Origin: Escherichia phage naswa
Length of the DNA stretch: 64,000 bases
Direction: 5' to 3' (one strand)
Sequence record: MN850595.1
Shown one piece after another: positions 1-64,000 of this stretch (positions within the stretch are counted from its first letter, which is position 1; each line of letters opens with the position of its first letter). The notes below the pieces were generated by a model. The model saw nothing but the letters and a program-made list of their open reading frames with translations. It did no database searches and was not told the DNA's origin. The position numbers were made by a program, and so were the translations under genes.

Positions 1-230
1 CACATACCCCACAAGTGATCTGTGATATCTCTGATGAAATATCCCTCGCCGAGGTTTGTATTCACACTGTAAGCTGATTCGTGATCTCCGCAAATATAAC
101 GGAAGGCAGTGTACTCTTTACCTGGTGTGAAGTGAGTATCCATTAGTATGGCTGTTAAAGAATAAGGGTCTCGAAAGCCCAAGAACTTTAGTTTAACAAT
201 TTCGACATTTACATCTGCAAGATTATCCAT
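1..230 (-). CDS. hypothetical protein, partial (C-terminus beyond window start)
   Basis: Minus-strand ORF with ATG at 228-230 and GGAGA-like SD upstream; >=76 codons open to window edge; absent from track because no stop in window. Confidence 0.4.
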   Translation of the reverse strand, partial: MDNLADVNVEIVKLKFLGFRDPYSLTAILMDTHFTPGKEYTAFRYICGDHESAYSVNTNLGEGYFIRDITDHLWGM

Positions 231-391
231 GACGATCTCCTCTGTTTGGTTGGTGAGAATTATATATAGATCTGGTGGTGGCGTCAAGCTTAATTTTAAG
301 AGATCTGAGAGGGTATTTTATTCAGGAAGGCAATCGCACAGGGTGGAGAAATTTATGAAGGCACAGGCCTCGTTTGAGGCCTTAAATTCTA

Positions 392-772
392 TTATGACAC
401 TTTGACATAGCGCTCTGACAAAGCTGGGAAGCCAAAAGTAGTGCCTATACTACCATAGGCTATCCACCATTGGAGTTCATCGTGACACCATTTTCCGATC
501 AGGAAGGTGCTGGGATAGCGGGTCAGTATTTTGGCATAAGCTTTAGGATCTGCATCTTCTGGGATAATGATGCTTGGAATATCTTTGTTATGACCACAGC
601 AGCAGTTTAGCGTTTTCAAACCTGCTGCCCACAAACTCATGATAGGCTTAGCCATACACTTATCAAGGCACACACGTTTTTTGCCGTCACGAAGATTTTT
701 AGGCACATCAACGATAACACTTGGATGCTTGGCACCTTTTACTTTCCAATTATAGGATTTACACTTGCACAT
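392..772 (-). CDS. hypothetical Cys-rich protein
   Basis: Track ORF 126 aa; several Cys clusters (CKCK, CCCGHNKD); co-oriented with neighbours. Confidence 0.45.
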   Translation of the reverse strand: MCKCKSYNWKVKGAKHPSVIVDVPKNLRDGKKRVCLDKCMAKPIMSLWAAGLKTLNCCCGHNKDIPSIIIPEDADPKAYAKILTRYPSTFLIGKWCHDELQWWIAYGSIGTTFGFPALSERYVKVS

Positions 773-998
773 TTAATCAGTCTCCGTCTAGAAAGCCGCA
801 CTATACGTTTTTGAGGTATACTTTACTTAAAGTCTTTATCACCTGCCACGATTGCATGAATCCACTCATTGTGATGCTCAATAGCGGTGAGATGTAACAT
901 GATGTAGTGATCGTCATTGCCAAACATGATATGATAGGCTTTGGCAGCATTTTGATATAACTTCCACATCAGGTAATGATATCTTCGCCTCATGGCTC

Positions 999-1469
999 TT
1001 ACTCCGGTTCAGGATCTGGGTAATCTTCAATAATAAAGGGCCATCCGTTCCGCTTAGCCTCAGACTTATACTCAATCTCCTTCATTGCAAACTCTAACTG
1101 ATTCTTAGCCGGAATACATGCCGGAGAATCATCAATCCAGATATCTGGGTAGATATCAAACTGCGCCAGGTAGGCTGCCTTCTGAACACCACCTGTGTAG
1201 AACACACCAACATCGAGCTCCTTGCGCCAATACTCAATGTCTACATTGTCTTGAGTAATGAATCGGAAAGTCACAAGGTAGACTGTCCACCCCTCCTTCT
1301 TCAGATCCCTGATCAGGCGGGAGAAGATGAAAGGGCTCGCATTAAACGTTCCATCAAAGTCGATGGCAATGATGTGCGTGCCGTGGCGAGTCTCATATGG
1401 ATTGCTCGTGGTAAGATTGCTGTAATTAAAAGGGACTTCTTCCCCGCAGTAGCTGTAGTCCATATTCAC
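999..1469 (-). CDS. HAD-superfamily phosphatase (possible nucleotidase / polynucleotide phosphatase)
   Basis: DxDGT motif 'IAIDFDGTF' plus downstream 'WIDDSP' acidic motif typical of HAD fold. Confidence 0.55.
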   Translation of the reverse strand: MNMDYSYCGEEVPFNYSNLTTSNPYETRHGTHIIAIDFDGTFNASPFIFSRLIRDLKKEGWTVYLVTFRFITQDNVDIEYWRKELDVGVFYTGGVQKAAYLAQFDIYPDIWIDDSPACIPAKNQLEFAMKEIEYKSEAKRNGWPFIIEDYPDPEPE

Positions 1470-1741
1470 ACCTTCTCGTTGATAAATTTACGGGCGGTTT
1501 GGTGAGTTGTTTCTGCTGTCTTCAGAATGATATTAATTTTATCGTCAAGATCATTCATCTCGGCAGTTAATTCAGGAATCTCTCCGGCATGCATGGTGAA
1601 ATCATACATAGACATGCCCAAGATCTCATTGATGCGGCGGTTGCATTCTGCAGCACGCTGGTTCATTTTCCAAGCTAACACCAAAGCCTCCTGCGTAGCC
1701 TCTAGTGCAAAATCTAATACGTCGGCCTCTTCTTTCGTCAT
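1466..1741 (-). CDS. hypothetical protein
   Basis: Track ORF 91 aa; start overlaps stop of upstream gene; co-directional. Confidence 0.45.
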   Translation of the reverse strand: MTKEEADVLDFALEATQEALVLAWKMNQRAAECNRRINEILGMSMYDFTMHAGEIPELTAEMNDLDDKINIILKTAETTHQTARKFINEKV

Positions 1742-1798
1742 CTTAGTCTCTCCTGTTGTATTGTTGGTAGGTGTATGAATACCTTATAACTCACCTTT

Positions 1799-2365
1799 TT
1801 ATTCAAACTGCAATAGTAAGTCCACCACCGCGCTAGGTCTGTCAACAAATTCCCCAGGTCCACATGCCCACAGAGGGTATCCGTCTACATACCGCCAAAT
1901 CCAACCTGCAGTGTGGAGTTCGAGCAGGGCAGTACCGTCCTTACTGTCAACCACTCTTTCCCACAGTGTCGGGCAGCGAAGCTTGAGGATCGGATCCCCT
2001 CCCTTATACCCATCCATGTAGATACCCATTGCAAAGTTCAGCATCATCTTTTTGTGCACTGATCTTTTACTGAGGGTACTCATCACTTCCTCTTTGTGAA
2101 TGTTTGTAAGCTTCTCCTTGGCTACCCGCAGATCGTTGCAACCATTGTTCAGCAGATCTTCCAGACACTTGATCCGAAGGTCGTGAATGTCTTTGTCGTG
2201 TACCGTTGGCACAGGGTCGTAGCGGTATAGCACTGTTGATACAAGGTTGCTCGGGTGTGGGTCTGACAGCAACCCATAACCCCAATACTCTTCTGTATCT
2301 GAAAGGACAAGACACCCAATGTCTCTGTCAAGCTTTCCTGTGTTGTAAGCCACATTGACCGCCAT
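1799..2365 (-). CDS. hypothetical protein
   Basis: Track ORF 188 aa; no motif recognised. Confidence 0.5.
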   Translation of the reverse strand: MAVNVAYNTGKLDRDIGCLVLSDTEEYWGYGLLSDPHPSNLVSTVLYRYDPVPTVHDKDIHDLRIKCLEDLLNNGCNDLRVAKEKLTNIHKEEVMSTLSKRSVHKKMMLNFAMGIYMDGYKGGDPILKLRCPTLWERVVDSKDGTALLELHTAGWIWRYVDGYPLWACGPGEFVDRPSAVVDLLLQFE

Positions 2366-2367
2366 GA

Positions 2368-2613
2368 CTATAGCTCCACTAGCAAAGTGCTTTCAAAGTG
2401 ACGTTCATGCAGACCGTTGTAAGGGACCACTTCCACAACGCCATCACGGACATATGGGGCCATCATGGTGGTATAATCTCCAAACGGGTTGGTATTGTCA
2501 CTAACCACAACCACCTTCTGCCCTTCCTTGGCAGAGTGCCAAATAGATCTGCACTTCATCAGGTGTTCGAGAGCCCCAGGTAAAATTTTGTTACGTTCTT
2601 TACGGGTCTTCAT
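2368..2613 (-). CDS. hypothetical protein
   Basis: Track ORF 81 aa; compact spacing with flanking genes. Confidence 0.45.
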   Translation of the reverse strand: MKTRKERNKILPGALEHLMKCRSIWHSAKEGQKVVVVSDNTNPFGDYTTMMAPYVRDGVVEVVPYNGLHERHFESTLLVEL

Positions 2614-3059
2614 AACAGGTATAGCTCCTTATGAAAGTGATCTTTTAATTTCTCACTGAGAAACTTCTTGATACCTTCCTCTAAAGTGTTTTCGATGTAG
2701 TCCAGCTTAACTGCTTCGATGGACATATCATAGATCGCCAGCTCTAAGCTGTCAAGTCCCATCATAGCATGAACCATAAGATTTTCATCTTCAGATACAT
2801 TCAGGGGACTTCCTATAACATCTGGAGGCAGAATAGTTTCCCAATTATTCTGGGTGGTAGTTCTCCCTCCCTCTACTTTACGGCGCAGTTCGAATGTGTT
2901 CTTAGTGTAGAACACTTCATAAGAAACGATACGACTGTCGCTCTCGTAATAAACGAAGTTCAGGTAGGAGCCTAGCCGCAGTCGGCAAACTTCTACCCCA
3001 AACCATTGTTTCTTATAAGAATTCAGGCTAATGCTGTCGCATTCACGTTTGCTCAACAC
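2610..3059 (-). CDS. hypothetical protein
   Basis: Track ORF 149 aa; ATGA-type overlap with downstream gene. Confidence 0.5.
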   Translation of the reverse strand: MLSKRECDSISLNSYKKQWFGVEVCRLRLGSYLNFVYYESDSRIVSYEVFYTKNTFELRRKVEGGRTTTQNNWETILPPDVIGSPLNVSEDENLMVHAMMGLDSLELAIYDMSIEAVKLDYIENTLEEGIKKFLSEKLKDHFHKELYLL

Positions 3060-3075
3060 GGCTCTCTCCTTTTTG

Positions 3076-3312
3076 TTAATCTTCGTAAATCAGGATTTCT
3101 GCTTTAGGTTTTCGTGCTTTCATGTCCAGCTCTATCCAGTGCACCATAGCTGTTTCAAGAAAAACAGCCTGGATGCATCCGTCCTCAGCAGCGTGTCCTA
3201 GCAGCATAACAAGATCTTCTCCTTCGTCATCTGCATCACGAACATACAGAATCTCCCCGGGTTCAAAATCTTTAACAACCTGATTGTTGGATAATTTACG
3301 AATTTTCGCCAT
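3076..3312 (-). CDS. small protein, tandem paralogue family (member 4)
   Basis: 78 aa; shares basic N-terminus, 'PGEIL' core and acidic tail with the three genes upstream. Confidence 0.5.
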   Translation of the reverse strand: MAKIRKLSNNQVVKDFEPGEILYVRDADDEGEDLVMLLGHAAEDGCIQAVFLETAMVHWIELDMKARKPKAEILIYED

Positions 3313-3313
3313 A

Positions 3314-3577
3314 TTAGAAACCCTCTAAAAAGCTCTTGTAGAAAATAATTTCAGTATCTACACCAGTCACGATCTTATCGTTCCTGATTTCATCTGTAAG
3401 GTAGGTGTCAAAACGCAGAACCTGTGTGGTGTTGTCACACATCCACTCAGCTGTGACCATTGCGAAAATCTTAGCATCTTCATTATCTGGTGTGAATGTT
3501 ACCACCTCACCGCACTTAAACTTTTCGATAGGCTGAGTGTTAGCTTTCGGTTCTGCGATAGTGATTTTTGTGGTCAT
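3314..3577 (-). CDS. small protein, tandem paralogue family (member 3)
   Basis: 87 aa; 'CGEVVTF' core; stop/start abuts neighbours. Confidence 0.5.
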   Translation of the reverse strand: MTTKITIAEPKANTQPIEKFKCGEVVTFTPDNEDAKIFAMVTAEWMCDNTTQVLRFDTYLTDEIRNDKIVTGVDTEIIFYKSFLEGF

Positions 3578-3840
3578 TATTCTCCTCCTTCTTTTGAATA
3601 GCTTGTCTCTCCAAGGATGGTAATTTTGGTGTCAAGCTCTGTAACTTTCATGTTTGGCGGCAGATCGTACAACTCATTATTTTCTAAATCGAACCCCCAC
3701 ACACAATGTTCTCCTGTTTTGACAATCATAACTATGTTTTGAATGCCGTCTCCGTCGCAACTTACCACGGTCCCACACGGAAAGCTGTCTGCACGCTTTT
3801 TGTTCTTCACCTTAGAATTGAATACAATGCTGGTAGCCAT
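3577..3840 (-). CDS. small protein, tandem paralogue family (member 2)
   Basis: 87 aa; starts MAT..., 'CGTVVS' core, 'ILGE' near C-terminus; overlapping stop/start. Confidence 0.55.
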   Translation of the reverse strand: MATSIVFNSKVKNKKRADSFPCGTVVSCDGDGIQNIVMIVKTGEHCVWGFDLENNELYDLPPNMKVTELDTKITILGETSYSKEGGE

Positions 3841-4103
3841 TATTGTTCCTCCACCATAACTTCGCCAATAATTTCTATGCAGGCATCCATTTCTGTAACA
3901 ACCAAACTGTGAGGTAGTTCTACAAACACCTTTCTGAACAGGTCAAATACCCCAACATATATGTTTGCAGGATGTGATTTTACAACAAGTGCTGTATTCA
4001 CATCCCCAAGTTCATCAACAAACATCACCACAGTGCCTGGAGCTACTGAGGACAGATACTTCTTAGTTTTACGGTTTGATGCAAATTTTAACTCTGTTGC
4101 CAT
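3840..4103 (-). CDS. small protein, tandem paralogue family (member 1)
   Basis: 87 aa; starts MAT..., 'PGTVVM' core, 'IIGE' near C-terminus. Confidence 0.55.
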   Translation of the reverse strand: MATELKFASNRKTKKYLSSVAPGTVVMFVDELGDVNTALVVKSHPANIYVGVFDLFRKVFVELPHSLVVTEMDACIEIIGEVMVEEQ

Positions 4104-4118
4104 AAATAACCTCCTCTC

Positions 4119-5600
4119 TTACTTAGCGTACTCGATTAATTCCACAGTTTTACCAAAGCTCGGGATATAATTTTTATTATACCCCTCAGTGAGGACCCAT
4201 AGAGTATCGTACTTTTTCCACTTGTTGTCAACAACCTTTTGTTCAAAGTTATGCTCAAAGTATAGGTCGGTCAGGACGATGACATCTTTTGCATTAGGTA
4301 TGTTGGCATCCAGATACTCGAACACGCAAGCAGCTGTTGTGCCCCATGTTGAGTGGACCTCATAGTTGATCATCTCGTCTATGTTGCCGCGAGTGTATAC
4401 TTTAACCTCTCCAACCTCAGTTGACCAACAGAACATTGTAACCTTAAACTCTTTATACAGATTGCACAATCCGGTGATTTCATTGAACATTTTCTTTAAA
4501 GTTCTTTGAGAGATCGAGCCAGAAACGTCTAAAGCCACCACAATATCTATAGTGTTTTCCGGATTACGACCAGGAACAATAACGTGCTGGTTCTTGTTTA
4601 TAGCCCCAACTTTTCGCATTGTGCTGGTCAAAGACCCAGATCGGCGACCAGGTTTTCTGTAGGTCAGTTCGGCCTTTCTTTTAGACAACATACGTTGCTT
4701 AATGATGTCTATATAGTTGATTACAGGCTTACCTCTGTTCTTGACAAACTCACGCACCGCCTCAGGGCAACGGCCTCCGGACGCTTGCATTGCTGCCTCC
4801 AGCATATCACCAGAGTCCTGCATGGCCTGATCTTTATCAGATTGGCTGATTACAGGTTGTGGCTGATCATACCCCATAGCCTTTCCAAGATTATCACTGG
4901 TGCCACCGTTCCCACTCATGTGATCATCGGTTTGTCGCTTATCACTTTGAGAGTTCTCACCTTTACCGTTCTTACTTTTACCGTTATTCTGATCTCTTTG
5001 CTTATCAAGAACTGCATAAACGTTCTCAGCAATCCATCCATGAAACTTCATGTCGCAGTAGCAGCTGGCTAAGAAGCCAAAAGGCTTACCTTTCATGAAC
5101 GTAGTGCTTTTCCCCTTCGGGAAGAAAACACAAGGGGGTTTGCTAAAGTCAACCACAAGGCCTGTGTTGATAACGTGATCACAAGCAATATTGAACAGTT
5201 CCGGCTCAAAGCTTTTACCACGGACTAGGTGATCACAGATAATATGCCCCACCTCATGTGACAGAAGGAAGGCCACCTCTTTCACAGATTTTGGGGAATA
5301 GAAAACTTCAGCCATCTCAAACTGCTCGTCAGTTAGAGAAGCCTTAAGAATAGCCTTGCGCTCATCAGCCAATCCCATAATGAACTCAGGACTGTAATAG
5401 ATGCGTTTATGGTCGGTTGCCATGGTGGAGCACCATGTGTGGTTTTCTACGAACTGCAACCCTGACAGTAGTGTGCCATAAAACGGCAGCTTTTCAAGGA
5501 GATACATACGTGCAGCCTGCAACATTCTCAGGGCATCATCTTTCTGCGAGGCAATGATTTCTGAACTTCTGCTATCCATTAAAACTCCAGAAGGGGCCAT
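4119..5600 (-). CDS. metallopeptidase-like (HExxH) / VWA-domain protein
   Basis: 493 aa; 'HEVGH' zinc-peptidase motif in N-terminal half; 'VALDVSGSIS' (DxSxS MIDAS-like) in C-terminal half; Gly/Ser/Asp-rich linker. Confidence 0.65.
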   Translation of the reverse strand: MAPSGVLMDSRSSEIIASQKDDALRMLQAARMYLLEKLPFYGTLLSGLQFVENHTWCSTMATDHKRIYYSPEFIMGLADERKAILKASLTDEQFEMAEVFYSPKSVKEVAFLLSHEVGHIICDHLVRGKSFEPELFNIACDHVINTGLVVDFSKPPCVFFPKGKSTTFMKGKPFGFLASCYCDMKFHGWIAENVYAVLDKQRDQNNGKSKNGKGENSQSDKRQTDDHMSGNGGTSDNLGKAMGYDQPQPVISQSDKDQAMQDSGDMLEAAMQASGGRCPEAVREFVKNRGKPVINYIDIIKQRMLSKRKAELTYRKPGRRSGSLTSTMRKVGAINKNQHVIVPGRNPENTIDIVVALDVSGSISQRTLKKMFNEITGLCNLYKEFKVTMFCWSTEVGEVKVYTRGNIDEMINYEVHSTWGTTAACVFEYLDANIPNAKDVIVLTDLYFEHNFEQKVVDNKWKKYDTLWVLTEGYNKNYIPSFGKTVELIEYAK

Positions 5601-5612
5601 CGGCCCCTGTCA

Positions 5613-6656
5613 TTATTTAACGTGTTTGAAAATACCTGCCAACTCGGTCATTGTCATGCGGGTGGTCTTCATAAGATCTGTCATAGCTTTCTCCATAATT
5701 GGAGATACTACCATAAAGTTTCCTTTAGTGAAACCTTTATTCCAGTCGGTCACCAACAGGGGTTTAAGTCCAGCTCCAAGACGTTCACCAGTTAAAGCAC
5801 AGCATTTGCGAATATACGAACTCTTAAATTGGCTGAACGACAGATCAACTTTCATACCTACATCGTAGAACGTTTGACAATAGAAAGTGTAAGCTTTGGC
5901 AATCTCAACATCATCAGGTAGTGCAGGAACCTCTTCTGTAAGCTCCTCTTCGACCTCCTGAGTCTCTTTTTCCTCTTCATGCACCTGTTGCGTCATTTCT
6001 TCAATCTCTTCTGTGATAGGCTCGTTTACAATGTCGGAAATGTGCTTCTTGGGTGCACGATAAGTAACTTTAGACATCGGTAGCATATCTTCCTCCTCTT
6101 CTTCGTCAAAGAGTGCTAGTTTATCCTCTTCCGTTCCATATTGCAAGATGAAATCTTCAAAAGTATAATCACCTTTCAATTTCTCCATACGCTCTTCGCT
6201 CAGGTGGAGCATCATCTGCTGGACAATTTTTCGATCAGTTTCGTCTTTAATCAAGACTGCAGTCTTTTTATCTACCAGACAGTCCTTTAGAGAGTTGCAT
6301 CTCAATCCCACCACACAACAGTTATCAACCGCATAAGGACCTTCATCATCTATCCGCTCCAGAGATGGGTAGAAAGGATTCCCCAGCCCGTTTTCATCTG
6401 TGTGCATGTCAAAAGGTATAAGGGTATAGTCGCATACTCCATCTCCTAAAAGTTTTTTACCAAATAGGAGGTATTCTTCCCATGACAGGTCGAACTCTAT
6501 ATCTCGTTTCCGTGCGTTATTCTGTTTGCGTCTATATTTTTTGAGCAAGCGCTCTAACTCTTCTGGTGTATAATATTTTTCAAGATTCATGAGTCGTCTC
6601 TCGTGCTCTGTAAGTGAAGAAATCGTATCAATTGTCTCAACAGATGTCAACATCAA
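5613..6656 (-). CDS. hypothetical acidic protein (possible fusion of two modules)
   Basis: 347 aa; Glu-rich central region; in-frame internal ATG at 6077 preceded by GAGGAGG, encoding 'MSKVTYRA' shared with the plus-strand gene at 7921. Confidence 0.5.
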   Translation of the reverse strand: MMLTSVETIDTISSLTEHERRLMNLEKYYTPEELERLLKKYRRKQNNARKRDIEFDLSWEEYLLFGKKLLGDGVCDYTLIPFDMHTDENGLGNPFYPSLERIDDEGPYAVDNCCVVGLRCNSLKDCLVDKKTAVLIKDETDRKIVQQMMLHLSEERMEKLKGDYTFEDFILQYGTEEDKLALFDEEEEEDMLPMSKVTYRAPKKHISDIVNEPITEEIEEMTQQVHEEEKETQEVEEELTEEVPALPDDVEIAKAYTFYCQTFYDVGMKVDLSFSQFKSSYIRKCCALTGERLGAGLKPLLVTDWNKGFTKGNFMVVSPIMEKAMTDLMKTTRMTMTELAGIFKHVK

Positions 6657-6663
6657 AAACGTG

Positions 6664-6692
6664 TTGACTTTACTCTAACTCCACAATATAGT
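6664..6692 (+). promoter_or_regulatory. sigma70-like promoter (TTGACT-N17-TATAGT)
   Basis: Hexamers read directly in the divergent intergenic region upstream of 6733. Confidence 0.45.
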
Positions 6693-6732
6693 GCACCCAT
6701 TCGAAAGAAAACTAACATAGGAGCACTTACTT

Positions 6733-7632
6733 ATGGCAAATCTTAACAGTTTTAGTACGCGGTGGAAACAGGACATAACAACCAATCTTTCAGCTGGGGA
6801 CATCCTTTCTGCAATTTACGAGGCTTTAGATGATAAAGCTACTTCAAAAGCGGTTTGTACCAACCCATTAATTCCTATAGTGATGAAGGTTATTGAGCGT
6901 AGATTGGTATCTGGGTCTGATAAGTGGACATATTTAGATAATGAAGGACACACCTATTCCAATGGGTATGTCGATATAAAAGTAGAATACGCGGTATCAT
7001 ACCGCCGGAGCGGTTCTGTAACTTTCAACTTCTCTGGAGGTTTTCGATCTCTGGCTACCTCACCTTTTGTTTCCTCAGAGGAGAAGTATGAGCTGCCATT
7101 TCTTTGGATGATGGCTAACGCGACAGGAAAAACCCCCGTTAGCATCCGAGTAAAATACAACTACAACGGATCTAGTAAGATCTATGCCGAAAGTGTCTCA
7201 GCAAGTTTTTATTTTGTGATGGGGGATGGAATCCTCAAACATATAAAGATGTGCGATATGCATGATGTTATAAATGAAGTGACTGATAAGAATGTTCTAG
7301 TGAAAGACCTCAACAATTTTTATACACCTGGAGACTATTACGTCAGCCGTCCACTGTGCATCTTTAATGCCGCACACCCTCTAGGTGAGTATTTGATCGC
7401 CAATAGCGATATTGCCAATAACCGCTTCGAGGTAGCAAGAGTTCAGAATGAGGTATTGACATCTTGCAAGAGCGGTGATAAGTTTACCGAAGAAGAGATG
7501 GGTGTTTTAGAAATGATGGGATATAAGTGTAGCCTTTGGGTAGATGAGGTGTTTAATGATTGCATCTATGGACAGGATATTTACCCATTAAAGAAGTATA
7601 CTGATACAAGTTTAATTTATGCGAGGGTTTGA
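6733..7632 (+). CDS. hypothetical protein
   Basis: Track ORF 299 aa; first gene of plus-strand arm. Confidence 0.5.
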   Translation: MANLNSFSTRWKQDITTNLSAGDILSAIYEALDDKATSKAVCTNPLIPIVMKVIERRLVSGSDKWTYLDNEGHTYSNGYVDIKVEYAVSYRRSGSVTFNFSGGFRSLATSPFVSSEEKYELPFLWMMANATGKTPVSIRVKYNYNGSSKIYAESVSASFYFVMGDGILKHIKMCDMHDVINEVTDKNVLVKDLNNFYTPGDYYVSRPLCIFNAAHPLGEYLIANSDIANNRFEVARVQNEVLTSCKSGDKFTEEEMGVLEMMGYKCSLWVDEVFNDCIYGQDIYPLKKYTDTSLIYARV

Positions 7633-7907
7633 CTATGATGAAGGCATGTGGTAATGTATATTACGTCGGTGAACATGTTCAGGCAGACAGTGTGTGGAAA
7701 TCTATTAAGTCCACCACTGACGATGCCTTTCTGAGTGGACTATGTTTCCCCAATCCGGGAGACATCCTCCCTCATCCTGGAGATTTTGTTGTCAACAAGA
7801 TGGACGGTTATACCGTGTGCCTGATGGTTGAAAAAATCTTTTTAGACACTAGACACAATCACCGTCTTGTGTTAAAATTTCAAGAATGTAAAATGACAAT
7901 TGCCTAA
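7629..7907 (+). CDS. hypothetical protein
   Basis: Track ORF 92 aa; ATGA overlap with upstream gene. Confidence 0.45.
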   Translation: MTMMKACGNVYYVGEHVQADSVWKSIKSTTDDAFLSGLCFPNPGDILPHPGDFVVNKMDGYTVCLMVEKIFLDTRHNHRLVLKFQECKMTIA

Positions 7908-7920
7908 GGAGACCTTACCG

Positions 7921-8277
7921 ATGTCTAAAGTTACTTATCGTGCAGCTATTTACTGCAATGAACACCCAATCAATAATGATGGTCACTGCCTTTTTAAAGA
8001 AAATCAATTGGGCTGTATTGTCCTCCCTGATGAAGGGGAAGGTTATCTGATTGCATTGACAGGGTTTGAACCTGAGGCTCTGGAAGCCAATCTGGACTAC
8101 CTGGTAGAAGAGGGTGCTGCAGACCTGGTTGCCAATGGCCTCTCCATAAGCCTTGACGAAGTAGAGCGCTTCATGGGCAATTACCGTGTAGTGCGTGAGT
8201 TTACTATCGAGGTGGAAACTCCCGAGTGGAGTAGCCATGAAACTAATGCCGAAGAAAAAGAAGAGGAGGTAGAATAA
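7921..8277 (+). CDS. hypothetical acidic protein
   Basis: Start moved to ATG 7921 (AAGGAG 8 nt upstream); N-terminus 'MSKVTYRA' repeated inside 5613..6656; Glu-rich C-terminus. Confidence 0.5.
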   Translation: MSKVTYRAAIYCNEHPINNDGHCLFKENQLGCIVLPDEGEGYLIALTGFEPEALEANLDYLVEEGAADLVANGLSISLDEVERFMGNYRVVREFTIEVETPEWSSHETNAEEKEEEVE

Positions 8278-8534
8278 TGAAAGTGCAGATCTTGACTAAT
8301 GCCGAGAAGATGTTTATTGAAGATACACCTTTTGAAGCTGGTGAGCTACAGTTCGTTTATTTTGTTGACTTAGATAAGGTGTTTCCTGCACTGAATCTAG
8401 GTTTGGATGAAGTTCCTCATAAGGTTTTGTGCCAAGTTGTTCGTGCCTTAGCGGCAGAGGGGGAGTTCCACACCCTTCAAGATGTCCAGACCTACGGGTA
8501 TCTTGAACTACAACGAGAAGAAGAGGTGGACTGA
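8277..8534 (+). CDS. hypothetical protein
   Basis: Track ORF 85 aa; ATGA overlap. Confidence 0.45.
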   Translation: MKVQILTNAEKMFIEDTPFEAGELQFVYFVDLDKVFPALNLGLDEVPHKVLCQVVRALAAEGEFHTLQDVQTYGYLELQREEEVD

Positions 8535-8536
8535 TA

Positions 8537-8917
8537 ATGGCTCAGTGGAAGACGACAGTTGACCTTCATGATCAGTGGTTAGGACGCATCACTGAAGACG
8601 GGAAGCTAGTGGAGTGGGACAATAAGCATGTTAGCGAGTTGGCAAGTATTGTGGCTGGCAAGTTACGCTCCAAGTTCCCTGAACAACTGGATCCTGATAG
8701 TTCAAAGTTCGATCCTGAGTTGGAGGATGTTGTATACTACTTCGATACCGTGGATGACTACGATGCGTGGTTTGCAGCACGGGAGCTTTACCCACAAGGC
8801 TCTGCTATGCGCCGGATGGAAGAAGATTATCCTCCGTGTGAGCAATTCAATAGTGCAATGACTTGCCTCTATGATTGGGCAGATAAGAACCTTGTCTGGA
8901 TTCGGACTGCATTTTAG
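8537..8917 (+). CDS. hypothetical protein
   Basis: Track ORF 126 aa. Confidence 0.5.
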   Translation: MAQWKTTVDLHDQWLGRITEDGKLVEWDNKHVSELASIVAGKLRSKFPEQLDPDSSKFDPELEDVVYYFDTVDDYDAWFAARELYPQGSAMRRMEEDYPPCEQFNSAMTCLYDWADKNLVWIRTAF

Positions 8918-8961
8918 TGGGCAGGAATGGCGGCAAGGATGCCGCTTAAGGAGTAGTAGAG

Positions 8962-9231
8962 ATGTTATACCAGCAATATGAACTTCGTGCAGAAAAAGAG
9001 TTAAATTTTGACAAAGATATTCACAGATATTATTATGGGAAAGTTAGAGGGCAAGCAAGAAAGTGTACTCCAACACTCTTTTATGCCAGCAGACGACTAG
9101 CGCCAGAAGAGGCAACAGCAGAAAGGGTTGCGTACAACTGGAGAGTCACGTATGATATTGACAGATTCGATGTGATATCTGTTTTGGAAAACTTTGAAAA
9201 CACTTACACACAAGTAGAGGACTTTTACTAA
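8962..9231 (+). CDS. hypothetical protein
   Basis: Track ORF 89 aa; stop overlaps start of the ATPase gene. Confidence 0.45.
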   Translation: MLYQQYELRAEKELNFDKDIHRYYYGKVRGQARKCTPTLFYASRRLAPEEATAERVAYNWRVTYDIDRFDVISVLENFENTYTQVEDFY

Positions 9232-10415
9232 TGTCAAGAAACGTATTCGAAAGTGGTCAAATCACTGTCCGTGAGTTGCCAGCTATTATTCAGTTTGCCC
9301 AACGTCATAGCCGATCTGTCCTAATTTTGGGACCAATGGGTGTGGGTAAAAGCCAGGTGATGAAGCAGATCGCTGATAATATGTTCGGTGAGCGAGATGA
9401 CAACCTTGTTGACGTGCGACTGTCAGATAAAGATCCTGCCGACTTATCTGGGCTACCTATCCCTGTAGAAGCGGATGGAACTACACGTACAGTGTTTGCA
9501 ATTCCAGAATTTTGGCCTGCGGATCCTGACTGGAGCGGAATTATCTTTCTGGATGAGCTCACTCATGCAGATAACTACCTGCAAAAGGTTGCAATGCAAA
9601 TTATGCTTGACCACAAGTGCGGCACCTATGCATTCCCTAAGGGTTCTGTTTTTGTGGCTGCGGGTAACCGTTCTACAGATGGTGCGGTTCTTTCGGCGCT
9701 CGAAGCCCCTCTGGCTAACCGTTTTATCATTGTAGAGGTTACAAGCAATGCAGAGGTGTTTATTGAGGACTACGCATTCCTCAACGGGGTTCACTCCTCT
9801 GTAATTGGGTATCTGAAAAGAGTTCCATCAGCTATTGATAATTATGAGGCTATGGCTGAGATTAATTGTCCATCTTTTGCCACACCACGATCTTGGGTTG
9901 CTGCATCTGACATCTTGCACGATTTTGACAGCGGTATTATTTCTGACGCTATGGCCCGTGTTCTTCTGCAAGGTGCTATTGGTCACACTGCAGCGGTAGA
10001 GATCTGGACATACCACACCAAGAAACGCAATTTACCGGAAATCGGTCGGATTATGGCAGGTGGCTGCAAAGAATACGTAGGCCCTAAGCAGCCAGACATT
10101 TTGTGGATTCTTGGATCTGAAGGTTGTATCGCTATTCGTAATATGATGGAAAATGCAAGTATCTCAGACGAAGATCTTGTCAGCTGCGTGGCAAACTTCC
10201 TCGATTTCCTTTGGGAAAACTTCAAGGACGAGAACCGAGATTTTGTATTCTCAGTCTTTATGGCGATGATGAAACCTAATGCCTTAGGAAATGCCTTGCT
10301 TATCGGTAAAGGGCGTGACAAGATTGTTGCTCAGCTGATCAAAGCATACCCAAACCTGATGAAGATTGTAAAAGAGTTTGGTGAAGAGTTTAGCGCCATT
10401 TTGGCTAAAGCTTAA
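9231..10415 (+). CDS. MoxR-like AAA+ ATPase
   Basis: Walker A 'GPMGVGKS', Walker B-like 'IIFLDEL', ~390 aa single AAA module. Confidence 0.65.
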   Translation: MSRNVFESGQITVRELPAIIQFAQRHSRSVLILGPMGVGKSQVMKQIADNMFGERDDNLVDVRLSDKDPADLSGLPIPVEADGTTRTVFAIPEFWPADPDWSGIIFLDELTHADNYLQKVAMQIMLDHKCGTYAFPKGSVFVAAGNRSTDGAVLSALEAPLANRFIIVEVTSNAEVFIEDYAFLNGVHSSVIGYLKRVPSAIDNYEAMAEINCPSFATPRSWVAASDILHDFDSGIISDAMARVLLQGAIGHTAAVEIWTYHTKKRNLPEIGRIMAGGCKEYVGPKQPDILWILGSEGCIAIRNMMENASISDEDLVSCVANFLDFLWENFKDENRDFVFSVFMAMMKPNALGNALLIGKGRDKIVAQLIKAYPNLMKIVKEFGEEFSAILAKA

Positions 10416-10425
10416 GGGGGGTTGT

Positions 10426-10806
10426 ATGGCTAAAGTAGGTAAGCGGGGAAACTACCTGGTGGTATTGACCGAGGAGCCGGAGAAGGAGTACGAATGCAGC
10501 TCCACTTGCGTGATCGATATCCGAGAAAAAGATGTAGATGAAATCTGGTTTAAAATATTGGACGCTTGCGATAGCAGTGATTATTTCTTCATTTATGTCA
10601 ACGATAAGGCTGGATTCTTCCATGACGACGGAGAGTTGCCGTATGAAATCTATGAACTTGTAGAGGCTTGCCATCGTGGAGATGCGGAGTTGTTTGGCCT
10701 ACGGCTGAAAAGCGGTAAATTCTTCTATCAAGATGAGTGCATGAATCTTCATAACTTTGTAGAGGGAACTTGCAACGATGGAGAGATTTTGGCACACTAC
10801 GATTAA
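10426..10806 (+). CDS. hypothetical protein
   Basis: Start moved to ATG 10426 behind AAGGGGGG SD (track start 10378 overlaps the ATPase gene). Confidence 0.45.
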   Translation: MAKVGKRGNYLVVLTEEPEKEYECSSTCVIDIREKDVDEIWFKILDACDSSDYFFIYVNDKAGFFHDDGELPYEIYELVEACHRGDAELFGLRLKSGKFFYQDECMNLHNFVEGTCNDGEILAHYD

Positions 10807-10817
10807 TTTCTAAGACC

Positions 10818-10845
10818 TCCCCCGCTTCGGCGGGGATTTTCTATT
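10818..10845 (+). terminator. rho-independent terminator
   Basis: CCCCGC-TTCG-GCGGGG hairpin followed by ATTTTCTATTT. Confidence 0.55.
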
Positions 10846-10855
10846 TGGAGTCATT

Positions 10856-11356
10856 GTGAAAATTAAGATCTTTGCTATTATTTTGAGCGCACTTTTATCG
10901 CTGCCTGTTGTTGCAGCACCAAAACAAAAAGTATATCATACTTGCAAGCCCTCAGATACTAAGGAAAACATTCTGGCATGCAATATCTACAGGGAGGCTA
11001 GAGGGGATGGCACGATGGGTATGCTGGCATCAGGGTTTGCCACACTAAACAGGAAATCTCACCCCAAATACCCAGACACTATAAGAAAGATTGTCTACCA
11101 ACCTAACCAGTTTTCGTGGACAAACCACGGCAAAACTTTTAAGGTGACAGAAAAAGATTCATGGGATCACGCTAAAAGTCTTGCAAAGATGCTTCTAAAG
11201 GTCTATAATAACAACCATGTTGCATACATGGCTATGGACATAACAGGTGGAGCAACACACTACCATACAACCAAAGTACGACCGAAATGGGCAAAAAAGA
11301 TGCAGAGGACAGCTCAATTCGGGAGTCATATCTACTACAAGGAGCGCAATAAATGA
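10856..11356 (+). CDS. secreted SleB/CwlJ-like cell-wall hydrolase
   Basis: N-terminal signal-peptide-like segment; 'NIYREARGDG' and 'IVYQPNQFSW' resemble Hydrolase_2 signatures. Confidence 0.5.
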   Translation: MKIKIFAIILSALLSLPVVAAPKQKVYHTCKPSDTKENILACNIYREARGDGTMGMLASGFATLNRKSHPKYPDTIRKIVYQPNQFSWTNHGKTFKVTEKDSWDHAKSLAKMLLKVYNNNHVAYMAMDITGGATHYHTTKVRPKWAKKMQRTAQFGSHIYYKERNK

Positions 11357-13335
11357 TTGTAAACAGTAATGAAACTAAAGCAGTACTAACCGGAAATATG
11401 GAGGTCACCAGGGGCTCAATTTCTCTGAACAAAGAGACTTTTGGGCTAATCATTAAAGGGATTTACGAAGATAAGGTGCTGGCAAGCTGCCGTGAACCAA
11501 TCTTCAATGCTGTGGACTCCCATGTTGAGTCTGGACGGGGTGATGTACCGATCATCATTCACTCTCCTACAGACCTTGAACCATACTTCTTTGTGCAGGA
11601 CGTTGGATTGGGCATGTCGGAAGAGATGGTCCGCAACACTTTCATGAACCTCGGGGAGTCAACCAAGCGCAACAGCAACGCTCTGGTAGGTAATAAAGGT
11701 GTAGGTTCAAAGGCCCCGTTCAGCATGGTGGACACTTTCGATGTGATCAGTGTGCACAACGGTGTTGAAAGCACATATCTGTTGTTCTTGGATCAGGGTA
11801 TCCCAAACGTTACCAAGATCCGCGAGCGAAAGACTGAAGAGCACAACGGGGTAAAAGTTCAGTTCCATGTTAAGAAAGAGCATGTTCTGAAATATCGCAC
11901 TGCTATTGCGTCATGCCTACGCTATGCAAAGTTTCCGTTTACCGTTACCGACCCTATGACCAGTAAGATGCTGGAAGGTGACAAGGTTGAGGCGCAGTAT
12001 CGCTACGAGAAAGATGGTTGGAAAATGACTATCCTGAAAGGTTATACCAGCTCTGATGAGAGCCGTGTGGTGATGGGACACCAACCTTACCGCTCTAAGT
12101 TTCTGGAAACATTGACAGACTACCCTGCAATCTGTGTAGAGATCCCTATCGGGGATTGCAATATTAACCCTGGGCGCGAATGGACCATAGAGGGGCACGA
12201 CGATGGTGGATTCCAGGATCGCCTGGAGGCCTTTGTCAAAGAAGGTATACGTCTTCGTGGGGCAGAAGTTGTTGCGGAATTGGAGACAGCAAAAACATCC
12301 TCAGAAGCACGTGAGATGATGAAGAACAGTGGAGTGTTCGGACACATCTTCGGCAAAAACTTTATGTGGAACCGTTGGGAAGAAACAGGGCTTGGCGACT
12401 TAGGCGATTGTGAAATTTTCGCTGGCGGCTTAAATAAAGGCCGCATAGGCTATGCTCGTTACGGAAAGTCGGAGTTCTTACGAGGTGTATACCTTGTATT
12501 TAACGACGGAGACGGCAAATATAACCGAAATAAGTGTAACTACTTAAGCGAGATCACCGGACGCAACGTTTTCTATTGCCGTAACACGGATCTGATGGAA
12601 GAGTTTAAAGAAGCGGCACACCACCCGTTCTTTGCAGATACGGTCAAATTGTTATCAGAGCTCCCTCGCCGTCCTGTAAAGAAAGGTGAAACAAAAACTC
12701 ACTATGAGCCAGGGTATTGGGTTAAAAAACTTGAGAAAGATGGTTACTTCCGTCGTGAGCGTATTACTAAGGCAGAGTTCAAGAAGATTAAGCACTGCAT
12801 TCCTTATGAGGGTGATATCCAACGTGGAAGTTGTTGGCTGGGACAGCTAAGTAACATCTACCAGCAAAATTATGACCGTGTGCGTGCGGCACTCCAGATT
12901 CCTGAAGGGGAAGATCTGTACCTGGTATCAGAATCTCGTCTGCTTTGGACTGATCCTGATTGCCAGTATGTTACAGAGAAAAATGTGGAACATTTGTTGA
13001 AAGAGGACGCCTGGAAATTCTTACTGACTCGCGCAGCAAATGAAACTTCATATGACAGCCTGTATAGACAATTAGGGAAAATTATCCCCATGCAAGATTT
13101 TGGAAATTATCGGCCACATTTCCACAAGTGGGAAGGTAACACCGCGTGGAAGCACAGTGAGCTAAATCATCGTGCCAAAATCTTAATCGCCAACCGAGTC
13201 AAGTGCGGGAAGGCCTATATTGCAAGATTGGAAAAGAAATATCCACTTTTGAAGCATGTGGGCTTGAAATATTGGGACACTCCTGCTATGATTGAATACC
13301 GTGAACTGATCGACGCAAAGAATAACACCAAATAA
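11353..13335 (+). CDS. rIIA: rIIA-like protein with GHKL (Bergerat-fold) ATPase domain
   Basis: N-box 'EPIFNAVD', G1 'DVGLG', G2 'GNKGVG' within first 130 aa; 660 aa; followed by an rIIB-sized gene. Confidence 0.55.
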   Translation: MIVNSNETKAVLTGNMEVTRGSISLNKETFGLIIKGIYEDKVLASCREPIFNAVDSHVESGRGDVPIIIHSPTDLEPYFFVQDVGLGMSEEMVRNTFMNLGESTKRNSNALVGNKGVGSKAPFSMVDTFDVISVHNGVESTYLLFLDQGIPNVTKIRERKTEEHNGVKVQFHVKKEHVLKYRTAIASCLRYAKFPFTVTDPMTSKMLEGDKVEAQYRYEKDGWKMTILKGYTSSDESRVVMGHQPYRSKFLETLTDYPAICVEIPIGDCNINPGREWTIEGHDDGGFQDRLEAFVKEGIRLRGAEVVAELETAKTSSEAREMMKNSGVFGHIFGKNFMWNRWEETGLGDLGDCEIFAGGLNKGRIGYARYGKSEFLRGVYLVFNDGDGKYNRNKCNYLSEITGRNVFYCRNTDLMEEFKEAAHHPFFADTVKLLSELPRRPVKKGETKTHYEPGYWVKKLEKDGYFRRERITKAEFKKIKHCIPYEGDIQRGSCWLGQLSNIYQQNYDRVRAALQIPEGEDLYLVSESRLLWTDPDCQYVTEKNVEHLLKEDAWKFLLTRAANETSYDSLYRQLGKIIPMQDFGNYRPHFHKWEGNTAWKHSELNHRAKILIANRVKCGKAYIARLEKKYPLLKHVGLKYWDTPAMIEYRELIDAKNNTK

Positions 13336-13345
13336 GGAGACAGCT

Positions 13346-14551
13346 ATGATTTTCATCTACGAACATTTCAAAACTCGTAAAGAAGCACGCGACCGCCGTG
13401 CAGAACTTGAGAAGAAGGGTTTCACATGTGCTATTGAGAAAGGTACTACAACATGGACACTGGCAGTAGGTGCCCCAGAGCTGTTTGATCCTGACCGAGA
13501 CAGTGTCTGCTATACCCGTGAGGATTTTGAAACCCGCGAAGAGGCCCGTTTATTCCGCTACGGACTGGAAGACAACGGTAAGTACGCCATGATCTTAGAT
13601 TCAGGTGAAGGTTCCGTTAAACGTTGGGGCGTGGTATACCCACTGTGTGTTGTTCACGGTGTGGGGGTCACTGGGGTAGCAATCAAGTCAGAAGAACCTT
13701 TAGTAGAAGTCAAAGATCCGGTGCTGGAAGTGGTGAGCAGTGTGTCTCAGCAACAGTCTCGAAGCATCGAGCCTTTGGTAGTTATTTGCGGGGAACTCCT
13801 CCAGATCACCTGCAACGAAGGCATTTTTGAAATTCGCCGCAGCGAAAGTGAGGAAGTTTACCAGAAAGTCTTCGACCATATTTCTGTTCAGGAATATGAT
13901 GAGGCAATTGGTGAAATCCTTGTCTGGCTGGAACGCAAGAATGAGTTCACCACACTTGCAGACAACCTGATCATGAAAGATGGTAAGCTCTACTACTACG
14001 GTGTAGAGATGCGATCCACCATTGCAAAGAAAATTGAGGAAGATTATGTAGATGGAACACTGGACGACCGATATGTTAAATTCCTTGTCCGTCTGCTACG
14101 CAACCCGTCTGCAAAATCTGTGAACATGCTCTACGATTTCATGCAGGCTAATGACATCCAGGTTGCAGAAGATGGTCGAATCATTTGCTATAAGGGGGTT
14201 CAGTTTAACGGGAGCAGGTGGGTGGATTGGCACAGCGGTAAAGTTCCACAATACCAGGGTGCTTTTGTGTCCATGCCTCGTAACTTTGTAGAAGATGATC
14301 CGGAAGCTGCGTGTTCTTATGGCCTGCACTGCGCCAGCAAAGAGTATGCAGCGGGCTATGGCACTGTAATGATGGTTATGGTTGACCCTGCGGATGTGGT
14401 TAGTGTGCCATACCAACACAACAGTGCTAAGTGCCGTGCATGCCGCTACGAAATAGTAGCAGCACCGGAATCACGCAAAGATGGCGATCCGATTGAATAC
14501 GTAGTTGACCGTGATGGTAACATCATCGACATTATCTACGAGGAGGCGTAA
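13346..14551 (+). CDS. rIIB-like protein (by position only)
   Basis: 401 aa directly downstream of the rIIA-like gene; internal ~45-aa duplicated module near N-terminus; no motif verified. Confidence 0.35.
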   Translation: MIFIYEHFKTRKEARDRRAELEKKGFTCAIEKGTTTWTLAVGAPELFDPDRDSVCYTREDFETREEARLFRYGLEDNGKYAMILDSGEGSVKRWGVVYPLCVVHGVGVTGVAIKSEEPLVEVKDPVLEVVSSVSQQQSRSIEPLVVICGELLQITCNEGIFEIRRSESEEVYQKVFDHISVQEYDEAIGEILVWLERKNEFTTLADNLIMKDGKLYYYGVEMRSTIAKKIEEDYVDGTLDDRYVKFLVRLLRNPSAKSVNMLYDFMQANDIQVAEDGRIICYKGVQFNGSRWVDWHSGKVPQYQGAFVSMPRNFVEDDPEAACSYGLHCASKEYAAGYGTVMMVMVDPADVVSVPYQHNSAKCRACRYEIVAAPESRKDGDPIEYVVDRDGNIIDIIYEEA

Positions 14552-15921
14552 TGGAAAAAGGGCAGTATGACGTAGGCACAGATGCTGCCCTCATTGCAAT
14601 CATGAGTGGTGAGAATGTCTTCGTTTCAGGACCTGCAGGTTGTGGGAAGACGTATCTCATCAACATGATCCAGTCAATGTATGGAGACTCTTGCATAACG
14701 GTTGCCCCGACAGGGGTAGCCGCTTTAAACGTTAATGGAGCAACAGCACACCGAACATTCGATCTTGCAGCAGGTGTGAGCATGGAGTCGGACTGGACCG
14801 CAATAAGGGCAAAAACAGCAAAGCCTTTGAAAAGCAAGGCATTTACCATCCTAATTATCGATGAAATCTCTATGATCCGTGCTGATAAGTTTATAGAGAT
14901 GGATAGGAAACTCCGCTTCCTTCGAAAAAATGACAAACCTTTCGGAGGCATACAGGTCATATTGTTTGGCGATTTTTACCAGGCACCTCCTGTTGTCTCT
15001 TCTATGGAGAAGGAAGCCTACTTCAACTTCTACCATACGGACCTGTGTTGCTACACCGAATCTTGGAAAGAGCTTGACCTCCACAACATAGCCCTAATAG
15101 ATCAGTTCCGACAGGAGTCTATTCGATTTGCCACAATGCTTAACTGTGTTCGTGAGGGTCGTCGCATAAAAGAGGTTGTAGCAGAACTTAATGCTCGCTG
15201 TTACAAAGGTGGTGTACCAACAGATGCTCTCACAATTTGCGCCACCAACAAACAAGCAGAGGAAGTAAACAGAAGGTTCTATGATGCCATCAACGCCCCA
15301 GAGAAGGTATACACTGGTGAAATGAAGGGTAAGTTTCCCTCCACCCTGCCAGTTGAGCAGGAGATGAAGTTGAAAATTGGCATGAAAGTTATGATAACCG
15401 CCAACGATGTTGACCCGACGCACAAAGTACCTTATTATGTTAACGGAACACGTGCCACAATTGTTAAATTTAAGAACAAGGCGGTGGTGGTAGAGCTTGA
15501 AGATGGAACACAGGTTGACATAGAGCAGAGGTTGTGGGAGAATAACGAGTATAAGCCCTCTCAGAGATACAACATTGCAGAAAGGAAGATGGAGAAGTTT
15601 ATAGAGAGGGTAGTGATTGGGTCATACAAGCAACTTCCTCTGAAATCTGGGTACGCCGTAACATCTCATAAAAGTCAAGGACTTACGCTAGATTGTTACA
15701 ACCTAGACCTTGGAAAGAACGGAGCTTTCTCTCCTGGGATGACGTATGTCGCTTTGAGTAGAGTTAAGACAATACAAGGAATAAACTTGTTGCGTCCCCT
15801 AAGAGAAGTTGACATTATTGTTGACCCGCGAGTAGTAGAGTTTTACAATACAACATTCCCTGACTTAGACAAAATTGTCAGGAAAGATTTTGAAACCAGA
15901 GCAGAAGAGGGGGACGTATGA
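14551..15921 (+). CDS. SF1B DNA helicase (Dda/RecD/Pif1-like)
   Basis: Walker A 'GPAGCGKT', motif II 'IIDEISM', C-terminal 'VTSHKSQG' and 'YVALSRV' signatures. Confidence 0.8.
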   Translation: MEKGQYDVGTDAALIAIMSGENVFVSGPAGCGKTYLINMIQSMYGDSCITVAPTGVAALNVNGATAHRTFDLAAGVSMESDWTAIRAKTAKPLKSKAFTILIIDEISMIRADKFIEMDRKLRFLRKNDKPFGGIQVILFGDFYQAPPVVSSMEKEAYFNFYHTDLCCYTESWKELDLHNIALIDQFRQESIRFATMLNCVREGRRIKEVVAELNARCYKGGVPTDALTICATNKQAEEVNRRFYDAINAPEKVYTGEMKGKFPSTLPVEQEMKLKIGMKVMITANDVDPTHKVPYYVNGTRATIVKFKNKAVVVELEDGTQVDIEQRLWENNEYKPSQRYNIAERKMEKFIERVVIGSYKQLPLKSGYAVTSHKSQGLTLDCYNLDLGKNGAFSPGMTYVALSRVKTIQGINLLRPLREVDIIVDPRVVEFYNTTFPDLDKIVRKDFETRAEEGDV

Positions 15922-16259
15922 GTTTGTGGAGAAATATCGTTAACTACGTGTGTGGCAATCCGACTCCTGAAGAGAAGGATGTTGTGATTCACGATTTTAC
16001 TAAAAGATCTCGTGAAAAAGATCTACTGCTAACAAAGGTGACTGATAAAGATCCTGCAGTAGGGGACTGGGCAGGTTTTGCGTTTACATCGGACAAATAC
16101 ACCTTTAACAAAGGTGACTACCTTGTTGTGGATTTTAACGAAGACATTGAGGGTGCTGAACCTTACTATCAAACCCTTATTGTTGCAGGGTGTGTTAATC
16201 TCTCTGCAGGTATGCACAGTTTGATTCTTTTTGAGCTTGACTCTGAAGACCTTGAGTAG
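15918..16259 (+). CDS. hypothetical protein
   Basis: Track ORF 113 aa; ATGA overlap with helicase stop. Confidence 0.45.
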   Translation: MSLWRNIVNYVCGNPTPEEKDVVIHDFTKRSREKDLLLTKVTDKDPAVGDWAGFAFTSDKYTFNKGDYLVVDFNEDIEGAEPYYQTLIVAGCVNLSAGMHSLILFELDSEDLE

Positions 16260-16320
16260 TAAGATGTGAGTATAAAGGGGAGGCACTCCTCCCCACAAAA
16301 ACTAAGGAGAGCACCAAACG

Positions 16321-17646
16321 ATGAGTAAAACCAAATTAGAACTAACCTGGATAGGTAAAAACGAGCGCAAAAAGTTAGAGCCGCACATTTTGTTAGAAGA
16401 TTCTAGCAAGTCTTACCACAGCCAGAAAGTGACCGAAAACGATATTTTTGATAATAAACTGATTTTTGGAGATAACTTATTAGCATTGAAGGCGCTAGAG
16501 CAAGAGTATGCAGGCAAAGTGAAGTGTGTTTACATAGACCCGCCATTCAATACCGGGAGGGCTTTTGAGCACTACGATGATAGCCTGGAGCATTCCATTT
16601 GGCTGGGCTTAATGAGGGATAGGTTAGAAATAATTCGTAATCTTCTAAGTGATGATGGGGTAATATTCGTTCACTTAGATGATTGCGAAATGGCGTATTT
16701 AAAAGTTTTGATGGACGAGATTTTTGGTCGTGCAAATCAGTTAAATACCATATCGATGACCACAAATTCCCCTTCGGGATTTAAGGCAACAGGAGCCACA
16801 GTTTTCTCCACAGCAAACTTTTTGCTTGTATATGCAAAAGATCGCACCCAGAAACCGCTTAATAAAATCTATATACCTAAAGGGTACGATACAGGATATA
16901 ACAAATACCTATTAAACCCGGATGACCATTATAAAAATTGGACGTGGTGCAGTATTGCCGATGCGTTTGCAAAGGCCAATGGCTATAAGGATGCAAAAGA
17001 AGCCAAGAAAAAACTGCCTGACACATTCGATGATGAATTAGCACAATTCGCAATTGATAATGCAGAACGTGTATTTCAATCTGTTGCAATTGGTGGTGGT
17101 GCTAAAATAAAGAGAAAAGAAACTATCGAGAAGTCAAAGAAAGATAGGGATAAGGTTTATGTACATCCAAATGAGGATGTTGAAGGATTTTATATCGCAA
17201 ATGGTAGGCAAATGGTCTTTTACTCCAATAGGCTTTTGGAAATTGACGGTGAGATGCAACCTGCGGAACTAATAACTGATGTTTGGACAGACATTAGTTG
17301 GAATGGAATAGCAAATGAAGGCGGCGTTAGTTTCAAAAATGGGAAAAAACCAGAAGCGCTTTTGAAGCGGATTTTCGAAATGTGTACGCGAGAAGGCGAT
17401 TTGGTATTGGATTCATTCGGTGGTTCGGGAACTACTGCTGCTGTAGCTCACAAGATGAAAAGACGTTGGATCTCAATCGAGCTAGGTGATCATTGTCATA
17501 CCCATATTATTCCGCGCTTGGAAAAAGTGATCGATGGCGAAGATCAAGGTGGTATTTCTAAGTCTGTAAGCTGGCAAGGTGGTGGTGGCTTCCGTTATTA
17601 CAAACTCACCCCGGCCTTAGTTGCGAAAGATAAGTCTGATCAATAA
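16321..17646 (+). CDS. DNA methyltransferase, beta-class amino-MTase (N6-adenine or N4-cytosine)
   Basis: Catalytic 'DPPF' motif precedes SAM-binding 'FGGSGTT' (motif IV before I). Confidence 0.75.
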   Translation: MSKTKLELTWIGKNERKKLEPHILLEDSSKSYHSQKVTENDIFDNKLIFGDNLLALKALEQEYAGKVKCVYIDPPFNTGRAFEHYDDSLEHSIWLGLMRDRLEIIRNLLSDDGVIFVHLDDCEMAYLKVLMDEIFGRANQLNTISMTTNSPSGFKATGATVFSTANFLLVYAKDRTQKPLNKIYIPKGYDTGYNKYLLNPDDHYKNWTWCSIADAFAKANGYKDAKEAKKKLPDTFDDELAQFAIDNAERVFQSVAIGGGAKIKRKETIEKSKKDRDKVYVHPNEDVEGFYIANGRQMVFYSNRLLEIDGEMQPAELITDVWTDISWNGIANEGGVSFKNGKKPEALLKRIFEMCTREGDLVLDSFGGSGTTAAVAHKMKRRWISIELGDHCHTHIIPRLEKVIDGEDQGGISKSVSWQGGGGFRYYKLTPALVAKDKSDQ

Positions 17647-17659
17647 AGAGTACAATCAA

Positions 17660-17965
17660 ATGATGAAACGTTATAAACCATACACTTTTGAAATCGATTT
17701 CGAACTTGACGATATGTTCACTGTGGAAGCTCAGGCAGTTGTCCAGTTGCCAGACCCAGAGTGTCGTGATTCTGATGTTGACTATTATGGATTTAGACAG
17801 ATCACTGATGTGCATGTTTACCACAACGGTGAAGAGGTGGACTTCCACCAATTGCCAAACGATATGCGCCACTCAATTTACAAACGTGCAGCCCGTGAAC
17901 TAGAGTCCTATCTGGATGCAGCGACGACAGCAGCTGCATTTGCTGAAGAAGTGGGAGGTTTCTGA
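17660..17965 (+). CDS. hypothetical protein
   Basis: Track ORF with start moved to first ATG downstream of the MTase stop. Confidence 0.4.
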   Translation: MMKRYKPYTFEIDFELDDMFTVEAQAVVQLPDPECRDSDVDYYGFRQITDVHVYHNGEEVDFHQLPNDMRHSIYKRAARELESYLDAATTAAAFAEEVGGF

Positions 17966-18360
17966 TGATTACAGGTGTGAAGATTATCCAATACCACTTA
18001 ACCAAATTGGAAGATGCTGAAAAAGAGCTTGCAGAAGTTCTAAATAGTGGATATACTTTGCTATCATGCGCCTGCTCAGACACCTACGCTGTGTGGACAC
18101 TTATCCGGAAGGAGGAGCCTGCAGGGATCTTGGTGCCAAACCCTAAGATTATCAGTGAAGTGGATGACTGCTCTCAGGACGGCCTGTCAGAAGACTGGGA
18201 AGCATGGGAAGGTGGTGAAAACCCTGCACCAGGTAAGTGGGTAAAATACAAACTACGTAGCGGTGCACAGCACGCTGGATACTCTGATAACCTGGACTGG
18301 AGTCATTCTTCACCGGAATCATTGGTAAGTGCATATGATATCGTTGCTTTTCAGGAATAA
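17965..18360 (+). CDS. hypothetical protein
   Basis: Track ORF 131 aa; ATGA overlap. Confidence 0.45.
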   Translation: MITGVKIIQYHLTKLEDAEKELAEVLNSGYTLLSCACSDTYAVWTLIRKEEPAGILVPNPKIISEVDDCSQDGLSEDWEAWEGGENPAPGKWVKYKLRSGAQHAGYSDNLDWSHSSPESLVSAYDIVAFQE

Positions 18361-18372
18361 GGAGAGAGTGTT

Positions 18373-18855
18373 ATGTCAGATTTTATGTGGAAAGTAGGTT
18401 ATGCCTCTCCTGAAATGTGCGAGGCTTGCTTTGTAAAAATAGGCCGCGAGGATATTGACAAAGTGATCTTTAAGTTTCGTGATGTATCTGTGATCGGCAA
18501 CCGAGTGCTTAAGCACTTAAAGAATCTGAAGCTCACCAAAAAGAAGTTCTTCGGACTTTTCGAAGAGAAAGTTGATGCTTGGACCCATTGCATTCAGGAA
18601 GCTAAATCTCACTACAGTGCTATCGTTACCCCAGAACGGGTAGCCAAGATGGAAGGATTCATCAACAGCACAGAGTTTGAGTGCCTAAAGGCTGCCCTTA
18701 ATAGTTATCCAAAGTGCCTCAAACACCTTGACAAGTATGTAGAAAAGGATGGGGAAATGTATCTCACCCTGGACGCATATTATGAGATGCAAGAAATTTT
18801 AAATTTAGATTTGACATTGGTATCCACCGAGTATACAATAGGTATCCGGGTTTAA
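18373..18855 (+). CDS. hypothetical protein
   Basis: Track ORF 160 aa; AGGAGAGAG SD upstream. Confidence 0.5.
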   Translation: MSDFMWKVGYASPEMCEACFVKIGREDIDKVIFKFRDVSVIGNRVLKHLKNLKLTKKKFFGLFEEKVDAWTHCIQEAKSHYSAIVTPERVAKMEGFINSTEFECLKAALNSYPKCLKHLDKYVEKDGEMYLTLDAYYEMQEILNLDLTLVSTEYTIGIRV

Positions 18856-18861
18856 CACTAG

Positions 18862-18888
18862 GCCCTGCCCGAAAGGGTGGGGCTTTTT
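18862..18888 (+). terminator. rho-independent terminator
   Basis: GCCCTGCCC-GAAA-GGGTGGGGC hairpin (G-U pairs) then TTTTT; same hairpin at 29008. Confidence 0.6.
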
Positions 18889-18906
18889 GCATTAGGAGAC
18901 AGCAAA

Positions 18907-19671
18907 TTGAAATTTATCTACAAAGAACACTACCACAAAGGTGTTGTGTGGAGTCTATTTGACGGGTCTGGTGGTGCAGTCATTGACTGGGCAAAAGCTG
19001 GGTACCTGTGCCTGTGCTTTAATGCAGAAGGCGCTGATCACGGCAGTTATGCAGAGGTTATAACCGATCATCCCAACATTCACTATGTGGATTATTGGAT
19101 TGACCCATGGTTCCCTCAGGAAACTTTTTGCATGTACCCAGCTCCAGACTTTATTCTTGCATTTCCTCCGTGCACGCATTTAGCGGTATCAGGTGCTGCA
19201 CATTTTAAGAAAAAGCTGGCTAAGGACCCTCTGATCCAAATTAATGCCGTAAAGGATGCTCGGGTTGCGGAAGAGCTGGGAGAGATTTACGATTGCCCGT
19301 GGCATGTAGAGAATCCTGTGGGTGTTATGTCCACACTGTGGCGCAAACCTGATTACCGTTTTCATCCTTCTGACTATGGTGGGTATTTACCGGAGGATGA
19401 TGTAAACCCTTGGTTTCCTGAATTTATAGCTCCACGTGATGCCTATCCAAAAATAACTTGCGGCTGGATAGGTAATGGATTTATAATCCCGCCCACAAAA
19501 CCTGTCCCGCAAATAGTTGACGCGGTTAGCGGGTATTCTATGCAACACGCCAAGCTGGGTGGAAAGAGTGCAAGAACGAAGATGATTCGAAGTCTCACAC
19601 CACGTGGCTGGGCAAAAGCCGTATTCTTAGCAAACGAGCCTGTAGTAAGGAGCAGAATTAATGGGAAGTAA
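18907..19671 (+). CDS. putative C5-cytosine DNA methyltransferase-like protein
   Basis: 'FDGSGG' (FxGxGG-like), 'FPPCTHLAVSG' (PC motif) and 'VENPVG' (ENV-like); start placed at TTG 18907 after terminator with TAGGAGA SD. Confidence 0.4.
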   Translation: MKFIYKEHYHKGVVWSLFDGSGGAVIDWAKAGYLCLCFNAEGADHGSYAEVITDHPNIHYVDYWIDPWFPQETFCMYPAPDFILAFPPCTHLAVSGAAHFKKKLAKDPLIQINAVKDARVAEELGEIYDCPWHVENPVGVMSTLWRKPDYRFHPSDYGGYLPEDDVNPWFPEFIAPRDAYPKITCGWIGNGFIIPPTKPVPQIVDAVSGYSMQHAKLGGKSARTKMIRSLTPRGWAKAVFLANEPVVRSRINGK

Positions 19672-21739
19672 ATTTATGGCATCTGCATACAACCGTTTCG
19701 GTGAGCCAAACCCGAAAGCAACTAAGTATAAAAGTGGGGGGAGTGTGAAACGAGACTATCGTGATGAAAAAGAAGTTGAAACTGTAGAGACTGTTTTAGA
19801 AAATACTAAAATTGTCCCTGTCCCACAACAAAATATCGGTCTGATGGCTGCACAATATTTTGGTGTGCGATCAGCATTGTCCCAAGAAGACGGTGTGACA
19901 GTCACTGCAACATATTTCCCATATTACGACCGCTACGGAAATCTGTCTGGTTTCAAAAAGCGTGACTGGACTATTCCTAAAGAGCAAAGGGGCCATTTCT
20001 CCGTTGTTGGCATCGTAAAGGCCAACTCCCAGATGTTTGGTCAAAAGCTGTGTGCATCTTCCAACAACCGTAAGCAGATTAACGTTTGTGAGGGAGAAGG
20101 TGATGTTATTGCAGCATGGCAGGCTGCATATCAGATACAAGTAAAAGGGATTCTCACCAACGCTAAAGCCCCGGCAAAGGTGAAGCAGTGGGCTAAAGAG
20201 GTCCAGGACGGGATCGACGCAGTTATCAACGGTGGTGATCTGGCAGGAAAACCCTGCCTGCCTTTTGTTGGAATTAACTGTGGATGTGCAAACGCAGTAG
20301 ATACTTTTGCAAACAATGAGAAGTTTATCCGTAGCTATGGAACAGTTGTGCTGGCAATGGATAACGATGCAGCTAACGAGGTAGAGAAGCAAAAACACGT
20401 CATTAAAGGTGTTGAGGCCACGCACAATATCGCAGCATTTTTGATGTCTGATAACGTTTACCACGTAGAATACCCCGGTGAAGTAAATGACCCTGACGGT
20501 GTAAAAGATATCCGAGACATGCTGAAGGCTAAAAAGCTGGAAGATATTGTCAACATGTTCCGGCACCCTGTTAAATATGTGCCTGATGCTGTGTCGGATT
20601 TAGAAGACTTCTCTATCGAGTCTTTGCGGAAAAAGACTTCCAACGGGGTAGATATCAGTGCAGAGTTCCCAAAACTGCAAAAAATGCTAAAAGGCTTGCA
20701 CAAAGGGACACTTGTAATGCTTACAGGTCCATCAGGCGGCGGTAAAACAACCGTGGCTAAAAAACTGGAACACTGTATTGCAAGATACCTAATGGACCCG
20801 ACATGCCCGAAGGCCGATGACTATGAAGAGGATGATCGTCTATGCATGATCCATCTTGAGGAGGATCCAGAGGAAGCAATTAACTCCTTGTATGCAAACC
20901 AGTTAGGGTTTGATGTTAAAGAGTTTGTTGAAGATCCTAGCCAGTTTTTAACTGATCAAGAACACGCAGAGATTCACCAATCATGGGCAAAAGCTGGAAA
21001 AATCAAAGTGTTCAAACATTTCGGGTCTATTCCGGTGGACGAGTTGATTACCAAGCTTAAGCAAATGGTTTGCCTGTACCATTGTCGTTATATTGTGCTG
21101 GATCACCTGTCCATGGTAATTTCAGGGCTTAATGTTAAGGATGAGCGAAAAGAACTGGACATGGCTATGACCCAACTGGCTGCGTTTTGTAAGCAGTTTA
21201 ACGTGTTTATCTTGGTGATCGCTCACCTCAAACGTACAGAGATTGTGCCCCCTAAGGACAAGGATGGTAACCCATTACCTTTCTGGTATCCTGTGCGAAA
21301 AGAGAATTTGCGAGGATCGGCTGGGCTTGAACAGTTGAGTTGGGTAGTCATAGGTGTCGAGGCCGAAGAAATGGTGGATCGTTCTCGTGGACGTGTCCGT
21401 CTGGTAGGTCTTAAAAACCGTCCAGCAAAAACTTTAGGTATTGCTGACACTTTAGTTATGGATCCGCATACAGGTAAGTTCCATGATGCCAGTAATTGGT
21501 ACTGGGACAAAGAAATGCAGATGTTCACAGACGGAGAAGGTGGGGAGGTTGTTTGGAGACCTCAGGCTATGTTTGAGGATCAGGAGCATGCAGTTGTAGA
21601 AACACCTATGGGCAAGGTTGTGGCTGATAAGGTTGTAACACCCACTGTCAAGCCTATTGACACGCAGGAAGACCTCCAATACGATGATCCATCCTCTGAT
21701 CCGGTCCCTGGTTTTGAGGATGATGAAACACCTTTTTAA
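19661..21739 (+). CDS. DNA primase-helicase (TOPRIM + DnaB/gp4-like helicase)
   Basis: Acidic TOPRIM-like 'CEGEGD'; Walker A 'GPSGGGKT', Walker B 'IVLDHL'; acidic C-terminal tail '...FEDDETPF'. Confidence 0.75.
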   Translation: MGSKFMASAYNRFGEPNPKATKYKSGGSVKRDYRDEKEVETVETVLENTKIVPVPQQNIGLMAAQYFGVRSALSQEDGVTVTATYFPYYDRYGNLSGFKKRDWTIPKEQRGHFSVVGIVKANSQMFGQKLCASSNNRKQINVCEGEGDVIAAWQAAYQIQVKGILTNAKAPAKVKQWAKEVQDGIDAVINGGDLAGKPCLPFVGINCGCANAVDTFANNEKFIRSYGTVVLAMDNDAANEVEKQKHVIKGVEATHNIAAFLMSDNVYHVEYPGEVNDPDGVKDIRDMLKAKKLEDIVNMFRHPVKYVPDAVSDLEDFSIESLRKKTSNGVDISAEFPKLQKMLKGLHKGTLVMLTGPSGGGKTTVAKKLEHCIARYLMDPTCPKADDYEEDDRLCMIHLEEDPEEAINSLYANQLGFDVKEFVEDPSQFLTDQEHAEIHQSWAKAGKIKVFKHFGSIPVDELITKLKQMVCLYHCRYIVLDHLSMVISGLNVKDERKELDMAMTQLAAFCKQFNVFILVIAHLKRTEIVPPKDKDGNPLPFWYPVRKENLRGSAGLEQLSWVVIGVEAEEMVDRSRGRVRLVGLKNRPAKTLGIADTLVMDPHTGKFHDASNWYWDKEMQMFTDGEGGEVVWRPQAMFEDQEHAVVETPMGKVVADKVVTPTVKPIDTQEDLQYDDPSSDPVPGFEDDETPF

Positions 21740-21797
21740 TGTTTAACAAAGAGTGGGAGGGGTAGTACAACCGCCTCCCCTTTAAGGAGAACTGTAT

Positions 21798-24575
21798 ATG
21801 AGCATGTGGTCGTTCGATTTTGAGTCATCCGGTTTGCTGGAAGACCCAGATCTTTATTATCACTGCGGTCTGTTTAAAGAGCTGAATAAGAACCGTTTTA
21901 TGCTGTTCCTTCCTCTAAATGACCGCACACACTACTCCGGGGAGGATATAGAAAAGGCTAAGAACTTCATTCTGGCAAAGAAAACTCTTTATAAAGATTT
22001 TGAAGTTCGCATAGCAGATTTTTCGGAGTTGGAAGGTTGGCTTACAGGCAATTCTGACTGGTCACCAACAGCTTTGAACTGCCATAACTGCTACAGTTAT
22101 GACTTTATGCTGATGGAAAGATTATCCGGTATTCATTTTGATATGTTCCGTGATCCTAAATGCATGGGGACTATCAACGACCACCAGGTTAACCTGTTTG
22201 ATACGTTGGCGATGAGCAGAATCTTGTGGCCTGATCGCCCTTTACCAAAAGGTTGTCCGGACTCTGTATTCAACCCGGTTACTAAGAAAATGCAGCCTGT
22301 TGGTCCTCACGGCCTTATGGCATGGGGCTACGCCCTTGGTAACCAGAAAGTTCAAATTGATGACTGGCGCGATCTTCCGTTGTGGAAGTATGTGGATCGT
22401 GTATTCGAGGACGTTATCATCCAGGAGCTGCTCTGGAAAGAGCTGGTAGCGGAATCAAAAGGCGTATTCTACGGCAAATCTGACATGCAGAACTTTATGT
22501 ACGATCCAGCCAAAGAGAAGCCGAAAGGGTTCAAGAAAATCACCTGGAAGAACGCATTACGCCGAGGCATGCTGCAGCACTTCCTGATGGAGCTGCAGGC
22601 CCGTCAGGGTGTGTATTTCGACATAGATGGGGCTATTGCCTTACGTGACCGTTGCGATGCGTGGATGAAAGAGATCGCTGATCGTGTTGAACCTCAACTT
22701 CCTTTAAAAGAGTTGTCAATGTCTCAGCGGCCCAAGTTCCCTGAAAAGCCGTTTAACCAAGACGGGACAATCTCCAATAATGGTTGGAAATGGTTAAAAG
22801 ATAAGCTTGGCTATCCTGTAGACATGAGCGCTTTAGAATTCAAAGCCCCGCCTAAGCGAGCATTTACCTCCACAGGAGATGTCAGCAAGATGGGGATAAA
22901 ATGGTGCGAAGAGATGGGCTGCAAAGACCCCGACAAGATGGCTGATTTCTTGAGAGGTTATATTAAGGGCACCTCCACACCACAACCTTTACCTAAAGAG
23001 CTGATGGATCAGGCAATAAGTGATCTGCAGCAGAAGCGAATGCCTGACTGCAAGATACCTATGAAAATCAGCAATCAGGACGACATTAAGCGATACCTGA
23101 TCAGTGCTGGTTGGCTTCCGACAATGTGGAGAACTAAGGATGTAACTAAGGACAGCAAGAAGAAAGCTCTACCTGATGCAGATGTTGATGCACGAGTATA
23201 TGCATACATGGACGAGCTTTTAGAGTCAGAGTATTGTGACCTAATTATCAACTTCTGGAACAAAACTGATGCTAAGTTTCAGACAACAGTGCACAAGTTC
23301 CGAAGCTTTCCTAACTCCGAAAGGATTAAAAAGGAAGTGTTCGGGAAAATACGCAGAAAAGCCAGGGCACTTATTACTTCTCCGCAACTGAAAGATACGT
23401 TTGGACACCTATGTCCGAATCTTGAAAAATTGAACGGAGAGATGGCTAAAGATATCGTCTTGTGGTTATCATTGCGAAACCGCAGATCGGTCCTTGATCC
23501 AATCAAGGAGGATAAGGTTGATACTGGTCTTCTTAATCACCCACGTTTGAAGATTGACCATAAGCTTCCTGCTAAAAGCTCTGGATTAACAAACACTTCC
23601 CGACAGAAACACAGTATTTGTGCAAACATGCCTAAACCATCTCCTAAAGTGGTTATGGGTAAAGAGATGCGTAGCTTGTGGGGTGTTCCTCCTGGATACT
23701 TTGAGATCGGTATTGACGGGTCCAACTTAGAGCAGCTTATCGGGGCTTGGGGTGCCTTTGAGTTCGACAACGGCTTGTACTATGATGTTGTAAGTAACGG
23801 AGACGCACACCAAAACAATGCTGAAGCATATACAAAAGTAGCAGGCAGAGAGGTGTCTCGTAACGACGGTAAACCTATCACGTATGGGGTTATGTACGGG
23901 GCACAAAAAGATAAAGTTGCAGATATGCTGGATATCTCCCCAGAGTTGGGGCAAAGGGTGATCGATGCACTTTGGGATGCCAACCCCGGTCTTAAGGGGC
24001 GCAAAGAGGATCTGGAGAAATTCTGGGAAGCAACAGGTAAGAAGTTTATCTACTCTTTTGATGGTCATGCTATCTGGACCCGATCTAAACACTCTTTACT
24101 TAATGCATACCAACAAAATGGTGGTGCATCGCTGTGTGACTTAGTTGGGATACTCATGCACCACCAAATGGTGAAGCGTGGGTGGTACGATGAAGGTGTC
24201 CGTCGTATTATCTATTACCATGACGAATATCAGCTTCAAGTGCCTGACACACCGAAGTATAAGACTGTGTACACCTTCGACACAATTGAAGAACTGGAAG
24301 CATTTAAGGCAGAGCAGGAAGCCAAACTTCATGTGTTCGACGGTCATAAGTACAAAAAGGTACGCAAGGATGAGGACGGAAACGAAGTGGTTGACAGAGA
24401 CGGAAACACGGTGTACGATCCTATCCTGAACGATGACGGAAAGCTTGAACTTATCTGGAGCCCTGTGGGTGAAATGGTGGTGCATTGCTTCTGGCAAGCT
24501 TCTAAAATGATGGGAGTCCCGTTCCAGATCACAGGTGAATACTTGTGTGGTCGTAATTGGGGTGATTGTCACTAA
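21798..24575 (+). CDS. DNA polymerase, family A, with 3'-5' exonuclease
   Basis: Exo I 'FDFE'; Pol A motif A 'DGSNLEQL', motif B 'RNDGKPITYGVMYG', motif C 'YYHDE'. Confidence 0.85.
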   Translation: MSMWSFDFESSGLLEDPDLYYHCGLFKELNKNRFMLFLPLNDRTHYSGEDIEKAKNFILAKKTLYKDFEVRIADFSELEGWLTGNSDWSPTALNCHNCYSYDFMLMERLSGIHFDMFRDPKCMGTINDHQVNLFDTLAMSRILWPDRPLPKGCPDSVFNPVTKKMQPVGPHGLMAWGYALGNQKVQIDDWRDLPLWKYVDRVFEDVIIQELLWKELVAESKGVFYGKSDMQNFMYDPAKEKPKGFKKITWKNALRRGMLQHFLMELQARQGVYFDIDGAIALRDRCDAWMKEIADRVEPQLPLKELSMSQRPKFPEKPFNQDGTISNNGWKWLKDKLGYPVDMSALEFKAPPKRAFTSTGDVSKMGIKWCEEMGCKDPDKMADFLRGYIKGTSTPQPLPKELMDQAISDLQQKRMPDCKIPMKISNQDDIKRYLISAGWLPTMWRTKDVTKDSKKKALPDADVDARVYAYMDELLESEYCDLIINFWNKTDAKFQTTVHKFRSFPNSERIKKEVFGKIRRKARALITSPQLKDTFGHLCPNLEKLNGEMAKDIVLWLSLRNRRSVLDPIKEDKVDTGLLNHPRLKIDHKLPAKSSGLTNTSRQKHSICANMPKPSPKVVMGKEMRSLWGVPPGYFEIGIDGSNLEQLIGAWGAFEFDNGLYYDVVSNGDAHQNNAEAYTKVAGREVSRNDGKPITYGVMYGAQKDKVADMLDISPELGQRVIDALWDANPGLKGRKEDLEKFWEATGKKFIYSFDGHAIWTRSKHSLLNAYQQNGGASLCDLVGILMHHQMVKRGWYDEGVRRIIYYHDEYQLQVPDTPKYKTVYTFDTIEELEAFKAEQEAKLHVFDGHKYKKVRKDEDGNEVVDRDGNTVYDPILNDDGKLELIWSPVGEMVVHCFWQASKMMGVPFQITGEYLCGRNWGDCH

Positions 24576-24624
24576 TGTAAACTATCAACACATGGAAGTG
24601 TTGTTGAGCAAAGAGGAGACTTTT

Positions 24625-24909
24625 ATGGTAGTAGAACCAACAAAAACATTTACATCCATGACTATTCCTGTTATTATGCAGGTGGAGTGTGTTCAGGTAT
24701 CTCAAGTGTGGCCTGGCACCAAAATCCCGACAGGGCCTGATTTCTTTCAGGTTGGCAAAGTGTACAATGTCTGGAAGGCACCAGATTGTTACCCTTTCAT
24801 CAAAGATGACCGTGGGATGCTGTGGTATCTTGGAAATGATTTGACACTGCACCTTGGGAATGCTATTATTGCAGTATTCAGACTTAACAAGAAGGAGACT
24901 GATCAATGA
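24625..24909 (+). CDS. small protein, WY/WF paralogue group
   Basis: Start moved to ATG 24625 behind AGAGGAG; 'GKVYNVW...DDRGMLWYL' pattern shared with next two genes. Confidence 0.45.
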   Translation: MVVEPTKTFTSMTIPVIMQVECVQVSQVWPGTKIPTGPDFFQVGKVYNVWKAPDCYPFIKDDRGMLWYLGNDLTLHLGNAIIAVFRLNKKETDQ

Positions 24910-25133
24910 CGACTTTGGTTAAAGCTACCTTTGTAGAAGAAAAGATGACAGACCTGTCATTCTTTAAAGAAGGAAAGACCTACGAGGTTTATTACGATAA
25001 AGCTCGTGCAAATAAAATGATTAAAGACGAGGAAGGGGTTGCCTGGTTTATCTCCCATCTGGCAAACGGTGAGTATCATATCTACGGAACCACCCTGCTT
25101 GCCAAGTTTGTAGCTGTTGAAGAGGACCTATGA
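24906..25133 (+). CDS. small protein, WY/WF paralogue group
   Basis: 75 aa; 'GKTYEVYY...DEEGVAWFI'. Confidence 0.5.
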   Translation: MTTLVKATFVEEKMTDLSFFKEGKTYEVYYDKARANKMIKDEEGVAWFISHLANGEYHIYGTTLLAKFVAVEEDL

Positions 25134-25324
25134 AAGTAAAGTATCTGGCTGAGGGTATGAGTAGGTATTTCACCCTTGGTGAAGAATATTGGCCATTTAC
25201 AAGCAACGGCGATGTCTACGTGAAAGATAATTTCGGCACGCCATGGTTTTTGCACCCTAACGGGTTAGGGTATTCTATTTATCGCAGTGCAATGAGCGAC
25301 ACAACCCTTGCAGAGTTTGTATAG
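25130..25324 (+). CDS. small protein, WY/WF paralogue group
   Basis: 64 aa; starts MKVKYL; 'GEEYWPF...NFGTPWFL'. Confidence 0.5.
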   Translation: MKVKYLAEGMSRYFTLGEEYWPFTSNGDVYVKDNFGTPWFLHPNGLGYSIYRSAMSDTTLAEFV

Positions 25325-25334
25325 AGGAGGTAGA

Positions 25335-25706
25335 ATGTTAGTAAAAGGTACTCACACAGTCAAACAACGTATCGAAGTTGAGATCGATGACTGCGAGCTG
25401 AAGCATATTTTACGGTCATGTTCCAACGTTTTGCTCCTTAGTATTCTCCAGGAGCGAGCGGAGAACGAGTTCTTAAATGCACTGGCAGGCCGCCCTGGTG
25501 ATTTCTGTGTGCGTAAGCGTGGTGACAACAAGTCATGGCTGTGGGAGATAGACGCAGAATGGGATTACCATAAAAATGAGGGTATAGATGAACCTATTCG
25601 TGAATTGACGGACAACGAGGTTCAGATGTACAATGAAGTTTGTCAGTGGGCAAAAAGTCAACAAACTTATCTTGATCCTTGGTGGATGATCGAAAATAGT
25701 CGTTGA
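25335..25706 (+). CDS. hypothetical protein
   Basis: Start moved to ATG 25335 behind AGAGGAGG SD. Confidence 0.45.
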   Translation: MLVKGTHTVKQRIEVEIDDCELKHILRSCSNVLLLSILQERAENEFLNALAGRPGDFCVRKRGDNKSWLWEIDAEWDYHKNEGIDEPIRELTDNEVQMYNEVCQWAKSQQTYLDPWWMIENSR

Positions 25707-25782
25707 CAGGAAGTAAGATTAGATATAAGATGCTTCACACAAACAGAGCGTTGATTGTTTAACACTTAAGGAGACCGCTAAG

Positions 25783-26037
25783 ATGAAAATTACTCTGAAG
25801 CCAGAATGCGTTGAAAATGACCGAGCTTTTAAAGATTGCACAATCGGTGCAATTTATGAAGCAGAGTTTTGTGAGAACCCTTTGGTAAAAGCCCTTCTGG
25901 AAGAAGGAGCTCCTCTATCACAGGAAGAGCTTGATGAGTTGGAAAACTCAGCACAGTGCCTTACCTTTAAAGATGATGAAGGAGACTCTGTCTGGTGCAC
26001 TGTTAATGAAGTAGTTTTTGTAAAACCTGAACATTAA
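25783..26037 (+). CDS. small protein, paralogue pair A
   Basis: 84 aa; 'KPECVENDRAFKDCT' matches next gene. Confidence 0.5.
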   Translation: MKITLKPECVENDRAFKDCTIGAIYEAEFCENPLVKALLEEGAPLSQEELDELENSAQCLTFKDDEGDSVWCTVNEVVFVKPEH

Positions 26038-26100
26038 TGCTTGACAACAGTCATAGGGCCTACTATAATGGCCCTATCAAAACGAAAGGGGACCACAGCA

Positions 26101-26373
26101 ATGACCAAACAATATCAACGAATTAAAGCCAAGGTTAAGCCAGACTATCTGGAGAAGGACTCTGCTTTTCGGGACTGCACAGCTGACAAAGTTTACACAG
26201 GGGCCGTCCTGTTGAACGATGAACTTGAAGTAGATATTCTGGGTAAAGAGGCCACTATTAAGGACGACCAAGGCGATTATGTTTGCTGCACCACACGTGA
26301 GCTAGAAATCTTAGAATACTTCGGTGAAATCTTCACCTCTCTTGATGATTACTTAGATGATGAGGAAGCGTGA
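26101..26373 (+). CDS. small protein, paralogue pair A
   Basis: Start moved to ATG 26101; 'KPDYLEKDSAFRDCT'. Confidence 0.5.
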   Translation: MTKQYQRIKAKVKPDYLEKDSAFRDCTADKVYTGAVLLNDELEVDILGKEATIKDDQGDYVCCTTRELEILEYFGEIFTSLDDYLDDEEA

Positions 26374-26762
26374 TGAAAAATATTTGGGATATCGATATCT
26401 TTGAAGCCTCTAAGCTTGATGGTGCTGATGGAGTGATTATGGTGTCTGATGGCAAAGCAACACTAACTTCCGGAGATATCATCTATGCCTTGGACGAGCT
26501 GGCGCTTCTGAAATCTACCGGTAACACTTTAGAGGAGCGTCTTCAAGGCTTCGCCTTCAAAGAAGGCACAAATACCGCCATGATGTGCACCACACGGACA
26601 GTTCAAGTTGGTAACGGTGTCTATATGATCATTGCTGTGTGTCCTAAATTCAGCAACGTCAACAAAGATGATGCTGACGCTGTCAACGATGTGGTTGTTC
26701 TCTTCGTGGGTGACGCTATGGCAGATCTGATGAATGCAGGAGAAGCAGCAAATGAAGACTGA
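26370..26762 (+). CDS. hypothetical protein
   Basis: Track ORF 130 aa; ATGA overlap. Confidence 0.5.
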   Translation: MMKNIWDIDIFEASKLDGADGVIMVSDGKATLTSGDIIYALDELALLKSTGNTLEERLQGFAFKEGTNTAMMCTTRTVQVGNGVYMIIAVCPKFSNVNKDDADAVNDVVVLFVGDAMADLMNAGEAANED

Positions 26763-27054
26763 AAACATCACCCCCGCAGGGTTCTTAAAAGTATACCGTG
26801 AACTGCTATATACTACAGAGGACAGTGTTCTAGAGTATCCAGAATATCTTTTGCTGTATAAGTATCTGCAGGAGGCTGGTGAAAATCTGCCAGTTAGTGC
26901 AGAAGGTGGTCCGAACTGGATATACAGCGCATGGAGAAAGGTTGACATTCTCCCAGATCCAGGTAAAGATATGGTAGTTTGGCAGCTTATCAACAACATT
27001 GGGATTCCAATCTTTGATGAAGCTGTTAAAATCTATTTTGAACTTGACGATTAA
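26752..27054 (+). CDS. hypothetical protein
   Basis: Start moved to ATG 26752 behind GGAGAAG. Confidence 0.45.
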   Translation: MKTENITPAGFLKVYRELLYTTEDSVLEYPEYLLLYKYLQEAGENLPVSAEGGPNWIYSAWRKVDILPDPGKDMVVWQLINNIGIPIFDEAVKIYFELDD

Positions 27055-27071
27055 TATCAGGAGACCTTAAG

Positions 27072-27317
27072 ATGACTGAAGTAGTTGCTCGCGCAGGACA
27101 GAAAGTACGTTGTGTTGAAGTAGGTTTTGGTGGCAAAGGGTGTCAAAACTTGACTCAAGGTAAGGAATACGCTGTTATTTCTGGTGGTGGCGACGAAAGT
27201 ATTGTGTTCGAGGGCCACATCCTGGATGCTGAAAACTTTGAAATCTTTGACGACGATGGGGATCCGATCACCTGCCTGCTGGACGGGAATTGGGGAACTT
27301 TCGAAGTGATTGGCTAA
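27072..27317 (+). CDS. hypothetical protein
   Basis: Track ORF 81 aa; AGGAGA SD upstream. Confidence 0.5.
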   Translation: MTEVVARAGQKVRCVEVGFGGKGCQNLTQGKEYAVISGGGDESIVFEGHILDAENFEIFDDDGDPITCLLDGNWGTFEVIG

Positions 27318-27400
27318 CAAATACCTATTGTAATTTGCAGAAGGGGATGCTAAAATAGTGTCTCCTTCTATGTTGTTCAAATAAAATCGGAGATTCCATA

Positions 27401-27766
27401 ATGGAACAAATGAACGATCAAGCGTCGGTTGCGATGAACGAGCAAGAACAACCTCAAGAATTTTTCTTAGGGTTAAGTAAAGATCAAGTGTCTCTTCTGC
27501 TAGTGCTTTCTTCTTTCATGGGAAGACTTCAGGAGCTCACACAACAACCAGAGGCTGAACAATTATTTCAAGCTCTGCGTGAAGAAGAAAAATATCGTCG
27601 TTTGGACTATGCCTTAGGTTGGGTAGCTCAACAACGAGATATGCTGATGGCCCTCTCTGGGACCACAAGTTTTGCAATGGGGCTGTTGGCTCAAGTTCAG
27701 GACAAATTAATTCAAGCAGGGTTTGCACACACGGCAAACACTAACGAAGAACAAGGAGACAAATAA
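27401..27766 (+). CDS. hypothetical protein
   Basis: Track ORF 121 aa directly upstream of SSB. Confidence 0.5.
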   Translation: MEQMNDQASVAMNEQEQPQEFFLGLSKDQVSLLLVLSSFMGRLQELTQQPEAEQLFQALREEEKYRRLDYALGWVAQQRDMLMALSGTTSFAMGLLAQVQDKLIQAGFAHTANTNEEQGDK

Positions 27767-28992
27767 TGAGCGTTATTCAACAATTCGCTAACCCGATGAA
27801 TCCGCGTGAAACTGTTTTACTGGCTCACGGCATGATTAAACGTGTCAGCATCAAGCCTATCAAAGGTGCTGATCCTACAACAGGTATTAAAACCACTGTG
27901 TGGCAAGGTAAGAAAATTGAATCCAGCCACACCATCTCTTTACTGATTTCTGAACTGGATTCCTCTGATAACCTGCTTCAAGGTGGTGAAGAAGTTTGGA
28001 TCAGCATGGGTGATAAGCTGCTTAAACCTGGTCATCAAGACTCTGTCTCTGTTAAAATTGATGACAAGTGGGAAACCGTAACGCCGGGATGGATCGTAAA
28101 TATCCCTTTGAAGGCAAACGAGCATAACGGTAAGACCTATTACAAAGGCTCACTGGCTAAGATGGTCAAGCTGGGTGCAGGAGAGGCTCCAGCAGCGACT
28201 CAGCAGCAAAAACAGCAACAAGGTGCACAATCACAAGGCCAGAAGCAGAAACCTCAGCAGAATGCCAATCAGGACGTTTTACGCATCTATGGCGATGTGA
28301 CTCAGATTGTTGGCAACGTGGTTACTGTTAATGACCACAAGATTGGCGAAGGTGCTATGGTTGTAACTGATGAGCAGCTTAAAGACCTGGTGGTAGGTGG
28401 TCGTGTTGCAGCCATTGTTGACAAAGACACCGGAAACATTATCAGTGGTTTCAAAGCCTACCCCCCTAAGGCAGAGAACGGCACTCAAGGCTCCGGTGGC
28501 AAGCGTAAATCCTCTTACGACCCTATCGGTGTGGAAACGGGGCATAGCATCAATGCGTTGCAGATCATCCTGGATCGCGGGTTTAAGGTAGACGACCCAC
28601 TGGGCGTGGCTAAAACACTGCACGTAGTCACCATTGAGCTTAAGAAAGAGTATGCTCAAGCCACCAACCGAACTGAAGATGAAGTAGGTGCCAGTGTCGG
28701 TAATGCGGTGTTGAACGCTTGTCGCCGTATTGACAAGAAAACGAAAGTTGATGATTTTGCAGCGGCAATTACTGCAGAAGCAAAAGATGTCTTGACTAAT
28801 CTGGCTGAACCGTTGTACGATTGGATCAAGAACGGTGCTGGGTCAACTGACTATCAAGAACCCCAGGCTGCCAAACAGGAAGCAGCTCCACAGCAAAACA
28901 CTGTAGACGCTCCTCCTGTAAATGATGAGGAAGATGACCCAATGGATCAGAATCCAGCACAGTATACCTTTGATGATGACATCCCTTTTTAA
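27766..28992 (+). CDS. ssb: single-stranded DNA-binding protein
   Basis: C-terminal 'DDDIPF' matches the canonical bacterial SSB acidic tip; Gln-rich linker; sits in the replication module. Confidence 0.6.
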   Translation: MSVIQQFANPMNPRETVLLAHGMIKRVSIKPIKGADPTTGIKTTVWQGKKIESSHTISLLISELDSSDNLLQGGEEVWISMGDKLLKPGHQDSVSVKIDDKWETVTPGWIVNIPLKANEHNGKTYYKGSLAKMVKLGAGEAPAATQQQKQQQGAQSQGQKQKPQQNANQDVLRIYGDVTQIVGNVVTVNDHKIGEGAMVVTDEQLKDLVVGGRVAAIVDKDTGNIISGFKAYPPKAENGTQGSGGKRKSSYDPIGVETGHSINALQIILDRGFKVDDPLGVAKTLHVVTIELKKEYAQATNRTEDEVGASVGNAVLNACRRIDKKTKVDDFAAAITAEAKDVLTNLAEPLYDWIKNGAGSTDYQEPQAAKQEAAPQQNTVDAPPVNDEEDDPMDQNPAQYTFDDDIPF

Positions 28993-29007
28993 CATCTAGT
29001 TAACATA

Positions 29008-29035
29008 GCCCTGCCCGAAAGGGTGGGGCATTTTT
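29008..29035 (+). terminator. rho-independent terminator
   Basis: Same GCCCTGCCC-GAAA-GGGTGGGGC hairpin as at 18862, followed by ATTTTTG. Confidence 0.6.
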
Positions 29036-29054
29036 GTATAAGGAGATCTGAAAA

Positions 29055-29471
29055 ATGACATTAGAAGATATCATTGTTAAGCCTGAGAACTATGACCAAT
29101 ACAACCTGTCAACTCAATCTGTAGACCTTGGATGCGCCACGGTCAGTGCGTGGCTGGTTAACGGAAAAGAGCTGGATAAATGCTTAGAAGCTCACATGTC
29201 TATTAACAAGTTTCTGGATGAAAATACTCACTGGCTTGAGGGTGCAGGCGTATATGCTTCATGGTTGGATAGTATGGGATTCGACTACCAATCTGAAGAG
29301 GGGTGGTGGAGCTATTTAGCTATCTGTCCAGAGACGCTACAATGCTTCATGAAATATTCTGAAGATTTGGAGTACCGGGCGGTGGTTGATAGTGCTATTG
29401 CCCGTTATAGCCGTAAACCTTTTTCCCACGACATTAAAACTGTGGAAGAATTTGTTGAAGTTTTCTGTTGA
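29055..29471 (+). CDS. hypothetical protein
   Basis: Track ORF 138 aa; AAGGAGA SD. Confidence 0.5.
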   Translation: MTLEDIIVKPENYDQYNLSTQSVDLGCATVSAWLVNGKELDKCLEAHMSINKFLDENTHWLEGAGVYASWLDSMGFDYQSEEGWWSYLAICPETLQCFMKYSEDLEYRAVVDSAIARYSRKPFSHDIKTVEEFVEVFC

Positions 29472-29567
29472 CACAGATTGAAAGGTGTGCAATTATAACT
29501 TCATAGAACGGGAGGACGTGATGAACGAAGAAAACTGGGATGTATAACTAACAGGAGGCCACTGCCC

Positions 29568-29765
29568 ATGATTTATCGAATCCGTGTAAGAGAAGATGCA
29601 CCAGGCTGTTACTTTGACTGGCGTGGGTGGTGGTTTATCCACCCAATGGATGGACTCACAGATAGAATGCTGGATGCTGCCCTTTACACAGATACCGACA
29701 TAGAATATAATCTCTATCTGAAGGACGGTATAGATAACGGCCTGTTTGAAGCAATTCCTGTGTAA
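29568..29765 (+). CDS. hypothetical protein
   Basis: Track ORF 65 aa; CAGGAGG SD. Confidence 0.4.
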   Translation: MIYRIRVREDAPGCYFDWRGWWFIHPMDGLTDRMLDAALYTDTDIEYNLYLKDGIDNGLFEAIPV

Positions 29766-29833
29766 GAGACTGTGATAGCTATGTTTTATGATCTTCCTGT
29801 AGCGCCACCACCTGTTGAACCAGGAGAACTAAG

Positions 29834-30259
29834 ATGATCTATGAAATGCCAAAACTGATTCGTGACGATGCCCAAAACGCTCACACCATTATTATGGGCA
29901 AACGCATGGATATTATTTGTCATAAAGATTTCTGGGAAGGAAGTTACTTCACAGAGTATTTTGGTAAACTGGACAATGGTCTGCTGATCCAGTTCTACAC
30001 CGATGCGGAAAACAACATTCCCTGGGAGTTCGAAACTGAAGATGTCCATAAACTTTTCACCTTCCTCGGTATTAAGGTTAAGGCCAAGTTTGAAGAAGGT
30101 GAGTGCGACGATTGTGGATTTTATGAGGTAACAGATTTCTACCTTCCTAGCGGTAAGAACCTTTACTATGAAAGCCACTTCGGTAACTCCAATATGCCAC
30201 AGTGCTGGACTGAGTTTTTTGAAATTGCGGAAGAGGAGCTGGCTTACCGTGATTATTGA
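29834..30259 (+). CDS. hypothetical protein
   Basis: Track ORF 141 aa; GGAGAA SD. Confidence 0.5.
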   Translation: MIYEMPKLIRDDAQNAHTIIMGKRMDIICHKDFWEGSYFTEYFGKLDNGLLIQFYTDAENNIPWEFETEDVHKLFTFLGIKVKAKFEEGECDDCGFYEVTDFYLPSGKNLYYESHFGNSNMPQCWTEFFEIAEEELAYRDY

Positions 30260-30707
30260 TACTGTAGAGGGAGATTTAATCTCCCTTTTTAAGAGCGGTG
30301 CTGGTCACCTGATCCACGGTTGTAACTGCTTCCACACAATGGGCAAGGGTATAGCAAAACAGATTGCCCGTGAGTTTCCTCAAGCACTGTCAGCCGACAA
30401 AGAGACTAGATACGGTTGCCTAAGTAAACTGGGTGCGTTCTCCCGATGGGAGCACTTATCTCCGATAGGTATTGTCTACGGAATCAATCTATATACCCAG
30501 TTCTACCCAGGACCTAATGCTGAGTATTTCTCAATCCTGAAAGGCTTTGAGCTAGTCAATGAAGTATTCAGCGGATCGACTTTACCATTCTACATCCCTA
30601 AGATCGGGTGCGGCATAGGCGGTTTGAAGTGGGAACACGTAGAGGACGTTATTAACCTTGCCACTTTCGACATAGATATTGTCGTGGTGGAGTACAAAAA
30701 GTGTTGA
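30249..30707 (+). CDS. macro-domain-like protein (ADP-ribose binding/processing)
   Basis: 'HLIHGCNCFHTMGKGIAKQIAREFP' and 'PKIGCGIGGL' resemble macro-domain nucleotide-binding loops; start at GTG 30249 (alternative ATG 30168). Confidence 0.5.
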   Translation: MIIDTVEGDLISLFKSGAGHLIHGCNCFHTMGKGIAKQIAREFPQALSADKETRYGCLSKLGAFSRWEHLSPIGIVYGINLYTQFYPGPNAEYFSILKGFELVNEVFSGSTLPFYIPKIGCGIGGLKWEHVEDVINLATFDIDIVVVEYKKC

Positions 30708-30958
30708 CGACCATCTTCTGAGGTGATATAGTTTCCACGACAACTAAGAGAGGAGAGCACTGTGGAGACTAAAATCTTAATTCTTGCTGTGGTAGATACA
30801 ACCGAAGGAGCTATATTCGAATCTGCAGGAGGGTATTTCTACCTACCATACGGAAAAAGAACTTCCGAGCCAAGTAAAGATTCAATCCTCAAAGTGTTCC
30901 CGTGTGCTTTCTGGCTGGAGATTTTGGTATAAGATTGCAGAGGATTTGGGAGAGAATT

Positions 30959-31153
30959 ATGAGAAACAAGAAAGAACTTTACTCCGGTGAGTGGATCAAC
31001 GATCAACAGGTGGGAGAGGTAACCTGCTTCCGATGTTTTACCAGGTACAATCTTAAAACTGCACCAAAAAGTGTTCCAAAGACTGACGGTTACTACATAA
31101 AAGAACCTCATTGCCCAAAATGTAAATGCCGATTGTACTGGAGCAATCTGTAA
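30959..31153 (+). CDS. small zinc-ribbon-like protein
   Basis: Start moved to ATG 30959; CxxC ... CxxC ('CFRC', 'CPKCKC'). Confidence 0.4.
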   Translation: MRNKKELYSGEWINDQQVGEVTCFRCFTRYNLKTAPKSVPKTDGYYIKEPHCPKCKCRLYWSNL

Positions 31154-31216
31154 GAGGTTGACATCTGAAAACTGCAGTGTATAATATACGCATAAACTAA
31201 CAGAGGGTGATGTATT

Positions 31217-31408
31217 ATGGTAATTTTTAACCGGGATGGTATCATAGTTAGACAGCACCCGTTCCTTGAATACTATCAAATTGAGCAATGGTGCTACGGG
31301 GATTGCAGTCACTCCTATGGGCAAAGTTGGGGATATCGTACAGTTTTTGAATCCACAGACCTTGACAAAGTAAAACAGAAAGTTTTAGAACTTCTTAACA
31401 ACAAGTGA
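31217..31408 (+). CDS. hypothetical protein
   Basis: Track ORF 63 aa. Confidence 0.4.
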   Translation: MVIFNRDGIIVRQHPFLEYYQIEQWCYGDCSHSYGQSWGYRTVFESTDLDKVKQKVLELLNNK

Positions 31409-31418
31409 GTATCGTGCC

Positions 31419-31751
31419 ATGGTAACATTGGAAAGACGTAAAGCTATTGCCGCCACACTGGCAGACATCTTTTGGGATTGTAATTTAAAATCTACCCGAA
31501 ATTGTGGTGCATCTGTAGATGTATTATTCCCACGGCCTACTATTGTTGCAATGGGCAACCTGCTCGATGTGGTATATGGAGCATGGGACAAGGAAGGTGG
31601 ATTCTATATCTGGCAACCTGACTACGGGACTTGGAAAGAGGTTAGTGGTTCTTCGGACTTCACTCCTGCAGTGGCTAAAATGGATGGCTGGAAAATCTAT
31701 GTCGGTAACGACATGGAACTGAAAGGCGAAATTGTTTACTGGTTACCTTAA
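31419..31751 (+). CDS. hypothetical protein
   Basis: Track ORF 110 aa. Confidence 0.45.
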   Translation: MVTLERRKAIAATLADIFWDCNLKSTRNCGASVDVLFPRPTIVAMGNLLDVVYGAWDKEGGFYIWQPDYGTWKEVSGSSDFTPAVAKMDGWKIYVGNDMELKGEIVYWLP

Positions 31752-31772
31752 GAAAGTCCAGGAGATAAAGTT

Positions 31773-32018
31773 ATGAACAAAGGGTGGACATTTGTAGACG
31801 GCGTTAAAAACATGCCTCTAGGAAAGTATATTGTAGCCATGGCAGATGAGAATGGCAAGGTTGATTTCGGAGTTTGCGAGGTTGTTCTTGCAGGATCTGG
31901 TGACTATGCTCACAAAACTGGGATAATTAACGGTCATTTCTACTTTGATTACAACCCTGTTGTGGCGTATATGGCTATGCCAGAGTTCGAGCTCCCAAAG
32001 GAAGGTGCAGATGTTTAA
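31773..32018 (+). CDS. hypothetical protein
   Basis: Track ORF 81 aa. Confidence 0.45.
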   Translation: MNKGWTFVDGVKNMPLGKYIVAMADENGKVDFGVCEVVLAGSGDYAHKTGIINGHFYFDYNPVVAYMAMPEFELPKEGADV

Positions 32019-32208
32019 GCTTAAATCTGCATGGAACATCGCTGTGGGGGACGAGATCCGTATCCCAGGTGGAAAGACCATTATGAAAATATCTCGTATC
32101 GAGTACGAAGGTGATCGTGTATTTCATATCTTTGCAGAAGATGGTCGAGAAATTTATATACAGGCAGGCTCTCACATCTATATTCGTAAGAAAGGGGAGG
32201 ACAAATGA
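32011..32208 (+). CDS. hypothetical protein
   Basis: Start moved to ATG 32011 behind AAGGAAGG; overlaps stop of upstream gene. Confidence 0.4.
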   Translation: MFKLKSAWNIAVGDEIRIPGGKTIMKISRIEYEGDRVFHIFAEDGREIYIQAGSHIYIRKKGEDK

Positions 32209-32534
32209 CAGAGATCATCATTTCAACTGCAGGGTATGTATTCCTGACAATCATTGCGCTGGCTATTCTGGTGGCGGTGTATGGATTTGTTATCCTTCCT
32301 ATTCTTGAGACATTTAGTTTGTGTCGGTGTTGGAGAAAAGCTTACGGTCCACAACCATGGAAGGACTGGCCCCACCTGGTGCGCTTAGCGTTCTCTTATG
32401 CTTACGATCACTCCAGTAGTGCATGCATAACCGGATACCACGCCCACAACTGGAGCTGGGAAGGGTTGAGGAAATGGAATGTTACAAAGACCATACCTCT
32501 GCGCATGTACAAACCTAAAAACAAAGACAACTGA
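32205..32534 (+). CDS. membrane protein
   Basis: 109 aa; hydrophobic helix 'YVFLTIIALAILVAVYGFVILPIL'. Confidence 0.5.
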   Translation: MTEIIISTAGYVFLTIIALAILVAVYGFVILPILETFSLCRCWRKAYGPQPWKDWPHLVRLAFSYAYDHSSSACITGYHAHNWSWEGLRKWNVTKTIPLRMYKPKNKDN

Positions 32535-32569
32535 TACTTGAAAATTCCTGGCATATCAAGTATAAGGGG

Positions 32570-33060
32570 GATTTCTAAAATGGATTTCCTCCTTTTGATA
32601 TTTCACCGGGCTGGATATTTTAAAATTCTTAGAAAATCAGAAAATGGATCGAAAACTAAAATGGATTTTTCAGAGTAGGCGCGACAAGCTGAATAGCTCA
32701 TCCTATCGTTTGCACCATATTCCAGACCACCATTATAGATTTCCCACACATGCTAACCTCCCTCTACTAGAACTTCCTCCACTTACCCTTGACCTTCTAT
32801 GGTAACAATCTAACCACTATCTTGAAGTTGCGGTGCAGCTTTCCAGGTACTCGATCTACTTTTCATTTCAGGGCTTGGATTTTCTGAAAATTTTTCTCGA
32901 TAAATTTCTCAGTACTCGATCTGTTTTTCGTTTTCTGAATCGGATTTTCTGGAAATCGTTCCGGATCTCGACCTGAAATTTTTGGGGACGAAATCTATTT
33001 TTCGTTTTCAGAAATGGATTTTTAAAATTTCTATATGGGAATATTTTATGGGGCACTGTT
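32570..33060. repeat. AT-rich degenerate tandem direct repeats (~70-bp period)
   Basis: Recurring 'TACTCGATCT(A/G)(C/T)TTTTC(A/G)TTT(T)C(A/T)G', 'GGATTTTCTG(G)AAA' and 'AAAATGGATTT' units; non-coding. Confidence 0.5.
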
Positions 33061-33083
33061 TTATAGGAAATTGTTACGGAGGG

Positions 33084-33101
33084 TAATTAGCATGCTAATT
33101 A
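33084..33101. promoter_or_regulatory. perfect 18-bp palindrome TAATTAGCATGCTAATTA
   Basis: Read directly; lies in non-coding region. Confidence 0.45.
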
Positions 33102-33167
33102 AATTTATTAAATGCGAGGGATTCTTATTTAGAATTTTGAATGATAATTATTCTCGTTTGCAGAATA

Positions 33168-33349
33168 ACGGGCAGGCCCGGTGATTGTCTCCCGGCCCCT
33201 GCTGCCCCGGCTTGTTATTATAGTATCACACAGGACAAAGAAGGCAAGGATTTTTTGCATAAATTTTTAAATGATAATGATAACCGTTCTCATTTTATGA
33301 AGCGCCCATCCCCGGTGGTTGTCTCCCCCGTCACCGGTGCCTGCCGTCC
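33168..33349. repeat. two direct copies of a GC-rich imperfect-palindrome element (~45 bp)
   Basis: 'GGCAGGCCCGGTGATTGTCTCCC...' at 33168-33211 and '...CCGGTGGTTGTCTCCCCCGTCACCGGTGCCTGCC' at 33305-33349; third inverted copy at 42738-42787. Confidence 0.5.
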
Positions 33350-33499
33350 TTTCGATAGGTATATTATGCCGCCTGGCGGGGCCGCTGTCAACACTTTTCA
33401 AAAAATTTTTCTAACCTGATGCGCTAACCGTTGCAACCTGGCGGGGCCAGCCTGGCAGGTCCGCACTATAAAGTAAACAGCTACAGAAGAGGTACAAAA

Positions 33500-33658
33500 A
33501 TGAAAGGTAATGCTACTCGCCTGGGAAATGTAGTGATTAATGATACGGAAGCTATCGCCCTGGTTGAAAAGGTTATGGCGGGAGCGTTGGAACATAAAGA
33601 AGAGTACGAAAAAATGGTGGTTAACCTGGCGGGGGGCGGCAGGTGGATTCTATCATAA
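33500..33658 (+). CDS. hypothetical small protein
   Basis: 52 codons from ATG 33500 behind AGAAGAGG; partly overlaps CCTGGCGGGG repeat, so coding status uncertain. Confidence 0.3.
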   Translation: MKGNATRLGNVVINDTEAIALVEKVMAGALEHKEEYEKMVVNLAGGGRWILS

Positions 33659-33677
33659 AAATAATTTAAAATAGTCG

Positions 33678-33705
33678 TTGACAACAAGGTTAATCATGGT
33701 ATTAT
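33678..33705 (+). promoter_or_regulatory. sigma70-like promoter (TTGACA-N16-TATTAT)
   Basis: Hexamers read directly. Confidence 0.5.
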
Positions 33706-33755
33706 TACCCTACAAGGTGAACAACACCGCACTAACCAGTAAAGAGGATAAATTT

Positions 33756-33953
33756 ATGAACGCATACGGGATCAAAGTACGTCGCAACACTCGCCAGGTG
33801 GTCACCAATCAAGTGATTTGCCGGGTGGATGTAACCATCAACAACGGGCAAGGCCTTTATAAATTTCGTCGCGGTCATAGCTATACCCTGCAACAGCTTA
33901 ATCGTTGCGCCCTGACAAAAGGTCAGATCAACCACTGGTTTAATAAAAAATAA
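33756..33953 (+). CDS. hypothetical small protein
   Basis: Start moved to ATG 33756 behind AAAGAGGA. Confidence 0.4.
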   Translation: MNAYGIKVRRNTRQVVTNQVICRVDVTINNGQGLYKFRRGHSYTLQQLNRCALTKGQINHWFNKK

Positions 33954-33956
33954 GTA

Positions 33957-33985
33957 TTGACATACAGTCCGACACCAAATACACT
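33957..33985 (+). promoter_or_regulatory. sigma70-like promoter (TTGACA-N17-TACACT)
   Basis: Hexamers read directly. Confidence 0.5.
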
Positions 33986-34017
33986 AAAAGCACAAAAGAC
34001 ACTAAGAGGATAAAATC

Positions 34018-34416
34018 ATGAAAACCACTACCTTTAATTTTGATAATGCAGACTTTTCTTTTTCTGATGTCAAGAACTGCCGCCGTGATCGTGGATTTTA
34101 CAAGGCTTATAATCTGGTGGGCCTGGACGATGACAATAATTTGCACGAAGTAGCTGAGATCCGGTATTATGCCGCCGCCAGCGGGAACACTCACTACTGC
34201 GTGTTTTGGATTCACGACAACAAGAACAATAAGTACGGTTATACTGGCGGCAAGGCGAGCGGTCACGGTTACGATAAAGCTAACGCAGCACTTGAGAGCG
34301 CATTAAATGCTATGGGGATCACTGCCGACGGCTGGATCTACGAAGAAGAGTTTTTGTCGGCACTTGCTGACCACCTGGGCTATAAAAAACACATTGTAAC
34401 ATGCGCCCACGAATAA
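34018..34416 (+). CDS. hypothetical protein
   Basis: Track ORF 132 aa; AAGAGGA SD. Confidence 0.5.
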   Translation: MKTTTFNFDNADFSFSDVKNCRRDRGFYKAYNLVGLDDDNNLHEVAEIRYYAAASGNTHYCVFWIHDNKNNKYGYTGGKASGHGYDKANAALESALNAMGITADGWIYEEEFLSALADHLGYKKHIVTCAHE

Positions 34417-34422
34417 AAATCA

Positions 34423-34450
34423 TTGACACGCTGCAAAATTTAAGTAAACT
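34423..34450 (+). promoter_or_regulatory. sigma70-like promoter (TTGACA-N16-TAAACT) with 5' leader hairpin
   Basis: Followed by GGCGGGAA-TGTT-TCCCGCC stem-loop at 34461-34479 and CA-rich leader. Confidence 0.5.
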
Positions 34451-34498
34451 AGACACAAAAGGCGGGAATGTTTCCCGCCAGCACAAAGGAAAAAGATC

Positions 34499-34894
34499 AT
34501 GAATAAGAACGTACGCCGCATCATGAACGAACTGGCAAACGATGAAAAAATTATTGATATGCATTTGGTCAACATTTGCCGCCGTTGTGTAACATATAAC
34601 AACCGCGCCGCAAAAGCGCGTGAGATGAACGCAAAAGGCACCTTAAAGCCCTTTCAGGTGGTTGTAAAATCTATAACTAGCGCAGCAGGCCAGGCGCAGG
34701 ACCACAACAACGAGAGCGCTAATATTGATCCGTCTTACGTAATGAAACGGATCCGGACTTGCAAGAATAAAGAGCAGGTATATAACGTCATAGATTGGCT
34801 GGACTCCCTGGGCGATGTGGTTTACAATAGGTTTTCTGCAGCTATCGAGATCCAGCTTGACAGATTGGACGGGAAAGTACTAAAAACTTATTGA
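34499..34894 (+). CDS. hypothetical protein
   Basis: Track ORF 131 aa. Confidence 0.5.
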   Translation: MNKNVRRIMNELANDEKIIDMHLVNICRRCVTYNNRAAKAREMNAKGTLKPFQVVVKSITSAAGQAQDHNNESANIDPSYVMKRIRTCKNKEQVYNVIDWLDSLGDVVYNRFSAAIEIQLDRLDGKVLKTY

Positions 34895-34896
34895 GT

Positions 34897-34942
34897 TTAT
34901 TTTTAGATGGCCTTGACACCAGGGCCATCAATAAAGTAAACT
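34897..34942 (+). promoter_or_regulatory. repeated promoter/operator element (copy 1): palindrome GATGGCC-TTGACA-CCAGGGCCATC with TAAACT -10
   Basis: 45-bp element 'TTATTTTTAGATGGCCTTGACACCAGGGCCATCAATAAAGTAAA' also at 35518 and 39251. Confidence 0.55.
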
Positions 34943-34974
34943 AACCACAGTTGAGCGGAAAAGGGGGCTTAAAG

Positions 34975-35094
34975 ATGAGCACTACACGCCAGCACACAAA
35001 GGTAACCATCATCGTTTGCATCATTGGGTACATCCTGGCGCAAATGTTGATGGGTAGCGCCAACGGTGTCGCAAAATTTTTCTTAAACTTTTAA
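34975..35094 (+). CDS. small hydrophobic peptide (39 aa)
   Basis: ATG behind AAAGGGGG; hydrophobic core 'IIVCIIGYILAQMLMG'; below track length cutoff. Confidence 0.3.
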   Translation: MSTTRQHTKVTIIVCIIGYILAQMLMGSANGVAKFFLNF

Positions 35095-35122
35095 TTGACA
35101 AGCTAACTTAAATCGATATAAT
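35095..35122 (+). promoter_or_regulatory. sigma70-like promoter (TTGACA-N16-TATAAT)
   Basis: Consensus hexamers read directly. Confidence 0.55.
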
Positions 35123-35173
35123 AAGCACATAAACGGGAAAACTTCCCAGAACACACAAAAGGAGAAAAACACC

Positions 35174-35515
35174 ATGACTACTATGACCGCCTCAGAAAAA
35201 GCTATGCAGATCGCTGAACTGAAAAAACAGATCGCAGACCTTGAGAATAAGATCGATAACTTTGAAATCGACGAGGACAAGTACGACGAAAACTATGATG
35301 AATGGTTAGACGAGATCTACGGCGAAATTATGATCGGAAACATTTCTTTTCTTCCGTCGCGTATCCTCAAGGAGCTAGATCCTATCGCTTACCGCTGCGG
35401 ATTTAGCGACTACATCGACAGCCTGGATATTGAGGACGATGAAGAATACCAGGAATTACAGACAGAGTTAGAAGAAGCAAAAGAAGAGCTTGCGGAGCTG
35501 GAAGAAAACGAGTAA
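35174..35515 (+). CDS. highly acidic small protein (DNA-mimic candidate)
   Basis: 113 aa; long Asp/Glu runs and coiled-coil-like heptads. Confidence 0.5.
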   Translation: MTTMTASEKAMQIAELKKQIADLENKIDNFEIDEDKYDENYDEWLDEIYGEIMIGNISFLPSRILKELDPIAYRCGFSDYIDSLDIEDDEEYQELQTELEEAKEELAELEENE

Positions 35516-35517
35516 GC

Positions 35518-35562
35518 TTATTTTTAGATGGCCTTGACACCAGGGCCATCAATAAAGTAAAC
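35518..35562 (+). promoter_or_regulatory. repeated promoter/operator element (copy 2)
   Basis: Identical 45-bp element to 34897. Confidence 0.55.
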
Positions 35563-35604
35563 TTTATACTGTTAACACTGAACTAATGCATAGGAGTTAA
35601 AACC

Positions 35605-35850
35605 ATGGCAGCACTAATCACCAAATATTATGCCCCTACCAACACCAAAAGCGCCCGTATCATGGTAAAAGGCTTCGGACGTAAAAAGGTGTACACCTGG
35701 GATTATGCCTTAGACACGGAAGACAACTACACCAACGCAATGACCGATTTTATTAATGAACTAAATAAGCAGATCTTGACAAGTTATAAAGTGACCGATA
35801 TTGCTTATATAGGTGAAGGCGGGATCTGTTTTGTAGGCATTGTGAAATAG
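35605..35850 (+). CDS. hypothetical protein
   Basis: Track ORF 81 aa; 'ATAGGAGTTAAAACCATGGC' start context identical to gene at 40217. Confidence 0.5.
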   Translation: MAALITKYYAPTNTKSARIMVKGFGRKKVYTWDYALDTEDNYTNAMTDFINELNKQILTSYKVTDIAYIGEGGICFVGIVK

Positions 35851-35924
35851 TTATTTTTTCGGTGGTCCTGGTTGCAGGGCCATCTATAAAGATAATTTAT
35901 TAACACCATGAAAGGAGAAAGTAC

Positions 35925-36278
35925 ATGATCAGCGGGGCAAGTTTTATTATTGGCGCTATTGCTACGGCTTTAATTGTAAATAAGATCCAGGATAAAAAGG
36001 AAAGAGGAAGTACCGCCCTTGCAGAATATCCATTTTGGGCATTCAACGATAACGAAGATTATATTATAAAGTATAAAAATAAAGAAGGTGACCAAGTAAC
36101 ACCGCGACCGATCCCGGCTTACAAAATGCAGGAAACACTATACCGCCTGGAGGCGGGAGGCGCAAAAATTGTAGACTTTTGGGGATACGACCACACAGAT
36201 CAGGAAGTTATAAAGCGCCGTATCCGGGCTATTCAGGCCAATATTGAAGTTAGCAAGGGGGGAATATATGAAAATTAA
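35925..36278 (+). CDS. hypothetical protein (N-terminal hydrophobic segment)
   Basis: Track ORF 117 aa. Confidence 0.5.
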   Translation: MISGASFIIGAIATALIVNKIQDKKERGSTALAEYPFWAFNDNEDYIIKYKNKEGDQVTPRPIPAYKMQETLYRLEAGGAKIVDFWGYDHTDQEVIKRRIRAIQANIEVSKGGIYEN

Positions 36279-36465
36279 TTTCGAGAAAATTGTAAAGCGC
36301 CCTCATGATTCCGAAGAGCTGCCAGAACGCCGCCAGCGTAACAATAAACTGAATAAGCCAAAAAGGTTTGGGAAGATCTGGCGTAATCATTATGATCGTA
36401 AATTGCCCGGCCTACTTTTGGAACGTGAACGACAGGCAGAACGATACCGCCATAAAGACAAATAA
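36268..36465 (+). CDS. hypothetical basic protein
   Basis: Start moved to ATG 36268 behind AAGGGGGG; Arg/Lys-rich. Confidence 0.4.
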   Translation: MKINFEKIVKRPHDSEELPERRQRNNKLNKPKRFGKIWRNHYDRKLPGLLLERERQAERYRHKDK

Positions 36466-36471
36466 CAACCA

Positions 36472-36498
36472 ACGCCCCGCCATTGTGCGGGGCTTTTT
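36472..36498 (+). terminator. rho-independent terminator
   Basis: GCCCCGC-CATTGT-GCGGGGC hairpin then TTTTTATTT. Confidence 0.6.
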
Positions 36499-36646
36499 AT
36501 TTCTATCCTACGAATAGCGCCCCTGGTTGGCCCCACAAACGCCACAAAAGCCCCTACCTATGCAATCCCCTTTCTTGACCTGAAAACAACGTCTAGGGCC
36601 GTTTTATGGCGTTAAAAATATTATTGACAGTGATTTTATTCAAAGC

Positions 36647-36675
36647 TTGACACCTTGGAATAGTCCGGATATACT
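36647..36675 (+). promoter_or_regulatory. sigma70-like promoter (TTGACA-N17-TATACT)
   Basis: Hexamers read directly; track ORF 36647 starts inside the -35 and is rejected. Confidence 0.5.
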
Positions 36676-36706
36676 AACCACATCAAAGCAAGAAGGAGTA
36701 AACGCC

Positions 36707-36967
36707 ATGCGTAAATTAAAAAATTTTGATAAAGTAGATGTTGTCCTGAATAATTTTTACTACTGCAATAATAAAGCCGTTTGGTGGCGTGATAGTTCCA
36801 CCGATAAAGTTAAAGCGCGCTTTCTCCAGGGGCACTGGCAAGGCCGCCCAGTGATTAAAATCTTAGGGCAATTGGTAGCGTTTAAAAATTGCCACCGTGT
36901 TGACGACGTTGAAGATATTTTGAACATTTTACGCCACAATAATTTAAAAAATAGTGTTGACAAGTAA
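36707..36967 (+). CDS. hypothetical protein
   Basis: Start moved to ATG 36707 behind AGAAGGAG. Confidence 0.45.
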   Translation: MRKLKNFDKVDVVLNNFYYCNNKAVWWRDSSTDKVKARFLQGHWQGRPVIKILGQLVAFKNCHRVDDVEDILNILRHNNLKNSVDK

Positions 36968-36984
36968 GCCTCAATAAGTATACT
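36957..36984 (+). promoter_or_regulatory. sigma70-like promoter (TTGACA-N16-TATACT) with leader hairpin
   Basis: Followed by GGCGGGAA-AACT-TCCCGCC at ~36996-37013. Confidence 0.5.
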
Positions 36985-37041
36985 TAAACACACAGGCGGG
37001 AAAACTTCCCGCCACTAACAAAGAAAATAGGAGAAAATATC

Positions 37042-37665
37042 ATGACCACCGTTAACATTACTACAGGTTACAATTTATCTTTCGACGTGCTGACCGACGA
37101 ACAAAAAGAAAAAGCCGTTGAAATGGTCCGCGAAAGAGAAGAACACAGCGGGGATAATTTTTTTGCAGAAAGTGTAATTGAATACTATAAAGAATATGTT
37201 TTTCCAGAGTATGGCCTTGAAGATACCGAAGTACATTGGTCAGGCTTTTGGTGCCAGGGTGACGGCGCGTCAATCAGTGCGGAAAACGTGGATTTAGAAA
37301 AATTCTTGCGTAAAGTAAAGGCCCTGACCAAGTTCCGATCAATTCGTCACTTGTTCGGCACAATGCACGATGGCGAGCTATCCGCAAGTGTTGAGCGTGA
37401 TCCATATAGCCGCTATAGTCACGAAAACACTGTAAGCGGGTACATCGATACTACATGGCTAGACCTGACCGCCAAACAAGAAAATAAAGTGGAAGATCTG
37501 GAAGAGCTGATCACCGAGACGGTACGGGAGCTATCCCGCAAGGTTTACGTAGACCTGGAGGAGGCCTATCTTGAGCAATTTACCGCCGAAAACTTGATCG
37601 GCCTTATCGAGGCAAATGATTGGCGGTTTGATGTGGATGAGCATGGCGAGATGAGTTTTTCATAA
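37042..37665 (+). CDS. hypothetical protein
   Basis: Track ORF 207 aa; TAGGAGAA SD. Confidence 0.55.
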   Translation: MTTVNITTGYNLSFDVLTDEQKEKAVEMVREREEHSGDNFFAESVIEYYKEYVFPEYGLEDTEVHWSGFWCQGDGASISAENVDLEKFLRKVKALTKFRSIRHLFGTMHDGELSASVERDPYSRYSHENTVSGYIDTTWLDLTAKQENKVEDLEELITETVRELSRKVYVDLEEAYLEQFTAENLIGLIEANDWRFDVDEHGEMSFS

Positions 37666-37672
37666 ATAAAGT

Positions 37673-37700
37673 GTTGCAATAATCTAAAAACCTGCTATAT
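37673..37700 (+). promoter_or_regulatory. sigma70-like promoter (TTGCAA-N16-TATATT) with leader hairpin
   Basis: Followed by GGGGCAAG-ACG-TTTGCCCC stem-loop. Confidence 0.45.
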
Positions 37701-37754
37701 TAAAACTCAAGGGGCAAGACGTTTGCCCCCACACAAAACAAAGAGGAAAACATC

Positions 37755-38135
37755 ATGAAAAACACTACTAAAGCTATTGACACCGTCATGTTTAACCTGG
37801 TTACATTCCGTGAAGATATGAAAGATCTTCCTCGTGAAACAGTGTGCGACCATATCGAAAACTATCGCAAACTAATCAAAGAGTTGCCTTTAAAACGTGA
37901 TCAATATGCGGCTAACGCCATGCTTAATGCCATGATCAAAAAGATGATCCAGTGTGATTTAACCCTGGCCTATGATTATGCAGGCGGTCGTTTTGCAGTA
38001 TACAATCAGCCCGTGCCCGGTATGAGCACCACCGAAGAATTGCACGCGCTCAATCTAAAACAAGACGTGTGGGATAGTATGCCTCGCGTGGTGGTATGGG
38101 TAGAAAGCGGAAAGATTTACGGCGATAATTTTTAA
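37755..38135 (+). CDS. hypothetical protein
   Basis: Track ORF 126 aa; AAGAGGAAAA SD. Confidence 0.5.
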   Translation: MKNTTKAIDTVMFNLVTFREDMKDLPRETVCDHIENYRKLIKELPLKRDQYAANAMLNAMIKKMIQCDLTLAYDYAGGRFAVYNQPVPGMSTTEELHALNLKQDVWDSMPRVVVWVESGKIYGDNF

Positions 38136-38199
38136 TCAGGTAGCAGGCGGCATATTTGCCGCCTTATTGTTAATCAGAACTGTAAAAGAGGTACATAGA

Positions 38200-38571
38200 A
38201 TGGAATTTATTATTTTGGCTGTATTTGTTGCCTTGTTCAACGCCTGGATCGCTGGCAAGATGGGTAGATCCGCCTTTTTATGGTTTATTATATCTATTTT
38301 CCTGGGGGTGGTTGCAACTATTGTACTTGTTATCCTTGCAATTGTTGACAAGGGGAATAATAGAAAGGGTAAAGTATTTTCAGACCTGTACGACGCTCAA
38401 ACGTTTGTCAACGCCTATTATAGTGATCTTCCAGTCTCCCTACGCTGCAGCCTGGCACAACAAGTTTTCGATGAGGCTAAAACCAGAGATCAAGCCCATG
38501 AGATATGTTTAACTGAGGCGGATCGCCTATTTGAGAGGAATAGAAAATATGTGGGCCAACCGTTTAAATAA
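38200..38571 (+). CDS. membrane protein (two predicted TM helices)
   Basis: Start moved to ATG 38200 behind AAAGAGG; 'FIILAVFVALF' and 'WFIISIFLGVVATIVLVILAIV'. Confidence 0.5.
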   Translation: MEFIILAVFVALFNAWIAGKMGRSAFLWFIISIFLGVVATIVLVILAIVDKGNNRKGKVFSDLYDAQTFVNAYYSDLPVSLRCSLAQQVFDEAKTRDQAHEICLTEADRLFERNRKYVGQPFK

Positions 38572-38770
38572 TGCCACATTAATTAATCCCTTTAGTGAAG
38601 ATTTGAAGCCAGCCGCCTGGCGTGATGGATTCAATAACGAACGCTTTATTTTCAAGCCTGATCTTGAGGAATTTTATAACAATGGATCGAACAACGACAG
38701 AGATAATTTTTCTTGTGGTGTGCGTAGTGATGGTACTCCTGGGGGCCATTGTAAACCACGTCACTACTAA
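38549..38770 (+). CDS. hypothetical protein
   Basis: Start moved to ATG 38549 behind GAGAGGAA. Confidence 0.35.
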   Translation: MWANRLNNATLINPFSEDLKPAAWRDGFNNERFIFKPDLEEFYNNGSNNDRDNFSCGVRSDGTPGGHCKPRHY

Positions 38771-38913
38771 CAGGGGGAAAGGGGGAGACGATGACACCCA
38801 AGGATAAGCCCCGCACCGATAAGGCGCGCCGTGTTATGGTATGGCTTGAGATCATCGCCCTTGAAATATTGTTAGGGGTAGGGATGTACTTTATCGCTGT
38901 AAGTAACTAAGAA

Positions 38914-38945
38914 CGGCCCCCCGATCATGGGGGCCTATCTTTTAA
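38914..38945 (+). terminator. rho-independent terminator
   Basis: GGCCCCCC-GATCAT-GGGGGCC hairpin then TATCTTTT. Confidence 0.5.
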
Positions 38946-38951
38946 AAAAAT

Positions 38952-38991
38952 TCTTCCGGGGTGTTGCAATCCGGTCCGGAATGTGGATAAT
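38952..38991 (+). promoter_or_regulatory. sigma70-like promoter (TTGCAA-N16-GATAAT) with -35 bracketed by TTCCGG/CCGGAA
   Basis: Hexamers and palindrome read directly. Confidence 0.4.
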
Positions 38992-39047
38992 AACAATCAA
39001 CGGGGAGCTAATCCCCACCACCACAAAAACCAGAAAGGAGAAACAAA

Positions 39048-39248
39048 ATGAGCAACAATATCCGCGTTATTAACTTCAAAAAAGAAGAAAAAATTGCCGT
39101 GCTGATTGACGGTCAAGAAATCTTCAAGGGCGACTATGAAGATCATCAAACGGCGATTAGTATCACTCGCGTGATTGGTTACCATAATTTTTACCCCCAA
39201 GGCGCTGAGGCAGCGGTTAAACGAATCAAAGAGATTGTAGGCCTGTAA
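39048..39248 (+). CDS. hypothetical protein
   Basis: Track ORF 66 aa; AAAGGAGAAA SD. Confidence 0.5.
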   Translation: MSNNIRVINFKKEEKIAVLIDGQEIFKGDYEDHQTAISITRVIGYHNFYPQGAEAAVKRIKEIVGL

Positions 39249-39250
39249 AA

Positions 39251-39295
39251 TTTATTTTTAGATGGCCTTGACTCCAGGGCCATCAATAAAGTAAA
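39251..39295 (+). promoter_or_regulatory. repeated promoter/operator element (copy 3, TTGACT variant)
   Basis: 'TTTATTTTTAGATGGCCTTGACTCCAGGGCCATCAATAAAGTAAA'. Confidence 0.5.
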
Positions 39296-39333
39296 TTTAA
39301 ACCCTGTTAAAAATACCACGCAGTTAACAAGGA

Positions 39334-39642
39334 GTGATAGACATGTTTATCCAGGCTAATAATCTTTATTTCTTTGATGGTCAGATCGTAGACGGCGTGG
39401 AGGTGGAAATCACCGGGTGCCCTGGCGGTCAGGTTATGACTTTTCGGAATAATGCCTTTGATGATTCTCATATCGTTATGAGAATGGAAGTTAGTAAGCT
39501 GGATGACAAGAAAACACTTATCGACTATTCCGTCAAAGATCATCCAGACTACCACATGATCTATGGTGATTTGTGCATTGTTGACCGTGACAAGGTTGGC
39601 GGCATTGTGATCGCTATTGTGAACGATGTTTTCTCAAACTAA
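39334..39642 (+). CDS. hypothetical protein
   Basis: Track ORF 102 aa; AAGGAG SD. Confidence 0.5.
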   Translation: MIDMFIQANNLYFFDGQIVDGVEVEITGCPGGQVMTFRNNAFDDSHIVMRMEVSKLDDKKTLIDYSVKDHPDYHMIYGDLCIVDRDKVGGIVIAIVNDVFSN

Positions 39643-39659
39643 TTTCAGCAGGTAATTTT

Positions 39660-40010
39660 ATGAAAGTAAAACTATATTACCTTAATGAGCTTAACCCCCT
39701 TGCCCAGGTCCGCGCCCTGGCTAATACCTTGATTTGTGAGAAATCTGTATATTGTGTTGAGCTTAACGCCATGCGTGAACGTCTCAAAGGTGGTTACTTT
39801 GACATCCATGCTGCAATCAACGGCCTGAATATAGAATTTATCCGCTTACGTAACAGCCGCCAGAATCTGGCAAGAATGGAACAAGATCCGGCCCACCTTC
39901 GTAAGCTGGTTATTGAAAATCATCTGATGTTTAATGCCGATGGTGATTATTACCATTTTCACCGTAAACGCTGGTACCGTAGCGGCAATATAGGAAAGAA
40001 TGCAAAATAA
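39660..40010 (+). CDS. hypothetical protein
   Basis: Track ORF 116 aa. Confidence 0.5.
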   Translation: MKVKLYYLNELNPLAQVRALANTLICEKSVYCVELNAMRERLKGGYFDIHAAINGLNIEFIRLRNSRQNLARMEQDPAHLRKLVIENHLMFNADGDYYHFHRKRWYRSGNIGKNAK

Positions 40011-40044
40011 GGCCCCTGGCAGGGCCTGCAGCGATATAATCACA

Positions 40045-40078
40045 TAAAGGCTATGCGGTTGCATAGCCTTTATTATTT
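40045..40078 (+). terminator. rho-independent terminator
   Basis: AAAGGCTATGC-GGTT-GCATAGCCTTT hairpin then ATTATTTT. Confidence 0.6.
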
Positions 40079-40216
40079 TGGCGTTACAGCGGCCCCCAAG
40101 GCGCTTAAAAAATTTTTAAAGAAGTACTTGCATCAAGTCCTACAATATGGATAATAAAGGGTGTCGGGGGGCGGTGAGGCCTCCAATCATTAACCGGATA
40201 GATAGGAGTTAAAACC

Positions 40217-40501
40217 ATGGCTATTGTTACCGTTGGCGATGTAGTGGAAATGGAAGCAAAATACTTAAAAGCGGGTATGCATATCCTACGCAACGATCTT
40301 GAACTAGTCCTGACAATGGTTGACTATAACCCAGGGCAAGATTATCCAAGCATCGACTACTTTTTTGAGTATGTTGATGAAGAGTTGAAAGAGGATGAGG
40401 CCTATTGCGGTGAGTTCTGCAATTTCTTTTGTCCTGATGAGGTTGTAAAGGTTATCTATCAACCTGGCGTACCTTTCCCGCTGCACGCTATCAATAAATA
40501 A
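40217..40501 (+). CDS. hypothetical protein
   Basis: Track ORF 94 aa; TAGGAG SD. Confidence 0.5.
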   Translation: MAIVTVGDVVEMEAKYLKAGMHILRNDLELVLTMVDYNPGQDYPSIDYFFEYVDEELKEDEAYCGEFCNFFCPDEVVKVIYQPGVPFPLHAINK

Positions 40502-40564
40502 ACCTGGTGGGGCCGAAAAGGCCCCCTCCTGAAACTATGAAAAAATAAAGAGAGGTAAATCATC

Positions 40565-40798
40565 ATGATGGAACAAATTAAACGCGCTGAGTCTATTAAT
40601 GGCAATGTGATCTATTTTGTCAGCAAAAACGAAAAAGGCGTACCATATGCGGCGGTAATAGTACAACCTGACGGCGATTATTGGTTTACTGTATACGGAT
40701 CTTATTCTTTCGGGCGTCCGGTTCATGATAGAATTTTGAAAGTAGCAAATCCGACCGGGAAAAATATCACAGCAGAAAAATTTTTTGAAAATAGTTGA
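40565..40798 (+). CDS. hypothetical protein
   Basis: Track ORF 77 aa; AGAGAGG SD. Confidence 0.5.
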   Translation: MMEQIKRAESINGNVIYFVSKNEKGVPYAAVIVQPDGDYWFTVYGSYSFGRPVHDRILKVANPTGKNITAEKFFENS

Positions 40799-40822
40799 CA
40801 TGACCATATAAGACTGTAATAT
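40795..40822 (+). promoter_or_regulatory. sigma70-like promoter (TTGACA-N16-TAATAT) with leader hairpin
   Basis: Followed by GGGGGGCAAC-AA-GCCCCACC and CCACAAAGAGGA leader. Confidence 0.5.
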
Positions 40823-40874
40823 ATAAATCAAAGGGGGGCAACAAGCCCCACCAACCACAAAGAGGATAAAAATC

Positions 40875-41054
40875 ATGGCTATTATTGCAAAGACTGAGAT
40901 CGTAGGCTTAGATTCTATTCTCCTCGCATATGAGGAAGCTATAGAAATGTATGTGGTTTCCTATGGTGAGTATATTCGTGAATATAAATCTATTGATCTG
41001 GCTTTTGAATGTTATATTCGCCAGGTAAATAAAGCATATGATGATTATCGTTAA
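40875..41054 (+). CDS. hypothetical small protein (59 aa)
   Basis: ATG 40875 behind AAGAGGA; below track cutoff; translated by eye. Confidence 0.4.
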   Translation: MAIIAKTEIVGLDSILLAYEEAIEMYVVSYGEYIREYKSIDLAFECYIRQVNKAYDDYR

Positions 41055-41060
41055 AATAGT

Positions 41061-41088
41061 TTGACAACAATTACAAATCGGGTAGAAT
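41061..41088 (+). promoter_or_regulatory. sigma70-like promoter (TTGACA-N16-TAGAAT)
   Basis: Followed by 'TGTATTTCGTAGGGCGG' leader (also at 41581) and GGCGGCA-ATGA-TGCCGC hairpin. Confidence 0.5.
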
Positions 41089-41139
41089 GTATTTCGTAGG
41101 GCGGCAATGATGCCGCTCACAACTAAAAGAGAGATCATC

Positions 41140-41334
41140 ATGGCGCTTAAAAAACTAACAAGCAATACTCGTTGGGATGAAATCGACGGGGAAGTTTACA
41201 TTTTTGCCCGTAAACCAGGGGATCAAAAATGGTCAAAGGCTTTTACTTGCCATCCTGCAACAATAGATCTGATAAAAAGTCAAGGACTACGTGAAGCAGT
41301 AGCAAGAAGTTTACTGATCCCTTGTAAAAATTAG
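41140..41334 (+). CDS. hypothetical small protein
   Basis: Start moved to ATG 41140 behind AAAGAGAG. Confidence 0.45.
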   Translation: MALKKLTSNTRWDEIDGEVYIFARKPGDQKWSKAFTCHPATIDLIKSQGLREAVARSLLIPCKN

Positions 41335-41345
41335 TTTGACAACAG

Positions 41346-41373
41346 TCAACAATCTGGTAAAGTGTACTACATA
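41346..41373 (+). promoter_or_regulatory. sigma70-like promoter (TTGACA-N16-TAAAGT)
   Basis: Followed by GCGGGAA-TACT-TCCCGC hairpin and 'CCATTAATGAGGGTA' leader. Confidence 0.5.
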
Positions 41374-41411
41374 GCGCGGGAATACTTCCCGCCATTAATG
41401 AGGGTAATTTA

Positions 41412-41549
41412 ATGAAAACTTTCAACGCAACAGCCTCGACAATTGGTTATATTATTACAGTACAAGCCGTGGATCTGGTAGCAGCAGCAAACAAGATTAA
41501 AAAGATGATTCCGCCAGGTAGTGAATTTTCCGTTTGGGAAGTAAAATAA
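41412..41549 (+). CDS. hypothetical small protein (45 aa)
   Basis: ATG 41412 behind GAGGGTAA; below track cutoff. Confidence 0.35.
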   Translation: MKTFNATASTIGYIITVQAVDLVAAANKIKKMIPPGSEFSVWEVK

Positions 41550-41552
41550 ATC

Positions 41553-41580
41553 TTGACAATAGTTTATTACTTGATAGACT
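41553..41580 (+). promoter_or_regulatory. sigma70-like promoter (TTGACA-N16-TAGACT)
   Basis: Followed by 'TGTATTTCGTAGGGCGG', hairpin and 'CCATTAATGAGGGTA' leader. Confidence 0.5.
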
Positions 41581-41632
41581 GTATTTCGTAGGGCGGGGCA
41601 ATAAGGCAACGCCCATTAATGAGGGTAGAATC

Positions 41633-41737
41633 ATGTTAGAGAAAATTTTCACGGTTGTAGTAGTTGGCCTGGCATTATCGGTTGGAGTGGTTGCAACTAT
41701 GGCTAACATGATCCTATCTTCCCACGGTATCGGTTAA
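41633..41737 (+). CDS. small hydrophobic peptide (34 aa)
   Basis: ATG 41633 behind GAGGGTAG; 'FTVVVVGLALSVGVVATMANMIL' single TM-like segment. Confidence 0.35.
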   Translation: MLEKIFTVVVVGLALSVGVVATMANMILSSHGIG

Positions 41738-41738
41738 G

Positions 41739-41963
41739 GTGAATCAAATGATCACGAATAAGACAGGTAAAACAGAATTTTTACGCGGCTTGCAAATAGG
41801 TAAGCCTGAGATCTGGCATTGCACTAAAACACCACGTGACGAAATGAAAGACTTCACCGCCACGCTGCAACGGGTAAAGATATCCATCACGCAGAAAAAG
41901 GCCTTGATAGTGGTGGAAGGTGAGATCCCTCAAACCGTTGTTATAGTTGAGCGTACAGCATAG
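41739..41963 (+). CDS. hypothetical protein
   Basis: Track ORF 74 aa. Confidence 0.4.
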   Translation: MNQMITNKTGKTEFLRGLQIGKPEIWHCTKTPRDEMKDFTATLQRVKISITQKKALIVVEGEIPQTVVIVERTA

Positions 41964-42054
41964 TTTAATTTATAGCGATACCTGAAAATTAACCAATAAA
42001 TCATAAACAGGCGGTTACCGCCGCCTTAAACGTAGCAGAAAGAGGCTAGACACA

Positions 42055-42339
42055 ATGAAAAAGATGATCGCAGTAGTTGCCCTGGTTGTTGGACTTAATG
42101 CGCCTGTAATGGCTAAAGAGCTGGCAAAAGAGGTTAATCTAACGGATATCCATGCCGTCAATAAAATCGGGGTTACTTATCGCTTATGCCTTGCCGCTAA
42201 AACTTTTAATGACGGCACAACAGAGTACTACGGATTCGAGGGTATCCGGTGCGGTGAGCTTGCTCGCGACCTTAAGGAAGATCCAGACCTGGAAGATCTG
42301 CCCATCACCGTAAACGGTAAAGCTTACGTAAACCGTTAA
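42055..42339 (+). CDS. secreted small protein
   Basis: 94 aa; signal-peptide-like 'MKKMIAVVALVVGLNAPVMA'; leader hairpin GGCGG-TTA-CCGCC upstream. Confidence 0.5.
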   Translation: MKKMIAVVALVVGLNAPVMAKELAKEVNLTDIHAVNKIGVTYRLCLAAKTFNDGTTEYYGFEGIRCGELARDLKEDPDLEDLPITVNGKAYVNR

Positions 42340-42488
42340 CCGTGAAAAAGATAATCATTACCTTGGGGATTGTGGCGGGATCGCTGGCGCTCTTTCCCCT
42401 TATGGTTAGATATGTGCTGATCAGTATTGTCCTGGTGGTCAGTGATCTACTAGAAACGGTTGGCACCTTGTTTTAAAGAGCGATAAAA

Positions 42489-42680
42489 ATGAATGTTGAA
42501 CAAGTTAGAAAGGTATTGGCGGTACTGCGTTATCATAATCATAGAAAGGTCATAGACGATCCTGATTATGTTGATTCAAGTCTGGAAGAGGATACACTAC
42601 AAGCCATAAGTAACATGCAAGAATTGCTAAAGCGCATGACAGAGAAAAACCGACCGGACTACATAGGCGAAAAAATATAA
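42489..42680 (+). CDS. hypothetical protein
   Basis: Track ORF 63 aa. Confidence 0.45.
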   Translation: MNVEQVRKVLAVLRYHNHRKVIDDPDYVDSSLEEDTLQAISNMQELLKRMTEKNRPDYIGEKI

Positions 42681-42695
42681 TCCTTATTAACTAGA

Positions 42696-42726
42696 AAACA
42701 GGGCTTGCAATGGTCCTGTTTTTTGT
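42696..42726 (+). terminator. rho-independent terminator
   Basis: AACAGG-GCTTGCAATGGT-CCTGTT hairpin then TTTTGTT. Confidence 0.45.
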
Positions 42727-42737
42727 TATACTTATTA

Positions 42738-42787
42738 CACGGCAGGCACCTGGCGACGGGGGGAGACAATCACCGGGCCTGCCTGTC
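42738..42787. repeat. GC-rich imperfect-palindrome element (inverted copy)
   Basis: Reverse complement carries 'GGCAGGCCCGGTGATTGTCTCCCCCCGTC..CAGGTGCCTGCC', matching the two copies at 33168-33349. Confidence 0.5.
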
Positions 42788-42808
42788 ATATAAGAACTAT
42801 AAAAACCG

Positions 42809-42837
42809 TTGACATCTGCCAGGTGGTGGGGTAACAT
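42809..42837 (+). promoter_or_regulatory. sigma70-like promoter (TTGACA-N17-TAACAT) with leader hairpin
   Basis: Followed by GGGGCAAAAGTGCCC-like hairpin and ACACAACAACCAGAAGAGAGG leader. Confidence 0.45.
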
Positions 42838-42891
42838 TTATCTTGAAGGGGCAAAAGTGCCCACACAACAACCAGAAGAGAGGAAAACATT

Positions 42892-43164
42892 ATGTCAAGC
42901 TGGATTAATCAAGAAGTCGAATCACGTTTTAATGCTATTTGGGATCTCATCGAAAAAGAGGACGGAACATCAAGCCCTTATCTCAATAATCTTGAATTCC
43001 ATTTCGTGGAAGCGATGAACGCAGAACATGATCACGAAGGTGGTGCGGATGAGTTCGCTAAAGGGTATGGCTTCAACAATGCCAACGAAATGATCGAGGC
43101 GGTTGTACTCCAGGCTGAGGAAGATTATCAATTAAAAACGCTTGAATTCTGCCGCCGTAAGTAA
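42892..43164 (+). CDS. hypothetical protein
   Basis: Track ORF 90 aa. Confidence 0.5.
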   Translation: MSSWINQEVESRFNAIWDLIEKEDGTSSPYLNNLEFHFVEAMNAEHDHEGGADEFAKGYGFNNANEMIEAVVLQAEEDYQLKTLEFCRRK

Positions 43165-43224
43165 TAAGATAATGACACGGGCCAAAAGGCCCACTAATCA
43201 GAACCACACAAAGAGAGAAAGAAA

Positions 43225-43443
43225 ATGACAACCCGTAAAATTAAAGTTGTTTGCATTGAATCGACTGGGGGCGCTTTTGTAGTTGGTCAGGAATATAATG
43301 CGGTTTTAATGGGTACGGATTGGAAGGTTAAAGGCCTTAATGGTTACGAGTACGGCACTACTTGCGGCTTGCGTGGTCGAATCGGATACGTGAGTTTAGA
43401 CAATAAAGAAAAATTTGTTTTCGACACCGTTGTGAGTAAATAG
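43225..43443 (+). CDS. hypothetical protein
   Basis: Track ORF 72 aa; leader hairpin GGGCC-AAAA-GGCCC upstream. Confidence 0.5.
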   Translation: MTTRKIKVVCIESTGGAFVVGQEYNAVLMGTDWKVKGLNGYEYGTTCGLRGRIGYVSLDNKEKFVFDTVVSK

Positions 43444-43521
43444 CATGAATTGCTAAAGACTGATCTGCGAACTGCTGTATTATCAACTAATCAAAACGAA
43501 CCGCATAAAGAGGAAAACATC

Positions 43522-43785
43522 ATGAAACGTCTGGATCAGCTTAAATTAGTTCAGTACATGGCCTACAGAATTCTTGAAGTCCAAAAAGGTAGCAAAAAAG
43601 AGGTTTGCGAGAAAGCTTATAAGATCTTTACTCGCAAAAAAGATGACTGGATGCTACGCCAGACCAAAAAATCCGATATCCTGGGGTACCTGGAAGAAGA
43701 GATCCGGCTTGAAGAACAAGAAGAGATCCGCCGCAGTGAGGCAGATTATCAGGCAGCTTGGGAAAACTGGATGAGCAACAAATAA
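43522..43785 (+). CDS. hypothetical protein
   Basis: Start moved to ATG 43522 behind AAGAGGAAAACATC leader. Confidence 0.45.
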   Translation: MKRLDQLKLVQYMAYRILEVQKGSKKEVCEKAYKIFTRKKDDWMLRQTKKSDILGYLEEEIRLEEQEEIRRSEADYQAAWENWMSNK

Positions 43786-43842
43786 TACAACAAGTTACGG
43801 TCAGGGGGGTAATAAAGCCCCTTGATCACATAAAAATTATGC

Positions 43843-43880
43843 TATCCCTGGTTGACAGGGATCGGCAGTTTTGCTATATT
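43843..43880 (+). promoter_or_regulatory. sigma70-like promoter (TTGACA-N17-TATATT) with -35 inside palindrome ATCCCTGG-TTGACA-GGGAT
   Basis: Hexamers and palindrome read directly. Confidence 0.5.
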
Positions 43881-43929
43881 CTTTTTTGAAGGGGAGTTGT
43901 AAGAAAATTAACTAAGAGGTAAAAACACC

Positions 43930-44349
43930 ATGAACATTAAATCTAATAATCCGGCATATAGCTTTGATAACGCTTTTTGTCACGGTCCGGCGGCGAAAGG
44001 ATTCGAAATCGATGGTAAACTAATTATTGTCAATGTTGACGGGGAAGAGGTTGCAGTATATCCGGTGGCAGACGTTAAAAGCCGTCTACAATGCCGCATG
44101 GATGTTACCGCCTATCAGCTTGATCCGGTCCGCATAGTTGCCCTGGTCCTGGAAGAAGAAATTAAAGCCATGCACCATAGCAACAGATTTATTGGTGACG
44201 CGCAGGATAATATGAAAGTATGCCGCCATAAAGTTAATGAAGTGCTTAAAGAGTACGGCTATAAAGATCTTATGATCAAACGCGAGGAAAAATTCCGCTA
44301 CCGTAACGACCTGGCAAATCGGATTTTTGAAATATACGAATCATTATAA
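43930..44349 (+). CDS. hypothetical protein
   Basis: Track ORF 139 aa; last gene of plus-strand arm. Confidence 0.5.
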   Translation: MNIKSNNPAYSFDNAFCHGPAAKGFEIDGKLIIVNVDGEEVAVYPVADVKSRLQCRMDVTAYQLDPVRIVALVLEEEIKAMHHSNRFIGDAQDNMKVCRHKVNEVLKEYGYKDLMIKREEKFRYRNDLANRIFEIYESL

Positions 44350-44367
44350 TTTTTTAACTGAATTATC

Positions 44368-44393
44368 AAGGGGCTTAGGCCCCTTTCTTTTTG
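44368..44393 (+). terminator. rho-independent terminator
   Basis: AAGGGGC-TTAG-GCCCCTT hairpin then TCTTTTTG. Confidence 0.6.
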
Positions 44394-44399
44394 TCTGCT

Positions 44400-46840
44400 C
44401 TTCCCCCCCTACCATAAACGGCCCTACCTGGCAAGTGGAATAATTGACGAGCCATCAATCCCACACACTGTACAAATATACATGGAAAATAACTATTGCA
44501 TAATTTTTCATTGTGTGGTAGCAAGGCCATTTTTACCCGTTTTACCTTCCAAAATTGCACGTAATGCCGCTATTGCACAAATTTTAACCTGATGCACATC
44601 TCCAATATCTTGTCAACAACTAAAAATCTTTATAAGTCATGCACTTACATAACCACAAAAGCGTGTTCTACGTGAAAAATCGAGTATAACTATAGCCGCC
44701 AGATCTCAGAATTTACGTACGCTCACCAGTCTATAGCCTGCTAAGTATTTATTCCAACCATAGAATAACGGAATAGTCAATACCTGCATAAAATAATTAT
44801 TCGTGTAAACTGCATAACATAAATCGGCTAGGATGTCAACATTTTTCGTAAACAGCTCGAAATTATAACGGTGAGTTATAATAAACAGAGAAATCTTTAG
44901 TCGTCTAATGTTTACTGTACATTACTATACTGACTGGAATCATTAGATGACTAAGAGAAAGATAAGAAATCATTAACAATGCAATTGTTTTATTCGTAAC
45001 AATAAGGCAACTATGCAAACGAATGGCATGGCGCGACGGAGTCGCGACATAATATAAAAGCAGTAACCATCACCCCCGTGATAGTTTGTCTGCAAACTAT
45101 TAATCAGATCATAGTTGCCTTGTATTTAGTTAATCATGACATAACAAGCAGGGCAACTATAGATCTGCTAATAGTTGCCCTGCTTTTATATTATGTCATG
45201 CTAATTATAATCAGTGCGATTATTGTCATGTATAATTATTGTCATGCAAACGAATGGCATGGCTGATTATCGGTGTGTAAACAGTCAATCATGTAAATGG
45301 TTAGCATGTGAACAATCAGGAATGTAAACAATCCAGTGTGTAAACTAATAGGTGTGTAAAAGTGTCATGTTGTGTCAGTTAGGTCACATTATGTCAGACA
45401 AGTTTTTCTCCTCTTTGTCAAGTGCTGCATGAAAAATTTACAAGCTTGTATGGTAGCATTTTTGCGGCCCTGTTTACATTCAGGAGTGTATGTATAATCC
45501 TTGGTGTGTGGGCGTTTAGACGTCTAGACGGTTGGAAGTATGCAGGTCAATATCTAATCTATTGGCTGCTAACTATATCCCACACAAATGATAAGAAATA
45601 TAATTGTTATATGCGTAAACTGTAACTCATGTTATCAATCCCTGTATGTATCGCCAGTGGTGCGCATAATGGGTATTATGTTAAATTGCCCGTAATGATA
45701 ACTATTCTCACAATGATAGGTATTCTCATTCACCCCCACAAGATAGGTTGCAAATGTTGTGCCACTGTGTGAACGGCCTAGCCTATTAATTTGCCTCACT
45801 GCCTTGATATTTGAGAATTGTTATAAGAATGAGAAGTATTCCCATTTCGTCCGCCTGGCAGCACTCCAGTCGCTACCGGCTCCTGACAGGGCAGCTCTCC
45901 TGTAGGTCAGGTCAAAATCGTGGTAGAATTGGGCCTATTCAGATATTTCTGGCTGACTCTTCAGGTCTGTGTGAGAAAAGCCAACCTTTCCGGCGGCGGG
46001 GAGGGGTCAATTAAAAAATTTACGTGGTGTATGAAGCGCTCTTCAGGTAAGGCAGGTATTATGTGATGAAACCCTCTTCAGGCAATGATATTTGTGGGTG
46101 TGATATTTGCTGGAAAGCCAGATATGACGGGACTCCCGGCGGGGCAGGGGTAGTACAGACAGGGAAAATATGGGGGATGTAGTTGGGGAAATTGATCAGG
46201 CAGGTAGAGTATGGAATATGTTACAAGTATGTTAAATATGGAGGTTGAATATCTGCAGGATTTGTGTGTAAAATCAAAGACTTAAGTGGTGTTGTGGTAT
46301 TTTCTATAAATAATTCAAGTTTAATAGGTAATATTTGTCTCTATCCACTTTGTGTGGTAAACAGATTCAGATGAAATTGGTTTACAAGTGTATACATAAT
46401 ATACAAATTAAAGATACAAGAAACCCCCCTCCCCCTTCGGCTACCATTCACCTTTTCCTCTGACTGGTACTTAAACACTTATTCAGACTCTTCAGGTTAT
46501 CACCCATATATCATATGGCAGTGACTGGTGTCCTCCGGCCCCTCTTTCGTCACCCGTCCGCTTCGCCATGCTAATGCCATAGCCAATGGTTCGGTTGTTC
46601 ACCCTGTTCACTCAGGTGTATCTCCATACCCCTTCAAACCGAAGAGAACAGAAAACCCGAATTACTCGGTAAAAGAAAAGAGAAGAACTTAATTTTATCA
46701 GGATAGGCAAGAATGTCAAGGCATGACTGCTCACTAAACAAGCAAACAGTCATGTGTGGTAGGTAAGTGATTGTGGTGGTAGGAAATTTAGTTGAAAGAT
46801 GTGTTATAGGTGCGCTTCCAGCACTTTAGCCGGGCAGCTA
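44400..46840. other. ~2.4-kb non-coding convergence region with several repeat families (candidate origin / packaging / terminus region)
   Basis: No long co-directional ORF; 20-bp direct repeat at 45013 and 45244; ATAGTT(G/T) palindromes 45082-45182; six TGTAAAC-like iterons 45276-45361; CTCTTCAGG x5 from 45957. Confidence 0.5.
45276..45361. repeat. six iteron-like repeats (TGTAAAC core, 14-17 bp period)
   Basis: Cores at 45276, 45293, 45307, 45323, 45339, 45355. Confidence 0.5.
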
Positions 46841-46848
46841 ATTGTGTG

Positions 46849-47064
46849 TCAGTCTAGCGGTTCATCCTCTACTTCACTGAAATCAATGTTCATGGTCTCT
46901 TCCCAACCATCGATCTCAGCACAAGAGTGGAGTTCTTTAGGGTTTACTCCCAAAGCCTCAGCAACAGAGTCTATATTTAACACCTCTGGCAGGTATGATT
47001 CATCGAATTCAAGGTAAATCAGGCCACGAGTGTTGTCAGCTCCACCAAATATCTCTATCTTCAT
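46849..47064 (-). CDS. hypothetical small protein
   Basis: Track ORF 71 aa; starts MKIEIF like other small proteins on this arm. Confidence 0.45.
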   Translation of the reverse strand: MKIEIFGGADNTRGLIYLEFDESYLPEVLNIDSVAEALGVNPKELHSCAEIDGWEETMNIDFSEVEDEPLD

Positions 47065-47185
47065 AAAATCTCCTCTGGGAATGAGAGTGTGAACAGGGTT
47101 TTATACGTTCCAATGCACAAGAATTATACACGTTTGCCTCTTCAGGCCATGCTTTAGCATGAGGAACCTGTGTGGGCTCGGTGCT

Positions 47186-47398
47186 TCATAGTCTACCACC
47201 TCTGAACTCTTCGTGCTCAGGCATAATAGAGAACCAGATATCTACGATGTCCTCCCACGTCAGGTCATCAGCCTCAGGATCTGTCTGGGACGAAGATGAA
47301 GAGTCCTCAGAATCTAAGTTTCCCTCTTTAACTGGCTCATCCAAGGGACATATGGTCACTCCTTCGGATGTCTCTTCAGATGCATGTGTGTTGATCAT
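47186..47398 (-). CDS. hypothetical acidic small protein
   Basis: Track ORF 70 aa; Ser/Asp/Glu-rich. Confidence 0.4.
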   Translation of the reverse strand: MINTHASEETSEGVTICPLDEPVKEGNLDSEDSSSSSQTDPEADDLTWEDIVDIWFSIMPEHEEFRGGRL

Positions 47399-47700
47399 GT
47401 TCCACCCGTGAGTATTCCGGCAACAGCCGCTATGGAAGTAATGATCATCAGGATCACCACTAAAACTTCAGACAATGTTCTCATTGTGTATTCCATATTC
47501 TCCAAACTGTGTGTGGATACTATCACGGGAGCGGTAATGTGTCAACAGCAACGCCGCGAGGGTTTGGTTAAAATCCGAGCGTATGGTGATTTGGGTCAAA
47601 ACGGACGTGCGTTCTCGCTACGCTCGAAAGAGAGACTTGTTTGTAGAAAGCTCTTAAACGCTCTGTAACGAGATTATCTGTCCAAGGTATGCAATCGTGC

Positions 47701-47734
47701 ACCAAATAAAGAAAAGGACGCCACAGAGCGTCCT
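47701..47734 (-). terminator. rho-independent terminator (minus strand)
   Basis: AGGACGC-CACAGA-GCGTCCT hairpin followed on minus strand by TTTTCTTTATTT. Confidence 0.5.
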
Positions 47735-47758
47735 AGGTGTCTTAAATTTGATATTTTG

Positions 47759-48058
47759 CTATACCCATGAGGGCTTATCAAGGTTGGAGTAGCTGAAAGG
47801 TGTCAAAAGGTGACTGTCAAAATCCCTCAAACTATCCAAATCTTTTTCCTCGTCCTGACACCATCTGTGCCTACATTTATTGTTGTAGTGCATAGAATGC
47901 ATAGCGTTCTGCAACTTAACAGGTACAAGTGATTCAGGAGTAGATAGTATTGTTGGGTATGCCAGAACCACCTCAAACAGTGGAAACACATCGAAACTAA
48001 AGTCTACCTCTGCAGAGGTTGATGGCATGTAGGAGTATTTAGCCGCCTTTGTAGACAT
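47759..48058 (-). CDS. hypothetical protein
   Basis: Start moved to internal ATG behind GAGGTGG (track start 48070). Confidence 0.4.
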   Translation of the reverse strand: MSTKAAKYSYMPSTSAEVDFSFDVFPLFEVVLAYPTILSTPESLVPVKLQNAMHSMHYNNKCRHRWCQDEEKDLDSLRDFDSHLLTPFSYSNLDKPSWV

Positions 48059-48066
48059 AATCCACC

Positions 48067-48393
48067 TCACACAGGTTTGATAATACCTTTACCGAATAAC
48101 TCTTCGTATCTAATCTTATCCGGATCCCACTCCTGGATAATTTCGAAGACAATATCCAACCCAGGGATAATCACTTCTCCAGTGTCAAGTTTGGCAAGAA
48201 CAAAACCAGAAGGTTGAATGGTTTCCCAGTTACGACGATTGGAATAGAAGACCTCAAAAATATCACCGACCTTGATCTGTTGATCAAGATGTTCAAGATT
48301 CTCTTTCATATAGACGCAGCGGATTTTTCGTGCAGGCCATAGACCGCCTGCATCACGCTCATTCAATTCTTTTACAGTGATTGGTATACCCAT
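48067..48393 (-). CDS. hypothetical protein
   Basis: Track ORF 108 aa. Confidence 0.5.
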   Translation of the reverse strand: MGIPITVKELNERDAGGLWPARKIRCVYMKENLEHLDQQIKVGDIFEVFYSNRRNWETIQPSGFVLAKLDTGEVIIPGLDIVFEIIQEWDPDKIRYEELFGKGIIKPV

Positions 48394-48423
48394 CTCAAAT
48401 CTCCTTCATAGATAGTAAAAAGA

Positions 48424-48450
48424 GGGGCCCAAGCCCCTCTCTTTGTCATT
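48424..48450 (-). terminator. rho-independent terminator (minus strand)
   Basis: GAGGGGC-TTGG-GCCCCTC hairpin followed on minus strand by TTTTTAC. Confidence 0.55.
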
Positions 48451-48754
48451 ATTCTACAGAGCGTTTGAACAGAATGTCTGCCTCAGACATGTGCTCAACC
48501 TCTTCTTCGATTTTAGCGCGACGTTTTTCAGCCTCATAGCGAATATCGAACTCGGTAGCCACCAGAGATTTGATGAATTTAGGAGAATACAGGTGATCCT
48601 GCTTCTCAACGAGAATGATATCCTTAATGGCATCTTTCAGATCTTTAATCTGAAGTTGGAGTTCTACCAGTTCTTCGATTGTTTTGCGAAGGCGATCACG
48701 CTCTGCAGTGTCAGAAGGAAGAGAGGTGAACAGTTCAACTTTAGATTTAGCCAT
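48449..48754 (-). CDS. hypothetical coiled-coil protein
   Basis: Track ORF 101 aa; heptad-like charged pattern. Confidence 0.5.
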   Translation of the reverse strand: MAKSKVELFTSLPSDTAERDRLRKTIEELVELQLQIKDLKDAIKDIILVEKQDHLYSPKFIKSLVATEFDIRYEAEKRRAKIEEEVEHMSEADILFKRSVE

Positions 48755-48782
48755 CGTAAGAGTCTCCTTATGTTGTTTTAAA

Positions 48783-49100
48783 TTAACGTTCTACAAAAAT
48801 ACCGTTCAGTTCAATAACCAGGAATTTCTGGTCTTCACTATCGTCTCGTGCCAGCACCTCACAGACGTATCGGTCATCCCCATCATCATCGCAGTCAAAT
48901 ACAAGACTGAGGACTTTATCATGGTAAACCTTCGCCACTACCGCCTCGTAAGTATTGCCGATTGTGAATCCAAGATAATCTCCGATGCATTTGACAACAA
49001 CATGGTCTCCAGCATTTAAGTCAATCTTCGTCATTACTGCGCTCCTTGGGTAATAATACTGTATGTAAAACTTTAACCAGAGATGTGAATAACGCCCCAA
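48783..49100 (-). CDS. hypothetical protein
   Basis: Track ORF 105 aa. Confidence 0.5.
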   Translation of the reverse strand: MGRYSHLWLKFYIQYYYPRSAVMTKIDLNAGDHVVVKCIGDYLGFTIGNTYEAVVAKVYHDKVLSLVFDCDDDGDDRYVCEVLARDDSEDQKFLVIELNGIFVER

Positions 49101-49189
49101 AACACACCGATAGCGCTAAAACAGACAAGGCCATCATTAAAGCTTCAGTAAAATCAGTCATTCCTCACCTCTTGTTAGTCACTATACTA

Positions 49190-49453
49190 TCATTTATCCT
49201 TGTCGTCAAGAACTTTTTTAAATCTTTCAGGGATATCTCCCGTTCTTAGATAGTTCATGACCTCGCAAGGTTCCCACTTGAATTTCTTACAGAGCAGGGC
49301 GGCTGAGATTGTTTCATTGCGAAAAGAAAGGATATTAATATCCCATTCTGAGAACCCCAACTTCCGAAGGGTAGCTACAGAAATCCTCACCGCAACCCAG
49401 CAGCAAAAACATGCAACAAACGCCACTGCTATAACCCACATCAGGATGTTCAT
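49190..49453 (-). CDS. membrane protein
   Basis: 87 aa; N-terminal 'ILMWVIAVAFVACFCCWVAV' hydrophobic helix. Confidence 0.45.
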   Translation of the reverse strand: MNILMWVIAVAFVACFCCWVAVRISVATLRKLGFSEWDINILSFRNETISAALLCKKFKWEPCEVMNYLRTGDIPERFKKVLDDKDK

Positions 49454-49542
49454 ACAAGCACCTCACTGAAATACAAGACACAGTGTTAAGGTTACTGACC
49501 AGCAAATAATTAGCAGGACCATTGCAACCTTGGCAAGATTTA

Positions 49543-49830
49543 TCATAGTGCCTCTAAGATTTCATATCCTTCAGGTCGAAATACAAGCCACTCCGTGGCT
49601 CCGTTTGGTCGATACGCTTTATACAGAACAACCTGATCTCGGCACATGCACATGGCTACATAGTTTTCATCCACACCTGCAGCCTGCATTGCAGCTTCTT
49701 CTCCGGCAACTGCTTTGCTTACAACCTCCTTAGTAGGCAGGTGTGCGATCAGCTCGTCACCATCATTAATTCCAAAATGGCTGAGTTCTCCATTGGTATC
49801 TTTAATCTTAATCTTAACCAGATCTTTCAT
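49543..49830 (-). CDS. hypothetical small protein
   Basis: Track ORF 95 aa. Confidence 0.5.
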   Translation of the reverse strand: MKDLVKIKIKDTNGELSHFGINDGDELIAHLPTKEVVSKAVAGEEAAMQAAGVDENYVAMCMCRDQVVLYKAYRPNGATEWLVFRPEGYEILEAL

Positions 49831-50159
49831 TAGTCTTCCTCCAGGTTCAAAGGCCCTAAGATTTCATATGCCAGATTAGAAGTTACCAGAGGGTCTTCTG
49901 CATCTTTAGTATTATACCACCCGTGAATAACCAGAGTCCCACTCTGTTTCATATCTAACTGGAACTGTTCTGCAGTTTCCTCATCCATCTCTAAGATCTC
50001 CATAAGGTACTTGATGTTAGGAAGGTATGCAGCTGTTACAGTTCCCTCCACCAAACCTTCGGGCCAACCTACATCCGGATGACAAGTAGGAACCAGATTA
50101 GTCAGCTTAATAGTGTACGCTTTTTCTGCACGAGCCTTCAGTAACGGGTCAATCTTCAT
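49830..50159 (-). CDS. hypothetical small protein
   Basis: Track ORF 109 aa; overlapping stop/start. Confidence 0.5.
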   Translation of the reverse strand: MKIDPLLKARAEKAYTIKLTNLVPTCHPDVGWPEGLVEGTVTAAYLPNIKYLMEILEMDEETAEQFQLDMKQSGTLVIHGWYNTKDAEDPLVTSNLAYEILGPLNLEED

Positions 50160-50509
50160 TATTCGTCCTCCTCTTCGGTGCCTGCTTCCAGTAATAAGTT
50201 AAGAATATCTTCTGCACAAGGTTCATAGAACTCTTGGCCTTCATTATCGATGATTTTGTAGTCATCTCCACGAATAATCAGGGGATCACTCTCAAAATTA
50301 TCGAGACCTTTAACAACGACAACACGATCGATTGCCATCATTGTAAGAACTTTATCGACATCTTCCTCTGCTACACCATACTGCAGCAGAATGTCTTTGG
50401 TAGGAGGAACAGCATCCACCACAACGCCGTTACCAAAACCTTCTGGAAGTTTAGCTAAAATATCTTCCGGAACCACATTCACATCAAAACCGGTAATTTC
50501 TACTTTCAT
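50159..50509 (-). CDS. hypothetical small protein (MKVEITG... N-terminus)
   Basis: Track ORF 116 aa; acidic C-terminus. Confidence 0.5.
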   Translation of the reverse strand: MKVEITGFDVNVVPEDILAKLPEGFGNGVVVDAVPPTKDILLQYGVAEEDVDKVLTMMAIDRVVVVKGLDNFESDPLIIRGDDYKIIDNEGQEFYEPCAEDILNLLLEAGTEEEDE

Positions 50510-50770
50510 TTACAGCACCTCTTCGTCAACTACTTCATAAAAATGGCCTGGGATTGCAATAGCGTTCTCACCTTCACCTACAAACACAGTTCCGTCAAGA
50601 ATCAACATCATAAGAATTTCTGTAATATCCTCTTCCGGAACGTTGCCAAAACCTTTAATCAGCTCGTAGGTTGGAATATTTACCTCTAAGATGTCACCAT
50701 CTTTAGAACGGAAATCAACACCGTCCTGAATCTCTGCCGTTTCAAGGTTTTTCAACTTAATCTTCATCAA
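50510..50770 (-). CDS. hypothetical small protein
   Basis: Track ORF 86 aa; MMKIKLK start, '...YEVVDEEVL' end. Confidence 0.5.
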   Translation of the reverse strand: MMKIKLKNLETAEIQDGVDFRSKDGDILEVNIPTYELIKGFGNVPEEDITEILMMLILDGTVFVGEGENAIAIPGHFYEVVDEEVL

Positions 50771-50846
50771 TCGGTCTCCTGTCTTGTTAAGATGAAGGTA
50801 TTATTTCACACAGGGTTGGCGTTGTCAACACCTGTGTGCAAGAAAA

Positions 50847-51242
50847 TTACTGAAACAGTGCGGATAAATTACCTTCTGGTGGGAACTTATCTGCCAAAAA
50901 CGGTGTTAGCACAGTAGCCTTCTGAAGATCTGGGGTCCACTCGTTGTTCAGAACATCCCAGTAGTACGCAATGTTGCTGTGTGGGTGCCGCATTACGAAC
51001 TTTTTCCCTTCGTAGTCATCTGAAACCTCTACAGAAGAAATAACAACAGAATCTTCAAGGGTTTCTTCATAGAAAGATCCGCCTTCAAATTTCCAACGAG
51101 ATGCAAGAGCCCCTGCCTTGAACGCTGCAGATAACGGACTGTCGGCAAGAACATACATTTCTTGCACTCTGTCGCTGCGATCTTTGCTTCTTACGTTGTA
51201 TACAGTATCTGAGCTATACTCAACACGGTATAGGCTTACCAT
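50847..51242 (-). CDS. hypothetical protein, paralogue of 53054..53452
   Basis: 131 aa; shared 'HP.S...YW......WTP' segment. Confidence 0.5.
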   Translation of the reverse strand: MVSLYRVEYSSDTVYNVRSKDRSDRVQEMYVLADSPLSAAFKAGALASRWKFEGGSFYEETLEDSVVISSVEVSDDYEGKKFVMRHPHSNIAYYWDVLNNEWTPDLQKATVLTPFLADKFPPEGNLSALFQ

Positions 51243-51601
51243 TACCGCACCTCCTCAATAACTTCCACATCTGAACCCACCACAAATGCAAAAGGACAGG
51301 TTTCATGAAAGACATCCGGATCTCCGCCAAGCTTGCTAACAATTTCTCCACCACTAATAAACACAAGCTCACCGATATTCATCAGATTGCTGAAATAGTA
51401 CCCATAATGATTAAAGAATGCAGCAGGGTCAGGTAGACTAGTAGCCTCAAGCACTACATCGGTTGAGGTTACTTTCTTATCATAACCTCTCGCCTTTTGA
51501 GATGCAAGATCTGCAGAATCCTCAGGAGACCGGAGATGCACAGGAATTGTTTCACCAATAAAGCGTACTTTCATATTATCACCCAACAACCATAGCTTCA
51601 A
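51242..51601 (-). CDS. hypothetical small protein
   Basis: Track ORF 119 aa; ends '...DVEVIEEVR'. Confidence 0.5.
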   Translation of the reverse strand: MKLWLLGDNMKVRFIGETIPVHLRSPEDSADLASQKARGYDKKVTSTDVVLEATSLPDPAAFFNHYGYYFSNLMNIGELVFISGGEIVSKLGGDPDVFHETCPFAFVVGSDVEVIEEVR

Positions 51602-51842
51602 AAGGAGTCATGAACGAATAAACGGCATCATCATCTGCTTCAGGGAATGCTCCCAAAGACTTCATGTCTGAGCCCTTGACAAATACAAGGTTTTGATCAA
51701 AAGCTTCTTGGGGGTCAATCCGATACATATTTCGTAGAATATTACTTACCTCCTCATCAAGAGGTGAGTATGCTGTGCACGTTTTTCCGATCAAGCTTTG
51801 AGAATCAGGGTATCCACCTGAAGTTTTAAAATAAACAATCAT
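51579..51842 (-). CDS. small protein, MKVK-family member (divergent)
   Basis: 87 aa; 'VFVKGSDMKSLGA' matches family core. Confidence 0.45.
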   Translation of the reverse strand: MIVYFKTSGGYPDSQSLIGKTCTAYSPLDEEVSNILRNMYRIDPQEAFDQNLVFVKGSDMKSLGAFPEADDDAVYSFMTPFEAMVVG

Positions 51843-51933
51843 ATAATATCACCTCTGGTAAGAGATTGGGATTCCTTTCCCACAAATAATTACAAATCTT
51901 ACTTAGCGAGGAAGTATGCTAATCCAAGCAGGA

Positions 51934-52203
51934 TTATTCCTCTACAATCTCATACACATCAGGAGTTACAATCAACTCTTCTCCATTACCAGGTGCAACA
52001 AACACCACCAAACCCTCAGGTGTGTGCTTTTTAGCCATCTCGATAACATCTTCTCGCAGAGCTGGCTCCATCAGATCAAAACCTTCACCCAGGGCATCAC
52101 GAACCACCTTCATATAGTCCACTGGTTGTGCTTCAACAATCATGCCTTCAACCAGACCACAATTTTTGTCTGCCAGCTCAGTTTTGAATAATTTAATTTT
52201 CAT
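51934..52203 (-). CDS. hypothetical small protein
   Basis: Track ORF 89 aa; MKIKLF start, '...YEIVEE' end. Confidence 0.5.
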   Translation of the reverse strand: MKIKLFKTELADKNCGLVEGMIVEAQPVDYMKVVRDALGEGFDLMEPALREDVIEMAKKHTPEGLVVFVAPGNGEELIVTPDVYEIVEE

Positions 52204-52340
52204 TTAGAGGTCTCCTCAATTATTTGATATTAATAGCCGTAACCTAACACATTAACTACAACTGCGATTGCAAACATAATTTCAAAGCATGCAATCTCTA
52301 CATTTGGGACTAATTTCTTAATCACACCCATTGTAGCACC

Positions 52341-52661
52341 TCATTCTCCAAAGTCAATCTTTACTTTGCCTTTCCCCTTACCTTTCTTTCCACCGCATTT
52401 AGCCAGCTGACGTGCTGCAACATCTACCATACGGTCAGTTGCCTCGTAAGCATCACTGCCTTTAGCCTTGGCAATAACTTCTTTTCCAGAATTGTCAAAA
52501 ATGAACGCCATAACTTCCTGGTGATCATTTTCAACTTTTACACTCACACGTGCATAGTTAACAGAGGGATGTAAACGCTCCAGCTTGGACATTTTGCGGG
52601 AAATAAAAGATACCATACCTTCTGTGATTTCTACATTGTTGCCAGTGATTTCAATTTGCAT
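52341..52661 (-). CDS. hpf: ribosome hibernation-promoting factor (HPF/RaiA family) homologue
   Basis: 'MQIEITGNNVEITEG' N-terminus and 'ARQL(A)K' C-terminal motif as recalled for bacterial HPF; ~100 aa; Lys/Gly-rich tail. Confidence 0.7.
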   Translation of the reverse strand: MQIEITGNNVEITEGMVSFISRKMSKLERLHPSVNYARVSVKVENDHQEVMAFIFDNSGKEVIAKAKGSDAYEATDRMVDVAARQLAKCGGKKGKGKGKVKIDFGE

Positions 52662-52745
52662 AACGTGTTCCTTTTAAGGAAGAGGGAATAACTATCTCTC
52701 TTTGAAAACAATGATACTAAATCTGAAGCGTTGTGTCAACAGTTT

Positions 52746-53036
52746 TTACAGCTTGTTGTCGATAGTTTTTAAAATATCCACAGCAAGATCTGCCATTTTT
52801 CGAACATACTCTGCAAACTCAACAGGATCCTTGATCAAAGAATTCACAGGGTCGTACCCTAGAGCGTTTAAAATGGCTGCAGCATCTACAACCTTCTCAT
52901 CATTTGCGAAGATCTCTCCGTCAAACTTGTAGGTCCATTTTGAGTCAACCTTAGCAGAGCAGGGTTTGTCCATGCTTGTTACACCATCGTCTTTAAACTC
53001 TCCTGCGTTATCAATATTTAGAATTAAATCCATCAT
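52746..53036 (-). CDS. hypothetical small protein
   Basis: Track ORF 96 aa. Confidence 0.5.
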   Translation of the reverse strand: MMDLILNIDNAGEFKDDGVTSMDKPCSAKVDSKWTYKFDGEIFANDEKVVDAAAILNALGYDPVNSLIKDPVEFAEYVRKMADLAVDILKTIDNKL

Positions 53037-53053
53037 GGTGACACCTCACTGTT

Positions 53054-53452
53054 TCAGTTTAGCTTTTCTTCAACAACCCCATAACTTGGGGCAGAGTCAA
53101 GAGCTTTCTGGTTTAAAAGTGGCGTAGCAGAATCTGCAAACGGTGTCCAAGTTTTTGTTCTGGCATTCCAGTAATGCTTCACTCTGGAATCTGGATGCAC
53201 TATAACAAAAACTTTTTCACTTGTCAACACATTAATTTCTTCTACACCCTTGCTGATAATTTCTCCGTCATAGCCCCCAGTCTGGTATCCTTCGTACCAG
53301 GTTCTTGCATAGGCATAGCCAGCCTGCCAGCATGCAGCCTCCTCCGAGGTGGAGACTACGTAGAAGTCTTTCTCAAATTCCGGAATACGCCCTTGCTTTA
53401 CGCTCCAAGCTCCGCGAATTTTCATTGTTACTTTGAAAAGCTTGTTCTTCAT
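53054..53452 (-). CDS. hypothetical protein, paralogue of 50847..51242
   Basis: 132 aa; 'VHPDSRVKHYWNARTKTWTP'. Confidence 0.5.
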   Translation of the reverse strand: MKNKLFKVTMKIRGAWSVKQGRIPEFEKDFYVVSTSEEAACWQAGYAYARTWYEGYQTGGYDGEIISKGVEEINVLTSEKVFVIVHPDSRVKHYWNARTKTWTPFADSATPLLNQKALDSAPSYGVVEEKLN

Positions 53453-53453
53453 A

Positions 53454-53708
53454 CTACCGCTCTACAATCTCTACATCTGTTCCTACACCGAAGGCATAGT
53501 AATGTTCTTCCCCAAAGTAATACTTGGGGACACCCGCTTTGATCAGATCTAACCCGCGAATAAATACCACACCGTGTGATACAGTGGAATGCTTCTGACG
53601 CACAGGATCGTTGTCAGGCAACCATTCAAAGTACACCGCAGGTACAACCTTTCCCTTCAGGAAGGATTGTCCCAAGTAGACGTTAGAATCAAGAATTTTA
53701 ACCTTCAT
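53454..53708 (-). CDS. small protein, MKVK family
   Basis: 84 aa; MKVKIL start, 'VFIRGLDLIKAGV' core, '...DVEIVER' end. Confidence 0.55.
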   Translation of the reverse strand: MKVKILDSNVYLGQSFLKGKVVPAVYFEWLPDNDPVRQKHSTVSHGVVFIRGLDLIKAGVPKYYFGEEHYYAFGVGTDVEIVER

Positions 53709-53925
53709 TCTCGTCCTCCACTATCTCTACATCCTCACCAAGGGCAAAGTTGTAGGTCCACTGGCTGTCAAAGCAGTCCTGAGATGCACCAGCGGCAATA
53801 AGATCTGCACCTTTTATTTTTAAAAGGTCAGGATAATCTTCGTTAGGGATAGCGGTAAACACTTTCCCCACTAAGGGCTCCTGACCAATATAGAAGCTTG
53901 AATCTAAAACTTTAACTTTCATCAA
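53698..53925 (-). CDS. small protein, MKVK family
   Basis: 75 aa; MMKVKVL start, 'LKIKGADLIAAGA' core, '...DVEIVEDENEG' end. Confidence 0.55.
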   Translation of the reverse strand: MMKVKVLDSSFYIGQEPLVGKVFTAIPNEDYPDLLKIKGADLIAAGASQDCFDSQWTYNFALGEDVEIVEDENEG

Positions 53926-54209
53926 CGGTCTCCCTCAGGCGGTTGTGGGACGTAAACACTGTTACGAATATCGTCAGCAGTGTAGTAATAAGTGGTTCCA
54001 ACCCTATCTCGGGCTGCAATGTACTCTGCTATACCAGCAAGTGCCATTGATTTGGTGGCGTATCTTCCCCACTCGTTAGCTCCCCAGTAGAATTTAGACC
54101 AGTAGGGAATAAGACCGAACAAATATACCTTTTGACGAACTTCCCAGTAAGTGCCTTTTCCGACAAGTTTAAACTCTACTTCACTACTGTTAATCTTTTT
54201 CATTATCAA
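53922..54209 (-). CDS. hypothetical protein
   Basis: Track ORF 95 aa; ATGA overlap. Confidence 0.5.
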   Translation of the reverse strand: MIMKKINSSEVEFKLVGKGTYWEVRQKVYLFGLIPYWSKFYWGANEWGRYATKSMALAGIAEYIAARDRVGTTYYYTADDIRNSVYVPQPPEGDR

Positions 54210-54502
54210 TCTCCCTCTACCGTGGTCGGATTGTCAGTAAGAAATTGAGCATTGGCTGGAGGCACGCCTGACATTTTCCACACAACCATAAGTTTATAAC
54301 CAGGCACTCTATTAAGTGCAGATCGAGTAGAGTTTGTGCACGTATACTTTCGCTTTCCAAACCCGTTCTCCATCATAATCCAGTACCCAGTATCTTTGTC
54401 ACCAGGTATCGGTAGACCACCTTCATCAACCCACTGAATTGACCACGGCACGATGGCTACAGCTTTATATTTAAACTTTTTAAACCACTCAAAAAGTTTC
54501 AT
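54206..54502 (-). CDS. hypothetical protein
   Basis: Track ORF 98 aa. Confidence 0.5.
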   Translation of the reverse strand: MKLFEWFKKFKYKAVAIVPWSIQWVDEGGLPIPGDKDTGYWIMMENGFGKRKYTCTNSTRSALNRVPGYKLMVVWKMSGVPPANAQFLTDNPTTVEGD

Positions 54503-54597
54503 AATTCAGCCCCGCATAGACATAATCACTATAAACAGGCAAACAATGAATCCGAATGCCACGCCACCCATAAACGTTAATATTGATGCAATCATAG

Positions 54598-54783
54598 TCA
54601 ATCAGCCTCGCCTGGCAACTCTTCTACCTTAACATGCCGAAAAGTGTTACCGTAATGGTTGATCCATGACATCAGCTCACTTTCTTGCTCTTCCTCTGGG
54701 ATGAACTCTCGAATACTGACAAGTTTTAAGAAAACCCAATCACAATCTGCACCCATTCTACCAGACAGACAATAGTGCTTCAT
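54598..54783 (-). CDS. hypothetical small protein
   Basis: Start moved to internal ATG 54783 behind GGAGGG to remove overlap with upstream gene. Confidence 0.4.
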   Translation of the reverse strand: MKHYCLSGRMGADCDWVFLKLVSIREFIPEEEQESELMSWINHYGNTFRHVKVEELPGEAD

Positions 54784-54802
54784 AAAAACCCTCCCGCCCG
54801 GT

Positions 54803-54997
54803 TTAGAATATTGCTTCTTCCATTGCGCCTGAGAGCAACAAAGAGGTGATCTGGCTAACATTCATCTCAGACTCTACTTCCTCCCCTTTGAAAGGTTCGC
54901 GGCAGAATAGGACTGTTTCAGGACTTTTACTTCGAACAATATAATACAAATCATTCAATGTGTTGTAGTAATAAGTGTTAAAACGTAAGTTTTTCAT
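54803..54997 (-). CDS. hypothetical small protein
   Basis: Track ORF 64 aa. Confidence 0.4.
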   Translation of the reverse strand: MKNLRFNTYYYNTLNDLYYIVRSKSPETVLFCREPFKGEEVESEMNVSQITSLLLSGAMEEAIF

Positions 54998-55281
54998 TTT
55001 CTAGTCCTCTTCTTAGATTTTTGGGGAGAAACGCTTTCTGCAATACGAGACAGACGTTCTTCTGAAGCCTTACCTACTCCAGGTTTTTTGAGTGGATTAT
55101 CTTTATGACCACAATCCAACTGGATATTGGATACCTCTCCAACTTTGTAAGTCAATTCTAGCAAAAGGTTGTCGTCCTTGTCAAATGTTTTTACGATAAA
55201 TTTTTTATCGTTCTCCTGAACTTCATATCTGGTACCTGCAGTATACAGCATGGTGCCATCAGCATAGGATATCCAAATCAT
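54994..55281 (-). CDS. hypothetical protein
   Basis: Track ORF 95 aa; ATGA overlap. Confidence 0.5.
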   Translation of the reverse strand: MIWISYADGTMLYTAGTRYEVQENDKKFIVKTFDKDDNLLLELTYKVGEVSNIQLDCGHKDNPLKKPGVGKASEERLSRIAESVSPQKSKKRTRK

Positions 55282-55625
55282 TGAGCCTCCTTTTGCTGCA
55301 ACAGCATTAACTCTTTGTTAGAAATCTTTACTGCTGTTTTTATTGTTCCATCTTCACGAAACCACGACCAGAACTCTACAGTGTCACCACTATCAAGTAA
55401 AGCATGCCCATGGTAAAAATCTTTGTCCTTAGACAGTTTCTCATCTATATCTGCATCAACACATTCGTGATCCATAGCATTTTGCCTGAACGCATCGGTT
55501 ATGCCAATGCACGCCTTGCTCTCAAGACTGGTATATCCGATATCTTTTAATTCAGTTTCCCAAGTCCAGTACCCTATAAAAGCTAAAACAGCTACCCACA
55601 GTAATAACGTTTTAATCTTTGGCAT
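55278..55625 (-). CDS. secreted or membrane-anchored protein
   Basis: 115 aa; N-terminal 'LLLWVAVLAFIGYWTW' hydrophobic segment. Confidence 0.5.
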   Translation of the reverse strand: MPKIKTLLLWVAVLAFIGYWTWETELKDIGYTSLESKACIGITDAFRQNAMDHECVDADIDEKLSKDKDFYHGHALLDSGDTVEFWSWFREDGTIKTAVKISNKELMLLQQKEAQ

Positions 55626-55687
55626 TCTCTCTACCTCTTTCTTAGTTTATTTCACTATGGCACATCCTTTGTGCCATATCTCAACTA

Positions 55688-56158
55688 CTACTTAAATAGT
55701 AGTTCAAAATAGTGCAAAATTAACAGAAGTTGAACTACACCTAGTGCAACGGCGAGTATGTTAATCTTAGAATCGAAAAACTTCTTAACTTTTACTCTAA
55801 AAGGTTCCTTAATGTCCTTTACGATCCTATCTATAGATGACCTCATATCTCTGATTACCATCCTGAACATTAAAGACGGATGCTCCCCCATCTCTGTAAC
55901 GGAATCGAAAACATACTCTCTTCGGTCATAAGGGCCGCCAGCTCTGCGTATTAACCTCTCCACAGAGACCTCGAACGTCACACCTGTAACGTAATCATCT
56001 ATAACAAGTCGTGACGGGTCTTTACCTTTACTATCAAGAGGTATCAAAGTTATCTTTCCAGATTTTGTTAAAATTTCCCCTTTTTCAAGCAAGGTGTACC
56101 AATGCTCTCTGCCAAGACTGTTGAGGCACGTTTTTACATATTTAACAAACATCGTCAC
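55688..56158 (-). CDS. hypothetical protein with C-terminal TM anchor
   Basis: 156 aa; C-terminal 'ILAVALGVVQLLLILHYF'. Confidence 0.5.
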   Translation of the reverse strand: MTMFVKYVKTCLNSLGREHWYTLLEKGEILTKSGKITLIPLDSKGKDPSRLVIDDYVTGVTFEVSVERLIRRAGGPYDRREYVFDSVTEMGEHPSLMFRMVIRDMRSSIDRIVKDIKEPFRVKVKKFFDSKINILAVALGVVQLLLILHYFELLFK

Positions 56159-56340
56159 CCCTCATCGCACGTCTGATATAACCACTCTATAAAATCTTGA
56201 TACCATTCGCCCTCTGAGCGCTCCGTAGGCCAATAATCTTCACCCTCTCGTGCATTAAAATCTGAGTATTCAACTTTCCACTCCTTTACCAGCTCGTGGA
56301 GAAGGTTTTCAGCCTGCTCTAAAGATTTATTTTTTACCAT
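56155..56340 (-). CDS. hypothetical small protein
   Basis: Start moved to ATG 56340 behind AAAGGAGA (track start 56358). Confidence 0.4.
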   Translation of the reverse strand: MVKNKSLEQAENLLHELVKEWKVEYSDFNAREGEDYWPTERSEGEWYQDFIEWLYQTCDEG

Positions 56341-56559
56341 TGCTGTCTCCTTTTTCAAGATAGTTATACATCAGAACTGCACCACCTAAGATGGCTACCA
56401 GTAACAATACCCCAGATAGCATCTCAATAAACATGGCTTGAAACACTGGAAGGCCTCCCTAAATTAACGCACCATTTTAAATACATGCTCTTTTCCCATA
56501 AAGGTGCCTGGCTAAGATCTGCGTAGAACGCAATCTCTTTAAGAACAGTATAAACAGTT

Positions 56560-56796
56560 TTAGGTGCGGTCTCCATCCCTACCCTCCTTTTTCTCCTTAC
56601 GGATATTCTTGTAGTAATCAACCAGGCACATTATCACGATGAAGATAACAACAGGCCAAAAAGGTGCAGCAGTGATGATGGTGATAAAATCATCAAACTT
56701 CACCCTTCGTCTGGACACGATGCATACACCTGTCAAGAATACCGCTGTTATAACGGACATTACCAGGTAACCTATTAGCACAACATTTATACTCAT
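56560..56796 (-). CDS. membrane protein (two TM segments)
   Basis: 78 aa; 'VVLIGYLVMSVITAVFLTGVCIV' and 'FWPVVIFIVIMCLV'. Confidence 0.5.
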   Translation of the reverse strand: MSINVVLIGYLVMSVITAVFLTGVCIVSRRRVKFDDFITIITAAPFWPVVIFIVIMCLVDYYKNIRKEKKEGRDGDRT

Positions 56797-56826
56797 TGGT
56801 CCTCCCTTTGTAGGTTAAATTGTATA

Positions 56827-57360
56827 CTACAAATGGCAACTGAGGGTGTCAAGAAAATTATCCCGTTCTTTCTCAGAGTTTTCATGGGTGTAGCTGAAAA
56901 ACATATCGAGAATAACCTTATTGATATATTCCAGCTCCTCTGTGTTCAGATGCTTAGCAGGATCTACAATGACATCCCAAATATCATACAGACCACACTC
57001 ATGATACCCATAACGCCACTCAATTGTCAAGCTGAGCGGCAAATCTTTACCGTCACAAACAACCTTCCATCTACATATGTTGGTATCTGGTCGTATCTGT
57101 GCACGGTACACCTGTACAAAATCCAATTTGAATTTGAGGTACTCGTCATACAATTTAAGCACAAAGCTCTCGATTTGTGGAGACACTTTTGCAGCAAACT
57201 GTGCGTATTTGTACTTGCACTGGATGATCTTTCTGCGTTTTGCAGTTAAATTTTTTGCCGCCAGTTGTTCTTCAGTGTATCTCCACCTACGATCAACAAA
57301 CGCAACAGGGTCTTTGTCCCCATAGAGGTCTTCCCAGTTAATCAGAAGCATACCTGTCAC
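56827..57360 (-). CDS. hypothetical protein
   Basis: Track ORF 177 aa. Confidence 0.5.
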   Translation of the reverse strand: MTGMLLINWEDLYGDKDPVAFVDRRWRYTEEQLAAKNLTAKRRKIIQCKYKYAQFAAKVSPQIESFVLKLYDEYLKFKLDFVQVYRAQIRPDTNICRWKVVCDGKDLPLSLTIEWRYGYHECGLYDIWDVIVDPAKHLNTEELEYINKVILDMFFSYTHENSEKERDNFLDTLSCHL

Positions 57361-57590
57361 TCCTCCACAACTTCAAGGCCTTTACCGCCTCGCTCTGGCA
57401 GATTACTTAAAGATAGGTAATACATATAATCAGGAGAGATCCTGCCAGACTCTGCACCTGCAGCTAGTAAATCCTTCCCTTTAACCAGGACAACATTCTC
57501 GTTTGCAGATAGCCGTTTTGCTTCCACAATTTTACCAACACAGTCAACCAAGGAAGGGTACCCTAAATCTGTAAGAAATTTAACTTTCAT
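57357..57590 (-). CDS. small protein, MKVK family
   Basis: 77 aa; MKVKFL start, 'VLVKGKDLLAAGA' core, '...GLEVVEE' end. Confidence 0.55.
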   Translation of the reverse strand: MKVKFLTDLGYPSLVDCVGKIVEAKRLSANENVVLVKGKDLLAAGAESGRISPDYMYYLSLSNLPERGGKGLEVVEE

Positions 57591-57629
57591 GCTACCTCCT
57601 GCTTCTACCGTCCCTGGTAAGATAAATTA

Positions 57630-58031
57630 TTACTGAACAGAGCGCGGGGCTAGGAAGGATAACTCTTCTAAAGAGAAGATTTCATTTCCTACCACCCAAG
57701 TTGCTGGATCATCTGGGTCAACAGGCTGGATAATCATTACCTCATCCGCCTCGCACACACGTTTCCCACCTATAGTAGCGGAGTCAGCCACTAGCATACG
57801 AGGCTCTTCAGAAATGCACAGGTAACCTCCTCGGCCCACTGTTCCTTCCACAGGATCCTGCCCTTTGACCACAATGAATACCTTCTCTCCTGTGGCGATA
57901 TTACTTTGCACACTAACAGTTTGACCAACTTTAGATGTACCGATCTTGGTGGCTTCAAACATTAAATCCCGAATTACTGTTGCATAGTTGCCGGACACTT
58001 TCTTACCTTCTTTAGTAATCTCAATCTTCAT
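57630..58031 (-). CDS. hypothetical protein
   Basis: Track ORF 133 aa; MKIEITKEG start. Confidence 0.5.
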   Translation of the reverse strand: MKIEITKEGKKVSGNYATVIRDLMFEATKIGTSKVGQTVSVQSNIATGEKVFIVVKGQDPVEGTVGRGGYLCISEEPRMLVADSATIGGKRVCEADEVMIIQPVDPDDPATWVVGNEIFSLEELSFLAPRSVQ

Positions 58032-58303
58032 AATCTAGGCTCCTTAAATGAATCTATGTAATCAATTAAATCCCAAGCATCGCGATGGGCTGTCAGAGGG
58101 TATACTTCTCCGAGAGGGATCATAGCAATAAGTCTATCAAAAACCCAGTCTGGACGCAACATTTTATGGTGATATTCCCACTCACCTTCCACAGATTTTT
58201 TCTGAGTGATCAGGATCTCTGTGTAGTGTTTCGACTGTCTTGAGTAGATTGAAAATGACTTGTACATAAATGACCCCCTCTTGTTGAAAACAACAATACA
58301 CAA
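58028..58303 (-). CDS. hypothetical protein
   Basis: Track ORF 91 aa; ATGA overlap. Confidence 0.5.
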   Translation of the reverse strand: MCIVVFNKRGSFMYKSFSIYSRQSKHYTEILITQKKSVEGEWEYHHKMLRPDWVFDRLIAMIPLGEVYPLTAHRDAWDLIDYIDSFKEPRL

Positions 58304-58588
58304 CTACCAGGTTACTGTCAAGTAGGCAACCGTATTATTTTTCTCTGGGGAGATGCCAACAACATCTACCTGCAGACCTCCTGCCCTTAAATCTCCAACA
58401 ATGTGCGGGAAGTAATCTGAGAGATGCGATGGTAGATTTATCGAAAATCCGCACCCCAGAAAGCCTGCTAACGCTTTATTTTGTATCTCCCCTACAATCG
58501 CATCATAAATAGAGTTAAGCTCGTCAGGAAGCGTTACAGGACGTTTTAGCGCTAACTGGTGTAATTTGTCCTTAGCACTCATTTTCAT
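58304..58588 (-). CDS. hypothetical protein
   Basis: Start moved to ATG 58586-58588 overlapping upstream stop (ATGA); track start 58618. Confidence 0.45.
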   Translation of the reverse strand: MKMSAKDKLHQLALKRPVTLPDELNSIYDAIVGEIQNKALAGFLGCGFSINLPSHLSDYFPHIVGDLRAGGLQVDVVGISPEKNNTVAYLTVTW

Positions 58589-59118
58589 TTCAGGTCTACC
58601 TCTGGAGGTGCCAACCACATAAATGGCGGCAAGTCTAAACGGTTTTTCTTATCCCAGACAAAATATGCATATGCTTGCCCGTCAGTTCTGCCATTTGATT
58701 GAAAAGATGGACGCTTAGATATTGTGATCACAGTGGTAGGTGCATTATCAAGCCACCATTCAAATCTGGCTTTGCTTTCCAGAAAATTAAGACGCAAAAG
58801 CATAATAACTACGTCAGCATCTTTCAACGCCTTGTCTACAAACTCACGAGCCAAACTGTATGGTGGGTTGGTGATAATACAGTCAACATGGTTGTATTCT
58901 GTATTCAGATAGTCAACACCTTCTTGGATTTCTCCCCATGCAGATCCTAACGGCATACGTGAGTAGAACACACCTGAGGCACTATTCCTGCAAGGCTCTA
59001 AATAGGTCCAGTCTTCTGGGAACGGAATAAGGTCATACAGCCCTTCTGCACACCACTCCGGTGTCACATACTCATCGTAAGCGTTACGTTGTTCATCAGG
59101 TTTTCTAGCACAAGTCAT
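58585..59118 (-). CDS. small N6-adenine DNA methyltransferase (phage Dam-like)
   Basis: 'TNPPYS' catalytic motif; upstream 'YVTPEW...LEPC' segment as in compact phage Dam-type MTases; 177 aa. Confidence 0.6.
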   Translation of the reverse strand: MTCARKPDEQRNAYDEYVTPEWCAEGLYDLIPFPEDWTYLEPCRNSASGVFYSRMPLGSAWGEIQEGVDYLNTEYNHVDCIITNPPYSLAREFVDKALKDADVVIMLLRLNFLESKARFEWWLDNAPTTVITISKRPSFQSNGRTDGQAYAYFVWDKKNRLDLPPFMWLAPPEVDLK

Positions 59119-59127
59119 GCAAATCTC

Positions 59128-59160
59128 CAGATCATAAAAGCCCTCCGAAGAGGGCTTTAG
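59128..59160 (-). terminator. rho-independent terminator (minus strand)
   Basis: AAAGCCCTC-TTCG-GAGGGCTTT hairpin followed by TTTTAT on minus strand. Confidence 0.5.
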
Positions 59161-59169
59161 AATTAATGT

Positions 59170-60219
59170 TTAAGCTTCTTCGACAATTCCTGCACCCAGG
59201 ATTTTTTCATTGAGCTCTTTTGCTGTTTTAATAATATTGTCCACCAGACGCTTGCGAGTCTTATCTTTTACCTTAACCTCTTCACCGCCGTTCAGGGTTG
59301 TCTTCAATTGGGACAGAATGTCTTGAAGTTCAACGACAGAGAATCGCTGCAGATCTTCTGAAGTAATCTCACTCAGGGCAATTCTGACGGTCTCGCCACT
59401 TTCCATCTGCAGATTCAGGAACACAGTGTGAACATCACCTTTCGAACCACCCGCTTTTGCAGATTCAACAGCATGAACTAACTCATCTAAAGATGTGCAC
59501 TGGTGAATCTCCGGAAGACCTGCTTCACCTAACACGCCTTCTTCATCACCTTTTGCCAGAAGCTTTTTCGGTTTTTGTCCGTTCTGGATGCGTTGTATGT
59601 TGCCTTCATCCAGAATAATAGCTCCAGTGCGTGCTGCCAGCTCTTCTCCGTCCAACCACACTTCGCCACCAGCTGTGATGGATGCGATCTCATCTTCTGT
59701 CAGCACCCCACCGTAGTATTTTTCGATCAGGCGTTCAAAACGTTTTTTCCAGTAGCTGACCTGAGTATTCATGTTCACACCGTTACCATAAGTGCCACCT
59801 TGATAGTAGTGGAACATAAACTCTGTGTCCGGAGCCACAGTACGTTCTTTACAACCAAGCCATAAGATTGTTCCAGCAGAGCAGCACATCCCTTCAGCAT
59901 GTGCAACAACGCTTGCCTGAGACTCTCGGAATGCCTGCAGATAAGCCATTGCAATGTGCACGCAACCCCCAGGGCTATTGATGATCACCCGAATGCTTTC
60001 TTCCGGCTGAGCCATACGGATCGTCTGCAGACGAGACATATGATCTTGTAAGTCTTCCAAATCGTCGATATAAAGAACGTGGTCAACAACAGGTGTTGGG
60101 TAGCTGTATGTTTCCATGATACCGCCCGGCATACCAAACATTTTATTACTCATAGGTTCGAAACCGTTCTGTTTTTCTTTCATGCCGTGTACCATGGTTC
60201 TGCGAGGTGTTAAATTCAT
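59170..60219 (-). CDS. ClpP/S14-like serine peptidase with C-terminal extension
   Basis: 'VIINSPGGCV' and 'GMCCSAGT' resemble ClpP oxyanion/Ser regions; ~150-aa extra C-terminal region. Confidence 0.6.
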   Translation of the reverse strand: MNLTPRRTMVHGMKEKQNGFEPMSNKMFGMPGGIMETYSYPTPVVDHVLYIDDLEDLQDHMSRLQTIRMAQPEESIRVIINSPGGCVHIAMAYLQAFRESQASVVAHAEGMCCSAGTILWLGCKERTVAPDTEFMFHYYQGGTYGNGVNMNTQVSYWKKRFERLIEKYYGGVLTEDEIASITAGGEVWLDGEELAARTGAIILDEGNIQRIQNGQKPKKLLAKGDEEGVLGEAGLPEIHQCTSLDELVHAVESAKAGGSKGDVHTVFLNLQMESGETVRIALSEITSEDLQRFSVVELQDILSQLKTTLNGGEEVKVKDKTRKRLVDNIIKTAKELNEKILGAGIVEEA

Positions 60220-60279
60220 GAGAAATCCTTAATATTGGAAGTTGAAAGCTATTTATTTAAACCTGATTCACATTTACCT

Positions 60280-60591
60280 TTATTTAGCAATCACTATGGA
60301 ATACTTACGATTGTCAGAAGCATCACAACTCAATGATTGCCAGTCTACCACATACCACGTATCATTGTCAACAATTACTTTATCGCCTGTTCTGTAGCAA
60401 GTGCTGCTTTCAATAATTCGAGACTCGATAAAGAATCTGTGTCGGCGCTCACGTAGCAACGCTAAGTTAATTATATTACCACCGCTGTCCTTGGTCCACA
60501 CATTCTTGGATCCCTTATTTGCCAAAATTGTCTCGCCGTTATAGACAAACAGGCAGTATATTTTATTCAGTTTCTCTTGTATTGTAGCCAT
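60280..60591 (-). CDS. hypothetical protein
   Basis: Track ORF 103 aa. Confidence 0.5.
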   Translation of the reverse strand: MATIQEKLNKIYCLFVYNGETILANKGSKNVWTKDSGGNIINLALLRERRHRFFIESRIIESSTCYRTGDKVIVDNDTWYVVDWQSLSCDASDNRKYSIVIAK

Positions 60592-60619
60592 ACTGTCCTT
60601 CTCTCTGTTTTGTCCGATA

Positions 60620-60648
60620 ATAATATCTAAAGCTTACCTATTTGTCAA
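60620..60648 (-). promoter_or_regulatory. sigma70-like promoter (TTGACA-N17-TATTAT, minus strand)
   Basis: Hexamers read on reverse complement upstream of gene starting 60591. Confidence 0.5.
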
Positions 60649-60692
60649 CAACTGTTTTAGATATTTAAGGGTGGAATAACCACCCTTCTGTA

Positions 60693-61481
60693 TTACTCGG
60701 AAACAGGGGTCCAAATATGATTTGCACGATCCTCAATAAGATTGAGTGCGATTTGACGACCCAACCCGGAACGAACGACATCGTCTGGACTATCAAAGCT
60801 GATCATTCCAACCTCAGGATCTGGATGACGAGTAAAGAAATCCGTCACCCATGCAAGGCCAGATTTACCAGGGATGTCACGTTGGCTATTATCACCCATA
60901 ATTACAAGGGTGGCTTGATCAGAGATCCTTGTGATAATTGACAACATTTCTTCAGGGTTAGTTTGCTGTGCCTCGTCAATCAGGACAAAGCATCGCTCAT
61001 CGAAACTACGACCACGAATGCTTTCAACTTCACAAATCTCGATACGACTGTTCTGACCGTCTCCCAGCATTGCGGCAAAAGCACCTTTGCCAACACGACG
61101 ACAAATCGTGTCCATCATGCTTCGAAGATAGGGCCACAGTTTCTGCATTGCATTTCCGGGTTTAAATCCTGAAGTCTTTCCTGTCTGGACGTAAGGACGT
61201 GCAACAATGATCTTATCAATCTCGTTCTTACGCAGAAGATCACCTGCATATGCAGATGCCATAAATGTCTTACCGGATCCAAACACACCGTTTACAATAA
61301 TAATCTTACGTGACCCTAGATAATCAAGATACTTTTGCTGCTTCTTATTCATTGGTCGGAGAGCTGGAGCGGTGTGCTCTCTTTCGTCAGCAAATTTCTC
61401 AGCAGCCTTACGCAGGCGATCAGATTTGCGAGCCTCTCTAGCTTCATCACGCATGCGTTTTGTTTCTTTAGCTCGACCCAT
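60693..61481 (-). CDS. phoH: PhoH-like ATPase
   Basis: Walker A 'GVFGSGKT'; 'FVLIDEAQ' Walker B; PhoH-like size and order. Confidence 0.75.
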   Translation of the reverse strand: MGRAKETKRMRDEAREARKSDRLRKAAEKFADEREHTAPALRPMNKKQQKYLDYLGSRKIIIVNGVFGSGKTFMASAYAGDLLRKNEIDKIIVARPYVQTGKTSGFKPGNAMQKLWPYLRSMMDTICRRVGKGAFAAMLGDGQNSRIEICEVESIRGRSFDERCFVLIDEAQQTNPEEMLSIITRISDQATLVIMGDNSQRDIPGKSGLAWVTDFFTRHPDPEVGMISFDSPDDVVRSGLGRQIALNLIEDRANHIWTPVSE

Positions 61482-61519
61482 GTTGGGACTCCTTTCAGAT
61501 TGAGATGTGCCAAGTACTT

Positions 61520-61870
61520 TTACTGCAACAGTTTTTCAATAGCCGCTTCCATGCTGCTTGCAACAGCCTGAACTCGGATATTCATCTCTTCTTGGTGGAT
61601 CAGCTCCTTAAGCTCTTTAATGGTAAATTCTTTAGAGAAACCTTCCACCATAATCTTGTGCAAGGCTTCTTGCGTGTCTACTTGCAAGAACTTTTCCAGT
61701 TTGTTGGCAGAGGCTTCTAAATCAGCCCGAATACGAGGGTCATCTGTGCGATTCAGCATTAGGCGTAAGCCATCAAGATTAGTAGAAATAGCATCTGCAT
61801 GTTGAGTAACTAACCGTGGCAAAATGAGATCTACAAACTTATTAGCCAAATCGATACGTTCTTGTGTCAC
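61520..61870 (-). CDS. hypothetical protein
   Basis: Track ORF 116 aa; GTG start overlaps stop of upstream mini-ORF. Confidence 0.5.
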   Translation of the reverse strand: MTQERIDLANKFVDLILPRLVTQHADAISTNLDGLRLMLNRTDDPRIRADLEASANKLEKFLQVDTQEALHKIMVEGFSKEFTIKELKELIHQEEMNIRVQAVASSMEAAIEKLLQ

Positions 61871-61980
61871 TGTTGCACCCCCTCTTCATCTTCATGATGT
61901 TTCTTTTCACGCTTGTGTTTTTTCTTAAGCTCAAGCGCAATCTCTTTCTTGTACGCCTTCTTCAAGGCTTTTTTAGCCAT
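61867..61980 (-). CDS. Lys-rich mini-protein (37 aa)
   Basis: ATG behind GAGGAGG; 'MAKKALKKAYKKEIALELKKKHKREKKHHEDEEGVQQ'; below track cutoff; directly downstream of consensus promoter. Confidence 0.4.
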   Translation of the reverse strand: MAKKALKKAYKKEIALELKKKHKREKKHHEDEEGVQQ

Positions 61981-62009
61981 TTGGCACCTCCTCTGCTTTC
62001 ATTACGACA

Positions 62010-62039
62010 ATTATAACCGACTTAACAAAGCTTTGTCAA
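62010..62039 (-). promoter_or_regulatory. sigma70 consensus promoter (TTGACA-N18-TATAAT, minus strand)
   Basis: Both hexamers match consensus on reverse complement. Confidence 0.55.
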
Positions 62040-62042
62040 CGA

Positions 62043-62516
62043 TTAGTCAACCTGAACCCAACCATCTGCTACCTTTTTAAACATTCTTTGGTTATCACTG
62101 CCTCTAAAGGGTTTTTTGGTGGGGTTATCTTTTTCGTACTTACCGTCCATAATGTAATCAACACTATCTTTAATGTAATCGGGGACTTCTTCAAACAAAT
62201 ACCCTGTGTACACCCAGATAGTTTTTGTGTTGCCGAAGTGTTCACGGATAGCGCGAATGATCGAGTACATACCATCAATATTGTAAGGCGCTAAAGGTTC
62301 GCCACCGCATAATGTAACGCCAGTAATGTGTTTCGGCTCTATAGAGTGAAGTATACTCTCAATAGTGTCATTTGTTAACGGTTCCCCTTTAGCTGGTGAC
62401 CAAACACTTTTGTTTTGGCAACCGACGCAGTGATGTGGGCAACCAGAACAGAACACCGTTGTCCTAATGCCTGGGCCGTCAACCATGCTACACTCTATAA
62501 TATTAACAACATTCAT
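62043..62516 (-). CDS. nrdG: anaerobic ribonucleotide reductase activating protein
   Basis: Radical-SAM cluster 'CSGCPHHCVGC', 'VDGPGIRTTVF', 'CGGEPL', 'IWVYTGY', 'RGSDNQ' as in NrdG. Confidence 0.8.
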   Translation of the reverse strand: MNVVNIIECSMVDGPGIRTTVFCSGCPHHCVGCQNKSVWSPAKGEPLTNDTIESILHSIEPKHITGVTLCGGEPLAPYNIDGMYSIIRAIREHFGNTKTIWVYTGYLFEEVPDYIKDSVDYIMDGKYEKDNPTKKPFRGSDNQRMFKKVADGWVQVD

Positions 62517-62749
62517 TCCTTATCCTCTTTTAGGTAAGGATATTCAGGCCCACAATAAGCTCTATCCAAGAAAACAGCTTCTTCCCCTCTGGAATCAGTA
62601 GATCTATAATACCCATCACCATGGTAACTAACGAACCAGTGGCACCCATCATCGCTTTCTACTGTTGTGGCTCTGTCCGAATGAAAGATAATTTCGTAAT
62701 CCTTACCGAATGTAAACCATCTGTTAGCTTTTACACAGACACCTATCAT
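62513..62749 (-). CDS. hypothetical small protein
   Basis: Track ORF 78 aa; ATGA overlap with nrdG. Confidence 0.45.
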   Translation of the reverse strand: MIGVCVKANRWFTFGKDYEIIFHSDRATTVESDDGCHWFVSYHGDGYYRSTDSRGEEAVFLDRAYCGPEYPYLKEDKE

Positions 62750-62900
62750 AAGGAACCTCTCTTCTGTGATGTGCTTCTATTCAAGATAAACCTATAAAAG
62801 TCCATTTGATGAAGCCGTATAACTTTTTATACTTACGCTTCAGTGCTAACAATTTTATCTTGATTTTCTTGATAGATTTCCGCATTTCGACCCCTTATGC

Positions 62901-63017
62901 TTATAAGTACTCCGCATCGCATTCAGGGCAATGCCAAATAAAATCGTCCAGTGCCTTGCACCAACGAAGATTGCAACGACAACCACACTTGCAAATTTTA
63001 TAAATACCTGATGACAT
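62901..63017 (-). CDS. Cys-rich mini-protein (38 aa, zinc-ribbon-like)
   Basis: ATG behind AGGAGGTG; 'CKCGCRC...CPEC' pattern; below track cutoff. Confidence 0.4.
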   Translation of the reverse strand: MSSGIYKICKCGCRCNLRWCKALDDFIWHCPECDAEYL

Positions 63018-63069
63018 ACTGCACCTCCTTAGTTAATAGCATGTTTAAGATATGCATATCTTTCTACAA

Positions 63070-64000
63070 TCATTTACCACAAATCTTCTTGTATACCTCT
63101 TCTACCGTGTCAAACACTTCAGGCCTGTAGTAGAAAAACTCAGTGCTACCGTCAAATTTTACAGGAAAGTTTATTTTATACTTGCTCAAGGCCTTATGCA
63201 CAGATTTTTCTAAATCTACCATGTTTTGAGTTGATCCGCTCCATGTTTTTACTACGTGAAGAGTGTGGACACCTGCGCCAGATTTACGAGCACTGTTAAG
63301 CACCTCATTTTTCCTCCTGTGCATTTTAACGCATACACCGATTTTCATAAGTGTTGGCACTTCTAAGTCATCAACCATAATGTAGAGTTTACCGTACTCA
63401 TGAGATAAGAATCCATTTTGTGCGCATTTACAGCAGCCACGACCACTTTTTAGGTTATTAGGTTTAGCAGACCACTTATACCTACAAATTTTGCACCTAC
63501 ATTGCACTTTTGTGTTATCATTGGCAATTTTCTCTAATATTTCTATGTCTGGGTTGGCTTTGTGGATAATTGCAGCGTGCTCCTTATGGGTTAACGCTTG
63601 ACTTTTCCCACGTCTTAAGTCATAGCACTCTGGGCAGCCGTTTCTTTGGTATAAGTGGTTTTCAGGGTATTGTTCAAACACACCGTGTTCAGGGCAAACA
63701 ATTTTTACAGGCGTTCTCATGTTCGCATATTTGACTAATGAGTAATCGTACTTGTCCCCATGAACAGCCATAGCCTCTTTTATGAACTCTTCAGTGTTCT
63801 TTTTCGCTGACCCACCACACCTTGGACAACCATGATTCTTGAAAGCATGTGCCACAGGGGTTTGCCAGAACTCACCGTGCTCAGGACAAATTATACACAC
63901 AGGTGTCTTGTTGTTTTTATACTCCACTTTGAAGTAATCATATTTGTCACCATGTATAGTCTGAGCTTTTTCTATAAACTCTTCGGTTGTTAGTCTTCTC
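63070..64000 (-). CDS. homing-endonuclease-like protein (N-terminus beyond window end)
   Basis: Reading frame open to window edge; repeated 'HGDKYDY...CPEHG.F.Q.P..H...GCP.C' modules; C-terminal 'KIG...RR..E...LEK..H..L...GSTEFF' resembles GIY-YIG/T5orf172-type domain. Confidence 0.45.
   Translation of the reverse strand, partial: RRLTTEEFIEKAQTIHGDKYDYFKVEYKNNKTPVCIICPEHGEFWQTPVAHAFKNHGCPRCGGSAKKNTEEFIKEAMAVHGDKYDYSLVKYANMRTPVKIVCPEHGVFEQYPENHLYQRNGCPECYDLRRGKSQALTHKEHAAIIHKANPDIEILEKIANDNTKVQCRCKICRYKWSAKPNNLKSGRGCCKCAQNGFLSHEYGKLYIMVDDLEVPTLMKIGVCVKMHRRKNEVLNSARKSGAGVHTLHVVKTWSGSTQNMVDLEKSVHKALSKYKINFPVKFDGSTEFFYYRPEVFDTVEEVYKKICGK

Follow-up and report, generated by a model that had tools for sequence, protein, structure and literature searches.

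Our analysis confirms that four consecutive small reading frames of an rV5-like phage, here called A to D, are real, separately initiated genes. They encode diverged paralogs of a single family of small (~9-10 kDa), acidic proteins with a predicted beta-barrel fold. We hold with moderate confidence that they are old, tandemly duplicated and cassette-remodelled accessory early genes whose products likely bind host macromolecules. The preliminary description of this DNA had seen in them a locally amplified, diversifying family of the kind typical of host-interaction or anti-defence proteins. Such a role is plausible but unproven; it fits the genes because they lie in a predicted sigma-70 early unit and have an accessory distribution, while their rV5 orthologues are absent from virion tables and their Bas54 orthologues are dispensable in K-12.

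The gene array and its phage

Comparison of bases 2300-5700 of the window (the whole stretch of 64,000 nucleotides analysed here) with phage records returned 118 matches: two reach at least 99% identity, 95 lie at 95-99% and 21 at 90-95%. Almost all belong to rV5-like myophages of Escherichia (genus Vequintavirus), with 'Campylobacter phage C12' at 99.6% and Escherichia phage nomo at 99.4% as the best matches; the window belongs to a Vequintavirus, an rV5-like E. coli myophage. The genes A (3840..4103), B (3577..3840), C (3314..3577) and D (3076..3312) all lie on its minus strand, and their lengths of 87, 87, 87 and 78 aa bear out the earlier account of four head-to-tail minus-strand ORFs of 78-87 aa. 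The array is bounded upstream by a gene for a putative DUF2201 metallopeptidase with a VWA-like protein (4119..5600, minus strand; PF13203 at 4e-28, PF09967 at 6e-11), which corresponds to rV5 gp012/013 and bas54_0055, and downstream by a homologue of gp017 (2610..3059, minus strand; phrog_6790), which forms the other edge of the insertion slot. Every annotated relative lists each of the four ORFs as a 'hypothetical protein' gene of its own, as in Murica (gp13-16), where the gp13 CDS corresponds to A.

The genes had been described as joined without spacers through overlapping stops and starts, which is true in effect: the A/B and B/C junctions share one base (TAATG), but there are no 4-nt ATGA overlaps, and C and D stand one base apart (TAATATG). 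A Shine-Dalgarno (SD)-like site lies 5-8 nt 5' of every start. Read from the sequence, the minus-strand sites are AGGAGG for A (4110..4115), GGAGG for B (3848..3852), AGGAGG for C (3584..3589) and the SD-like GAGGG for D (3321..3325), the last three falling within the last codons of A, B and C, respectively. Translation would proceed serially across these closely spaced or overlapping stop/start junctions, with an SD site for each gene. The tail VEEQ of A is encoded by GTGGAGGAACAA, KEGGE of B by AAAGAAGGAGGAGAA and LEGF of C by TTAGAGGGTTTC, so that the tails of these three proteins are acidic partly because the SD site of the next gene is embedded there.

This bears on the protein features that had first linked the four genes. 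The acidic tail exists, but the tails of A-C are in part the SD site of the following gene and the whole predicted barrel is acidic, the remainder of each protein beyond its first 20 residues carrying a net charge of -7 to -9 (pI 4.5-5.0, within an overall span of 4.2-5.0). The basic N-terminus holds for A and B, with a net charge of +4 over those 20 residues, but C and D have merely +1. The common (P/C)G(T/E)(V/I)(V/L) core is found four times when all 475 ORFs of 40 aa or longer in the window (39,336 residues) are scanned, exactly in A-D and in register, at residue 22 in A, B and C and at residue 18 in D. G23 and I76 are the sole invariant residues across the four proteins.

Kinship and predicted fold of the four proteins

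Both pairwise and profile alignments indicate a similarity that goes beyond composition. A and B, judged by their sequences, are certainly paralogous (38% identity in BLASTP, E=4e-12). Against 2000 composition-preserving shuffles per pair, A-B reached z=16.7 and C-D z=6.7 (0/2000), B-C (3.4) and B-D (2.7) were marginal, and A-C and A-D were not significant, remaining at noise level. A profile HMM built solely from slot-1 proteins, namely A, B, their rV5 counterpart X (gp014), P0031 and P0032, placed C (E=1.5e-6, 23 bits) and D (E=8e-4, 14 bits) next below A and B in its ranking of the 475 window ORFs, and the best ORF after these four had E=0.48. When the same ABX profile was aligned with hhalign, it reached C with a probability of 92% (E=6.7e-7, 75 columns) and D with 69% (E=4.4e-5, 67 columns); a direct C-D comparison gave 2% and did not recover the relationship. 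P0032, the lone family member of a distant relative, resembles all of them (shuffle z of 7.6 to A, 7.3 to B, 14.8 to X, 5.0 to C and 7.0 to D), and HMMs made from C only and D only match it at E=0.0045 and 0.0072. Sequence comparison therefore places all four proteins in one homologous family, C and D as remote paralogs and D as the least certain member. We also considered gp018 (2368-2613, 81 aa) as a fifth member and rejected it, as its shuffle score was weak (z=3.1 against P0032) and its hhalign probability 0.2%.

PHROGs divides these proteins among three unrelated families of 'unknown function', phrog_10698 (A and B), phrog_12861 (C) and phrog_12046 (D), to which they show full-length matches with E values from 2e-42, that of A, to 8.5e-62; the HMM, hhalign and bridging P0032 results join the three here as one superfamily. 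It is a tiny superfamily, lineage-restricted to rV5-like phages. A word-indexed search of 5.8 billion clusters yielded 30 proteins, all of them variants or fragments of A, B, C or D. An exhaustive HMMER scan of 1.84 billion representative proteins gave 10 matches at E<=1e-3, with P0031 and P0032 as new members and a weakest match (P0033, a 4,459-aa protein, E=7.5e-4) that is probably spurious. A scan of IMG/VR with C found only two loci. Sequence searches of Pfam, NCBIfam and the PDB with A-D gave nothing significant, Pfam, NCBIfam and PHROGs held no functional match, and nothing on these genes was found in the literature on EdH4, Hachiman, EHEC defence islands and Vequintavirus RNA-seq.

AlphaFold2 predicts all-beta structures for both B (pLDDT 79.5, pTM 0.67) and D (pLDDT 80.1, pTM 0.69). 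These models consist of a short helical turn followed by five strands in identical order, with an additional long N-terminal strand in B, although the likeness of the two models is partly circular because one mixed alignment fed both. A search of BFVD with the B model retrieved an independent model of A (E=1.7e-7, TM 0.77) and an X-type protein (E=7.9e-6); cross-matches were weak, from the D model to A at E=9e-3 (TM 0.56-0.61) and from the B model to D at E=1.6e-2. Both models also retrieved a common set of uncharacterised phage proteins of 70-90 aa, at E ~1e-3 to 3e-2. N4 Gp21 and proteins of 172-1, SU7, ECBP2, LAMP, ES17 and Erwinia phage Cronus share the predicted fold (TM 0.5-0.7), but identity to these 70-90 aa proteins is 12-20%, with no link at the sequence level, and none of them is functionally named in the search output.

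Structural neighbours of the model include the KOW domain of Spt5, uL2, domain I of EF-P/eIF5A and the Tudor-like RNAP-binding domains of UvrD/PcrA and CarD. An assignment of the family to acidic small beta-barrels of the SH3/Tudor/KOW-like kind is reasonable on these models, but generic. A-D have no significant sequence match to the SH3-like barrels (Tudor, KOW, the uL2 C-terminal domain, EF-P/eIF5A domain I and UvrD/PcrA/CarD): compared with PDB sequences, the family profile gave E>=0.13, with weak matches to Spt5 KOW (E=0.16) and eS4 KOW (E=0.69). Unlike those domains, A-D do not conserve the KOW glycine pattern, carry an extra N-terminal strand or arm, and are free-standing and found in phages only. 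The aromatic cage by which Tudor domains read methyl-lysine or methyl-arginine has no conserved aromatic positions in A-D, so that this likeness is one of fold alone.

Copy number, cassette exchange and selection at the locus

Local amplification of the family is supported by its copy number across relatives, which is 0 in other Vequintavirinae genera, 1 in a distant metagenomic relative, 3 in rV5 and 4 in the window, with the family centred on this slot in rV5-like phages. Within Vequintavirus, 43 of the 117 records have the four-gene state with A+B (A at 90% identity or more; two matching places), and the other 74 have a three-gene state with a single slot-1 gene, X, which is ~40% identical to A and B. 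Each of the 117 records has one copy of C and one of D, both intact. In rV5, gp014 is X, gp015 is a protein identical to C and gp016 is the orthologue of D. Similarity between the window and the rV5 locus in blastn ends at 4089, 15 nt into A, and restarts at 3588, 11 nt before C, which means that a 500-nt A+B cassette (3589..4088, minus strand) replaces a 230-nt X cassette. More divergent contigs (L018-L020) carry a third haplotype, A' (56% identical to A) and B' (64% identical to B), followed by C and D.

X is equally far (35-44%) from A and from B in all three alignment segments, and its equidistance along the whole length led us to reject the idea that it is a recent A/B chimera formed by unequal crossover; A, B and X are three old lineages. 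Recent amplification is likewise ruled out, as the copies of A-D contain no direct or tandem repeat at the DNA level. No further family copies were found elsewhere in the 64-kb window.

Outside Vequintavirus, a distant rV5-like metagenomic contig has one member in the matching slot, in the order DUF2201, P0032, gp017-like. A local HMM scan of seven Vequintavirinae loci (L011-L017), from the five named genera Seunavirus, Avunavirus, Mydovirus, Henunavirus and Certrevirus and the unassigned phage A5-4, found no member near the locus, and in all of these DUF2201 abuts or overlaps the gp017 homologue. Solo members, X-like P0031 and C-like P0011, occupy other early-region positions in further metagenomic phages (L009, L021). 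The locus is also mosaic: between L018 and the window, C and D have 88-89% nucleotide identity while the flanking genes have 72-76%, and between Murica and the window D has 90% against 98-99.5% in the flanks. On this evidence the array arose by old tandem duplications in the slot between the DUF2201/VWA gene and gp017 in rV5-like phages, and was later remodelled by cassette exchange in slot 1 (A+B, A'+B' or X) and by mosaic C-D alleles.

Each orthologous group is under purifying selection. From Nei-Gojobori counts within the groups, pN/pS was 0.26-0.35 for A, 0.17-0.18 for B (0.00 in a pair with a single substitution), 0-0.13 for X, 0.00-0.07 for C and 0.00-0.16 for D. C shows 16-45 synonymous and 0-7.5 nonsynonymous differences between lineages, for example 16 and 0 between the window and rV5, and 43 and 6 between the window and L003. 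Purifying selection in every group implies that the paralogs are old and divergent, without relaxed or positive selection inside a lineage, and the variability of the locus stems from cassette replacement. The term 'diversifying' in the preliminary description thus holds for the slot-1 polymorphism, with its ~40% identical alternatives A+B, A'+B' and X, but sits badly with purifying selection, the lack of a DNA repeat and the single-copy state of C and D.

This kind of variation has a known parallel. T-even phages have hyperplastic regions with polymorphic cassettes of small genes, such as the internal protein (IP) loci IPI/II/III. As in those cassettes, a single fixed slot flanked by conserved genes holds different small genes in different phages, the boundaries of exchange fall in conserved gene ends or ribosome-binding sites, and the genes are accessory and non-essential. 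Unlike the T-even internal proteins, A-D have no family-wide capsid-targeting sequence, their rV5 orthologues are absent from virion tables, and they belong to a different fold and lineage.

Expression, dispensability and possible roles

A sigma-70-type promoter (TTGACA-17-TACGAT with TG; 6622..6650, minus strand), identical to rV5 P011, lies 5' of an Srd-like gene and heads the unit that contains the array. In rV5, genes 11-26 have been proposed to form a single transcription unit with the sigma-70 promoter P011, a further promoter P020 and the terminator t026 (PMC3606486). In the Murica annotation a hairpin resembling a terminator separates the Srd-like gene from DUF2201, and we found no Vequintavirus transcriptome in the literature. 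Early expression of A-D is thus inferred from predicted promoters, and the genes would probably be transcribed together with the Srd-like gene as infection begins, from a promoter of the host sigma-70 type.

Phage MaxBurger (Bas54, MZ501093) has the three-gene haplotype, with X (bas54_0054) in place of A+B, followed by bas54_0053, which is 100% identical to C of the window, and bas54_0052, the orthologue of D. Transposon insertions have been mapped in this phage in the HIDEN-SEQ preprint (10.1101/2025.11.20.689424), and the three genes were non-essential on E. coli K-12, with 17/17, 13/15 and 12/12 TA sites hit, respectively (10.1101/2025.11.20.689424). Neither was any of them significantly conditional in the one table that compares K-12 with a clinical isolate by resampling (its sheet is labelled CFE303 and its command line names a 311 sample), where the log2FC values are +0.46, +0.33 and -1.32 (q=0.68 for the last, D). 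Bas54 thus tolerates insertions in X and in its C and D orthologues under laboratory conditions, and the genes of the array would seem to be accessory, dispensable on laboratory E. coli yet retained by purifying selection. Under the reading that we favour, each barrel would most likely bind a host macromolecule stoichiometrically, in host takeover or counter-defence, and different paralogs would have different or variant targets.

A rival proposal, which we regard as possible though unlikely, is that A-D do not counter host defence but regulate phage or host gene expression, using a KOW/Tudor-like barrel and a basic N-terminal arm to bind RNAP, the ribosome or nucleic acid. The fold neighbours named above and the weak profile matches to the KOW domains of Spt5 and eS4 (E 0.16-0.69) point in this direction, as do the operon shared with an Srd-like anti-sigma factor and the basic first 20 residues of A and B. 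However, the fold match is generic, and the Pfam KOW profile (PF00467) does not match A-D at E<=1, the other Pfam matches being unrelated and weak. The strongly acidic barrels argue against direct binding of nucleic acid, there is no conserved aromatic cage, G23 and I76 alone being invariant, and the orthologues are non-essential.

We give a similarly low probability to a broader version of the favoured reading, in which the array serves as a modular toolkit for counter-defence or host takeover, each barrel neutralising a different host factor (a defence sensor, for example, or an RNAP- or ribosome-associated protein), and in which A+B/X is an arms-race polymorphism that sets strain range.

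It is less probable still that A-D serve as cofactors, adaptors or substrates of the adjoining MoxR ATPase and DUF2201-VWA pair. A starts 16 nt past the stop of DUF2201, and single-copy P0032 likewise directly follows DUF2201. In the related phage Bas54, which needs this pair to overcome a predicted defence system, MoxR has been reported as an anti-defence gene against that system, 'DS-28' (10.1101/2025.11.20.689424), and in the clinical-isolate table both the MoxR ATPase (log2FC -7.23, q=0) and DUF2201 (log2FC -2.20, q=0.009) are depleted and thus conditionally required, with similar trends for gp017 (log2FC -2.28, q=0.195) and D. Yet X and the C orthologue are undepleted there, and the trends of D and gp017 could be polar effects. 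Strict co-occurrence also fails, since DUF2201 occurs without a family member in the five genera and A5-4 (L011-L017), L009 and L021 have family members that are not next to DUF2201, and CR8 has an annotated ATPase directly upstream of DUF2201. We reject an obligate dependence on the pair, since co-occurrence and the HIDEN-SEQ table both speak against it.

The T-even parallel raises the further idea that A-D are internal virion proteins packaged and injected with the DNA. Besides the polymorphism of a cassette that has a fixed position and conserved gene ends, the N-terminus of C (MTTKITIAE) superficially resembles the T4 capsid-targeting sequence, which ends in IAE, and rV5 virions show a 9.7 kDa band in SDS-PAGE. 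Tryptic peptides of gp014-016 were nonetheless absent from the rV5 virion mass-spectrometry tables in which we sought them, the genes lie in a sigma-70-driven unit with the Srd-like gene and outside the late morphogenesis block, and the IAE-like N-terminus is found in C only. With no peptides in the virion tables and no N-terminal targeting motif common to the family, packaging of the T4 IP type is rejected and strikes us as highly improbable. Equally improbable, and strongly disfavoured, is that some of the four are decaying duplicates or chance ORFs: all are annotated as 'hypothetical' and their orthologues are non-essential in the laboratory, but every gene has a pN/pS well under 1, all 117 records retain intact ORFs, an SD site precedes each start and the models are confident (pLDDT ~80).

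Large lytic phages are well known to carry polymorphic arrays of small accessory early genes, and in this respect A-D look like ordinary accessory early genes and their novelty is modest. What is new is the unification of three PHROG families as one tandemly duplicated family with a predicted SH3-like beta-barrel fold, together with a cassette that cleanly takes one of two states, A+B or X, in phages that are nearly identical elsewhere. Vequintaviruses find wide use, both for biocontrol of E. coli O157 and within model phage collections (BASEL, EdH4), and their early genes are mostly 'hypothetical'. Purifying selection acts strongly on C and D although laboratory growth does not require their orthologues, and the natural A+B and X haplotypes make possible a direct comparison of host range or defence sensitivity. 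If the toolkit reading were true, one widespread class of inhibitor scaffold would take in the far more numerous 70-90 aa ORFans of similar structure that N4-like, Kuravirus and T4-like phages carry.

The DUF2201 neighbour and a MoxR candidate

On its upstream side, the array of four small paralogous genes (A to D) is adjoined by a minus-strand gene for a DUF2201 protein, a putative metallopeptidase with a VWA-like protein (4119-5600). In the sister phage Bas54, transposon data showed that DUF2201 was conditionally required in a clinical isolate (log2FC -2.20, q=0.009), as was MoxR (log2FC -7.23; 10.1101/2025.11.20.689424), and the Bas54 MoxR reportedly counteracts the predicted defence system DS-28 (10.1101/2025.11.20.689424). 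The supplementary sheet 'Data S6' of that study is headed 'resampling_K-12_vs_CFE303', but the two samples set against each other in its logged command line are BW and '311' (10.1101/2025.11.20.689424), so the isolate behind the table is ambiguous. A plus-strand ORF of 394 aa in our phage (9231-10415) is equal in length to the MoxR ATPase gene of Bas54, and its Pfam match to AAA_14 is weak (E=4e-4, under the cut-off).

Gene models, names and host labels

The DUF2201 gene is annotated in the rV5 reference (NC_011041) as two overlapping CDS, gp012 and gp013 (L002 1024-2485). It is a single intact ORF of 486-493 aa in the window and in most relatives, so the split points to a frameshift in the reference, or to an error in its sequencing. 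The start of the Srd-like gene (5613-6656, minus strand) also seems misplaced: the mechanical ORF opens at a TTG at 6656, and a predicted promoter (6650-6622, minus strand) falls inside it. The true start, within 6588-6656 (minus strand), is probably an ATG near 6590, matching rV5 gp011. In a distant rV5-like metagenomic phage (L006/L007), an IS605 OrfB/TnpB-like gene with a Cas12f1-like TNB domain (2119-3258) adjoins the divergent early promoter region, immediately upstream of that phage's Srd-like gene.

RefSeq and PHROG call both the Srd-like and DUF2201 genes 'HNH endonuclease', and gp017 (phrog_6790; 2610-3059, minus strand) 'tail protein'. All three genes lie in the predicted early unit, and these names look like propagated mis-annotations. 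Sixteen records (MG0656xx; C12, A135, C2, C15 and others) are named Campylobacter phage with C. jejuni as host; in the array region their identity to E. coli rV5-like phages reaches 99.6%. These host labels look doubtful; the phages may, for example, be E. coli phages brought along with the source material.

History of the C-D block

We compared genes C and D (3076-3577) with L001, L003 and the more divergent contig L018. Against the L018 lineage the block retains 88-89% nucleotide identity, whereas its neighbours retain 72-76%. The pattern is reversed against the near-identical phage Murica, where D is the less conserved (90%, against 98-99.5% for its neighbours). Synonymous divergence in C is near-saturated, with pS reaching 0.8, and the protein is almost unchanged. 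The C-D block has had a history other than that of its surroundings, and these contrasts with the flanks, together with the synonymous divergence of C, point to recombination among old alleles.

What the first reader, a model, noticed from the sequence alone, without database searches (positions are those of the whole stretch)
4119..10415. Metallopeptidase-VWA protein and MoxR-like AAA+ ATPase encoded divergently ~3.6 kb apart
A 493-aa protein combines an HExxH peptidase motif with a VWA/MIDAS-like module (4119-5600, minus). A MoxR-type AAA+ ATPase lies at 9231-10415 (plus). MoxR-VWA pairs usually act together as chaperone or remodelling systems; the peptidase module suggests regulated proteolysis. 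The function of such pairs in phages is not established.
Basis: partly seen in the sequence, partly recalled or inferred. Interest (0 to 1): 0.5.

Follow-up and report, generated by a model that had tools for sequence, protein, structure and literature searches.

The report
Split phage MoxR ATPase–VWA peptidase pair
This rV5-type coliphage carries, on opposite arms of one early promoter region, the two halves of a widespread phage module (an ATP-driven remodelling enzyme and its metal-site adaptor fused to a zinc protease); recent transposon data link that module to overcoming a bacterial immune system rather than to building virus particles.

Summary
ORF 4119-5600(-), whose likely true start is 5579 (486 aa), is a DUF2201_N zincin domain with invariant HExxH, fused to a VWA domain with a complete MIDAS. 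ORF 9231-10415(+) is a divergent MoxR-class AAA+ ATPase.

The two genes form a real pair. In about 70 other phage loci and 36 genome loci, the ATPase homologue lies next to a DUF2201 gene. It is nearly always directly upstream on the same strand. This is the N4 gp24/gp25 module, which has also been described in jumbo phages. Only the Vequintavirus/Seunavirus lineage splits the pair across a back-to-back promoter region.

The window is a Vequintavirus (rV5-like). Public records already label the genes "MoxR ATPase" and "putative metallopeptidase".

A 2025 preprint (HIDEN-SEQ, phage Bas54) tested an ATPase that is 100% identical and a peptidase that is 98% identical:
- Both genes are non-essential on E. 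coli K-12.
- The ATPase is required to overcome the HEPN-nuclease defence system DS-28.
- In the preprint's supplementary table, the peptidase-VWA gene is also significantly depleted in the DS-28-carrying strain (log2FC -2.2, against -7.2 for the ATPase).

Verdict: an ordinary, already annotated member of a known kind of module. Its most likely role is early protein remodelling and proteolysis for counter-defence. The mechanism and the target are unknown.

The parts
4119..5579 (-). Coding sequence of the zincin-VWA protein (486 aa; the longest ORF runs to 5600, giving 493 aa). It is the orthologue of bas54_0055, of N4 gp25 and of Pfam DUF2201_N+DUF2201 proteins.
   Evidence: Pfam hits. GenBank 'putative metallopeptidase'. 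RBS GGAG at 5585-5588 before the ATG at 5579. 98% identical to Bas54 0055.
4986..5543 (-). N-terminal zincin-like metallopeptidase domain (residues about 20-205 in 493-aa numbering). The HExxH codons are at 5244-5258. H124, R127 and D141 are also conserved.
   Evidence: DUF2201_N E 4.4e-28. Invariant residues. The N-terminal-only profile hits only zincins: MJ1213 at E 0.004 and M48 BepA/HtpX at about 0.3. The AF2 model shows a three-strand sheet, then the HExxH helix 106-122, then helices 124-130 and 133-151, with pLDDT above 90.
4122..4568 (-). C-terminal VWA domain with a complete MIDAS (D358-x-S360-G-S362, T421, T444-D445). The DxSGS codons are at 4515-4529.
9231..10415 (+). Divergent MoxR-class AAA+ ATPase (394 aa). 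It is the orthologue of bas54_0063 and N4 gp24. The Walker A codons are at 9330-9353 and the Walker B region is at 9540-9557. A C-terminal helical extension covers residues about 270-394.
   Evidence: Motifs. Relatives carry AAA_3, AAA_5 and bpMoxR. Midasin 3e-9. AF2 pLDDT 82, with top Foldseek hits NorQ and CbbQ2. 100% identical to the Bas54 'MoxR ATPase'.
6591..6732 (.). Back-to-back sigma70-like promoters feeding both arms. Plus strand: TTGACT-17-TATAGT at 6664-6692. Minus strand: TTGACA-17-TACGAT (with a TG upstream of the -10) at 6650-6622. The two -35 boxes are the arms of the inverted repeat 6646-6668.
   Evidence: Consensus scan and direct reading of the sequence. These are consensus matches only; no transcription data were available.
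5613..6590 (-). Context gene: an Srd-like 'anti-sigma factor', the first gene of the minus arm and directly upstream of the peptidase-VWA gene. The same order is seen in Seunavirus.
   Evidence: PHROG 3118, plus hits to Srd and sigma70-decoy PHROGs. GenBank annotation. Unaffected in CFE311.
8962..9231 (+). Context gene: an 89-aa ORF whose stop codon overlaps the ATPase start (TAATG), which suggests translational coupling.
   Evidence: PHROG 13164 is labelled 'ATPase', but no domain supports that label. bas54_0062 is unaffected in CFE311.
47759..48058 (-). Orthologue of bas54_0140 (99 aa, unknown function). It is the second gene reported as required, together with the MoxR ATPase, to overcome DS-28. 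It may be a lineage-specific adaptor or inhibitor.
   Evidence: 99% nucleotide identity to bas54_0140. Preprint main text and supplement. The family is confined to the genus Vequintavirus, 117 records.

Best explanation
The two genes are a split copy of an old two-gene module, the N4 gp24/gp25 type. One gene encodes a MoxR-class AAA+ ATPase, presumably a hexameric ring. The other encodes its partner, whose C-terminal VWA/MIDAS domain should capture an acidic residue of a target protein and whose N-terminal zincin domain should cut that target.

In this Vequintavirus, both genes lie within about 1-2.6 kb of a pair of back-to-back sigma70-like promoters, so both are probably made early.

Shown:
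- the domain identities and intact catalytic and MIDAS residues;
- conserved adjacency of the two genes in other phages and in bacteria;
- from the literature, that both genes are dispensable on E. coli K-12;
- that the ATPase is needed to overcome the HEPN-nuclease defence system DS-28;
- that the peptidase-VWA gene is significantly but more mildly depleted in the DS-28-carrying strain.

Inferred:
- the pair works as an ATP-driven remodelling and proteolysis device against a host (defence-related) protein, or a phage protein that triggers defence;
- a Vequintavirus-specific small protein (the bas54_0140 orthologue) supplies specificity;
- the pair is not an essential virion-assembly factor.
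For: Domain and motif evidence:
- Pfam hits.
- Invariant HExxH and MIDAS residues.
- ATPase motifs.
- Midasin profile hit.
- NorQ and CbbQ as the top structural matches.
- Zincin-only PDB hits for the N-terminal domain.

Pairing:
- In 80 IMG/VR loci, every locus with enough downstream DNA has the DUF2201 gene 14-517 nt downstream on the same strand. The exceptions are the two Vequintavirinae-like loci and L044, which has only about 1.1 kb of downstream DNA and no hit.
- 36 of 42 bacterial/MAG loci carry a DUF2201 gene within 5 kb.
- Sulfurivermis fontis chromosome and an N4-like Sulfitobacter phage.
- Certrevirus CR9 keeps the two genes adjacent; Seunavirus is split.
- About 117 Vequintavirus genomes retain both genes.

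Function:
- HIDEN-SEQ preprint 10.1101/2025.11.20.689424: bas54_0063 'MoxR ATPase' and bas54_0140 are required to overcome DS-28.
- On K-12, bas54_0055 tolerates insertions at 81 of 86 TA sites and bas54_0063 at 60 of 64, and both are classed non-essential.
- K-12 against CFE311: 0063 log2FC -7.23; 0055 log2FC -2.20, adjusted p 0.009; flanking genes 0053, 0054, 0056-0062 and 0064-0067 are not significant.
- The tested proteins are 100% and 98% identical to those of the window.
- DS-28 is a HEPN family nuclease plus a 252-aa protein.

Timing:
- Sigma70-like divergent promoters.
- N4 gp24/gp25 are middle genes (PMC4193335).
Against: - The peptidase-VWA effect is about 30-fold weaker than that of the ATPase. 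It was seen only in the whole clinical strain, not against cloned DS-28, and the authors did not follow it up.
- The supplement sheet labelled CFE303 holds the same CFE311 data, so no second-host control could be read.
- No physical interaction, proteolytic activity or substrate has been shown.
- Counter-defence genes are usually variable, yet this pair is a core gene set of N4-like phages and also occurs in bacterial chromosomes. That points to a more general cellular function, of which DS-28 evasion may be a side effect.
- The promoter calls are consensus matches at about the chance rate for the region (20 found against 15.8 expected).
- The functional data come from a preprint.
Confidence: 0.6

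Rival explanations
1. Virion-assembly chaperone with a maturation protease. The MoxR-VWA pair would fold or assemble structural proteins and the fused peptidase would process them. Iyer et al. 2021 proposed this for jumbo phages, by analogy with the MoxR-VWA pair needed for tail development of the Acidianus two-tailed virus.
For: The hypothesis is published for the homologous jumbo-phage pair (PMC7824862). In N4-like roseophages a second structural module lies near the gp24/gp25 homologues (PMC4193335).
Against: - Both genes tolerate transposon insertions at about 94% of TA sites on K-12, whereas capsid, portal, prohead protease and tail genes tolerate none.
- The phage has its own prohead protease, bas54_0006.
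- The genes sit in an early region with sigma70-like promoters, next to an anti-sigma factor and rIIA/rIIB.
- N4 gp24/gp25 are middle genes, not late genes.
Confidence: 0.1
2. The pair became functionally uncoupled after the split. The ATPase would now work with the small bas54_0140-type protein against DS-28, while the peptidase-VWA protein has a separate role or is on its way to loss.
For: - Only 0063 and 0140 were validated against cloned DS-28.
- The log2FC values differ widely: -7.2 and -5.5 against -2.2.
- The two genes are in different transcription units here.
- The 0140 family exists only in Vequintavirus.
Against: - All catalytic and MIDAS residues of the peptidase-VWA protein are intact and invariant.
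- Both genes are retained in about 117 Vequintavirus genomes and in Seunavirus, which shows the same split.
- The peptidase-VWA gene is significantly depleted in the same host, while its operon neighbours 0053, 0054 and 0056 are not.
- Adjacency elsewhere is nearly universal.
Confidence: 0.2
3. Metal-cofactor insertion or enzyme reactivation, as in NorQ/NorD, CbbQ/CbbO and CobS/CobT. The pair would activate a phage or host metalloenzyme, for example one in nucleotide metabolism, and the DS-28 phenotype would be indirect.
For: - The closest solved structures are NorQ and CbbQ and the NorD VWA domain.
- In other phages the pair sits among nucleotide-metabolism genes such as ThyA, Thy1, dUTPase and a 5'-3' exonuclease.
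- The pair is also found in bacterial chromosomes.
Against: - An HExxH peptidase domain is invariably fused to the VWA adaptor, which none of those metallochaperone systems has.
- No target enzyme gene is consistently adjacent.
- The pair is dispensable on K-12.
Confidence: 0.1

Closest known systems
Phage N4 gp24 (AAA ATPase) / gp25 (vWFA), core genes of N4-like phages
   Same: Homologous to both proteins. tblastn of the window peptidase-VWA protein hits N4 gp25 and 'N4 gp25-like' genes, and the ATPase hits 'N4 gp24-like' genes. The order is the same, ATPase then VWA protein. Neither pair is a late gene.
   Different: In N4-likes the genes are adjacent or nearly so and co-directional, and they belong to the 14-gene core (PMC4193335). 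Here they lie on opposite strands 3.6 kb apart and are dispensable on K-12. Identity is only about 21-27%. The function of the N4 pair is unknown.
MoxR plus metallopeptidase-vWA pair of group 2.2 jumbo phages (Iyer, Anantharaman, Krishnan, Burroughs and Aravind 2021, Viruses 13:63)
   Same: [quoted passage not shown] Jumbo-phage homologues (GAP32, phAPEC6, KP13-7, PA5oct) were recovered by tblastn.
   Different: That work covered jumbo phages only and proposed a role in virion assembly and processing. The Vequintavirus copy is split, and the transposon data argue against an essential morphogenetic role.
bas54_0063 'MoxR ATPase' of phage Bas54 (MaxBurger), an anti-DS-28 gene (HIDEN-SEQ preprint 10.1101/2025.11.20.689424)
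   Same: The protein is 100% identical to the window ATPase, with the same gene order.
   Different: The preprint does not link the ATPase to the peptidase-VWA gene bas54_0055. That link rests on the synteny found here and on the preprint's supplementary table.
NorQ/NorD, CbbQ/CbbO, RavA/ViaA and midasin (MoxR/AAA_5 ATPases with VWA-MIDAS partners)
   Same: These are the closest solved structures for the ATPase, and a good match for the VWA domain. The logic is the same: an AAA+ ring, plus an adaptor whose MIDAS grips an acidic residue of the client.
   Different: None of them has a peptidase fused to the VWA adaptor. They mature or reactivate metalloenzymes or ribosomes. Sequence identity is about 15-23%. 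The window ATPase has an extra C-terminal helical domain of about 120 aa.
Bacterial DUF2201 (COG3864-type 'predicted metal-dependent peptidase') next to an AAA_5 ATPase
   Same: The same two-gene operon, for example in Sulfurivermis fontis and in Arcobacteraceae chromosomes.
   Different: These are cellular genes and are also uncharacterised. Identity to the peptidase-VWA protein is 22-25%.

Membership tests
MoxR-class AAA+ ATPase (H2-insert clade) | AAA+ core with Walker A, Walker B, sensor 1, arginine finger and sensor 2 | tested here: met
   G37xG39K40S41, D108-E109, N146, R164 and R220 are invariant in 20 homologues.
MoxR-class AAA+ ATPase (H2-insert clade) | Match to the curated MoxR/AAA_5 profiles (Pfam AAA_3 PF07726, AAA_5 PF07728) above the gathering score | tested here: not met
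   The window protein scores 16.7 bits on AAA_5 against a cut-off of 22, and has no AAA_3 hit. No NCBIfam model matches. All 8 of the roughly 360-aa relatives (30-33% identical) hit AAA_5 (2.4e-9), AAA_3 (3e-8) and, for four of them, bpMoxR. Membership is therefore transitive: this is a divergent branch.
MoxR-class AAA+ ATPase (H2-insert clade) | Beta-hairpin insert in helix 2 and a pre-sensor-1 beta-hairpin | tested here: met
   The AF2 model has a hairpin at 75-90 between beta2 and beta3, and a short hairpin at 129-134 before the sensor-1 strand. This is a predicted structure, not a solved one. The top Foldseek hits, NorQ and CbbQ2, belong to this clade.
MoxR-class AAA+ ATPase (H2-insert clade) | Genomic coupling to a VWA-domain partner | tested here: met
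   The genes are adjacent in about 70 phage loci and 36 genome loci. In this window the partner is 3.6 kb away on the other strand.
MoxR-class AAA+ ATPase (H2-insert clade) | Hexamer formation and ATP hydrolysis | not testable with these tools
   This needs biochemistry or a multimer prediction.
VWA domain with MIDAS | Rossmann-like VWA fold | tested here: met
VWA domain with MIDAS | Complete MIDAS motif DxSxS...T...D | tested here: met
   D358, S360, S362, T421 and D445 are invariant across 24 sequences.
VWA domain with MIDAS | Metal binding and ligand capture through the MIDAS | not testable with these tools
   Needs experiment.
Zincin metallopeptidase (Pfam DUF2201_N) | HExxH on an active-site helix preceded by a beta-sheet, with a third metal ligand downstream | tested here: met
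   H115-E116-x-x-H119 is invariant. H124 and D141 are invariant and are candidate third ligands. The AF2 model has strands 49-69, then helix 106-122, with pLDDT above 90. Which residue is the third ligand was not determined.
Zincin metallopeptidase (Pfam DUF2201_N) | Significant similarity to peptidases of known structure | tested here: inconclusive
Zincin metallopeptidase (Pfam DUF2201_N) | Proteolytic activity | not testable with these tools
   No member of DUF2201 has been assayed, as far as the searched literature shows.
Phage counter-defence gene | Dispensable in a defence-poor host and required in a host carrying a specific defence system | tested here: inconclusive
   This rests on literature, not on a computation here. 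The criterion is met for the ATPase: a knock-out is sensitive to cloned DS-28. For the peptidase-VWA gene there is only depletion in the whole strain CFE311, log2FC -2.2, adjusted p 0.009. No PADLOC match for either protein.

The most novel reading that the evidence does not exclude
The MoxR plus VWA-zincin module (the N4 gp24/gp25 family, present in more than 600-800 sequenced phages of unrelated morphotypes) could be a general, programmable 'immune-protein extractor and shredder'. In this reading, the MIDAS grips host defence proteins, the AAA+ ring pulls them apart and the fused zincin cuts them. Small lineage-specific proteins such as the bas54_0140 orthologue (window 47759-48058) would act as specificity adaptors. 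That would make it the first ATP-driven proteolytic counter-defence machine encoded by phages, and it would explain why this enigmatic pair is a core gene set of N4-like phages.
Probability: 0.2. Interest if true: 0.8.

Novelty: new member of a known kind. Interest (0 to 1): 0.4.

Why it matters
The module is among the most widely conserved phage gene pairs of unknown function. It is core in N4-like phages, and is present in rV5-like phages, many jumbo phages and bacteria.

Three things can now be tied together:
- the split Vequintavirus copy and the wider family;
- the first phenotype for the family (evasion of the HEPN system DS-28);
- transposon data showing that the pair is dispensable in a laboratory host.

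Together these turn a long-standing annotation ("AAA ATPase / vWFA, function unknown") into a testable hypothesis of ATP-driven proteolytic counter-defence. They also weaken the published virion-assembly proposal.

As a sequence observation, however, the finding is ordinary. Both genes are already named in GenBank records of this phage group.

Tried and rejected
- The search for related loci with the peptidase-VWA alignment failed because no stretch was conserved enough. The ATPase alignment was used instead.
- NCBIfam gave nothing useful for any of the five proteins.
- PADLOC gave no real match.
- A single-sequence PDB search for the ATPase saw only P-loop similarity to ClpB/ClpC. The profile search and the structure search were needed.
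- The CRISPRi-ART paper (PMC11879866) uses the rV5-like phage EdH4 and N4, but has no data on these genes.
- The phAPEC6 virion-proteome paper does not mention the pair.
- A literature search for DUF2201 returned four papers, none with the term in its title or abstract; none was read further. 'MoxR' together with 'rV5' returned none.
- I looked for a second-host control (CFE303) in the HIDEN-SEQ supplement, but that sheet repeats the CFE311 data.
- I rejected the PHROG/RefSeq label 'HNH endonuclease' for the peptidase-VWA protein and for the anti-sigma-like gene. No HNH domain was found.
- I rejected the 'ATPase' label of the 89-aa ORF 8962-9231. No domain supports it.
- The third fold search was not used. 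A whole-protein search would again be dominated by VWA hits.

Full report
**Origin of the window.** The 6.3-kb region is 99.7% identical to many Vequintavirus (rV5-like) coliphages. The ATPase protein is 100% identical to that of Escherichia phage V5 itself. In public records the two genes are already labelled 'MoxR ATPase' and 'putative metallopeptidase' or 'VWA-like domain containing protein'.

**Check of the observation.** Both ORFs are present as stated.

The minus-strand protein matches Pfam DUF2201_N (putative metallopeptidase, E 4.4e-28) and DUF2201 (VWA-like, E 6e-11), both well above their gathering scores. In alignments of 18 and 24 homologues, down to about 20% identity, the invariant columns are the functional ones. 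These are H115-E116-x-x-H119, H124 and D141 in the N-terminal half, and D358-x-S360-G361-S362, T421 and T444-D445 (a full MIDAS) in the C-terminal half.

The ATG at 5600 lies in the loop of a GC-rich hairpin. A GGAG box precedes the ATG at 5579, which is the start used in GenBank and in the 486-aa cluster representative. The protein is therefore more likely 486 aa than 493 aa.

The plus-strand protein is a P-loop ATPase. Walker A, Walker B, sensor 1, arginine finger and sensor 2 are invariant in 20 homologues. The gap between the genes is 3,630 bp and holds seven annotated genes.

**Is the ATPase MoxR-type?**
- By direct profile search, no. Every Pfam AAA model is below its cut-off, NCBIfam finds nothing, and a single-sequence PDB search sees only the P-loop of Clp ATPases.
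- By transitive and structural evidence, yes. Homologues of about 360 aa at roughly 34% identity carry AAA_3, AAA_5 and sometimes bpMoxR.
- A profile of the family hits midasin at 3e-9.
- An AF2 model (pLDDT 82) shows the helix-2 insert hairpin and the pre-sensor-1 hairpin. Its best PDB matches are NorQ (in complexes with the NorD VWA domain) and CbbQ2, 'a MoxR AAA+-ATPase'.
- I file it as a divergent branch of the MoxR class, and note that the curated-profile criterion is not met by this protein itself.

**VWA and peptidase folds.**
- The peptidase half could not be searched alone by structure.
- An N-terminal-only sequence profile finds only zincins in the PDB: the minigluzincin MJ1213 at E 0.004 and M48 BepA/HtpX at about 0.3.
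- The model has the expected sheet followed by the HExxH helix at high confidence.
- The peptidase assignment therefore rests on Pfam, invariant residues and weak but specific zincin similarity. No activity has been shown for any family member.

**Are the two genes a pair?** This is the strongest computational result.
- The nearest non-Vequintavirinae relatives of the ATPase lie immediately upstream of a DUF2201_N+DUF2201 gene in large phage contigs.
- Of 80 IMG/VR loci retrieved with the ATPase alignment, every locus with enough downstream DNA has the partner 14-517 nt downstream on the same strand. The exceptions are two Vequintavirinae-like loci that share the split seen in the window, and L044, which has only about 1.1 kb of downstream DNA and no hit.
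- Of 42 bacterial/MAG loci, 36 have the partner within 5 kb, almost always downstream and co-directional.
- The Sulfurivermis fontis chromosome and an N4-like Sulfitobacter phage show the same operon.
- tblastn against 50,697 phage records finds the partner in 620 records and the ATPase in 812. The genus distributions match closely. The hits include N4 gp25 and 'gp24-like' genes, N4-like phages, PA5oct, GAP32, phAPEC6, RaK2-like phages, phage G and all Vequintavirinae.

**The split.** Within the subfamily, Certrevirus CR9 keeps ATPase-then-partner on one arm of a divergent region. Seunavirus EC152 and Vequintavirus have the partner on the other arm, behind the Srd-like anti-sigma gene. So the partner gene was relocated across the divergent promoter region in the ancestor of these genera. 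In the window, both arms start at back-to-back sigma70-like promoters whose -35 boxes form an inverted repeat at 6646-6668. These are consensus matches only.

**What is known.**
- N4 gp24 (AAA ATPase) and gp25 (vWFA) are among the 14 core genes of N4-like phages. They are middle genes of unknown function (PMC4193335 and PMC2784036).
- Iyer et al. 2021 described the MoxR plus metallopeptidase-vWA pair in group 2.2 jumbo phages and proposed virion assembly with proteolytic processing (PMC7824862).
- The HIDEN-SEQ preprint (10.1101/2025.11.20.689424) mutagenised the Vequintavirus Bas54 (MaxBurger, MZ501093.1). It reports that bas54_0063 ('MoxR ATPase') and bas54_0140 (unknown function) are needed to overcome DS-28, a predicted defence system of E. 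coli CFE311.
- The Bas54 ATPase is 100% identical, and its metallopeptidase 98% identical, to the window proteins.
- DS-28 comes from the DefensePredictor study. It consists of a 163-aa HEPN family nuclease and a 252-aa protein (PMC13092281 supplement).

**What the supplement adds.**
- On K-12, bas54_0055 (metallopeptidase) has insertions at 81 of 86 TA sites and bas54_0063 at 60 of 64. Both are classed non-essential, as are all genes between and around them.
- In the K-12 against CFE311 comparison, 0063 drops to zero reads (log2FC -7.23) and 0140 has log2FC -5.48.
- In the same comparison, 0055 has log2FC -2.20 (p 0.0009, adjusted p 0.009).
- Its neighbours 0053, 0054, 0056-0062 and 0064-0067 are unchanged, which argues against polar effects.
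- The authors do not comment on 0055.
- The sheet labelled CFE303 contains the CFE311 run again, so I could not check specificity.
- The bas54_0140 orthologue is in the window at 47759-48058(-). Its family exists only in the genus Vequintavirus.

**Most likely mechanism.**
- Shown: a conserved two-gene module with intact ATPase, MIDAS and zincin residues; dispensability in K-12; a requirement for the ATPase against DS-28; and a milder conditional defect for the partner gene.
- Inferred, by analogy with CbbQ/CbbO, NorQ/NorD and midasin: the VWA domain docks on a hexameric ring and grips an acidic residue of a client through its MIDAS. ATP hydrolysis remodels the client, and the fused zincin cleaves it.
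- The client may be a DS-28 component, or a phage or host protein whose state triggers DS-28. The small Vequintavirus-specific protein may provide specificity.
- The much stronger ATPase phenotype leaves open that the ATPase can act without its ancestral partner. The breadth of the family, including bacterial chromosomes, suggests a more general function than countering one defence system.

**Rivals.**
- The virion-assembly proposal is disfavoured. Both genes are non-essential, whereas structural genes tolerate no insertions. The genes are early or middle in location, and a separate prohead protease exists.
- Uncoupling of the pair is possible, but it is opposed by strict co-retention, intact motifs and the shared host-specific depletion.
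- A metallochaperone role like NorQD or CbbQO fits the structural neighbours, but not the invariably fused peptidase.

**Verdict.** The finding is real, and its interpretation is essentially right. It concerns genes that are already annotated, in a module that is already described, and for which a first phenotype has just been reported. Its value lies in connecting these strands and in the testable prediction that the peptidase-VWA protein and the MoxR ATPase act together in counter-defence.

Noticed in passing
window 44350-46848: A 2.5-kb stretch with no ORF of 70 aa or more lies between convergently oriented gene blocks, where the GC skew changes sign. It corresponds to the bas54_0134/0135 intergenic region, in which the HIDEN-SEQ preprint saw no tolerated transposon insertions. 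It holds a cluster of inverted and direct repeats around 44997-45263, including a perfect 18-nt inverted repeat at 45046/45180 and the motif ATAGTTGCC. No tRNA and no Rfam match were found. It may be a replication origin or a non-coding RNA locus.
   Followed up: partly
window 47759-48058 (-): This 99-aa ORF is the orthologue (99% nucleotide identity) of bas54_0140, reported as required together with the MoxR ATPase to overcome defence system DS-28. PHROG 12072, unknown function. The family is found only in the genus Vequintavirus (117 records).
   Followed up: partly
window 14551-15921 (+): The Dda-like DNA helicase (PHROG 325, orthologue of bas54_0068) is non-essential on K-12 but strongly depleted in E. 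coli CFE311 (log2FC -6.3) in the HIDEN-SEQ supplement. I did not find it mentioned in the passages of the preprint's main text that I read.
   Followed up: no
window 3076-4103 (-): Four consecutive small ORFs (78, 87, 87 and 87 aa) directly downstream of the peptidase-VWA gene are diverged tandem paralogues, about 20% identical with the same length and a shared pattern. Their function is unknown.
   Followed up: partly
window 5592-5608: A GC-rich hairpin (AGGGGCCGATGGCCCCT) sits between the anti-sigma-like gene and the peptidase-VWA gene and encloses the upstream ATG at 5600. It could be a partial terminator or an RNA-stability element within the minus-strand operon.
   Followed up: no
window 4119-5600 and 5613-6656; public records: PHROG 1314, PHROG 3118 and several RefSeq records label the peptidase-VWA protein and the Srd-like anti-sigma gene as 'HNH endonuclease'. 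Other records call the peptidase-VWA protein 'anti-sigma factor' or 'DNA repair ATPase'. No domain evidence supports these names. The 'alpha 1-3 fucosyltransferase' label of 6733-7632 also has no Pfam or NCBIfam support.
   Followed up: partly
window 4119-10415 against GenBank: Sixteen records named 'Campylobacter phage' (host Campylobacter jejuni; for example MG065635.1, 99.7% identical) match this coliphage region, 99.7% identical for the one listed. The host assignment of those records looks doubtful.
   Followed up: no
window about 4560-4660 (residues about 314-347 of the 493-aa protein): A nearly invariant motif, Y-x-R-P-x-R-R (R319, R320), and P343 lie between the peptidase and VWA domains, after a low-confidence Gly/Ser/Asp-rich linker (residues 210-235, pLDDT below 50). 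This could be a docking motif or an autoprocessing site. It is unexplained.
   Followed up: no
HIDEN-SEQ preprint, Extended Data Table 8: The sheet titled 'resampling_K-12_vs_CFE303' contains the same command line and numbers as the CFE311 sheet. The CFE303 comparison is therefore missing from the deposited file.
   Followed up: yes

Follow-up and report, generated by a model that had tools for sequence, protein, structure and literature searches.

The rII genes were discovered about 70 years ago. The question raised by this locus, on a 64,000-nucleotide window of Escherichia phage naswa (MN850595.1), was whether a 660-aa GHKL ATPase and the 401-aa protein encoded behind it are a true rIIA and rIIB, and what such a pair would do for the phage. 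Record MN850612 (Escherichia phage magaca, Vequintavirus) is 100% identical to the window, and both names, RIIA and rIIB, are already given there. The two open reading frames of the initial annotation were both recovered, each with an ATG start on the + strand. The genes and their junctions are as follows.

11340-11356, + strand: junction 5' of rIIA, with an AGGAG ribosome-binding site (11340-11344) and the ATG (11353-11355), from sequence reading and ORF ends
11353-13335, + strand: rIIA gene (magaca_153), 660 aa, ATG start; ORF, phrog_612, annotated RIIA in MN850612
13335-13348, + strand: rIIA/rIIB junction, with an AGGAG ribosome-binding site (13335-13339) followed by the rIIB ATG (13346), from the sequence
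13346-14551, + strand: rIIB gene (magaca_154), 401 aa, ATG start; ORF, phrog_609, annotated rIIB
14540-14553, + strand: junction 3' of rIIB, with a GAGGAGG ribosome-binding site and a TAATG overlap between rIIB stop and helicase start, from the sequence
14551-15921, + strand: Pif1/Dda-like helicase gene, downstream neighbour of rIIB (Pfam PIF1, E 1.5e-32; phrog_325)

The ATG of rIIA shares bases with the TGA stop of an upstream SleB-like hydrolase gene (ATGA overlap). The spacer between rIIA and rIIB is 10 bases, and the rIIB ribosome-binding site begins on the final base of the rIIA TAA stop (13333-13335). Of 16 related loci, 15 have rIIA immediately before rIIB, and phages EdH4 and Bas54 retain the hydrolase-rIIA-rIIB order. 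The two genes form a tightly packed module in the replication-gene cluster, probably translationally coupled. Promoters and terminators were scanned for between 6 and 20 kb, and counts were no higher than the shuffled expectation. The sole noteworthy product of that scan was a GC-rich hairpin at 10820-10835, a terminator by the EdH4 annotation.

The Bergerat motifs reported for the 660-aa protein were confirmed, each occurring once: N-box E48-PIF-N52-AV-D55, G1 D83-V-G-L-G87 and G2 G113-NK-G-V-G118. E48, N52, D55, D83, G85, G87, G113, G116 and G118 are invariant in 29 rIIA homologs. The GHKL fold was detected with Pfam HATPase_c_3 (34.9 bits, cutoff 25, E 1.8e-8), and the same region matched the Hsp90 family among PDB profiles (E 4e-7). 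The rIIA call had been based on size and context. That basis is now exceeded by a full-length family match, an alignment to T4 rIIA and a motif outside the ATPase domain. The best match was phrog_612 'RIIA' (E 2.2e-124), with residues 1-656 covering profile positions 1-722 of 725; T4 rIIA matches the same family (E 9e-250). BLASTP against T4 rIIA gave 28% identity over 198 aa (E 3e-21), a homology that by this method alone reaches only the first 190 residues and requires profile methods to be extended. Positions 1-381 of the rIIA family profile aligned with T4 rIIA 1-390 (E 7e-64). Past residue ~381 the profile and T4 rIIA are unaligned, although phrog_612 covers the full length. The motif PxGxxDxxPxRE, outside the ATPase domain, is common to the two proteins. 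The domains of rIIA are as follows.

11431-11922, + strand: GHKL (Bergerat) ATPase domain, residues ~27-190, from HATPase_c_3, motif positions, invariant residues and PDB profiles
11494-11517, + strand: N-box, from motif position
11599-11613, + strand: G1, from motif position
11689-11706, + strand: G2, from motif position
11938-12207, + strand: second domain, transducer-like, residues ~196-285
12145-12180, + strand: signature I-P-I-G-D-x-x-x-N-P-G-R275-E276 within the second domain
12211-13332, + strand: C-terminal region, residues 287-660, mixed helical/beta and lineage-variable (AlphaFold2 pLDDT mostly 80-93)

For the 401-aa protein, the identity proposed as rIIB stood, while its foundation on position only was superseded by a family match (phrog_609 'RIIB', E 2.2e-60), by alignment to T4 rIIB and by the predicted structure. 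The C-terminal 200 residues gave 36% identity to T4 rIIB over 204 aa in BLASTP (E 2e-38), and the rIIB family profile aligned with T4 residues 58-306 (E 3e-54). The statement that no rIIB motif could be verified has been overtaken: NPSxKxVxxLxDF, MPRxxVxDD, CSxGLH, PxDVVSxP and KxRxCxYE are all common to T4 rIIB. When the model was searched in BFVD with Foldseek (E<=1e-3), all 31 matches were rIIB proteins from diverse phages (T4-like, N4-like, PhiW-14 and an RB43 fusion). The N-termini and lengths of these proteins differ widely (273 to 644 aa), and what all of them conserve is the core at the C-terminal end rather than the N-terminal part. A sequence-profile search of the PDB with the rIIB family gave nothing better than E 0.08, and the conserved core has no solved structural relative. 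A four-ligand zinc site in the core (C323/H328/C363/C366) was considered and rejected: it is not universal, the residue corresponding to C363 being Met in T4.

The internal duplication noted in this protein was reproduced. E6-G25 against E59-G78 scores 44, a score reached in 0 of 2000 shuffles, and hhalign of residues 6-41 against 59-98 gave a probability of 94% (E 1e-7). The size of ~45 aa was a fair estimate, with units of about 40-49 aa that recur every 53 aa. The motif F-x-[ST]-R-x-[ED]-A-R ... R-W-x-V of repeat 2 is invariant in 35 homologs. The parts of rIIB are as follows.

13352-13471, + strand: repeat 1, beta-alpha-beta-beta unit, residues 3-42, from AlphaFold2, self-alignment, shuffles and hhalign
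13505-13651, + strand: repeat 2, beta-alpha-beta-beta unit, residues 54-102, from AlphaFold2, self-alignment and hhalign
13652-13768, + strand: acidic, low-confidence linker, residues 103-141 (pLDDT 26-30; pI 4.6)
13769-14470, + strand: conserved rIIB core, residues ~142-375

In the homolog alignment the linker is variable in length and poorly conserved. On these comparisons, the 660-aa protein and its neighbour are true rIIA and rIIB; the pair was already known, and its annotation is correct.

The role of the locus is already demonstrated in near-identical EdH4 orthologs, though not in magaca. rIIA is identical to EdH4_00063 at 651 of 660 residues (99%) and rIIB to EdH4_00062 at 391 of 401 (98%). 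Knockdown of EdH4 rIIA or rIIB by CRISPRi-ART lowered plating only on RexAB-expressing cells (PMC11879866). The Bas54 ortholog of rIIA tolerates insertions. A hydropathy scan found no conserved transmembrane segment in either protein, so the classical 'membrane-associated' label would require peripheral binding. The sole stretch above 1.6 was rIIB residues 95-113, part strand and part non-conserved linker. The best explanation of the locus, with a probability of about 0.9, is an orthologous rIIA/rIIB module that counters lambda RexAB and whose mechanism we infer; no observation speaks against the identity of the two genes.

It is very unlikely that the pair chiefly governs lysis timing, perhaps together with the upstream SleB-like cell-wall hydrolase, as the label 'RIIA/RIIB lysis inhibitor' in PHROGs and RefSeq would have it. 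The hydrolase stop does overlap the rIIA start, in the gene order shared with EdH4 and Bas54, but the T4 rII neighbourhood is without such a hydrolase, and knockdown left plating unaffected when RexAB was absent (PMC11879866). The N-terminal repeat of rIIB is also weakly similar to half of the SPOR domain (peptidoglycan-binding; FtsN, RlpA, CwlC). Scanned as a lone fragment, residues 8-42 gave a Pfam SPOR match at threshold (22.3 bits, cutoff 21) that spans just positions 12-49 of a whole profile of ~76. rIIB lacks both a signal peptide and a transmembrane segment and so should not reach peptidoglycan.

Lower still in probability is that rIIB is a specific transcription factor modulating phage transcription, as proposed for jumbo-phage orthologs of T4 rIIB, which are listed among such factors (PMC7824862). 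T4 rIIB has weak N-terminal HTH matches (e.g. HTH_7, E 5.6e-5), whereas rIIB of the window matched no HTH family in Pfam and begins with the two beta-alpha-beta-beta units, and conservation among rIIB proteins sits in the core. The lack of a T4-type HTH here weakens universal DNA binding by rIIB; it has no bearing on rIIB membership, because N-termini and lengths vary so widely in the family. That the 660-aa protein is instead a non-rII GHKL ATPase (MORC-, MutL-, Hsp90- or defence-like) beside an unrelated neighbour can be dismissed almost entirely, since its best match is to rIIA over the full length (E 2e-124) and not to another GHKL family, PxGxxDxxPxRE is shared with T4 rIIA, NCBIfam scores are far below cutoff (HSP90, 18 bits against 455; a restriction-enzyme model, 17.8 against 550), the best PADLOC match is at E 0.005 (12.6 bits), and the downstream protein, 36% identical to T4 rIIB, belongs to no unrelated family. 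Neither protein matched any PADLOC or NCBIfam model at family level, which led us to discard membership in a GHKL family of defence systems or of cells.

In the RexAB-countering module, the rII pair would be dispensable on naive hosts and would permit growth on cells with the lambda RexAB abortive-infection system. rIIA is predicted to be a GHL/MORC-type ATPase whose N-terminal GHKL domain retains the catalytic Glu and Mg-binding Asn, with an invariant Arg-Glu borne by the putative transducer-like second domain. ATP binding probably shuts a dimeric rIIA clamp, and the movement would be relayed to the lineage-specific C-terminal domain. rIIB would be its obligate partner, a conserved alpha/beta core with an exchangeable N-terminal adaptor (HTH in T4, two beta-alpha-beta-beta units here). 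Both proteins may act jointly on replicating phage DNA or on a membrane-associated replication complex, with the outcome that the RexA-activating signal would not form or would not be seen. The predicted ATPase and transducer architecture, with an Arg-Glu common to T4, offers concrete residues for mutation.

A further proposal, which we consider doubtful, is that the rIIB N-terminal adaptor is a swappable specificity module, in which the HTH is replaced by a tandem ~45-residue beta-alpha-beta-beta pair in Vequintavirus and relatives. No further copy of the module was found in any window ORF of 30 aa or more. Its profile, searched against 1.84 billion proteins, found only 9 cluster representatives, 4 of which are short and free-standing (42-134 aa). 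rIIB triggers two or more bacterial defences (PMC10312443, PMC13001434), and given these a module that differs between lineages is possibly relevant. If it sets rIIB binding or detectability by rIIB-sensing defences (e.g. CARD-gasdermin, Tmn), the module would represent a new, small domain family that shapes the rII arms race.

Compared with cellular and phage ATPases of the GHL/MORC class (Hsp90/TRAP1, GyrB/ParE, phage topoisomerase II ATPase, MutL, MORC), rIIA shares the fold of its first ~280 residues and nothing further, at only 9-16% identity and with no family-level profile match. Its C-terminal 370 residues are unrelated to Hsp90 middle/C, MutL endonuclease, Toprim and MORC CW domains. 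Fused forms of the two proteins occur naturally, for example in phage RB43 (1049 aa), whereas here they are separate genes with the 10-base spacer; the rIIB part of the fusion matches the rIIB model (Foldseek E 2.4e-17), and the phrog_609 profile spans both halves of rIIA-rIIB fusions. T4 (Tequatrovirus) has the same tight packing of rIIA then rIIB, and both proteins share PHROG families with their T4 counterparts. The rIIA proteins are alignable across about 380 residues, with E48, N52 and D55 at identical motif positions in the N-terminal GHKL domain and PxGxxDxxPxRE in the second; the rIIB cores are alignable across about 250. The rIIA of the window differs from T4 rIIA in length (660 aa against 725) and in its own last ~280 residues, which the family profile leaves unaligned, and T4 rIIB carries an HTH region of ~57 residues in place of the repeats and acidic linker. 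The T4 neighbours are topoisomerase gene 60 and denB, against the SleB-like hydrolase and Pif1/Dda-like helicase here. EdH4 is closest, with the same flanking genes and differences of 9 (rIIA) and 10 (rIIB) substitutions. The value of the locus is mostly one of quality control: the annotation is correct, and the biological role has already been shown for near-identical orthologs.

Two open reading frames were found on the + strand exactly where the initial annotation had placed them, and the locus comprised the following features.

10820-10835, + strand, GC-rich hairpin (CCCCGCTTCGGCGGGG, then ATTTTCT) just upstream of the hydrolase gene
10856-11356, + strand, SleB/CwlJ-like cell-wall hydrolase (Pfam Hydrolase_2, E 2e-19)
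11353-13335, + strand, rIIA, 660 aa
13346-14551, + strand, rIIB, 401 aa

The hydrolase stop codon overlaps the rIIA ATG (ATGA), with AGGAG 8 bases upstream. A 10-base spacer separates the rIIA TAA from the rIIB ATG, which is preceded by AGGAG; in TAATG, the rIIB stop codon shares bases with the start codon of a Pif1/Dda-like helicase gene. The surrounding + strand block carries genes for a MoxR-like ATPase, two DNA methyltransferases, a primase-helicase and a DNA polymerase, which places rIIA-rIIB in a replication/early gene cluster. The hydrolase, whose N-terminus is signal-peptide-like (MKIKIFAIILSALLSLPVVAAP), is also located inside this cluster. The gene order hydrolase-rIIA-rIIB-helicase is common to the window, EdH4 and Bas54, and these genes may mark the start of a separate transcription unit, since the EdH4 site equivalent to the 10820-10835 hairpin carries a terminator annotation.

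Escherichia phage magaca (MN850612), an rV5-like myovirus (Vequintavirus) with E. coli K-12 as isolation host, matched the 3.2-kb stretch at 100% identity, and 118 further records did so at 90-99.7%. Sixteen GenBank 'Campylobacter phage' records matched 11353-14551 at no less than 90% identity (MG065635, phage C12, at 99.2%), 15 of them listing C. jejuni as host; this is an oddity of host or naming, and the phages are possibly mis-assigned. Across the window, GC skew reversed twice, near 6-8 kb and near 46-48 kb, in agreement with coding-strand switches, and all 64 kb contained neither tRNA nor tmRNA genes. Functional labels conflicted for one further protein, annotated as 'anti-sigma factor' in magaca and also matching the 'decoy of host sigma70' and 'Srd anti-sigma factor' PHROGs.

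5613-6656, - strand, 347-aa protein, 'HNH endonuclease' PHROG (E 8e-113)

Each of the three Bergerat motifs reported earlier for the 660-aa protein was found once: N-box (E48-x3-N52-x2-D55), G1 (D83-x-G-x-G87) and G2 (G113-x2-G-x-G118). Their residues did not vary among 29 aligned homologs with identities down to 20%, and Pfam HATPase_c_3 scored 34.9 bits, above its curated cutoff of 25. The rIIA assignment, originally drawn from size and context, was upheld by three comparisons. The best family was phrog_612 'RIIA' (E 2.2e-124), aligned in a single stretch (residues 1-656 on profile positions 1-722 of 725), and T4 rIIA falls in the same family (E 9e-250). BLASTP against T4 rIIA gave 28% identity over residues 1-198 (E 3e-21), and the start codon is confirmed because this alignment begins at Met1. 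Positions 1-381 of the window rIIA family profile aligned with T4 residues 1-390 (E 7e-64); here 'IPIGDCNINPGRE' was paired with T4 'FPMGSLDIAPSRE', a signature that does not belong to the generic ATPase fold and in which R275 and E276 were invariant among the 29 homologs. As judged from its sequence, the 660-aa protein is rIIA.

Membership of another GHKL family, a concern raised at the outset, failed at the family level in NCBIfam and PADLOC searches. A restriction enzyme (17.8 bits, cutoff 550) and Hsp90 (NCBIfam HSP90, 18 bits, cutoff 455) were both rejected, and the PADLOC scan gave no family-level match (best E 0.005, 12.6 bits). In the AlphaFold2 model of rIIA (mean pLDDT 83), 250-300 residues aligned with two-domain ATPase and transducer modules, fold comparison giving 18.6 for TRAP1, 17.4 for ParE, 17.2 for T6 topoisomerase II ATPase, 17.0 for MORC2 and 16.6 for MutL. 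The closest solved sequences were of the Hsp90 family (E 4e-7). Given these fold matches and nearest solved sequences, rIIA is predicted to work like a GHL/MORC-class ATPase, yet it is a family of its own.

The rIIB call had been made by position only. The identity stood, and its basis is now sequence, profile and structure-model matches. Residues 172-371 shared 36% identity with T4 rIIB 107-304 (E 2e-38), including the motifs NPSxKxVxxLxDF, MPRxxVxDD, CSxGLH, PxDVVSxP and KxRxCxYE; with the family profile, homology reached across T4 residues 58-306 (E 3e-54), and phrog_609 'RIIB' matched at E 2.2e-60. The AlphaFold2 core was confident from about residue 145 (pLDDT 80-94), and all 31 Foldseek matches in a viral model library (E<=1e-3) were rIIB proteins of T4-like, N4-like and other phages, among them a natural rIIA-rIIB fusion from RB43. 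From these sequence and model comparisons, the 401-aa protein is rIIB. Such natural fusions exist, and rIIA matched the N-terminal end of the phrog_609 profile and rIIB its C-terminal end. Sixteen related viral contigs, with rIIB as little as about 35% identical, were compared: 15 had rIIA immediately upstream of a same-strand rIIB, the two genes abutting or overlapping, and the remaining one was cut by the contig end.

PF26926, which probably describes the core of rIIB and was added to Pfam more recently, was a precomputed match on 120 of 120 listed rIIB homologs and was absent from the scan of the window rIIB with the local Pfam copy. One protein of 498 aa (P0005, from an ENA contig of 3.3 kb) combines TPR repeats with the C-terminal 55% of the window rIIB at 95% identity; an assembly chimera is a much likelier origin for it than a genuine fusion. 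C323-x4-H328 and C363-x2-C366 (14312-14443) were conserved without exception in 35 rIIB proteins (rV5-like and related), a pattern that suggests a candidate metal site; it is not universal in the family, because T4 rIIB has Met at the position of C363.

The rIIA/rIIB interpretation is thus supported and the original observation confirmed. EdH4, a Vequintavirus among the nucleotide matches (95.7% identity), has the same neighbouring genes and nearly the same proteins (rIIA 651/660, rIIB 391/401 identical), and knockdown of either of its rII orthologs lowered plating on RexAB-expressing cells only (PMC11879866). The locus thus has an existing annotation and has been characterised functionally in this near-identical phage; rII function is settled by the literature for practical purposes. 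In Bas54 (Vequintavirinae), transposon insertions occurred throughout the rII orthologs and were depleted in the downstream helicase (HIDEN-SEQ supplement). T-even rIIB has been reported to trigger CARD-gasdermin (PMC10312443) and Tmn (PMC13001434) defences. The literature also describes rIIB as replisome-associated. From the GHL-type anatomy, the genomic context and the replisome-associated rIIB of the literature, we infer that rIIA could form an ATP-driven dimer clamp that would act together with rIIB on replicating DNA or a membrane-associated replication complex, with the outcome that the RexA-activating signal would not appear.

The internal duplication noted in the 401-aa protein proved real by self-alignment, half-profiles and motif. 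The core E6-G25 against E59-G78 scored 44, reached by 0 of 2000 shuffles; half profiles from the family alignment (6-41 against 59-98) matched with 94% probability (E 1e-7); and both copies retained F-x-[ST]-R-x-[ED]-A-R ... R-W-x-V unchanged in all 35 homologs compared. A disordered acidic linker (residues 103-141) follows the two units.

13352-13651, two beta-alpha-beta-beta units of rIIB (residues 3-42 and 54-102)

No further copy of the module was found in the window. The tandem module is rare: in a search of 1.84 billion proteins, its profile matched only 9 cluster representatives, of which five are rIIB-like proteins of ~400 aa and four are proteins of 42-134 aa. Stand-alone phage mini-proteins of 38-45 aa (BFVD A0A5B7LKJ6, A0A2I7RAJ6, A0A142IEA5) matched a single unit with target TM-scores of 0.87-0.90, and phrog_6265 (42 positions) and phrog_8127 matched a related rIIB at its homologous N-terminus (E 1e-7). 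This lineage-specific N-terminal tandem module is the only mildly new element. The T4 rIIB N-terminus gave weak helix-turn-helix family matches (HTH_7, E 5.6e-5); where T4 rIIB has this helix-turn-helix-like region, the window rIIB has two beta-alpha-beta-beta units.
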